From assembly GCA_024181965.1 (NCBI GenBank), contig BQXS01012765.1, forward strand, positions 1 through 40,770: a DNA stretch of 40,770 bases. Direction: 5' to 3'. Shown here one piece after another: positions 1 to 40,770 of this stretch. The position numbers were made by a program, and so were the translations under genes. The DNA comes from Aduncisulcus paluster (taxonomy: Eukaryota). Below the pieces are notes generated by a model. That model was not told where the DNA came from and searched no databases. It saw only the letters and a program-made list of their open reading frames with translations. Every line of letters starts with the position of its first letter. Position 1 is the stretch's first letter.

Positions 1-1427
1 CTTATGTCTGCCATGATCATGGAGTCCTTGTGAAGCCGCATGCTTGTGAATCCTCTTTGCATCATAGTGACTTCAAGCCAATCGTTGGATCACGTGCACA
101 CATCCTCAGGGAAGGTGTTGATCGCATCAATATCCCTCGTCTTGCCCAATATTACCGCTCAGTCCTGACGAACAGTATTCAACTTCATCCAGATGCTCTC
201 CCTGAAGCACTTCAGCTTGGACGTGTGTATTGTCTCATGGCATACGAACGCTATGGAGAAGCTATGGATGCACTTCAGGACCTTTCTTGGGCATCGAACC
301 GGCTTAAAGTGTGGCAAAAGCTTGGGGTTGTTCTCAAGAGCTGTGAGACCGAGAAGATGCGATCTGACTTCTTTTCTTCAGAATCTGCCACTTCCTATGC
401 ATATTTGCATTGGCCTGTTCCAAATGCATCTGTATTCAACGTACAGGTCGATGCGATGCTCGCTTTCCTTGACCTGTGTCTTGCAGAGGATGAACCATAT
501 GTAACTCAATGCGTGTCTGCCTGTTATAGAAGGATTCAACCTGTCCGACGTGGTGCCCTTATGGAAGATTCATGGTCCGCATTCTTTGCAGAGTTGTACT
601 CGAATGCGTTCGATGAGGATGATCATGTTCTTGGTGATGCCGAAGGGATTGTTGATGGAGATGCTGCGAGAGATGTGCAACGAAACAAGGCCATGCGTAT
701 TGCCGCTGAATGTGAGGAACGTGTGACATTTAATGTGAAGAAGACAAAGAGTGGCAGCATGTTGCATATTGCAGCCACGAACACGGAAGAAGTGAGTGTT
801 CGCTTGTTCCCTGTTGGCATGGAAACTCTGTTCTCACTCAAGCCTTTCGAGTGTGTTGTGAGTGCTTCTTCCCTCCCTGTGCAATTCCTTCAATCACCAT
901 ATCCTCAACTTGTTATCCATCGAAAGAGTGCCGCGGACAGACGTAATGTTGATGGATTTGTCTTTGCGGATGTTGGCGATGAATCCGTCACGGGCGATGA
1001 TACAGACATTGAGATTGAACAGGTTGATGAGGATGAGGATTACTTTGAACGAGCTGTGTATCTCCCTTCAGAGTTCAACAACCAGAGTGTGATCGTTGAA
1101 GTCGCCTCCAAGAATTGCACTCCCATTGTGAAGGTTGTGTCTTCATGTGCATTGACTTGCACCACAAGGGAGAGGTATGGACAGGTGAGTGTGAATGTGA
1201 CGAGCACTGGAAAGTGTGTGGAATGCTGTTATGTGAAATGCTTTGCAAAGATGCTTGGTGGAGATGTAAAGTTCTATAAAGATGGGTACACTGATCGTCG
1301 TGGTGTGTTTGATTATGCCACTGTGAGTGCCATCCCTCTTGACCAAGTGAGTGAGTTCAGTATCTTGATCAGTCACGCAGAGCTGGGATATGTCATTCTG
1401 AGTGCAAAGCCTCCGAAGCCAGAATGA
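1..1427 (+). CDS. 5'-partial large hypothetical protein ending in a conserved 'YVKxF...FYKDGYTDxRGxFDY' domain
   Basis: Frame 3 is open from base 3 (YVCHDHGVLVKPH...) to TGA at 1425-1427, so the gene starts before the window. The C-terminus YVKCFAKMLGGDVKFYKDGYTDRRGVFDYATVS matches a motif I recall from large uncharacterised bacterial and protist proteins. Confidence 0.8.
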   Translation, partial: YVCHDHGVLVKPHACESSLHHSDFKPIVGSRAHILREGVDRINIPRLAQYYRSVLTNSIQLHPDALPEALQLGRVYCLMAYERYGEAMDALQDLSWASNRLKVWQKLGVVLKSCETEKMRSDFFSSESATSYAYLHWPVPNASVFNVQVDAMLAFLDLCLAEDEPYVTQCVSACYRRIQPVRRGALMEDSWSAFFAELYSNAFDEDDHVLGDAEGIVDGDAARDVQRNKAMRIAAECEERVTFNVKKTKSGSMLHIAATNTEEVSVRLFPVGMETLFSLKPFECVVSASSLPVQFLQSPYPQLVIHRKSAADRRNVDGFVFADVGDESVTGDDTDIEIEQVDEDEDYFERAVYLPSEFNNQSVIVEVASKNCTPIVKVVSSCALTCTTRERYGQVSVNVTSTGKCVECCYVKCFAKMLGGDVKFYKDGYTDRRGVFDYATVSAIPLDQVSEFSILISHAELGYVILSAKPPKPE

Positions 1428-1835
1428 TGATGATGATGATGAATGTCGCACATCCGAATTGAATTGTTCCAACGAGAGATTCCATCATGATTCACGAGAG
1501 ATTGACATCGTTATTATTGTCATTTATTCCTGTTCATGGGTTGTTTGCAAATAGCGCTATTTAATAGCCTGTTTGTATATTCAAAATTGTATATTCAAAA
1601 GAGTATATTGAATTATTAAAGTGTAACTTGAGTAAATGTCAAATGAACTTCATAGTGTTGGCAATGCCTATTAACCATGAGAAACATCACACCACAGTGA
1701 GTTCAATGAACTCAGTTTATCAACCGGGTTGACAACCCAGAGTTTCTGAATCTGCTGATGGCAACGGATGGATTGTAGCATCTGATCTCCAAACAAACAA
1801 ACAAACAAAAAAAAAAAAAAAAACTGAACTGGAAC

Positions 1836-4205
1836 TCAAAAGATCTTACTATTACCAAAACTTCCAAAAGGATTTGAGAAGTCACTTCTCCCACTTGAAA
1901 ACAGTTCCGGGCATTTCAAGTATTGTTCCTCAAATTCTTCTGTTGGAACGGGGATTCCATACCATCCACCGATCGACATACCACAAACACCATAGGAACA
2001 CGATGCAATGTGTCCCACTTCTGGGTAGGACGTGACAACACCACTCTGATACCCGACAAAGAAACTGCCCTGCCTGCCAAAGGAAGGCTGAGAATGATAT
2101 ATTGGAGCGCCAATCAGTTGAAAACACTCTGAGAAACTCAATTCTTTGAATCCTGGCGCACGCAAATGTCTGGGAACATGTTGAATTCCACCAGTAAAGC
2201 CAAAACCACCCATAGTTCCACGAACAAGAGATACTGATGTATCAGATTTGGAGCTTGCGGAACTTTTCCCTTTTTCTTCTTCAATAGGACTTGAAGATTT
2301 TTTGTGGCATTCTTTATCTTCTTCCTAGGGTACAATTCCAAATTGAAATACATAATCTTCAAATATCCTTCCAATAAGCTGATATCCCACCTTAAGCCCG
2401 GGATAGAAAGTGTTCTTCAAGAATTTCTTCATTGAATCTTTACCATNNNNNNNNNNNNNNNNNNNNCCAGTAAAGCCAAAACCACCCATAGTTCCCCGAA
2501 CAAGAGATACTGATGTATCAGATTTGGAGCTTGCGGAACTTTTCCCTTTTTCTTCTTCAATAGGACTTGAAGATTTTTTGTGGCATTCTTTATCTTCTTC
2601 CTTGGGTACAATTCCAAATTGAAATACATAATCTTCAAATATCCTTCCAATAAGCTGATATCCCACCTTAAGCCCGGGATAGAAAGTGTTCTTCAAGAAT
2701 TTCTTCATTGAATCTTTACCATGTGCTTGATAAGCCCAAGGATGCTCTGGAACCCATTGTTCAACGCGAGTGAGTTGTGAAACTCGGTCAGCATCATAAC
2801 ACTCGACAAGTGGGAGAGAAAACTCTTCGAACATCATTTGGGCCACAGGCATTGTCAAGATATATGATTTGGAACTTGGGGAATCAGACAGGAAGAAACT
2901 CATGTTGGTCGAAGAAGAAACGGCAGCATTGAAACAACACTGATAAACGGAATATAATGCCGGAAGAGGAATAAAGACAGAATCCAAAACATTATAGATG
3001 TGTGGAAATGGCTGAGTATGGACGTTTTGAATACACTCTTCGGCCGACACATGTTTATCCATTGTTGTCTCGAGAATACCCTCAAACTTAGATACCGAAT
3101 TAGATATGGCGTTCTCATAATTCGGAGTTGGAGCAATTACCTTTGTTTTGACGATAACGCAATGTGAAAGAGGGCACGTTTCAACAACTGAATTGTTTAG
3201 AGCCCTAATAACATGTCCGGAAATAGTCATGGAAGGAGTATCGGATGCCGAAGCAATGTCAGAAAGTGTGGCTGCTGAAGGCAGGTCAAACTCAATAAGA
3301 GCCCAAGATGTTCCAAGAACAACTCTGTATTTGGATGGATATGACGCTACAGAACTAGATATTGAGGAAATTGGAGATGGGGATGGAACAGAGGGATGAT
3401 CTTCAGGAGAAAAAGGAACCAGAACCATGGAAGAAATGCCAGACCATCCAATATTATCACCAGTCGATTCGTCATTAACTATTACATTAATAACTTTATC
3501 ACCACCACGGGGAAGAACAAAAAACCCATCTGAGTGACTGATAACATCAATAGAATGATCTTGACTCGAGCATGATGCTATAATACAGTTTCTCGAAAAA
3601 TCAATAGGAGGACTGATGCAATAGGTAGAAAACCACCTTTCAGCTTCTTCAAAGTTGGCTCTTGAATAATCTTGCCATTGATCATGGTCAAGATCCTCTT
3701 GAGCCTTAAATACGGGAAGAGAGACCATTTTCTCGAATGGAATGGCTAAAAATTGTTGTCTCCATTTTCCCATCAATCTTCCGTCACATAATCTTCCAAA
3801 AATAGTTATTGTATGATTTTTAATGGCAGATACTGGAGTGAGAGATCGAGCATCAAAATCAAGAGAGAAAGCAACATGGGACTCAGTATTTACGGAAGAC
3901 CACTGATCTATTCTTTTATAAGTGAATTTTCCCACAATATAAAACATTCCATCTGGTCCAATAAAAGAGAAATCAATTTTCGAAACACAGACTCCATTTT
4001 CTGGATCGCTCGAAGTTGCTGGGCAAAAATTAAACACTCTGCCATCAGAAGTTGTAAAAACGGCATTTCTATATGTTACAACTCGTTTAACGGGGTCTAA
4101 CGAATCCCAGACAATAGGATTCCAACTTGAAGCTTCTGAATTAAATGAGGAGGTATGGGGTGTCTGAATAAATTGTGGAAGATATTGAAGAAGATATAAT
4201 GGCAT
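1836..4205 (-). CDS. hypothetical protein, ~697 aa after collapsing the gap duplication
   Basis: ORFs 2325..4205 and 1836..2213 join through the duplicated segment (2191-2446 = 2467-2722); removing 276 bp and using the AAG-containing copy gives 698 uninterrupted codons. No family recognised. Confidence 0.7.
2191..2722. repeat. 256-bp direct duplication flanking a 20-N gap (scaffolding artefact)
   Basis: 2191-2446 and 2467-2722 match except at 2220/2496 and 2327/2603; Ns at 2447-2466. Confidence 0.9.
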
Positions 4206-4477
4206 CCGTTATATATTGATAGCAAAGAAAACAGCACAAGGATGAATTTTGATCTACATGACCAAAGATGATCATGTACTACATGGTCGATTATTAAATA
4301 GTTAAAAACAATAATTTTTCTATTATATGCGGAATAAATTCTTTTAAGAAATGCATCAATTTATGATCTTCAAGTTGAAGAAAGAAAATAGTCAGTTTAC
4401 TACAAAAAATTCAAAACTATCATTAAACATTTCGGTTGTGAAAAGGAGCAATGCTCCAAAATATTCCAAGAAGTAAC

Positions 4478-7400
4478 CTATTCTTTCTTTTCTTCCTCCT
4501 TTTCTTCTTCTTTTGGAGGAGTAGGAGTAGATACGGGGGTAGCACTAGCCTTGTCCTCTTCTTCCACATATCCACCAATCTTTCCACACCACATCTTGAC
4601 ATCCCACATGGAGTCTTGCTCTCCACTCTCGGCATATTCTTCTTCACGACCAACGTGTTGTTGATACCAATCACGCACCCAGAGAACAAGACGTTTCACA
4701 CGCTCAAACTCTAATTTGGTGGCAGTTTCGATAACACTAGCAGCAGTAAAAGAGGAACAAGAAGCGCCAAACATAGACTTGTATAGTTCACGGTTAGTCT
4801 TGTAAGTAAGAGCAACAGAAAGAGCAGAAGAGACATGAGTCATGGCTGTTCCAAAGAATACACGCGACTCAGAATCCTTTGAGAGAGATGTTCCGGGGTG
4901 GGCGAACAACAAGAGAGCAACAACAAGCCATAACAATCCACCACTCTTGGCGAGCATTGTCTTGTTTTTCTTTTTCCTGGAGATGGATGTGATGATGCTT
5001 GCGAGCCCATCACGCTCAGTGCCACGAAGATCTTCTTTCTCTGGCTCTCCCCAACCCATAGCACACAACTGGCAGAGGTTGAGAACTTCAACAATATCCA
5101 TACCATCCTCAACATCTGTCTGGTAACAACGGTTGAGAGCAACAATTCCAACACGAATAACCATATCGAACAAGGGCATAGGATCAGGAGAATGCAGGAA
5201 ACGAATGTCACTGACTTTCTCAGAAACACCCCAAGCGGATCTAAAAATAGATTCATAAAATTGTTCATAGAATCCCAGCTTCTCCCAAGCACCAGCCTCT
5301 CTTGAAGCTTCAGTCTTCTCCTCTTCCTTCATCTTGTTCTTTATAATACGTCCCATGACACCCAGTGTGGACACTTGAGTGAGCATCCTGAGCATAACCT
5401 TACGGAGTTCATCAACGGTCGAGCTTGTCACAAGGCCAGAACGTACCCGAAGAATCCAACACACACAACGGAGGGCAGAAGTGAGCTTAAAGGCAACAAG
5501 AGAGAGAGGAAGAGTGTCGCGAAGAGACATATTGACTTGTTTGCGAAGAAGTTGAGTCATCTTGGGAATCAATGTACACAAATCATTCAACATTTGTTCG
5601 TGGTTAACATCAATTTCCACCTCTTCCTCGTCAGCACTTTCCTTGAGCATAGCATCTTCATCCAGAGCTCCAAGGAAACGTTCTTTGGCAGAGGCATCAG
5701 CCAACATCGTGGAGACGAACACCTTGCAGACCTTCAAAAGATGGACGGAGCTGTTGTGAGGAACACCCTTGAAAGAAGTGAATGGGAAAGGAGGCAGGTA
5801 AGAGGAAGACCCAGGTCCACGAGACCCAGACTTTCCAATCCATCCCATTGACTCCCAGAGACTCTTGAGCAACTCCTCGCCAAGGAGGAAATTGAAACTG
5901 TCACATCGCTGTCCCTCATCCCAAACAACATTGGCATTCACCTTGGATGAAGCAAACTTGGAGTAAGCATGCTGGCCAATCTTGACAAGAATCTTTCCAC
6001 TTCGGTTCCCCATAAATGAGTTCAAGGCAGATTCAGCGGATGGGTTTGAGATGGTGACAATTTCAACCCAATTCTTCCCATGTAACTCAGAGTCATTCTT
6101 CCTCTTTGATCTCTCAAGATCCATGGCTTTCTTCGCATTACCAACGATTAGTTTCAGGTAAGAGTCGTACAAAAGCTTTCCAATGGCCTGTTTAGTGATC
6201 TTATCATCATGGCTCACGCATCGACAAGCCTCAGCAAGACTCACACATCCATAGACACAGCAAGCATTAACAAGATGGGCAGACACGAGGGAAGGGAGGA
6301 GAAGAGGGGAAGGTCTGACAGACGTAACAGGGGATTTCTTGGCAACTGGGGGTGAAGAGGGACTTTTGGTCGGCACATCTTCCTCTAACTCATCCATTAG
6401 CATTCCATCAAGCTCTTCTTCCTCGGCCTTCTTCCTGAGATCCTCTGGAGAAACGGTAGGGGTTTCATCAGATGTATCAGAAGAGGCAATGAATTCATTC
6501 AAATAGTGCGACATGAACACACAAAGGGACACAGCAGTGATTCCACCACGCTTCACACACATGTCCTCAGCGGAGGAGCATCCTTCACGGATAACACGGG
6601 CAAAGAGCTCGAGGGAGAGACGAACAGCAAGGAGAGCATCATTGGGGCTGACGGCAACAGAGGGATCAAAGGTTGTGAGCATTGAACCCTTGGAATCGAA
6701 CACACTGGCGAGAACTCTTGAGAAGTGATCGTTGGGAAGAGGTTTAGGGAAGCATAAAGGTTGATGAGTATCAGCAATCTCATCTCCCTTCTTTCTCTTC
6801 GCAAGACCCTTCGCACGCATATCCTCATATACTTGGGCTGGGTTGATCCTATAAATGTGACAGAGAGTGATACAAATCATAACGGAACGCTTGAGAATGA
6901 CGTCGAGACAAGTGCAGATCATCTCATCGACAACGCGACATTCAGAAAGACTCAAAAAGAGTTTCAAAATATGATTGTACATTCTGATTGGAGTACCAAC
7001 ACTACAAACGGACTTCATGGCATTGGTTGCAGCCTCCTTGTTACGCTCATCGACAGAATCGCTACGATCAACATCAGCACGCCCGCTAGTGAGTATTTGT
7101 TCGATCTGAGGGGTTCTCTTGATTGTTTGCTCAACAACGTCACGGTGTGCATCAATGCAGTGGAGTACAATCTGGGAGAAAAGATTCGACAAATTATCAT
7201 ATTCGTTCAACTTATGCTGATAGTCCTCTGATATAGAGGGGGGGGAGAGAGAAGCGAGAGATGAGACGTCCATTTGTCTTCTAACCTCCCAAACAAGCTC
7301 TCTTTCTTCACGACCAAGAGGAGACATGGGAGAGACCATTCGAGAGGAGTTGATGCAGACACCTTTGATGAGACTACCAACCTCATCGGCAGTGAGTTCA

Positions 7401-10400
7401 ACGAAACTTTCATCGTCTTCCTTTCGGATTTCAGACCCAGAATCACGTGCCTTACGCTGTTTATCAAGTTGTTCGAGAAGAGGAGTCAAATAGTAAGGAG
7501 AAATGTACACTTCTTTCTTAGTGCGGACAAAAGCACACTTGATGCCCTTGATGGCTTCACGGACATCCCATTGGAGTTCAGCGTCTTCAGAGTGAGCTTC
7601 TTCATAGTTAAACACACCATCAGCGATCAATCCCTTCACGTGGGCCTGGTTAACCTGGAGACAAGAACGAAGCTCTTTCCTCATTTCGGGAGTGAATATG
7701 AGACGAGGCATAACAATGGCACTCGGAGTGTTGAAAACAGAAAGGAAGGAGGATGAGTCTCCTCTGCTCTTGTTCTTGGCGTTCTCGAGTACACTGTCAA
7801 CAAGAGCAAGACGAAGGGCTTCTCCCATCACATTCTTACACCACACACGAGCGTTGGAGCACATTTCCATCGTGCAGACACAGATAAGCTCACAGACAGA
7901 CTCGCATTCGAGTTCACCCTCGATCACACCACACATGTGACCAATCATTCCAACGAGACCTCCACGCATGAAGAAAAGGGCAGGGAGGGAGGAAGGGTCG
8001 AATGTTGTGGAAGATGAAGAGGTACCAGAGTGATGGTGGTCACTGGGATCACTCAAAAGGGCAGCCTTCCCTTCAAGGATCCTTCTCATGTTATCTCTTC
8101 CAACAGAATGTCTAATAATCTCTCCAAGGACTCGGATGGCACTATTAGCACATGAACGTGAGGCGTGATCATTGAGAGAGGACAGAAGGAGCTGTGATAT
8201 CCGGGTGACATAGAGAGGCAACAAATGGCCATGAGTACAGGTCAATGGGGCAACACAAGAAAGGGAGGAGAAGGAGGCGAAATCACGTTTGAGAATATCA
8301 AATCTACGTTCACTCTCTTTGAGGGTGAAGTAAGTTCCGTTCAAACATTTCATCATGATTTGACAAACAATCCCAGCATCACTGAAGGCTCCAGCACCCC
8401 ACACACCGACTTTAACATCAATATTACTCAAATACATGCACATAACCTCAAAAACAAAGCTGGTGGTTGCGGTATTAACATTGTCGAGCCGGCTATCATC
8501 GTTTTTGGGCGGTGTCATGGTATGAAGCAAGAGATCAAGGATCTTGGATGTGAACGTGGTTGTGAGTTCAGAAGACATTGGAGAAGTACTAGGTCTGCCA
8601 GTCTTTCCATCAGAATAAGCAATTANNNNNNNNNNNNNNNNNNNNACTTTAACATCAATATTACTCAAATACATGCACATAACCTCAAAAACAAAGCTGG
8701 TGGTTGCGGTATTAACATTGTCGAGCCGGCTATCATCGTTTTTGGGCGGTGTCATGGTATGAAGCAAGAGATCAAGGATCTTGGATGTGAACGTGGTTGT
8801 GAGTTCAGAAGACATTGGAGAAGTACTAGGTCTGCCAGTCTTTCCATCAGAATAAGCAATTAATCTCTCCTCCCAAGCACACATGAGAAGTGCGATCAAG
8901 GCACCGTAGCATTTGAAACTACCCAAACCAGCATCATTTTTATGGCTATCGTGTGTAAACAAGTGGGTGAGTGTATCAATAACACACTCAAGACGAACGA
9001 CACTACCGTATCTCTCGAACACACTCACTTCACGGGCCTCGGGCAAAAGGTAATCCTGGCATTCAGTCGTTGTTGTTGTGCTAACAGTGGAGCGGCCAAC
9101 AGATGATGATTTGGAAGCGGAAGGATCGGCACCCTCAGTGACACCAGTAAGTCCAGTCATAGTCATTCCAGTGGCAGAGTTCCCAGCACCAATTCCATAT
9201 GGACTGTAGATGAGCTGGTGCATGAGTTGTTGAGTCAAAGTCTGAGGGAGGGATCCCTTGGATGCATGGTCATCAACGATTGTACGGGCACAATAGGCAA
9301 TGAAACGGTTGACAGAGGAGATAAAGGATGATGTGTTCTTCAGTTTGGTTGCAGGGTTCTTGTTGAACACATCAATGAACACCCCACCAAGGGAGAACTG
9401 AGCTCCAAAGGCACCATAGTTCACAGGATACGGAGGGAATGCATTGACAGAAGGGGACACTTCAGTGAAGTATGTTTCAGGGTGGGATAACACAACACCT
9501 AGATGACGCTCAGTCACAGTCACAGTTGAGGCAGAGAGACTTGCGGCAACAGAATCCCCAGCTTCGCCTCTAGATCCGAATATCTTCTTGAATCCAGATG
9601 AGAGGAGTCCTTTCTTGCTCGTGTCAACTCCTTTCACCTTGTTCCTTACGATCGTCATGAAATACTCGGCCTTTCCTTTCTCTTTGGCAACCTCAAGAAG
9701 AGGATTGACGGCAGACTCAAGCTGAGACATCAAAGAGTCATACATGAGCTTGTTCCACACAAACTCTGGGGTCTCAGTGTGGTGGTGAGCAAGGGACCCA
9801 AGCTGGGCACATCCAGTCGCAGCGACTTCTTCGGCAAGGGAAGGTGGGAGGAAGAAGGCCATGTAGTTTGGAATATCCTTCCTTTCACACTTCCACATGT
9901 CAGGACCCTCAGTAGCAGAGTTGCTTGAAGAATCGACAACAACACAACTCTGTTGCTTGAGACAAATGTGACGTAACAATGTGTTTGTGGACTCTGTGAA
10001 GCCAAATCTAAGAACACGGTAGATAAGACATTCGAACACACCGAAACGATGGATAATAGGAAGGTAATCGGGGGAATGTTGAAGAGCATGGAACAGGAGC
10101 ATGCAGCAGACATTGTGGAGTGATTCATATTGGGAAACAATTCCATAAATGAGGAGAGCAAGGTTGTGGGGCATCAAGNNNNNNNNNNNNNNNNNNNNGC
10201 TTGAGACAAATGTGACGTAACAATGTGTTTGTGGACTCTGTGAAGCCAAATCTAAGAACACGGTAGATAAGACATTCGAACACACCGAAACGATGGATAA
10301 TAGGAAGGTAATCGGGGGAATGTTGAAGAGCATGGAACAGGAGCATGCAGCAGACATTGTGGAGTGATTCATATTGGGAAACAATTCCATAAATGAGGAG

Positions 10401-12551
10401 AGCAAGGTTGTGGGGCATCAAGACAATTCTATACAAACGAATCATTGTGTCACAGAGAACTCTGGCAACAGTAACCATGGATGTGGCAACACCAGCCTCA
10501 CAGGGAATCTTATCCCAGAAAACCTGTGGACAGTAGGACAATAGAGCGGAAATACCACGGTGTTTGACAAAACTCACGACACAACGCATCCTAACGCCGT
10601 CGAGACCTTCGGGGAGGATGGAGAGAGATGTCTGGTTTAAGGGGTAGATGGGGGAAGGCATGAGGGCTTGCTGATGCCCAAGCATGCCCTGGGGAGGGAT
10701 AGACCAACCCACAGGACATGCCAGACGCAGTAACATGCGTTCACACCATACAGCAACGTCACGGGTGGTTCGGAGAGGAGTGATGAGGCTGACCATGTAG
10801 TTCATAACATCTTCAACTTCAGGGAGCACAGAGATGGGATCTATGTTGATGAGATGGTACATGCATTCGATGCACACGGCAACAACACTGGCATCAACAT
10901 CAGAGGCCGAGGCTGAGAAGAGAAGGGAGAACAACCTGCTCAGTGTGGACAAGGATAAAATATCATTCAAATGAGCAGATGGGACAACACACATCTCGGG
11001 GGAAACCATGGAACGATCGAGAAGACCGGACAGGGCAGCCAGAGAAGCCATGGTGGAGGCAGAGGAGGTTGAAGAGCTTCCAGGGGACACGGAGCTGGCC
11101 TCAGCGCTTGAGGCAGAGAGAAGTTCTTTTACACGGATTCCATTGCTTTCCATTGCCATCTCACGTTCACGCTGAGCCTCACGAAGGGCAGGCAAGAGGT
11201 GTTTAAGGTAGAAAGGACCAGCCATTGGGTGAATATCAAGAGATGGGAACGAAACGATCATTTCTTTGTACTTAAAGACACCTTCATTCTTGTCGATCTC
11301 GGTTTCTTCGACTTCAAGAGCACGGACAATGTCACGGAACACAGTCTGGGTGTAAATGAGAGAAGGAGAGTGAATAGGTGGATTATCAATGCTGTGGAAG
11401 AGATATTTCCAGTTGTAACGCTCAAATCCATCACATCCATTGGGAGTACATTTCATTAAATCCTTGAAACGAGCAAATTCTTCCTTGGTTCCCATTTTTT
11501 TGAATGTAAGAAACTCTTCTTCGCCAATTGTAATGTTTGATGGCATCATTCCTTCTTCCATGGGTGCAGGACGACCAGTGGAAGCAACTCCAGCACAAAG
11601 ACGTTGATGCAAGCCAAGGGGCAACAATTTCCTCAAAATATCGTGGATATTGATTGGATTTCCATCACAAAGGATTCCAAATGTACGTCTACAGGCGTCA
11701 CGGACGGCAGGGTCGCAATGAACAAGAGAATGTTTGAATAACTTGATAATGTATCCGCCATCTCTAGCTTGAGTCTGAAATTTGACGAAATCTTGCATTG
11801 GAATGTTCATGCACACAGCAGAAATGGCATTTGCACCACTAACGACTAGATTGTCAACAACTTCAGAAGGGCTTGAGGCAAGGGTTCTTGGTGGCCAAAT
11901 GTATGAAAATAGGAGTGTCATGTTACTTTTGAGTAAGGAAGTGATGGATTCCTGGAGAGAAATGGGGGAAGTTTCATCTCCATGAGTAATGATCATTGTG
12001 AGGAATTGACACATGGTAGCCATGAGAGATCCAGCAGAATCCTCTTCTAGATGAGCATACTTATCGAATATCTTCTCAATTAGACCGTAACCATGCTGAT
12101 TGGTGAAAAAGGTGGTTTTAGCAACAGTTTCTTGTTTCTTCACCTTCTTGGTCTCCTTTGACAGAGGAAAGTTCCCAAACATTGACTTTTCAAGAACTTT
12201 AAGGGTTTCAATAATAACGTGAGGTGAGGCGTGTTGGAGAGATTTAACAACTGGAGAAAATCCGTGCTTGCTCCCAGCGATGAAAAGGAAGAAATGTTTG
12301 TTTAAAAGAAAGTTCTGAAGAATTTTTAAAATCTGTACACTTTCCTCTACAGATTGATCCTCGTCTTTTCTGGATATTTCTTCGATGTCGAACAATATAC
12401 AATCAAGAACACCTTTATCCTTATAGCTCCACCTTTCCATCTTCAATAAAACCTCATTAACAGGTGGAAGGGCTTCGTCCCATGTCATTTTCCCCTTTTT
12501 ATAAGAAGCGAGCAGCTTTTGCATATCTTTAGGGATCTGGCGATCAGACAT
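4478..12551 (-). CDS. RME-8/DNAJC13-like IWN-repeat alpha-solenoid protein, ~2530 aa
   Basis: ORFs 10125..12551 and 4478..10405 fuse after removing gap duplications of 244 and 237 bp (7593 nt = 2531 codons). RME-8-like motifs: NWKYLF..HSPSLIYTQ..DIVRALEVE..FPSL..MAGPFYLKHLL, and ETPEFVWN..FSLGGVFIDVFNKNP..LKN. Confidence 0.75.
8409..8862. repeat. 217-bp duplication flanking a 20-N gap (artefact)
   Basis: 8409-8625 = 8646-8862; Ns at 8626-8645. Confidence 0.9.
9955..10422. repeat. 224-bp duplication flanking a 20-N gap (artefact)
   Basis: 9955-10178 = 10199-10422; Ns at 10179-10198. Confidence 0.9.
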
Positions 12552-13498
12552 TAATTTTCTTGGTCAATTATATATTTTTAATACGAAAAACAAAAATTAA
12601 TCCAAAAAAAGCAAAATGTAGCTTAAAATGTGACAAGAAGAAACCGATTTCACCTGTGGGTTAACCCAAAAATCAAATAAAAAATCCCTTGTAGAAAAAT
12701 AATATAATATTGACTTTTAACATAAATTAAGACATTTGATGTATTGTCTATTCAAAAAGCCGTCGTTTTTCACAATCTTGTTCATTATTCGCCAATTGCT
12801 TAACTTTTTGAAGAATATATTGTTATTATTTTTAAATAATGGAAGAACTTTTTGTTGAAAAGGAGGAAGAAAAGCTTGATCGTGCTTGCTCCCAGCGATG
12901 AAAAGGAAGAAATGTTTGTTTAAAAGAAAGTTCTGAAGAATTTTTAAAATCTGTACACTTTCCTCTACAGATTGATCCTCGTCTTTTCTGGATATTTCTT
13001 CGATGTCGAACAATATACAATCAAGAACACCTTTATCCTTATAGCTCCACCTTTCCATCTTCAATAAAACCTCATTAACAGGTGGAAGGGCTTCGTCCCA
13101 TGTCATTTTCCCCTTTTTATAAGAAGCGAGCAGCTTTTGCATATCTTTAGGGATCTGGCGATCAGACATTAATTTTCTTGGTCAATTATATATTTTTAAT
13201 ACGAAAAACAAAAATTAATCCAAAAAAAGCAAAATGTAGCTTAAAATGTGACAAGAAGAAACCGATTTCACCTGTGGGTTAACCCAAAAATCAAATAAAA
13301 AATCCCTTGTAGAAAAATAATATAATATTGACTTTTAACATAAATTAAGACATTTGATGTATTGTCTATTCAAAAAGCCGTCGTTTTTCACAATCTTGTT
13401 CATTATTCGCCAATTGCTTAACTTTTTGAAGAATATATTGTTATTATTTTTAAATAATGGAAGAACTTTTTGTTGAAAAGGAGGAAGAAAAGCTTGAT
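12263..13498. repeat. 618-bp tandem duplication without an N gap, covering two divergent gene starts
   Basis: 12263-12880 = 12881-13498; junction AAGCTTGAT|CGTGCTTG. Confidence 0.9.
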
Positions 13499-14239
13499 CA
13501 TTTTAAAACAAAGGAATTAAGAAAAGAATTTGGTGAACTCAATCCACAAATTGAAAAAGATATGTTCCGATCATATTCTTCTGTTTCATTATTGGAAAGT
13601 TACTGTGAGAAGTTTTTTGCACTCCTTTCAAAAATTGAAGAAGGATATGAAGTTGAGTTCCTCCGAATGTTAAGGCATTCAAAAATGCTAATATGGTTCA
13701 TTATGTTGAGTGACACTAAGTTCAGTGATTCAAAAATAATTCAAGATACCTTTGAATTAGGTAAATCCTTTATTCCTGGTACCCTTTTAACTGTGTTTGA
13801 ATTACTTCAATTGCTGGATATTGGTCAATATTTTGACGCTATTACTTTTAAACCTACCGCCGCCACAAAGGTCAAAAAACAAATTATCAAAAAACCAATT
13901 ATTAGAAAAGATGGAGAAAAAGATAGTGCTCTCTTGAAAGAGGAAGAAGATCTCTTTCATTTATCAAATACTGATGAGGGTCTTCGAAAGAAGGCTATTC
14001 GTTCCGAGTGGACACGGATTTTATCTCATTTTTCTGAGATTGTACAGAAATTTTGTACTGTTTCTACTCTGGAAACCATTGATACTATGTGTTGGAGGTG
14101 TCATGCACATCCTATTGAAGTTTTGATGATGCCTTGCCAACATCTTTGTTTGTGTACTCAATGTGCGGAGGATGATACGACTAAAAGCTGCCCCGTGTGC
14201 GGAAAACATTCCAAATCAACAATTAAAATTTATTTCTAA
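13457..14239 (+). CDS. C-terminal C3HC4-type RING finger protein (putative E3 ligase)
   Basis: CWRC-x11-PCQHLCLCTQC-x8-CPVC at the C-terminus, of the IAP/MGRN-like RING type. Confidence 0.85.
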   Translation: MEELFVEKEEEKLDHFKTKELRKEFGELNPQIEKDMFRSYSSVSLLESYCEKFFALLSKIEEGYEVEFLRMLRHSKMLIWFIMLSDTKFSDSKIIQDTFELGKSFIPGTLLTVFELLQLLDIGQYFDAITFKPTAATKVKKQIIKKPIIRKDGEKDSALLKEEEDLFHLSNTDEGLRKKAIRSEWTRILSHFSEIVQKFCTVSTLETIDTMCWRCHAHPIEVLMMPCQHLCLCTQCAEDDTTKSCPVCGKHSKSTIKIYF

Positions 14240-14788
14240 TCACTACTAAAATCGGTTTCAAAAACAATTGAGGAATACATGGAGATGTTTGGATACCCAA
14301 TGCTATATATGATTGTTTTTGTTATTATCTCTTTTTCGCTTTCTGTCAGGCTGATATCAAATCTACCAATGGTAGACAACCATATGTGCTTATGAACAGT
14401 TCAGTATTGTTCAATATAGTGCAGCACAACATAGATTGAAGAATGATATCATGTTATTGGGTGAAATCAATTGACTCTATAGTGGTGGTGGTCTTTTCGA
14501 GGTTCGATTTCACACACACAAGTTTTCACTCTAGATGTACTGGGTTCATCGCTGATTCTATAATCTAAAACCATTAATATTATACAAACAAATAGAAATG
14601 GGCATGTGGGGTTTATATTGGTTCTTCATTATCTATCTTTAGATTTTCCACTTTCTTTCATCTTCAAAAGTGGTTAATACCATTCCAATATTTATTTTAA
14701 ATAAATTTATTTGTTTATCTGCCAATTTTGCTTTCAAATTATTTGATCTTCTTGATTGTGACCCACAATCCAAAATCGAAATTATCGC

Positions 14789-17700
14789 GTGGTTTTGGAC
14801 ACACTCAATCTCTTTATCATGGAAAAGGTATCTGAATTGTTGAATGAATTAAAGAAATACAATTTTGATGGTGACATTGAATCATCATTAGCATCTGGTA
14901 TTTTGGATTTGTCCCGAGTGAAATTTAGTGAAGGTGTCGTAGTTAATATATTATTGCCACTTTTGAAGAAGAAATATTTTAAGGTTAATATTTTTCAACT
15001 GATTTTACCCGAATCTCTCCATGAAAAACAAAAATGTATGCCCCCATGCTCTGCATTTGATAATAATGGTCGCAGAATCCATTCAATATTCCCTAGCTTC
15101 CATCATGCGCCTTCTTTAACAACCTTGTTTGATGTAATTATTCAACTCTGTGAAATACGATACAGAGCTATTAAACGCAAGTATTATCCAAAAGTATCCC
15201 CAAAAGCACCCCCAAAAAAATCAAAAGATAAATCTAAAAAGGAAATTGTCCGGAAACTTCCTGTTTTTTCCTTTTCTAGCTCTCATCGAGTTTTCGGATT
15301 CTTCATCGATCATTATGATGGTACTCCAAAGAAATTCCGTTCATTTATTGATTTTCTTTTAAAAGTTCAATCAAATATCCTTCTTAAACATGTGTCTAAA
15401 GCTGGTAATTTTTCGACCTGGGCTCCTTCTGATCGTGTTGAATTACAACGTGATACTGAGGTTTTTGTGCCATATCGTGATGCTATTCCCATTGGACGTC
15501 CTTGTGTACATAAGTATCCACTGTATTATGCCTTAATTAGCTTGTATCGGGCTGGAGAATCCGGTATTAAATTCTGGAGCGGTGATTTGTTTCCTCGTCA
15601 CGAAGGTGAAATGGTTCAGGTTATTAGAAATAACAAGACAGAACTCGATTATTCCCCAGGTTTCCCCTGTATTCCCGTATCTGAATCCCCCCTGATGGAT
15701 GGGATGGAAACTTGCATACTAACTCATATCGACAAGGTAATCATTCCTCAAAACATTGATTTTCATATGTACGAAGCTATTTATAGCTCACTGATTCTCC
15801 TTGGAGTTTCTCAATGGAATCTTCTTGAATGTCTCTCAAGGGAATGGGATATCAGAGCTAAACACAACATGCAAGCCATGTCTCTTCCCCTCTGCTTCTT
15901 CCAAGGAACTTCTGCACATCTTCGAGATGAGGGTGTTGATACAGATATTGATCCAACTGATGTTGAAGATAGCCAGACATCTGTGGCTCTCGATGGAAGA
16001 GATGGTCGGCGTCATGATTCTTCTTCTCCTTCTTCATCTTTCGAAGCAGACGATTCTTTGCACAAACCAACCCAACCTCTCTCGGAATACGCCTCAAACT
16101 TCAAGACATGCTCAATTTCTCCTGTTTTCCAGGGTATTCATAATGTGTCTATACTGATTGACTCTATCTTGACTTTCCAAAGGATTCAGTCTGGGCATGA
16201 AGATGATGTCTTGAAGCTCATTTTAGAGCATGACAAGTCCCATTTAGTTCTCTGTCTGCCTGATTCTGACTATAAGTCTGGTAAGCTCTCTTTGTTGCCA
16301 CATCTCCGAATGGATCTCCCTTTCCTCTCTCCTCCTCTGAATGTTAACATTGTTAATTCTCTCATCAAACTTAAAGAATGGTATATCCACGAAGATGAGA
16401 GGATGGGTGAAATGGCACATTCCTTGAGTGAAGCTTATGACAATGATGAGGCAAGATGGGAGATCTGGGAGAAAGAATATGAGTGTTTCAAGGATGTTCC
16501 TATTTACGAGTTTGAAGATTGTTTGTCTTTGTGTGGTATGAACAGCGATTGGTCTTGTTCTTGGATGAGAGGAGGGCAAGAGTCTTCATTGATGCGTGAA
16601 CTGTTCATCCCAATCCTTATTTCTAAGGCTGGGACGCGTCGTGGTGATCCCTCAGATGGATGCAACTGTTCCAGTTCGAAACCATGTTCTTCCATTCACC
16701 TGAATGATTCCCAACTCTCCTCGCTTTCCTTCCTTCGTAGCCCTGGGCTGTGCAGATATTTGTATATATCTTTTATTTGTTCTGATGTGTACACGAATTA
16801 CCTTCCTATCCCTGATATTCAGACGAAAAAAACAGTGTGGATGGTCAATCATTTTCTTATGAAACAACTCAGGTCACCAGTTGCTGTCGAAAAGGGATTC
16901 ATTGGCGAGCATCGTTTGACTCTCTCAATGGAAGGCATTTCATCGCTTGAGAATTTCAACCTTCTCTTCTTCAAACTGTTTAAACAACCATTCACCAGTA
17001 TGGTGTTTGATATCCGAAAGTCATGTTTCTCCTTTGACGAGTTCTTGCAGCTCATCTTTCATATCCATAACCTTGGACACACATTATGTTCATTGTCTTT
17101 TGTTGACATTTGTGTCCAAGATACGCACACTCATCTGGCCTCAGTGTCTTCAAAACTAGAGAGGGCTTTCGATTCTGAATGTTTTGAAAAGTTCAATATA
17201 TCTGATTGTGTCTGTACTTGTTCTCTTTCTCCTCTCACCAAAATCCTTAGCTCGATGGCTTACACCAAGTTGTCTCCTAAGTTTTCTGAATTTACATTCG
17301 AAAATGTCACAACTGGAGTGAAAAAGGATGATATCAGCGTTGGATTGATATTGTGTATTGATGTTCTGAGAGATAGACGTATAATGCCAAAAATAGAAAT
17401 TGAGGTTAAGAAACCGGTATCGAAAAAGAACAAGAAAGAGAACGAGGGAAGAAGAAGAGAACGAGGAGGATGAGGAGAAAAATGAAGAGGAAGAAGAGGC
17501 AAAGGGAAAAGGAGATGGAGAAGAAGAGGAGGAAGAAGAGGAAGAGGAAGAGGAAGAAGAGGAAGATGAAGAAGAGGAAAGTGGAAAAGATGATGAAAAG
17601 GAAGAAGAGGAAGAAGAAGTGGTTGAAGATCAACCCAAGGAAGAGGAACAATTGGAAGGTATCGAGGGTGCTGAAGATGATGCTGTTGAGGTTATTCCTG

Positions 17701-18023
17701 AGCCTTTGAAATGTACTCAAGTTGGTCCTATCACAAACGTTAATTTGAGTGGTGTATTCTTAGTTTCTGAGGCCATCGCTGCCATATCCGAGTGGATTGA
17801 GTCCACTGAGAACCCTATTAAATCACTATCATTGAAAAATCTATCATCTCTTCAGAAAGAGAAAGATTATCAGCGGAACATGACTGAGGAGGAAGAAGAA
17901 GTGAGGAGACGTATTGAATCTAACAATATATCGGGTGTATTGGAACAATTAGCGGCATTAATGGATCAAGCACGTATTGGAGAATGGGAATCTGCCCTCC
18001 ACATCGATGAATTACCTAGATAA
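14789..18023 (+). CDS. large hypothetical protein with acidic tract and possible LRR-like C-terminal part; frameshift near 17447
   Basis: The 894-aa ORF (first ATG at 14819) continues into 17400..18023 if one G of GGG at 17446-17448 is removed (KKENE-EEEENEEDEE). Confidence 0.65.
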
Positions 18024-18553
18024 ATTCTATTTCCCTTTTCTTCCTGTAATATCCTCTTATTCTTTATCTTTTTTTAAGAGTTTGTCGATATATTATCAAA
18101 TTTTGATAAAAATATGTGATTTTTAATAAAATTAAGCCATTTGTTGGAAACTTCAAGTTTAACAAAAGTTTTGAAATATAATCAATAATCACTATATATC
18201 CGATGATTATAATCTTGAAGATATGGCTTATTAATTGATGTTTTTGGAAGAATAAACCCAATGGGCATGTGATTTAAAGCGAAAAATGATGACATGGTTT
18301 TACAGTGTATCTAGAAGGTTATTCCAGTAAATATGTTTCAAACAATTTTTTTATTTCATATAGAAATTTATTTTATATGTTATCGAGTGTCAATTATTAT
18401 TATCCCTAGACAACTACGAGAATTTCTCGTCGAGAAAGCCTTTCTTCGATTTGAAATCGCTTTTTTTCGTGGTGTCTTTTTTTGACTGTATTTCAGATAT
18501 TTGTTTCGGAATTGTATCGTATTTTTTTATTAATTTGACTTAAATTATTCTGG

Positions 18554-20551
18554 ATGAGTCATGCTCCGACAAATATTGTTTGGAACAAGTCAGATAGTCT
18601 TCATTTGGTGAATCATTTGGCTATGGGAAATTCTATTCATACCATTCATTCAAAAAATCTTTTTTCTTTTGAATTTTCTGAAGATGACATTCTTTTTCAA
18701 ATATTTCAACTCATGTATTATCCTTTCCATCCTCATCGGCATCGAGATTTTAATTCTGCATTTTATGTCCTTCCAAAGTATATTGATGAAATATTGGATG
18801 ATTCAAAGGATATTGATGAAGAATTTGAAGTTCTTTCGCATGATGAAGGGATTTCTCTTGTTGTGTCTGAGGGTAAGATATTTGAAAAATCTCGATCTTC
18901 ATTTCTTCAAAAGCATTTTGACGCCAAAAGTCATTCATATCTTCCTCATATTATGTGTCAGATTCGTGTCCCGATGCCTGATATTCTTTCTCAAACAATT
19001 GTTGATTTTATCAAATTAATGGATGCCAATTTGATCAAATTTCCCTTCTCTTCAACGGCTCCAATATCATCATATATCAAATCACTTATATTGTGGGGAA
19101 TTAAACGATGTAATATTGCTTCAATTACTTCTCCTTCTTTCTTTGAAGCTGTTGAGAAAATATATTATGAACACGCGGGAAAAGAGCCGTCAACATTAAA
19201 TGACGATGGAATTCCACATAATTTTGTTTCTCAAGATGATTTTTATCACTTGTGCAGTGTTTATTCGAAATATTCTCTCCAAAAAGCCAGAGATTATTCA
19301 TCCATTTCGAAAGAATTATTCCTTCATAATTATCTGCTTTCTGGATCATTATCACATGTCTTTGTGAATGTTTGGAAACATAGAATACATCGATCTGCAA
19401 TCGATGTTGCCTCGACTAGTTCTGATTTTAAGTCCAGGGAATCTCTCGTCATCCCTCCAAAGTGCAATATTCCAAACCAAACAAGTATTGAACTCCACGC
19501 TCTTTCCAGTCTCTCGCAGCATCTGAGTGTTCGTCCAGATACTTTGGTGAAATATGTTTTTGCAAGCTCTGAGAAACACTCCACTGAAAAACAACAGTTT
19601 TCTCTTAAATCTCATTCTCCAACTCCCATCTCGACAAATGCCCGATTTGTTGAGCTTATTGCTCCCTTTTCTGTTTATCCCTTCTTCCATGAACTAATAT
19701 CAATGTGTAAATATCTTCAATTCTCTTATTTTCTCTGCAAGGATTCATTTTCAGCTACCTCTTATTTATCTTCTGTTTCTTCTCCAAAGACTCATCGAAT
19801 GAGTTTAAAGGAGTCTCATGGAAAGCGAAGAACATGTTTCACTCCTTTCTTATCGATTCCTATTGAAATGTGCATGATAACAAATGGACAATATTATACT
19901 TTCCCCATTGCTACTTCTCCTCTAAATTCCTCTTCTCACTGTCATAGATACGACAAAGATGAAGAGGAGGCTTCGATATCGAAAGAAGATGAAACTGATG
20001 TGTTTAGAGTTGATAGCGACAAGTGGAGATGTCAGCTTTCATCTATGATCCAACCAGATACTAAATTTGAACATTTTTCTGGCTCTATAGTTGATGCTCG
20101 AGGCAATACACATTCACATTCACATTCATATCCATATATACACCAATATATTGCTGATGTGGATCCCTGTCTTGTGTATAACATCAGAAAGGTATCATTT
20201 GAGGAAATAAGTCGTTTTGTTTCAAGAGAGAAGTCTGAAGAGGGAGCATTCACAACTTTCAGACAGCCGGATGATCTGATAGACAAATATGTTAGCGGAG
20301 AGAGAAAAAGTATTCATGAAAAATCCTCACAATCTTTGGTAGAATCGATGCCAGATTGGTGTGAAGATTCTGTTTTGTTATCTCTTTCTCATGCTCCAGG
20401 ATGTTCATTCCCTCATGTTACTGTTTACCATTCCGATACTGTTACTGTGAGTTCTAAGCCCTTTACAATCATTATTCCGTTTAATAGTCTTCTGGTGGTC
20501 ACCATTGAAGGTCGTTCTCTGATTGATTCGGTGTTTTATCTCAAAGGATAG
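18554..20551 (+). CDS. hypothetical protein, 665 aa
   Basis: Long ATG-initiated ORF; no family recognised. Confidence 0.7.
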   Translation: MSHAPTNIVWNKSDSLHLVNHLAMGNSIHTIHSKNLFSFEFSEDDILFQIFQLMYYPFHPHRHRDFNSAFYVLPKYIDEILDDSKDIDEEFEVLSHDEGISLVVSEGKIFEKSRSSFLQKHFDAKSHSYLPHIMCQIRVPMPDILSQTIVDFIKLMDANLIKFPFSSTAPISSYIKSLILWGIKRCNIASITSPSFFEAVEKIYYEHAGKEPSTLNDDGIPHNFVSQDDFYHLCSVYSKYSLQKARDYSSISKELFLHNYLLSGSLSHVFVNVWKHRIHRSAIDVASTSSDFKSRESLVIPPKCNIPNQTSIELHALSSLSQHLSVRPDTLVKYVFASSEKHSTEKQQFSLKSHSPTPISTNARFVELIAPFSVYPFFHELISMCKYLQFSYFLCKDSFSATSYLSSVSSPKTHRMSLKESHGKRRTCFTPFLSIPIEMCMITNGQYYTFPIATSPLNSSSHCHRYDKDEEEASISKEDETDVFRVDSDKWRCQLSSMIQPDTKFEHFSGSIVDARGNTHSHSHSYPYIHQYIADVDPCLVYNIRKVSFEEISRFVSREKSEEGAFTTFRQPDDLIDKYVSGERKSIHEKSSQSLVESMPDWCEDSVLLSLSHAPGCSFPHVTVYHSDTVTVSSKPFTIIIPFNSLLVVTIEGRSLIDSVFYLKG

Positions 20552-21072
20552 ATTCAAACCTCCATCTGGAAAAGGTTTAGGTGCGGTAGCTCTATTCACA
20601 TATGTGATTTATTTATGGCTTATAGTTTTGGGATTGATCGCAGATTTGCTTGAATATATAATTAGACTTGTTGTTAACGTTGTTACATTTGCCAGCATCC
20701 AACAGGACAAAGTGATAAGGGAGGAGTATCAGCCCCAATTAAAAGCATTTCTAAAGGATATAAGGGAGATCAGCAGCAACAACAAGAATCGAGGCATCAC
20801 GCTGGCCCTTTCACATATGTAGGGAAAATGGAGTAGAATTAGATGATGGCATGTACATCTCATTTTATTTGCCACCATCAGGTATGAACTGGGGTCTACC
20901 TTTGAGGGATAACCTAGATACTCATTGTGAGTGAGAGGGGACCTCATTGGAAAGCCTTTGTTGATAATCATTGTTTATTTGATAACAAACTGTCTAATAA
21001 CTCTGTTTTCTCAAAATAGACATCAGATTCTGATGCATCAGACCTAGAGAGAGACTAATATTACAACAACAT

Positions 21073-22021
21073 TTACAACTTGAGCTGTTGCATCAAAATG
21101 ACAGCAGAGAGAGTCTTGGCATCGGAAGTGAGTTTCACAATATCCTTCAATGGAACAACCTCGAGCCAAATGTGTTCGTGGGTTCCTTCTTCACCATGGA
21201 CTTGCCCTTGGAGCTCCATGATTTTTTCATGACTAAGACTGTGCTTTGTGAAGTATAAACGAATAAATTCATCACAGAGTCCAACAGATGGATACATTCC
21301 AGGAAAAGCATCGCCGTACATCATTTCTGTCATGTCGATCAACTTATCCGCAGTGATAACAAGACCCATCTCCTCTTCAAGCTCCTTGCAGGCAACACTC
21401 TTAAAGTTTCCACTGCCATCCAGCATACCAGCAGGGATCTCTGGGAAATCAACAGCTCCAATGGGTACCCTTGCCTGTCTTGTGAGAACAGAGTAGAGGG
21501 TTCCATCATTCTTATCCTCAATAACAACTAACACAGCAACGGCGCCACCTCTTAGCATGACAATACCAGGAACATATTTATCGGCACGTTTAGAATATAT
21601 TTTGGACTTTAATTTCATAAAAAGAATCCTTCTTTTGCCATTTGGCAAAGGAATAAAATCAATGGATTGAAAATCGACTTGGTGAAGAACTAGATCAGCA
21701 TGAAGGGATTCTAGCCATTGTTTGAATGGAATAAATGACAAGGCATCCTCCAAATCATCGGAATGTTCAATGACAACCGGTATTTCTTTACCTCTGAACT
21801 TGAAAATAGAAGATAAAATGGATTAAAATCAATAAAAATAACAAATTTGTGATTTAATCGGGATAATAATTTAAAATAAAGTAAAAATATTCATGAAATA
21901 CACAGATCAGAATATTCGAACAATAGAAACAGAAATGAGATAAAAAAAAGTAAAATTCCCTAAATAGAGGATCTTATTGAGAATATCAAGGCAAATAACA
22001 ACATACTGTGAATGATGGCAT
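21073..22021 (-). CDS. Nudix hydrolase (ADP-sugar pyrophosphatase-like), 2 exons: 22021-22007 and 21798-21073
   Basis: Nudix box GMLDGSGNFKSVACKELEEEMGL plus YPSVGLCDE and DAKTL. A phase-0 intron GTATGT...TTTCAAG (21799-22006) joins MPSFT to FRGKEIPV in frame. Confidence 0.9.
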
Positions 22022-22052
22022 ATTATGTCTCGTCAAATCCCGATTTGAACGC

Positions 22053-23169
22053 ATGGAAGGAATTGCTGAAAAAATATTAGTGAATGAAGAGATTAAATCT
22101 CTTTCTTCGGAAATGAAGGGGCTTTTTGTATGTTTTATTGATAATTCGTTTGTCTTTTCCAAGCCATAGTAATATTGACTGTTCTATGTCTTATTGCAAT
22201 ACTCTTCTTATTATTTTTATCATTATTTTAATTCTTTCCGCTCTTATTATATTTAGCCCGATCTTAAAATTCCTCATGATAGGATAGCTCACGAACTTAT
22301 GTCAATCGTATTCATATTGGATGGAGAGAATGAAAAGGCTGAAAAGGAGATAAAACATGTTTTTAATTCAATGATGAAAAGGGAACCATCTACAAAATTA
22401 TCCAAAGTCTTTTGGAATTCTTCTCTTCTCCATCTTCTTGTAGTTGATGATTTTTCAACATATTTTTCAATATTATCATCAATTCCCCCATTATTGTTAA
22501 AGGAATCCCCCGAATTTGCCGATTTACCTCTCATATTACCCTTAGAATCATGCATGGCCCAAGGTTTGCTTGACAAATGCCAAGCTCAATTGGCTATCCT
22601 TAACAAGCATGAAACTGGTGGAAAATTTATTATGGATATCCTTTTAAAACGTTTCCATCGTCAGATGATTCAAAAAATGACTGAAGCTATACTTGTTTCC
22701 ACCAAAGATCATAGCATCCCTCTCTCTGTTCTTCTTTCTGATGATTNNNNNNNNNNNNNNNNNNNNAAAGGAATCCCCCGAATTTGCCGATTTACCTCTC
22801 ATATTACCCTTAGAATCATGCATGGCCCAAGGTTTGCTTGACAAATGCCAAGCTCAATTGGCTATCCTTAACAAGCATGAAACTGGTGGAAAATTTATTA
22901 TGGATATCCTTTTAAAACGTTTCCATCGTCAGATGATTCAAAAAATGACTGAAGCTATACTTGTTTCCACCAAAGATCATAGCATCCCTCTCTCTGTTCT
23001 TCTTTCTGATGATTCCATCTCACGTGAAGACATTCAATTAAAAGAATCGTGGTGTATCGAGGATGATTGTGTTAGATTGAAGGAAAAAATCGTTGGAGAC
23101 ACAATTAGTGCCGAAGAACTCCTCCTTGATGCTGCTGATGCTATTCGCGATCTGAAAGAAGTCGTGTAG
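22053..23169 (+). CDS. RPN12: 26S proteasome lid subunit Rpn12/PSMD8-like, ~239 aa, intron 22128-22256
   Basis: LLHLL..LPLESCMAQG..KFIMDILL..ISAEELL..AIRDLKEVV* parallels Rpn12 (LLFLL..LEQYLMEG..FFIDILL..IPSTELA..ARQLEMIV*). GTATGT..TTTAG intron is in frame; the 268-bp gap duplication is removed. Confidence 0.75.
22499..23014. repeat. 248-bp duplication flanking a 20-N gap (artefact)
   Basis: 22499-22746 = 22767-23014; Ns at 22747-22766. Confidence 0.9.
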
Positions 23170-23370
23170 ACACATAGAAATAAACTATTAAATTTTTAAA
23201 AAAAATTATTTTTAATATAGCGGATTTTATTTAATATTTCAAAGAAACATGCCACTTTTAATTCTATTCTAGGTGCATAGATTGAAATCGTCGTTTTCTC
23301 TGAATTGGAAATCTATTCAACTTATTCATTTTGTTAAATCTTTATTTTCAATTATATTACGGGTGAAGAT

Positions 23371-24877
23371 ATGCAGAGCACTACTCCTTACCAAAAGGAA
23401 GCAGAGATAATAAGTGATCCACTTCGTGAAGCATGGGATACCTTTTTTTCGCATCAGAAAATAACTGGATACAATGATAGACATCATTTATATTCTATTA
23501 TACCAGAAATATTCCCAATTCCTATTCATAAATCCACTTTAGATGTTGTATGTCAAAAATATGTTTGTCATTGTGGTAATACTTTTGATATTGAAAAAAA
23601 AGAAACAATTCACTCTATCACATGTCCAAAATGTGGGTGGAATGTTGCTTACGAAGGGAAGTTTGATCCAAAGGCTTTGGCAGGTGTGAAGAAAAAATTC
23701 TTATCTTTCCCCTTCGCCCCCTTTCTTCCCTTTTCAATGGATGAGCTTGCCCAACTCGAGCATGGATATCCAGTGACGGCAGTTTCTTCTCCATCATCTT
23801 CTTCTTGTTCGCATTCTCGCTCCCATGCATATGTTCTCGATTTGGGCTGTGGTGTGGGGAATACTTCCTTCCCTCTCCACGAAAAAACGGGGAAAATATT
23901 TTGCACGATGATCGATTGGAGTGTTGAAAGTATTGAGGTTGTCAGGAGAAGACCAAGATACGATGATTCGAGGATGTTCGCCATCAGCAGTGATGCTACT
24001 TTGGGGGAACAAATGAAAATGAAAATAATCAACGAAAGAAAAAGGCGTATTGAAGAAGCAACAAAAATAGATATTGCTCTAGCAATTGAGAAACAAGGAA
24101 ATCCTTCATGTGAAGAAGAGAAGAAGGAAAAGGATATCACCACAAATCATGATCAACCAGATATTGAAATAACATTGCCGGAAATAGAAAAAGAATCCAT
24201 AACACTCGGTGGAAAACGAAGAATATCGTCATCAATTGACAGTGGGGATGATGTCATGAAGTCTTCTTCTGTTGATGGTCCTTTGGAAGTGGTTCCATCC
24301 ATTACATCAAAACCTGGTACAATTTCCCCCANNNNNNNNNNNNNNNNNNNNGGAAATAGAAAAAGAATCCATAACACTCGGTGGAAAACGAAGAATATCG
24401 TCATCAATTGACAGTGGGGATGATGTCATGAAGTCTTCTTCTGTTGATGGTCCTTTGGAAGTGGTTCCATCCATTACATCAAAACCTGGTACAATTTCCC
24501 CCATTCTTCCACCATTGATGCATGACTACTCACTATCTATCTTCCTCTATTCTGCATTACCTCCAGAGAAACATGCCTCTCTTCTGTCCTCCTCTTTGAT
24601 GCTTGTACAAAGCCTTGGAACAATAGTCATATATGATTATGCATGGGGAGATATGAGATCATCCAAATTCGGAGCAAAAGAACCTAATTCAAGCATTACA
24701 AGAAAGGATGGAACATTGGTCTGTTTCTTCACAAAATCATATTTTCAAGAGCTCATCAAGAAAGTTGGAGGTTGTAAGATTGAAGAGTGTACATTGAGAG
24801 AGAGTGTAGGAAAGAATAGGAAAACAGGAGTGGAAATGATTCGAAAATTCATATTGGTCAAAATAAAAGCAATTTAA
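23371..24877 (+). CDS. tRNA N3-methylcytidine methyltransferase-like (METTL2/METTL6/Trm140 family), ~444 aa
   Basis: WDTFF..YNDRHHL, SAM motif VLDLGCGVGNTSFPL, YDYAWGDM..KF and RKDGTLVCFFT. Single frame after removing the 172-bp gap duplication. Confidence 0.85.
24180..24503. repeat. 152-bp duplication flanking a 20-N gap (artefact)
   Basis: 24180-24331 = 24352-24503; Ns at 24332-24351. Confidence 0.9.
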
Positions 24878-24985
24878 TGATATTAATCATTTTTGTGGTC
24901 CGTATTTTTCATGATAATGCGAATAATTAATCCTATTGATGAAATAATATCTCGGTGTCACTAGAGTAGTGTTTTCGCTCCCAAA

Positions 24986-25543
24986 ATGCCACCACAACCG
25001 AGTTCATCTCAAACTTCTAAAAAATCAAAGAAAAATACAAGAAAACATCGCAGAAGGCAGGCTAAAATGTCAATTAAAGACTTGTCTGTCAATTTATCGA
25101 ATGCTATCAAATATCATCGTAAATCCCTCAAGTCTTCAACCATTGATTTATTAGAATTTATTTCATATGATATGGAACAACTTGTAAAACTATTTGATAC
25201 AGTTTTTAAGGCAAAAGGAGGCTTCACCATGAGTTTGCGGTTATGTCTTAGTTCTATGGAAAAACAGGGTAAACTAATGACAAAACGCATTGCTGACGTT
25301 AGAAAAGATAAAATACCAAAGGAAATTGAATCATGTATTCAGAATATCGAAGAAGGTAGAGATTTCATTCTCGGTTCAACAATTGTTGCTGTAAAATCGA
25401 AAAAAGAGACTGAAGCTAAACGTACTACTGTTCAAAAGATGTTTACTCCTGTTGGTCTTGCTATTACTGTCGTTGGGGCTGGTGCGATTTTATCATTTGT
25501 ATTATACTGCATCACCGTTGGGAAAATTAAGATAGAATTTTAA
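24986..25543 (+). CDS. small basic protein with a single C-terminal transmembrane helix (tail-anchored)
   Basis: 185 aa; K/R-rich N-terminus; hydrophobic VGLAITVVGAGAILSFVLYCITV close to the C-terminus. Confidence 0.7.
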   Translation: MPPQPSSSQTSKKSKKNTRKHRRRQAKMSIKDLSVNLSNAIKYHRKSLKSSTIDLLEFISYDMEQLVKLFDTVFKAKGGFTMSLRLCLSSMEKQGKLMTKRIADVRKDKIPKEIESCIQNIEEGRDFILGSTIVAVKSKKETEAKRTTVQKMFTPVGLAITVVGAGAILSFVLYCITVGKIKIEF

Positions 25544-25631
25544 ATAAAATCTGAAATAATGCCTTAAATAAGATAGTAAGATAAATAATTTCTTCAAGAA
25601 TTCGTTTCATTTCATCGGTTAGTTAGTGGGT

Positions 25632-26852
25632 TTATTCTGTGATTGAAATTACGAATCCGCCTGCTTCCATTGTCTTAGATTGGATTAAATCGGCGGCAGA
25701 TGAGGTTCCTAGCCGGATTAACTGTAGCAACTCCTCTGCATCGTTGTAATCCCATGATTTCCAGTCTAACACCTTGGCCTGCTTGATCCCTGCCATTGTC
25801 TTATCGTCTGTCTTAATGGCCTCATAACGTTGAGGTGAAAAAAGATGATAACAGAATAAGAACATACAGTGAACAGCCCATTGTCTTAGCCTATTCCGAC
25901 TATCACTCAACTTTCCATGGATGTGGATTAATGCTGGGATGGAGGGCACTTTTGTAAGCTGGGGTAGGGTGACACGATCGTTGTTGTAAATGGATAACTC
26001 GGAAATTTCCTCGGCAGCAGCTGCAATAAAGGAATCCGAGAATGAACCTCTACGGGCAGAAATGTCTGACTTGAAACGTTCAACGGGACCCTTTCTGGCT
26101 GACGACTCGCTATGTTCGCTCAGAATGGATCCTCTTTTTGCCGGGGTGGGTGATAATTGGACTGAGATTGAAGGAAGGGCATGTTGAGCATCATCTGCTG
26201 GGATCTTTGAACTTGTACCTGTTGATTCTTCTGAATGGGATAGTTTATGGTGCAAAATGGAATCTTTTTTATGTTTCTTGCTTAGTTCTTCCTCCATTGT
26301 TGAGTTTTCTCGAATAATATCATCAGGAAGCATCATTAATAGAGATCCATCCTCACCGGCACTATCACAGTAGGGATCGTATGAAACGGGTGAAGCAATG
26401 ATGGATTTGAGTGTATGGAATATGGTTTCTTTATCGGATTGCTGCATTTGGCCAGAAAGATCTTTAGATTGAAGCACAGTCGATAACAAGGATAAAGCGC
26501 CAATTTTAACATCAATAGTTTCTAATTTGTTTGATAATACAATGTCAATAAGTTCAAATAATCCATAACTGAGGATGGTTGTTTGGACCATTGGATTGGC
26601 TGAAAATATAATTAGGGAAAGACGACGAAACATCATCAACTTACTTTTTTCTGCAGAATATTGATGAACATCAAACTTCTCAAGAATCATTCGAGCATCA
26701 GATAAATACAAATCCTCAAGAGGCTTCGTTTCACTCCTTTTGTCTCTTTCATACTTATCAGCTCTGCTAAATATTTGACTTCTTGATCTCATCAATCGAA
26801 AACTTGCAGAAGGAGTTTCCGCACTCTTCCTCGATGATTCTTCTCGGAACAT
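25632..26852 (-). CDS. hypothetical protein, 406 aa, with ARM-like helices; 5' end uncertain
   Basis: Long ORF; a possible upstream splice acceptor (CCTTTAG, ~26873) may extend it. Confidence 0.7.
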   Translation of the reverse strand: MFREESSRKSAETPSASFRLMRSRSQIFSRADKYERDKRSETKPLEDLYLSDARMILEKFDVHQYSAEKSKLMMFRRLSLIIFSANPMVQTTILSYGLFELIDIVLSNKLETIDVKIGALSLLSTVLQSKDLSGQMQQSDKETIFHTLKSIIASPVSYDPYCDSAGEDGSLLMMLPDDIIRENSTMEEELSKKHKKDSILHHKLSHSEESTGTSSKIPADDAQHALPSISVQLSPTPAKRGSILSEHSESSARKGPVERFKSDISARRGSFSDSFIAAAAEEISELSIYNNDRVTLPQLTKVPSIPALIHIHGKLSDSRNRLRQWAVHCMFLFCYHLFSPQRYEAIKTDDKTMAGIKQAKVLDWKSWDYNDAEELLQLIRLGTSSAADLIQSKTMEAGGFVISITE

Positions 26853-27371
26853 ATGAAAAAAGTTGTTATGGACTAAAGGATTGGGAAAAGGTAATTAATG
26901 TTTGCAAAGACAAAATGATTTGTTGATAATTAAAATAAATTATCTTGTTAATAGTCTATAAACTAATGTGATCACCAGGAAAATCAGCAAATGTGTTTAC
27001 AAAAGTTTTCAAGAGTTGATATATCATATTTAATGCAACTCTTGGACGTTTCTTTCGATTTTCTCAAAGAATATATTTTGAAAAAGTATTAAATGTGTTT
27101 AGATGGGTGAGATCTCCCTGCAATTTTCATTTATCCCAATTCTAAATTTCAACGGAATTATTCATTGTATGGAAAATTAAATAGACTATACCATCATAAG
27201 ATATCCGATATCTATTTTGGATAAACTCACAGTATCTGATCTACACTCTGAATGGCTCCGAGAGTTTAAGGTTTGGTACAGTTACTGTCATATCTTGTGA
27301 CAAAAACATTAATATTTATACAAATCGATTATTTATTACTTCAAATATCAAAGAATTTTTATTAAATAGAC

Positions 27372-30300
27372 ATGGGAGCTGAAAGTGTTAAAGTGTGTAT
27401 CCGTGTTCGTCCTTTCAATAGAAACATTAAAAGAGAAAGTGAAGAATCCGGTGTTACTAGAATTGTTGATATGTCTAGGACTGCTGTCTATCTTACCGAT
27501 CCCTCAGATACCACTGGAAAGAAAAAAGCCAAACAATTTACTTTTGATAGATGTTTTTGGTCCTTTGATAACGATATTCATGATTTTGAAGGGCAAGACG
27601 TTGTGTACAACTTTTTGGGAAAAGATATGCTTAACCAAGGTCTGAAAGGTCTTAATTATACAATTCTTTCCTATGGACAGACTGGATCTGGGAAATCATA
27701 TTCTGTTACAGGTCCTCGTGATGATCCTGGAATTGTTCCCAGGGTGGCAAAGGAACTTTTCGATATTGTGGCCAATCCTCCTGAAGATAAGCGAAACATC
27801 AGATTTGAGGTTAAAACTTCCTATTTAGAGGTTTATAATGAACAAGTCCGTGATCTTCTTGTTCCTAAACCGGCTCCTCTTGAGGTTAAGATGGTTCCCA
27901 AGAAGGTTGATCCTGCTGGAGTTATCATTGAGGGTCTTGATCGTTTGCCTGTTAATTCCTTTGAATCTATCTCCAAGCTGCTCTACGAGGGTCTTGAGAG
28001 GAGATCTGTGGCTAGTACCGCCTGTAATCAAGGTTCTAGTCGTTCTCACTCTGTGTTTACTATTTATTTCACCCAGTATGAACATGAAGATCCAAAAATC
28101 ATTAAACAACTTGAGGGTATTCCTGATCCCGCCGAACGTGCCGATAAGAAGAAACGTTATCTCGCTGGTTTGAAGATGGAATCTCAGTTGCATCTTGTCG
28201 ATCTTGCCGGATCTGAGAGGGCTGAGCACACTGGTGCCAAGGGTCAGCAGATGCGTGAGGCTTGTGCTATCAACCGTTCTCTGTCTTCCCTTGGTCGTGT
28301 TATTGAGGCTCTTGCCAAGGCTTCCACTGGAAAAGGGAAAGGTCTGATCCCCTACCGTGACTCTTCCTTGACTATGATTTTGAGTAACTCTCTCGGAGGA
28401 AATGCCATGACATCTATGATTGCTGCCGTATCGCCTGCCCATATTAATTACGATGAGACCTTGAGTACCCTTCGTTACGCCAACAATGCCAAGAAGATCA
28501 AGAATCAACCTACGGTCAACACAAATCCTGATAAAGCCTTGATCAAGGATCTTCAGGAGAAAGTGAAGAAGCTTGAGGCCATCATTGCAAAGTATGGATC
28601 CCTGGAAAACATGGAACAGGGGCTTGAGGCTGACGAGGAGCAGAAGAAGAAGATGCAAGAAGATTATGAACGTAAGATGGAGCAACAGCGTCGTGAGTTT
28701 GAAGAAATGCTCAGAAAAGAACGTGATGAGGCCAAGAAAGGTTCTCACGTTGCCGTGATCGAGAGATGTGAAGCTCCTCACCTTGTCAATCTCAATGAGG
28801 ATCCCCAACTTTCCGAGACTGCCAAGTATCTGTTAGATTTCGAGCAGACCATTGTAGGAAGTGATGGTGCTCTATCTGGGATTACTGGAGGTGATGACAA
28901 GAAGCAGAATGCTATCTTGTTACAGACAGCTGGTGTGAATGCCAAGCATTGTGTGCTCTCTTACGAACCTGTTGATAATGCGGACATGTGGAAGGAACAT
29001 TTTGCTGCCCTAGATGAAGCTCGAGCCAAAGAACTCGAGTCCAAGATGGTCGGGTCTCCCTCGAGTGTCCCTCCACCTTCCTTAATCACTTCTATGCCTA
29101 TTCCTGAGGGTCACGCTGTCTTCTTATACGTTGAGGAAGGCTGTGATGTTTTCATTAACGGTGACAAGTTTTTGGAAATCATTGAGAAATCCGAGGAATC
29201 TATCCAAACCAGTGGGAAGCTTATGCTCCGTCACAATGATCGTGTCATCTTTGGATCTGCTTCGATGTTTAGATTCAATCATTTCGCTTCTGAGGATGCC
29301 TACCTTCAGAAAATCAAGGACGCCGGATTTACTTCTTTCGTTCCTCGTAAGTTCGATTTCCACACTGCCCATCATGAATATAGTTCCAAGCAGCTTGAAA
29401 CCGGGATGTCTAAGAAGCAACGTGAAGAGAATGAGGCCAAGATTCGTGAGATGGAAGAAATGATGCAGAAACAACGGGAGGAAGCAGAGAAAGCCAAGGC
29501 TGCTCTTGAGGAGCAGATGAAACAACTGCGTGAGAAACAGGACGAAGAAGCTGAGAAGGAAAGGCAGAAAGTCATGGAGGAAATGCAACGACAGAAGCAG
29601 GAGATGGAGGAGAAACAGAAAGAGCTTGAGAAGCAACTCAAGGAGAAGCAAAAGGAAGCCCACCGCCAAGAAATGGAGAACGATATCCTCAATGCTGATC
29701 TCTCTAGAACCTTGCCTCTTGTCCAAGAAGCCAAGGTGCTCTCAAAGGAGTTGAAGAGACCTGAGTTTATGTTTGATACGACCATCGCAATCGACGCTGA
29801 TTCCAATAAGGATAGCCGTTCTAGCACTGTGATGGTGCGCATGAAAGATATGAAGAAAGGAATCCAGATCAGCATGCCAAGTCCTGCCTTCGAGAACAGA
29901 GTCTTCCAGATGCGTGAAATGTTCAGACAATACCGTGAAGAGGGTTCTATTCCTGAACTTGATGCTGCAGATGACCCTTACTTCCTTTTGCCCGATGCTG
30001 AGCTCATTGGTAAAGTCTCCCTCATGCTGAACTATCTGGGAATGTGTCAACCTCACAATGGAAGGTTCTCTATCGCTCCTTTCAACCGAGAGGAGGCTGG
30101 TTCCATGGATTGTCAGGTGTACGCCTATGCACCAGCTGCTCTTCCCGAAGAATGGGCTGAGAAACTTCGCAAAGGTGAGAAAGAAGCCTCCGTTCCTGAA
30201 GGGGAGATTGGTGTGTTCAACATTTCTCCTGAATACCTTCCAACTGTGGAGGATCTCGATGGAGAGTTGATTGATTACATGGACCCCATTGAAGATGATG

Positions 30301-31049
30301 TTCCCAAGATATTCATGACAGAAGGAAGTGTCATCGATATCGTGGTCAAGATCACTCGGTTGGCCGGACTTCCTTCTGATTTCTGTGAGGATCCTTTCTG
30401 TGAGTTCGAGCTACTCGGTGAGAAAGTCAGGACTCCCCTTGTTGAGGGGCGTTCTGTCAATCCTGTGATGAACTTCACATGTGTCATTCGTCAGCGAGTG
30501 AGTGGACGTATGATTTTATCCTTTGGTGAGGATTCCAACGATAACCTTGTCATTTCTGCTTTTGCTTCTCCTGCCCTTAAGCCTGAGATCCGTCGCGAGC
30601 TCGAGGCCCGTGTGAAAGGAAACTCCGATCGAGAAGAGGAGAGGAAGAGGAAAGAGGAGGAAGAGGAGAGGAGGAATAAGGAGGAAGAGGCCCGTCTTGA
30701 GCGTGAAGAGGAAGAGAGGAACCGTCGTGAGGCTGCCAAGAGAAAGGAAGAGGCTGAAATGGAGAAGAAGGGAATTAGTACGATTGGAACTGTTGTATCA
30801 GGTGAAAAGAAACTGCCTGATTCTGCTCGTAAAGCTCACGGGGAAGAGGAAGAAGAAGGAGAGAAACCTGTGTCGAAGGCGACTAAATCCCCTGAAGATG
30901 AGAAGGAGGATGCCAGGGTTAAGGAAATGGAACGGAAAATGAAAGAAATGGAGGAAAAAATGAAAAGAATGCAGGAGGCTGAAAGAAATGGAGAAATTAA
31001 GGTTGCTGACCAATCTACAGAAAGTGCTTGTAGCTGTACAATCGTATAA
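27372..31049 (+). CDS. kinesin-3 family motor (KIF13/KIF28-like) with FHA domain, coiled coil, C2-like domain and CaaX end
   Basis: VKVCIRVRPF, P-loop GQTGSGKS, SSRSH, LVDLAGSER, IPYRDS; kinesin-3 'PHLVNLNEDPQLS' and FHA 'LRHNDRVIFG'; ends in CTIV. Confidence 0.95.
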   Translation: MGAESVKVCIRVRPFNRNIKRESEESGVTRIVDMSRTAVYLTDPSDTTGKKKAKQFTFDRCFWSFDNDIHDFEGQDVVYNFLGKDMLNQGLKGLNYTILSYGQTGSGKSYSVTGPRDDPGIVPRVAKELFDIVANPPEDKRNIRFEVKTSYLEVYNEQVRDLLVPKPAPLEVKMVPKKVDPAGVIIEGLDRLPVNSFESISKLLYEGLERRSVASTACNQGSSRSHSVFTIYFTQYEHEDPKIIKQLEGIPDPAERADKKKRYLAGLKMESQLHLVDLAGSERAEHTGAKGQQMREACAINRSLSSLGRVIEALAKASTGKGKGLIPYRDSSLTMILSNSLGGNAMTSMIAAVSPAHINYDETLSTLRYANNAKKIKNQPTVNTNPDKALIKDLQEKVKKLEAIIAKYGSLENMEQGLEADEEQKKKMQEDYERKMEQQRREFEEMLRKERDEAKKGSHVAVIERCEAPHLVNLNEDPQLSETAKYLLDFEQTIVGSDGALSGITGGDDKKQNAILLQTAGVNAKHCVLSYEPVDNADMWKEHFAALDEARAKELESKMVGSPSSVPPPSLITSMPIPEGHAVFLYVEEGCDVFINGDKFLEIIEKSEESIQTSGKLMLRHNDRVIFGSASMFRFNHFASEDAYLQKIKDAGFTSFVPRKFDFHTAHHEYSSKQLETGMSKKQREENEAKIREMEEMMQKQREEAEKAKAALEEQMKQLREKQDEEAEKERQKVMEEMQRQKQEMEEKQKELEKQLKEKQKEAHRQEMENDILNADLSRTLPLVQEAKVLSKELKRPEFMFDTTIAIDADSNKDSRSSTVMVRMKDMKKGIQISMPSPAFENRVFQMREMFRQYREEGSIPELDAADDPYFLLPDAELIGKVSLMLNYLGMCQPHNGRFSIAPFNREEAGSMDCQVYAYAPAALPEEWAEKLRKGEKEASVPEGEIGVFNISPEYLPTVEDLDGELIDYMDPIEDDVPKIFMTEGSVIDIVVKITRLAGLPSDFCEDPFCEFELLGEKVRTPLVEGRSVNPVMNFTCVIRQRVSGRMILSFGEDSNDNLVISAFASPALKPEIRRELEARVKGNSDREEERKRKEEEEERRNKEEEARLEREEEERNRREAAKRKEEAEMEKKGISTIGTVVSGEKKLPDSARKAHGEEEEEGEKPVSKATKSPEDEKEDARVKEMERKMKEMEEKMKRMQEAERNGEIKVADQSTESACSCTIV

Positions 31050-31387
31050 GAAAGAGATTCTTTATATCATAATTTTTTATTGTTTTTTCATTGTCTCCGA
31101 GTATTGTGACAGCATAGTTTTTCTCGAAGTGAATGTCCAGCTCATCTTTTCATCATTTCTTAGTATGTATGTATTATCGTTTTTTACCGTTATTTATCTT
31201 TTCCCTCGAATGAATAAACCTGAAAGATTAGTGATTATGTTATATTCTTTTGAAGAGCTAAGAAATATGGAATGGAAGGTCACAAAGGAAAAAAGAATCC
31301 ATATCAAAGCCATTGACTTCTTAAATAATGTTTTTGGTGTTAATAAACACCCCTTAGAAAGGAAATTAAGTATTAATTAAATTAAAC

Positions 31388-31717
31388 TTAAATACCGAAA
31401 CCGTAAAGGGTACGACCTTGACGCTTGAGAGCGTAAACAACATCGAGGGCAGTCACAGTCTTTCTGTTAGCGTGCTCAGAGTAGGTGATAGCGTCACGAA
31501 TAACGTTCTCCAAGAAACCCTTAAGGACACGACGGGTCTCGTCGTAGATGGAAGCAGAGATACGCTTCACACCACCACGACGGGCGAGACGACGAATAGC
31601 GGGACGACTGATTTGTTGAACAACCTCACGCTCGCTAACTCTTGTGGTTGAGTGGCGCTTAGCACCCTTACCCTTACCTTTACCTTTACCAGATCCTTTA
31701 CCACGACCTCCAGCCAT
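31388..31717 (-). CDS. H4: histone H4 (divergent N-terminal tail)
   Basis: [48 protein letters not shown]. Confidence 0.97.
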
Positions 31718-31729
31718 TATTAATACTTA

Positions 31730-31825
31730 CTGCAAGGAAGAAGAAAGAGAAAATGAATATATAAGAAAAAGATCAAATAAAACACTAAATGGTACCAAAA
31801 AGACATGTTGTTGCTGAAAACATAC
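31730..31825 (-). other. putative 96-nt 5'-UTR intron of histone H4
   Basis: Minus strand reads GTATGT ... long pyrimidine tract ... TTGCAG, ending 12 nt before the ATG; same donor as the four coding-region introns. Confidence 0.65.
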
Positions 31826-32288
31826 TCAACTGATTGACAAAAAACAGTGGATGATAATCGGCCAGCCGCACCAAATCCAATTTCATTTCTATAAATATAT
31901 TTCGGATGATTTGAATTTCATAATATTTTTTAAAAGTGCCGAGATATTAAATTGATTAAGAATCTTTATAATAGAAATAAAATATTGTAATTAGATATGT
32001 AAATTTCCTCGTTAATTATTTTATCAGAATTAAATTTGGTGATAATTATTCCTCGATCCTCTAACGAATACATTAATATTTTTATCAACCTTGGGTGATT
32101 TAGAATTATAATTGGATGGAAATCATTTTTTATTAACTTATTATTTTTATTTGCTGATCCAGTGATGATCCGAATAGTGGATTCGGTTTCGGATCCGTTT
32201 TTGCCTCAGTTGTCAAATTCCACATTGGCAATTTTTGTTTTAACGATTATTATTTTAAGTATTGTTTGCTCCTATTTATATCTGTGAA

Positions 32289-32843
32289 ATGCGCAATATC
32301 TTTCTTACTGATATTGATCTTATGCGCCTTGGACTTATTTCTTATGGTTCAGCACGCTCAAAAAAGCGTTATATCCCAATTTCATATCAGTCTTTGAGAA
32401 AATACCTTATTGAATATAGAGGTATGGCTGAAGATGAGAGAATTGGTATTAGTACCTCTTCTAAGGGTTACTGTGAGCAGTTTTTTTCCTCAAGAATGAT
32501 TGTTTTTGACAGAAAAAAGGAGGAATTTCTATTTTTTTCCCCTGAATCATGTTCTACTCCCGATCCTCATAGTCCTCGAGGAATCTCATCTTGCCGGTCC
32601 ACTCCTAACTTGAGTTCTGTTCCCCTCTCCGATTCTATATCTTCTTCTATTCGGAGTTTCTCAGCTTCTCCTGAAAGTATTCACTCAGAATGTAGTTCTC
32701 CAAGAAGGGTCGGCAGGTCTTCCATCTCGTCCACCCTCTCCTCTTCTGACACTGCTTCAGAGGTCATTGTTGATGATGATGGGGGAAGTCGTGTGAGTTT
32801 GCTTCTACCAAGTGGAGTAGTGAAGAATATTTTTGTTTGTTAA
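32289..32843 (+). CDS. hypothetical Ser-rich protein, 184 aa from the first ATG
   Basis: ORF 32262..32843 starts at TTG in the track; the first ATG is at 32289. Confidence 0.6.
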   Translation: MRNIFLTDIDLMRLGLISYGSARSKKRYIPISYQSLRKYLIEYRGMAEDERIGISTSSKGYCEQFFSSRMIVFDRKKEEFLFFSPESCSTPDPHSPRGISSCRSTPNLSSVPLSDSISSSIRSFSASPESIHSECSSPRRVGRSSISSTLSSSDTASEVIVDDDGGSRVSLLLPSGVVKNIFVC

Positions 32844-33167
32844 ACGAATTATGTTATTGATATGTCTTATTTTTTGTGTTTTTGATTTCTTATTATCAGA
32901 TTTTTTATGGTTATCTATTTTATAATTTGGTAATTATTTAATGTTCTAATTTTATTTTTTGTGGCATTATTACCTTTTTTTTTTGTCTTGATATTTGTCT
33001 CTATGTTCGGTTTCTTGATAAGATGGTGTTATTCACTATTTACCTTGTCTATTAGTTTATATGACTTATCATCTTATAATATTTTATTAATATGACGTAT
33101 AGTTCTCTATTATTCCTCGGAATTCGGTGAAGAAATTGTCTAATTCTGTTTTTGAATAAATTGCTTC

Positions 33168-33425
33168 ACAATAGAATGAAATAAATCCCCTCAGTCCCCC
33201 CTTCGAACACCACCCTATCTCCGTGATGCATTGTTGTCCGTCCCCATTCTCCTTGTGGGTCTGTCTCCCGTGGTGTCAGAAACATCAAAACGATGACATT
33301 TTCTTGAATCCTTGTAGAACGACTTCCGGATCCATATATATATCACAAACACTTCAAAATTGGTACTTTATTGGTGTTTTATGTCCCCATGAGTTTGATC
33401 AAGCTTTGATATTTTGCGATGATTA
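33168..33425 (+). repeat. left arm of a ~259-bp inverted repeat
   Basis: Reverse complement of 35226-35485; the only difference seen is one extra TA unit in the right arm's (TA)n tract. Confidence 0.95.
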
Positions 33426-33702
33426 CAAAGTTGTTTTTTGAATTGTTTTTTAACACACAATGAATTCATCTGGTCATGAAAAAGTTGCCGCGGATGTAAT
33501 TTTTTTAACTGACATTGAATTTTATTCCGTCTCCATCCGAGTACAAACTCGATTCATGAACACAGATAATGTTCAGGCTGTTCAGGTCGAATCGCTGTGT
33601 ATTTTGCATTCGTTTTGTACCCGTATACGGCTTTTCCCTCTTCTAGTACGACTAGAATAAATACTATTTATTAAATAATGAACATTTAATCCCAAATTAA
33701 CT

Positions 33703-35162
33703 TTATAAATCCTCGAAGGACCCTCTGACAAGCTCCTCGGTCATCTTGGCATCAATGGCGGGGAACATAACAGAATAAGGACGCTTCATGAAGGCCTCAA
33801 CAACTTCTTTCACGAATTGGTCTTTACCCTTGGTCCATCCAAGGTTCTTGATGAGCTCGCCCATTTCAACGGCAAGACCCCATCTCTTGAGCATGGCACG
33901 CCATTTCTTGATACCATCTTCAACAGTCTCAACGCCAAGACACTTCTTCAGAAAACGATCGAGGATCATCCTGGCACCCTTGGTGGGAGCATGCTTATCG
34001 ACAAAACGCAACCAGGAAGGAGTGATCACGGCAAGACCAGCAGCATGGGTCATCTTGTGGATCACTGCACTGCAAGAGTGCTCGATTTGGTGAACAGTCC
34101 AGTCTCCACCAGAACGAGTCCCGGCCTGGATGATCCCATTCAATCCGACAGAGGCCAACCAAGCAAGGTCAGCACGGTCGTAATAGTCGAAAGAATCAAC
34201 GGGGGCACTAAGAATCTTGTCTCCAGCCTCAACAATACCACTGAACACACCCTCCATAATGGCGGCAGGAGCAAGGGCAATCTTGGAGGNNNNNNNNNNN
34301 NNNNNNNNNGGTGAACAGTCCAGTCTCCACCAGAACGAGTCCCGGCCTGGATGATCCCATTCAATCCGACAGAGGCCAACCAAGCAAGGTCAGCACGGTC
34401 GTAATAGTCGAAAGAATCAACGGGGGCACTAAGAATCTTGTCTCCAGCCTCAACAATACCACTGAACACACCCTCCATAATGGCGGCAGGAGCAAGGGCA
34501 ATCTTGGAGGTCTTGTCATCAACATCGGAGTAAGACCCGAAGTAGGTATCAAGAGTGTGGACAAGGGCATCAACAGCTCCGTGAGCAATGTGGTGACGGG
34601 GCACAGTCCGTTGGTAAGAAGGATCGACAAGAGTGGCAGTGGGATAACACAGGTCGGGGAAACCAGCGTTCCATTTCAGATCCTTGGCTAAGTTGGAGAT
34701 AACAAACCCAAAGTTCTGTTCACTGGCTGTGGCAGAGATAGTGAGCACAGTGTAAAAAGGAACGGCCTCGGTGGGGAAATACTTGGATTCCATGATTTCC
34801 CAAGGATCTTTGGAATCTGGCATCTTGACAGCGAGACACAAAAGCTTGGTACTATCAATCACACTACCACCTCCGATGGCAAGGATGGAATCACATTCTT
34901 CCGCATGGAAACGAGAGCGACAGACACGAATGAATTCGACAGTTGGGTTGGGCTCAACACCACCAGCCTCGACAAATTCGATACCGTTCTTCACCAATTC
35001 CTTGGTAACGGCATCAAAAATACCATTCCGCTTGATGGAACCACCTCCATAGTGAAGCATAATCTTTTTACGATCATCCTTCTTAATACGAGCGACAAGT
35101 TCAGAAAGACGGTCTTTACCGAAAATATATTCGGTTTTGTTATAAAATGTGAAATTTTCCAT
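33703..35162 (-). CDS. iron-containing alcohol dehydrogenase (BdhA/YqhD-type butanol dehydrogenase/aldehyde reductase), ~412 aa
   Basis: MENFTFYNKTEYIFGK, YGGGSIKRNG, GVEPNP, AIGGGSVID; metal ligands in VDALVH, HQIEH and THAAGL. 413 codons after removing the 221-bp gap duplication. Confidence 0.93.
34089..34510. repeat. 201-bp duplication flanking a 20-N gap (artefact)
   Basis: 34089-34289 = 34310-34510; Ns at 34290-34309. Confidence 0.9.
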
Positions 35163-35225
35163 GTGATTAAAGCGCTCTTGTGGGCAAAAGAATGGGACGT
35201 CTTGCGAGACAGCATCCAATCCACA

Positions 35226-35485
35226 TAATCATCGCAAAATATCAAAGCTTGATCAAACTCATGGGGACATAAAACACCAATAAAGTACCAATTTTGAAGT
35301 GTTTGTGATATATATATATGGATCCGGAAGTCGTTCTACAAGGATTCAAGAAAATGTCATCGTTTTGATGTTTCTGACACCACGGGAGACAGACCCACAA
35401 GGAGAATGGGGACGGACAACAATGCATCACGGAGATAGGGTGGTGTTCGAAGGGGGGACTGAGGGGATTTATTTCATTCTATTGT
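35226..35485 (-). repeat. right arm of the ~259-bp inverted repeat, 63 bp upstream of the ADH start codon
   Basis: Reverse complement of 33168-33425. Confidence 0.95.
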
Positions 35486-35776
35486 AAATAGATAGCCAGC
35501 AGGACACTCTCGACGATAAGAAACGGCAATTTCCATTGAGACTCCAGAGGAGGGGCAATTATAGAGTGTAATTGGAACAAAAGAGAAGTGAGATTGACAA
35601 TCTCGAAGCCAGCATGAAAGATATCTAGGAAATTTTTGAAAAAAAAAAATTGAGATTTAAACAGGGGGGAATATGACAACATGAAGTATAAGATGCCTTG
35701 TAATGAGGTGGAGAAAACTTTGAATGATCCAAGTTAAATAGGATAATGAAAATATCTTTGGTCAACAATAAGAAAT

Positions 35777-36676
35777 TTAGAAATCTTTAAACTGTTCTTT
35801 AATTCCTCCCCATACGCTTGAAAAGAATTTCTTTGCCCCATCAACAAATGCTTTTCCCTTGCTGGATCCATCTTCAGACGAGGGTGAAGGTTTTTTGGGG
35901 CGAGAACACCGTGTTTCTGTAGCCGACCTTCCATCTGCCTCAGGGTAAGAATCTTCTTCATCCCTGTGAGAAATTGATGATTTTTTTGAATAGGAATGGG
36001 ATGGTTCCTTCTTCCCGAAACTGGCAAAATCATCATCATCCAAATCCTCCTCTACACCAGAGAAAAAGGGCTGTGGGTATTCATAAACTCGTGAAGGCGA
36101 TGGTTTAGTTGTTTTTAGTTTTGGTTTGGCTGAAGGTTTCGAGGAAGTTGTTGGTTTGGGGGATGTTATCTTTGGGGTCATAGCTGGACTAGGTTTTGAA
36201 ATAACTGGTTTTGATGGCGCAGGAACACTAATAGGTGTCCTTCTTTCTTTTACATCTGATGAAGATGAGACCTTTTGAGAAATAATATCACGATATGAAC
36301 CAGCTTTATCAGATGAATAGAAATCTTCTCTACTACCGGTCATTGGACCGAGAAATGCTCTAGCTTTTGAATTGCCTCCAAGTTCTACTGTTTTTATCTG
36401 CTTTTCGGTCCAATTATCAAGTGAACATGAACGAACTTTTGAGAGGTGAGTTCCAAGACCTCTATGAGCTCCGGCACATGATACACAAATAAATATTCCA
36501 TAAGAAAGGGAGGCCCAATCAGGATTTGGAGATTGACAATCAAAACATTTCTAAATTATTGAGATTAGGACAAATTTGAATTTGAGTAAATCAAATTAAA
36601 AACGATTAAGAAATAAAAGACATACTGTGTTTCCTTTTGCTTTTCTGAGCTGTCTAAGTCTACTTTGAGAAGACAT
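35777..36676 (-). CDS. ADP-ribosylation factor GTPase-activating protein (ArfGAP1/Gcs1-like), intron 36551-36625
   Basis: Spliced N-terminus [58 protein letters not shown] contains the CxxC-x16-CxxC-x4-R ArfGAP motif; the ORF track shows only the C-terminal part. Confidence 0.93.
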
Positions 36677-36868
36677 TAGCGTGTGTGCTACCCAATATGA
36701 AAGTTCCTACACAGATGAAGTCAGGTAGCGAATTACAACCACCAAAAAAAATTAGATGCTCCTATTTCATTCAATCAATTATCAAATCAAATCAATATTG
36801 GAGTGGAATAAAATATTCCTTATCAGAAGATAAGTGAATCGAATCATTCTGATTTGCACAACAACAAC

Positions 36869-37588
36869 ATGGCTGAACCTGTTAAACTGGGTGTATGTGT
36901 TTATTAAATTCAATGAAAGTTGATTTATTTCCTTATTTTGATTTTTCAACGCCTTAATTTATGGTGACATGTCTTTTTTTTCCTTTTCATTATTCAGACG
37001 ACAATCATGTCGGTAAAATATGCTGGGGGAGTTATTTTAGGAGCTGATACAAGAACAAGTGCTGGATCATATGTGGCTAATCGTGTATCCTATAAAATCA
37101 GCAAATTATCAGATAGAATCTATTGTTGTCGGTCTGGTTCGGCCGCTGATACAAGATTCTTAGCAGATGTAACCAAGACTAACTTGAGCATGCATAGTAG
37201 TATCATAGAAGAACCTCCCCTTGTTAGAACTGCCGCGAGATTAATGAGACATTACACATACGCATATAGAGAACATCTGTCAGCTGGACTTATTGTTGCT
37301 GGTGTAGATGAAATAGAAGGACCAAAGGTATTCCAATTGCCTTCAGGTGGGAGTGCCATCGAAATTCCAGTCGCAATTGGTGGGTCTGGTTCAACATTTA
37401 TCACCGCTTTCGTGGACGCAAACTATCGTCCTGATATGAACAAAGCTGAAGCACTTCAATTTGTAATTAGAGCTATTTCTCATGCTATGGATAGAGATGG
37501 ATCTAGTGGTGGTATCATCAGGACTGTCGTTATTCCTGAGAGTGAAGATGAGGAAGTTGCTGAAGAATGGCATAAGACTGTTCTTTAA
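36869..37588 (+). CDS. PSMB6: 20S proteasome subunit beta1 (PSMB6/Pre3), intron 36893-36997
   Basis: MAEPVKLG|TTIMSVKYAGGVILGADTRTSAGSYVANRV..CCRSGSAADT..GGSGS..RDGSSGG. Confidence 0.95.
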
Positions 37589-37787
37589 TTCAAATAAATA
37601 TTTCTTACTTTTACTGTGGTTGGAATCAGATGAGTTCATTGGTTGGGAAAGTTTTTATTAGCTCATGTTCTGAGAACTGGTTCTCATTAATATTATTCCG
37701 TGAAAACACAATGGTTTACGTATTTATCCTCATGATGGTAACAGGAAATTGCTCGTAAGGCACCCCGCAAATAATTATAAATAATTA

Positions 37788-37897
37788 CGGCCTCTGTCGG
37801 GAATTGAACCCAAACTTTCCACACAAGAATACAAAATTTTTCCATTGGAAAATTTTCGAAAATGTAGATGGACGTTCTTCCATTAAACTACCGGACC
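37788..37897 (-). tRNA. atypical tRNA-like gene, isotype undetermined, ~38-nt insertion in the anticodon arm
   Basis: GGTCCGG TA GTTT AATGGAA GAAC G TCCA-[47 nt]-TGGA AAGT TTGGG TTCAATT CCCGA CAGAGGCC G; A- and B-box-like sequences present. Confidence 0.7.
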
Positions 37898-38060
37898 TTG
37901 TAGTTGTAGTGTCAAAAATATTTCGTAGTCTTTTGAATTTATGTTTATGCCGGATAGAATGATGATATTTATAAATCAATAAATTTGTGCTCCTATATAC
38001 ATAGTGGTATCATTAAACTACACCTTCAAAGGGTCTGCTATAACGGAAAAAATAATATTC

Positions 38061-38066
38061 AAAAAA
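38061..38066 (-). terminator. Pol III-type T6 terminator of the 38067-38161 tRNA-like gene
   Basis: TTTTTT directly follows the discriminator G on the minus strand. Confidence 0.6.
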
Positions 38067-38161
38067 CGGTTTCTATGAGGAATCGAACCTCAACCTTCCA
38101 AACTAGAGTAAATTTTTCAATGAAAAAGTAGATGGATGTTCTCCCATTAAACTATTGAACC
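38067..38161 (-). tRNA. atypical tRNA-like gene, isotype undetermined, ~23-nt insertion in the anticodon arm
   Basis: GGTTCAA TA GTTT AATGGGA GAAC A TCCA-[32 nt]-TGGA AGGT TGAGG TTCGATT CCTCA TAGAAACC G; canonical B box GGTTCGATTCC. Confidence 0.75.
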
Positions 38162-38486
38162 AATTGGTCTTATTCGAAGACTCAAATCAATCTGATTCAA
38201 ATGATTTGAAATAATTTCAAGCCCAGAAAGAGAAAATTTTAAAAATGGCATTTTCGACACTATCAGGGATTCATCTGGTTAATTAGAGAACATAATATGA
38301 TCTCTTGTGTTAATTATAATATTTTGTCCTATTTATAGTATGATTTCATCTGTGGTAATCATTTTTCTAGACTACATCCATTCTTTGGTGGAATATAAGA
38401 TATTCCTATTTTCTCGTCCCATTCCGGGTTGTATTTGATTCGATGATTAATTCATTGGTATAATATTCTTTTCAAATACTTCTATA

Positions 38487-40770
38487 ATGGGTTCTCTTCA
38501 GTTCTTATTGAAAGATCGTATTTCCCATCAAACCTGTGTTGTAATAACCCCACAAGATTGTGAAATATGTTCATCCTTTGAAATTATTTCGATAGTTAAT
38601 TTATTTAATGATAAATTCATTTGTGTTGTAATACCAAAGAAAGGAATATTGGTTCATGTTCCCAATATTAAATCATTCCGCAAGTTTTCAAAGATTCACT
38701 TAAAAATTTTATCGCGATGGAGTTTGAAAGAGTTTCATTATATTAATTTTCCCGAGCTTTTTCAAGTGATTTTTCTCCATCATCTTGCTCAAAATCTTCG
38801 AGATAGTGGATTCTTTACTATGAAACGGGAATCAAAATTATTAATTGTTCAAACCCACTCTACCTCGAAGTTGGATGGCAAAGATTCTGTTTTGCATTCT
38901 GGTGAATTTGGACATGGTGTTTGGCTTGATTTAGCTGTTTCCCCTCTTTTAGAAAAGGATTTTTCTGATGAAAAATCTTCTGATTCCGAAGAAATAATGT
39001 CCAAAAATGATTCAAATGATGAAAATATTCCTGAATTCAAAACATTGTGTATTGAACTAACTATTTCGCCAATTTGTATTGACCCCGAGTCATTGTCTCA
39101 TTTTTTACGCTCTTCGTGTTCTTTGTGTAATTTTTCTGAATCTAAAGGCGATCATATTGGAGTCAATCCATCTACTGGTTTTGAAGCCAATGAAATATTG
39201 TTTTGCTTTCCTTTGTTTACGCCTGTCCAAGCCATCTCATCTTTTCCTGTTTCTTCTTCTTTATACGGCTCTATTTCAGCCTTGTGGTGGTCTCTTTTTT
39301 GTTTGGATCTTTCTATCCCCTCCAAACCTCATTCCCCTTGTCTGATGACTGAAATATGTGTTGAGGATGTGTGGGATGGTGCAATCGATGGTTCAATCCC
39401 CTCTGAGGATATTTGTGAGTTTATTCCAGCGGGAACAGAGTGTTTATCACCGTGTTCTATCGTTATCCCCTCTATATGTCTGTCTGACCTTCCAGGATGG
39501 GGTTGTAGGGATGGAATTGAATGGTTCGGACAGAAGATTGTCGAACACATTGTGAAAGCCACATTGATGATGGCAGATCTTAAGGATTGTCATGAATATG
39601 ATGGTGATTCCTTGCAACCTGATTGTTATCATGAACCTAAAATAATGACCTCCGCTTCTTCTTCTTCTTGCTGTCTGTTAACATCTGCAGCTTCATTGCT
39701 ATCTCCAACCAGTCATCTCCATGGTCCAAAAACACTATCGTCTCGTCATTCCCAACAATCAAAGGCAACCTTATTCACCGATAGAAAAGGGGGGAATATA
39801 AATAGATCTAGAAGTAACAGCTGTAGAAACATTCTATTTTCTATTTTTGGAACTGAGAAAGTTTATTGTGAACCGATTGGGAGAGATGAGGAAGAAAGGA
39901 TTCAAAAGGCCAGACTCTTGTCCAAATTGGCCCAAGATCAAATGATTGAGAGAGATCTTGAATCTAGAGAAAAGAGAAAAGCTGAGGAAGAGGACATTAT
40001 GTTTTTGGATTCTGCTGAACGAATACATCATCTCATTGACCATGATCTTAGAGATTCTCAATGCTTATCTTCTCAATGCTTATCTTCTGATGCTGTCAAA
40101 GGAACTCAAGAGAAAGAATATATTTGTGATCACAATGGAATTAATGCTTCTTCTCGTTCTTGTTCTGCTTCATTTCTTCCTTGGGTTGCAAAGAAAAAGA
40201 GGAGGCAGGAGGAACGAGCAAAAGAAGAGGAGAGGAAGAGAAGGAGAGAGATTTATAAGACTAGAGGGGCTCAAGGGCAAAAGATGTCCAAATTGTCTAA
40301 AAATGATAGTTCCAAGGTTTCGAAGAAGAGGAAAGTGAAAGGAAAAGAAGAAGAAGAAGATTTATCAACTTCATCGAAAGCTTCGTCAAGTGTGATTGCC
40401 TTCATTTCGTCATTCATGACAAATCAATCAAATGAAGTGCTCGGTCACGAAGCTGACAATCAAACCAAAAGGAAGAAGAAGAAGAAAAAGAGGAGAAGAA
40501 AGAAAGAGGAGAAAGAAAAAGATGAAGAAGAAGAGGAGGAGGAAAAGAAAAAAGCTGTCGGAGTTGGATCTCGTGAGCATTCTGGATGTCTGGAAAGTGT
40601 TGATATGAAGAATCATAATTCGTTATATACGGATTCTGCATTGAATGATGAAGTTGAAGTTGGGAAGAAAGTCACTTTGAAGAAGAAAAGGAGGAAGAAA
40701 CATAAGGAGAAAGAGAAAGAAAGTGTCAGGAAGGATGATGATTCTTTGGAAGGAAAAGAAGAAGAGAAAG
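38487..40770 (+). CDS. 3'-partial hypothetical protein (>760 aa) with K/E-rich low-complexity C-terminal region
   Basis: By my translation the frame from ATG 38487 (MGSLQFLLKDRISHQT...) has no stop before the window end, which explains its absence from the ORF track. Confidence 0.8.
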   Translation, partial: MGSLQFLLKDRISHQTCVVITPQDCEICSSFEIISIVNLFNDKFICVVIPKKGILVHVPNIKSFRKFSKIHLKILSRWSLKEFHYINFPELFQVIFLHHLAQNLRDSGFFTMKRESKLLIVQTHSTSKLDGKDSVLHSGEFGHGVWLDLAVSPLLEKDFSDEKSSDSEEIMSKNDSNDENIPEFKTLCIELTISPICIDPESLSHFLRSSCSLCNFSESKGDHIGVNPSTGFEANEILFCFPLFTPVQAISSFPVSSSLYGSISALWWSLFCLDLSIPSKPHSPCLMTEICVEDVWDGAIDGSIPSEDICEFIPAGTECLSPCSIVIPSICLSDLPGWGCRDGIEWFGQKIVEHIVKATLMMADLKDCHEYDGDSLQPDCYHEPKIMTSASSSSCCLLTSAASLLSPTSHLHGPKTLSSRHSQQSKATLFTDRKGGNINRSRSNSCRNILFSIFGTEKVYCEPIGRDEEERIQKARLLSKLAQDQMIERDLESREKRKAEEEDIMFLDSAERIHHLIDHDLRDSQCLSSQCLSSDAVKGTQEKEYICDHNGINASSRSCSASFLPWVAKKKRRQEERAKEEERKRRREIYKTRGAQGQKMSKLSKNDSSKVSKKRKVKGKEEEEDLSTSSKASSSVIAFISSFMTNQSNEVLGHEADNQTKRKKKKKKRRRKKEEKEKDEEEEEEEKKKAVGVGSREHSGCLESVDMKNHNSLYTDSALNDEVEVGKKVTLKKKRRKKHKEKEKESVRKDDDSLEGKEEEK

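Follow-up and report, generated by a model that had tools for sequence, protein, structure and literature searches.

Two diverged tandem copies of a tRNA-derived gene with a shared irregular acceptor stem and an anticodon-loop insert in the fornicate Aduncisulcus paluster

What kind of RNA, if any, is specified by two neighbouring tRNA-like cloverleaves which differ in sequence but share the same irregular acceptor stem? [quoted passage not shown] The pair is best explained as belonging to the nuclear genome of this organism. The frame of a proteasome beta-subunit at 37007-37588 (+) displayed 100% identity to an NCBI protein named from A. paluster, a kinesin was also found in the window using Pfam, and the tRNA-like pair is placed between the 3' end of the proteasome gene and the next gene. 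The published draft genome, obtained by Illumina sequencing, comprises 29.4 Mb in 25,863 contigs, with a BUSCO completeness of 40%, and the main text of this announcement, as distinct from its supplements, leaves tRNAs unmentioned (PMC9933649). Literature searches on the tRNAs and genome of Aduncisulcus, and on tRNA introns in Giardia, returned nothing on the tRNA genes of A. paluster. Regarding the protein-coding content of the window, six of the eight long frames scanned were without any Pfam family, and Pfam gave no match for the 1975-codon frame at 4478-10405 (-). The latter overlaps by about 280 nt, in a different frame, with a frame of 808 codons at 10125-12551 (-), and the two may together represent a single gene interrupted by an intron or a frameshift.

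Both copies contain a full tRNA body. Copy A is a 94-nt gene (38161..38068, minus strand), in which the 5' acceptor strand GGTTCAA (38161-38155) faces TAGAAACC. Sequence reading then places the D arm at 38152-38138, the anticodon stem at 38136-38132 with 38101-38097, the loop and insert at 38131-38102 (CTACT on the 5' side, a hairpin, then TCTAGT on the 3' side), the variable region at 38096-38093, the T arm at 38092-38076 and an 8-nt 3' acceptor strand at 38075-38068. The discriminator, G 38067, is directly followed by six T residues (38066-38061), a terminator-like run of the Pol III type at which transcription of copy A would be expected to end. Copy B is a 109-nt gene (37897..37789, minus strand), in which the 5' acceptor strand GGTCCGG (37897-37891) faces CAGAGGCC. 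It was read in the same way, with its D arm at 37888-37874, its anticodon stem at 37872-37868 with 37822-37818, its loop and insert at 37867-37823 (homologous to those of copy A, with extra pieces of 12 and 3 nt), its variable region at 37817-37814, its T arm at 37813-37797, its 8-nt 3' acceptor strand at 37796-37789 and its discriminator at G 37788. Sequence reading revealed no run of at least four T within about 65 nt downstream of copy B. A spacer of 169 nt (38066..37898) separates the two copies, which have in common the D stem GTTT/GAAC, a 7-nt D loop containing GG, the anticodon stem TCCA(T)/(K)TGGA, a 4-nt variable region, a 5-bp T stem and the T loop GGTTCRATTCC. The T stems themselves read TGAGG/CCTCA in copy A and TTGGG/CCCGA in copy B. 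Nucleotides conserved in tRNAs (U8, A14, G18G19 and a pair of the A15-U48 type) are present in both, and the D arm is presumably of the Asp/Glu/Gly type. Internal Pol III promoter elements were also found in both copies, with GGTTCRATTCC as the B box and TAGTTTAATGG as the A-box region. Of the nine matches to the B box in the window at no more than one mismatch, only those in copies A and B are exact. All the details previously given of this pair by the sequence-only reading, namely two minus-strand cloverleaves 169 bp apart with shared stems and G73, were correct when checked against the sequence.

The checks with tRNA search tools that this reading had proposed gave a divided answer. With Infernal, copy A scored 36.3 bits against the Rfam tRNA model RF00005, above the gathering score of 29, while copy B remained below it at 27.2 bits, in a local match covering model positions 7-64 that left the acceptor stem unaligned. 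A covariance model built from the two copies (R1) scored them at 110.8 bits (A) and 135.6 bits (B). Among the other Pol III RNAs described in Rfam, including vault RNA, none reached E <=1 at this locus, where RF00005 alone did so. ARAGORN did not recognize the pair, since its default search returned no tRNA gene in the window. When introns were allowed, it reported copy A alone, as a Lys(ttt) gene whose intron has 3 nt and whose variable arm is long, a model which we rejected because it needs a C-U mismatch in a stem and does not fit copy B.

The acceptor stem departs from the canonical seven pairs between equal strands, a 7-nt 5' strand being set against an 8-nt 3' strand in both copies. In copy A, the irregularity is located at 38072..38074 (-): the extra A is placed at 38072, within an A run (38070-38072), G 38073 pairs with C5, and A 38074 stands opposite A6 (38156) as a mismatch. 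In copy B, it is located at 37793..37795 (-), with the extra A at 37793, G 37794 paired with C5, and A 37795 mismatched with G6 (37892). Infernal aligned copy A without a gap, at the cost of two mismatches and with C as the discriminator. Over both copies, 85.7% of the acceptor cells pair in the bulge register versus 64.3% in the ungapped one, and the evaluated energies were -8.4 versus -4.6 kcal/mol in A and -12.1 versus -4.6 kcal/mol in B. The shared acceptor stem of 7 versus 8 nt, with its bulged A and its purine-A mismatch, was thus upheld in both copies. Covariation of pair 4 was seen in the bulge register only, so that the extra A and the 6-67 purine-A mismatch are shared by the two copies while the flanking pairs have turned over. 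A contig from the DNA run (record 7) matches copy A with zero differences, copy B lying outside its coverage; as this run may be the source of the assembly, such a match does not constitute independent confirmation. Other geometries were tried by hand, including tRNA-Sec, an acceptor stem of 8 or 9 bp and a -1:73 pair, and none of them pairs in both copies.

Acceptor stems with a bulge have a precedent. In passages of PMC5330540, bacterial tRNA-Sec variants are described that combine a 12-bp acceptor/T helix with one bulged acceptor nucleotide, at 3a, 4a or 5a, and still work. G73, found in A and B, is also the usual tRNA-Sec discriminator. By contrast with A and B, these bacterial RNAs have UCA as their anticodon, and both their variable arm and their D stem are long. 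The same passages list as tRNA-Sec features the UCA anticodon, a 13-bp acceptor/T helix (9/4 in eukaryotes), a 6-bp D stem and a long variable arm (PMC5330540). In the present pair, no TCA is conserved in both copies, the D stem comprises 4 bp and its loop 7 nt, the variable region has 4 nt and the acceptor/T helix amounts to 7/5 plus one bulge, versus 13 bp in tRNA-Sec, and an assignment to tRNA-Sec was rejected. The sequence-only reading had proposed a new structured RNA class, and this went too far: the complete tRNA body and the passage of copy A above the Rfam threshold indicate a variant of tRNA or tRNA-like RNA, and the bulged tRNA-Sec variants, as those passages describe them, also count against a new class.

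Base pairing was indeed maintained between the two copies. Their pairwise alignment comprises 95 columns with 19 differences, 48 columns being paired and 47 unpaired. In the bulge register, 93.8% of the 48 cells pair, no pair is broken from A to B, and 5 of the 24 pairs have changed on both sides and still pair. These compensated pairs (A / B) are 4-69 (U-A / C-G) and 7-66 (A-U / G-C) in the acceptor stem, 50-64 (G-C / U-G) and 51-63 (A-U / G-C) in the T stem, and a pair between nucleotide 36 and a nucleotide of the insert (U-A / A-U). Control structures, in which the partners were slid by 1-3 columns, gave 0-1 compensated pairs and 40-54% pairing, and the compensatory changes previously noticed in the T stem and acceptor stem were thereby confirmed. 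When 19 substitutions were placed at random, the probability of obtaining at least five compensated pairs was 1e-5 and that of breaking no pair was 1.25e-4, all this covariation resting on one sequence pair and on a structure derived from those same two sequences. Of the 19 differences, thirteen affect paired columns (48 in total) and only six affect unpaired columns (47 in total). The whole-molecule folds were no better than those of shuffled sequences (z of +1.19 for A and -0.54 for B). This pattern of compensation indicates that the fold, including the irregular acceptor stem, is under selection in tRNA-derived Pol III genes. Within the limits of two copies, we regard the signal of selection, like the unusual anatomy, as real.

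Such compensation bears directly on the proposal that A and B are recently dead tRNA pseudogenes, or relics without any remaining function as RNA, whose common defects would come from one damaged ancestor and which may persist as TFIIIC-binding or boundary DNA. Several features fit this proposal: the odd anticodons discussed below, the defective acceptor stem, the score of copy B below the Rfam threshold and its lack of a nearby T run, and the silence of ARAGORN at default settings. Moreover, A and B boxes alone would be enough for a role at the DNA level, and the location of the pair, after the 3' end of the proteasome gene and before the next gene, puts it between two Pol II genes. However, neutral decay should break pairs, whereas none was broken and five were compensated (P of about 1e-4 to 1e-5), and base pairing is not required for a function exerted at the DNA level. 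The relic explanation consequently appears unlikely. Random decay of pseudogenes had already been doubted by the sequence-only reading, and rightly so, because pairs 4 and 7, on both sides of the irregularity, were compensated while the extra A and the mismatch stayed in place.

The anticodon loop carries an insert, which the sequence-only reading did not mention, any more than it did the lack of a usable anticodon. Beyond a 7-nt loop, this insert amounts to 23 nt in A and 38 nt in B, and Infernal left 28 nt (A) and 43 nt (B) unaligned. The inserts are homologous, with three differences over 23 aligned columns in addition to the indels of 12 and 3 nt, while the 5' flanks of A and B do not align; the insert is thus about as conserved as the tRNA body. 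Starting from the anticodon stem, the arm presents a 2-nt bulge (C32, U33), then a 3-bp helix between nucleotides 34-36, reading ACU in A and ACA in B, and a 3' partner (AGU and UGU, respectively) that comprises the two final nucleotides of the insert and nucleotide 38. The third pair of this helix is compensatory, ACT/AGT in A being replaced by ACA/TGT in B. More distally, the insert of copy A forms a hairpin of 6 bp with a 3-nt loop and copy B has a longer inner hairpin; realignment by eye of this distal hairpin (UUUUUC/GAAAAA in A, UUUUCC/GGAAAA in B) revealed one compensatory pair. The arm of copy A folds weakly, at -2.4 kcal/mol.

The closest known kind is the intron-containing nuclear tRNA gene. 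A and B resemble such genes in their full cloverleaf, their A and B boxes, their conserved D-loop and T-loop nucleotides, their anticodon-loop insert pairing with nucleotides 34-36 and the T run after copy A. They differ from these genes in the 8-nt 3' acceptor strand with its extra A and purine-A mismatch, in that no A-I pair or bulge-helix-loop was found, in the anticodons that excision would leave, ACU in one copy and ACA in the other, each with U37, and in an insert as conserved as the body. The splice sites were considered in the light of the general eukaryotic rule given in passages of PMC10275265, which may not be the fornicates' own: the pre-tRNA adopts a bulge-helix-loop, C32 or U32 pairs with an antepenultimate A or G of the intron, and the cut sites are single-stranded. 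The A-I pair was not found in either copy, the antepenultimate nucleotide of the insert being U, facing C32, in both. In both copies, too, cleavage at the 3' side would have to take place within the ACN/N'GU helix. Finally, a scan for strict bulge-helix-bulge motifs, performed by script in one orientation and by eye in the mirror orientation, found none that would remove the insert at matching sites in A and B. Since folding of these AT-rich inserts is weak, the failure to predict a splice motif in them constitutes weak evidence.

The outcome of splicing was then considered at the level of the anticodon. Canonical excision, at 37/38, leaves the loops CUACUUU in A and CUACAUU in B, i.e., the anticodons ACU and ACA with U37 in each, whereas the 7-nt loop expected of a decoder contains an anticodon that is in use and, at position 37, a purine. 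To our knowledge, neither ACU nor ACA is used in standard eukaryotic decoder sets. Ser tRNA identity requires a long variable arm and Cys identity requires U73, and the body of A and B has neither. Enumeration by hand of all excisions leaving a 7-nt loop always resulted in anticodons that differ between A and B.

The possibility that A and B are genuine decoder tRNA genes, with an intron removed at the canonical position and an acceptor irregularity that is tolerated or serves as an identity feature, was weighed against these observations. In its favour, copy A passes the Rfam threshold in an alignment that assigns the insert to the anticodon loop, a T6 run directly follows the discriminator of copy A, and pairing between anticodon and intron is normal in eukaryotic pre-tRNAs, according to passages of PMC10275265. 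A real intron is supported best by a third paralog (see below), alike up to CTAC and then divergent, as paralogs with different introns would be: its breakpoint lies at or beside the canonical 5' exon end. This same divergence counts against a non-decoding RNA, as it is what a fast-evolving intron at 37/38 would produce. The decoder reading nevertheless has to accommodate the anticodons ACU and ACA with U37, one shared body for two copies that would decode different amino acids, the missing A-I pair with a 3' junction buried within a helix, and an insert as conserved as the exons. We consider it quite unlikely, and the insert and the missing usable anticodon would be the strongest arguments against an ordinary decoder.

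A decoder could also be restored by a non-canonical intron, cut after U33. The loops would then be CUCUAGU in A (anticodon CUA, reading UAG) and CUCUUGU in B (anticodon CUU), which would suggest an alloacceptor shift or a suppressor. The 7 nt immediately upstream of the anticodon stem's 3' strand do make up, in A and B alike, a loop that has U33 and carries a purine at 37, and ectopic tRNA introns are documented in the nucleus of one eukaryote, Cyanidioschyzon merolae (PMC3728597); those genes would offer a parallel if the insert of A and B is cut elsewhere than at 37/38. In A and B, by contrast with the C. merolae introns, no bulge-helix-bulge was found that supports such a cut. The C. merolae ectopic introns reportedly carry this motif. 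Some fornicates read TAR as Gln, which speaks for a UAG-reading tRNA, while G37 is atypical in anticodons reading NAG codons and the two copies differ in identity once more.

The genetic code of the window is also relevant in this respect. The 24 frames of at least 200 codons end with TAA (12), TGA (8) or TAG (3), one frame leaving the end of the window. TAG thus serves as a stop in 3 of the 24 long frames, including one of 1980 codons, which argues against a suppressor, and a reassigned TAG is unlikely. The open-frame content doubled once TGA was treated as a sense codon, but none of the long genuine frames has a TGA in frame. Over both strands of the whole window, TGA outnumbers the other stop trinucleotides (1991 occurrences, with 1300 for TAA and 614 for TAG), and the doubling of frame content upon its removal reflects codon bias in off-frames rather than an altered code. 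The code of the window appears to be the standard one. Taken with the points above, a decoder cut after U33 seems very improbable.

We therefore favour another explanation, to which we assign a probability of about 0.45, just short of even odds: A and B may encode a non-decoding tRNA-like RNA in which an extended anticodon arm is kept. This explanation is favoured because the "anticodon" evolves like a stem position, because the insert is conserved without splice-site structure, because no excision yields an anticodon that is sensible or shared, and because the acceptor stem is distorted and starts with GG. The insert is most likely kept in the RNA, or at least functionally needed, judging from its conservation. 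Counted against this explanation, besides the behaviour of the third paralog, are the existence of two full copies only, the lack of a T run near copy B, the weakness of the AT-rich folds and the whole-molecule folds that do not surpass shuffled sequences.

From a mechanistic point of view, each gene would be transcribed by Pol III from its A and B boxes, transcription of copy A stopping at the T6 run, and the ends would be trimmed by RNase P and RNase Z in the manner of a tRNA. In the resulting RNA, the anticodon arm would form an irregular hairpin made up of the 5-bp stem, the CU bulge, the 3-bp ACN/N'GU helix, an internal loop and the distal hairpin. The distorted acceptor stem starting with GG and the lack of a usable anticodon would keep this RNA from normal charging and decoding, and it would then act as a tRNA mimic. 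According to passages of PMC10275265, unstable tRNA-like RNAs with a 5' GG are subject to CCACCA tagging in mammals and yeast, which may, by analogy, be relevant to A and B.

Non-decoding RNAs of tRNA-like shape are described in other lineages, such as the trypanosomatid SRP partner sRNA-76/85 in passages of PMC2800229 and the MEN-beta tRNA-like small RNA in passages of PMC10275265. [quoted passage not shown] Both RNAs are likened to the present pair by shape, and neither is described with a long anticodon-arm insert in those passages. No SRP RNA was found near the locus.

The non-decoding explanation can be taken further, to a lineage-specific family of fornicate tRNA mimics, L-shaped Pol III RNAs with two selected features; this extension is doubtful, though conceivable. 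The first feature would be the acceptor bulge together with the purine-A mismatch and the 5' GG, which would block charging or tune stability via the CCA-adding enzyme. The second would be the anticodon arm, acting as a variable hairpin module that binds a protein, the ribosome or another RNA.

Provided that it is produced and stable, such an RNA would represent a rare case of a nuclear tRNA-shaped RNA in a free-living protist that has left decoding while its fold is still selected, and it would offer a natural test of how much acceptor distortion is tolerated by RNase P, RNase Z, the CCA-adding enzyme and the synthetases. If A and B are true decoders, a metamonad would be shown to employ otherwise unused anticodons or to have a tRNA intron at a non-canonical position, either of which would bear on the evolution of tRNA splicing and identity in early-branching eukaryotes. 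As relics, they would be an ordinary matter.

The size of the family was evaluated using two sequencing runs, available as assembled contigs, of which one is DNA-like and the other RNA-like, neither being on record as RNA. At a likeness of at least 80%, one further contig was found over copy A, covering 38128-38161 with four other letters, that is, from the 5' acceptor strand to CTAC. This partial third paralog diverges after CTAC and ends 61 nt later, on a contig of 1232 nt with a depth of 1289 in the DNA-like run. A and B are accordingly two diverged tandem copies of a tRNA-derived gene with at least one partial paralog elsewhere in the genome. The depth over copy A in the DNA-like run equals the sum of the locus and this paralog, namely 1338.9 + 1289.4 x 11/67 = 1550.6 in one bin and 1338.9 + 1289.4 x 23/67 = 1781.5 in a second one. 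It is thus fully explained without a swarm of short interspersed elements (SINEs). The many degenerate dispersed copies, of the tRNA-derived SINE type, that the sequence-only reading had named as the sign that it was wrong were not encountered, and a SINE was rejected on this census, which is a partial one as the assembly is incomplete (PMC9933649). A contig with the loose ends of the paralog also occurs in the RNA-like run, with an inferred depth of about 706 and 255 nt of upstream flank; if that run really is RNA, the third paralog would sit within a longer transcript. In the bins of copy A, the depth of the RNA-like run (about 706) comes from the paralog alone. This run holds no contig over A or B, which is not evidence either way on their expression.

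Further afield, R1 was applied to the 40.8-kb window with filters off and detected nothing beyond A and B, the next hit being at 12.4 bits (E 1.1). A pattern made up of the D arm and anticodon stem gave no locus in JGI metagenomes when strict. A looser version matched 20 JGI metagenome loci and 6 GTDB genome loci; these 26 are chance matches, because ARAGORN with introns recognized none of them as tRNAs and no T arm follows them. No homolog was thus found in the JGI metagenomes or GTDB genomes, collections with few protists among them.

The spacer between the two genes has features of its own. A short multi-copy element spans 37955..38022, with a core at about 37973-38022, as judged from depth in the DNA-like run: it is represented by several contigs with differing loose ends and depths of 2200-8359, versus 1339 for the single-copy flank. 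It probably lies outside the tRNA-like genes proper, and it contains an A-box-like stretch at 38021-38004 (-), with 15 of 18 positions matching. On the plus strand of the spacer, a C box (ATGATGA, 37959-37965) was found together with a weak snoR127-like Rfam match (19.4 bits, E 0.4). A C/D-box snoRNA was rejected here, there being no CUGA D box and the multi-copy core excluding both box regions. On the other side of copy A, a stretch of 24 nt at 38270-38293 (+) shows 75% complementarity to the 5' half of this copy and scores 8.7 bits with R1. It is possibly an inverted fragment, or may be due to chance, and it lies at the beginning of the next gene's RNA-like contig, whose first position is 38266.
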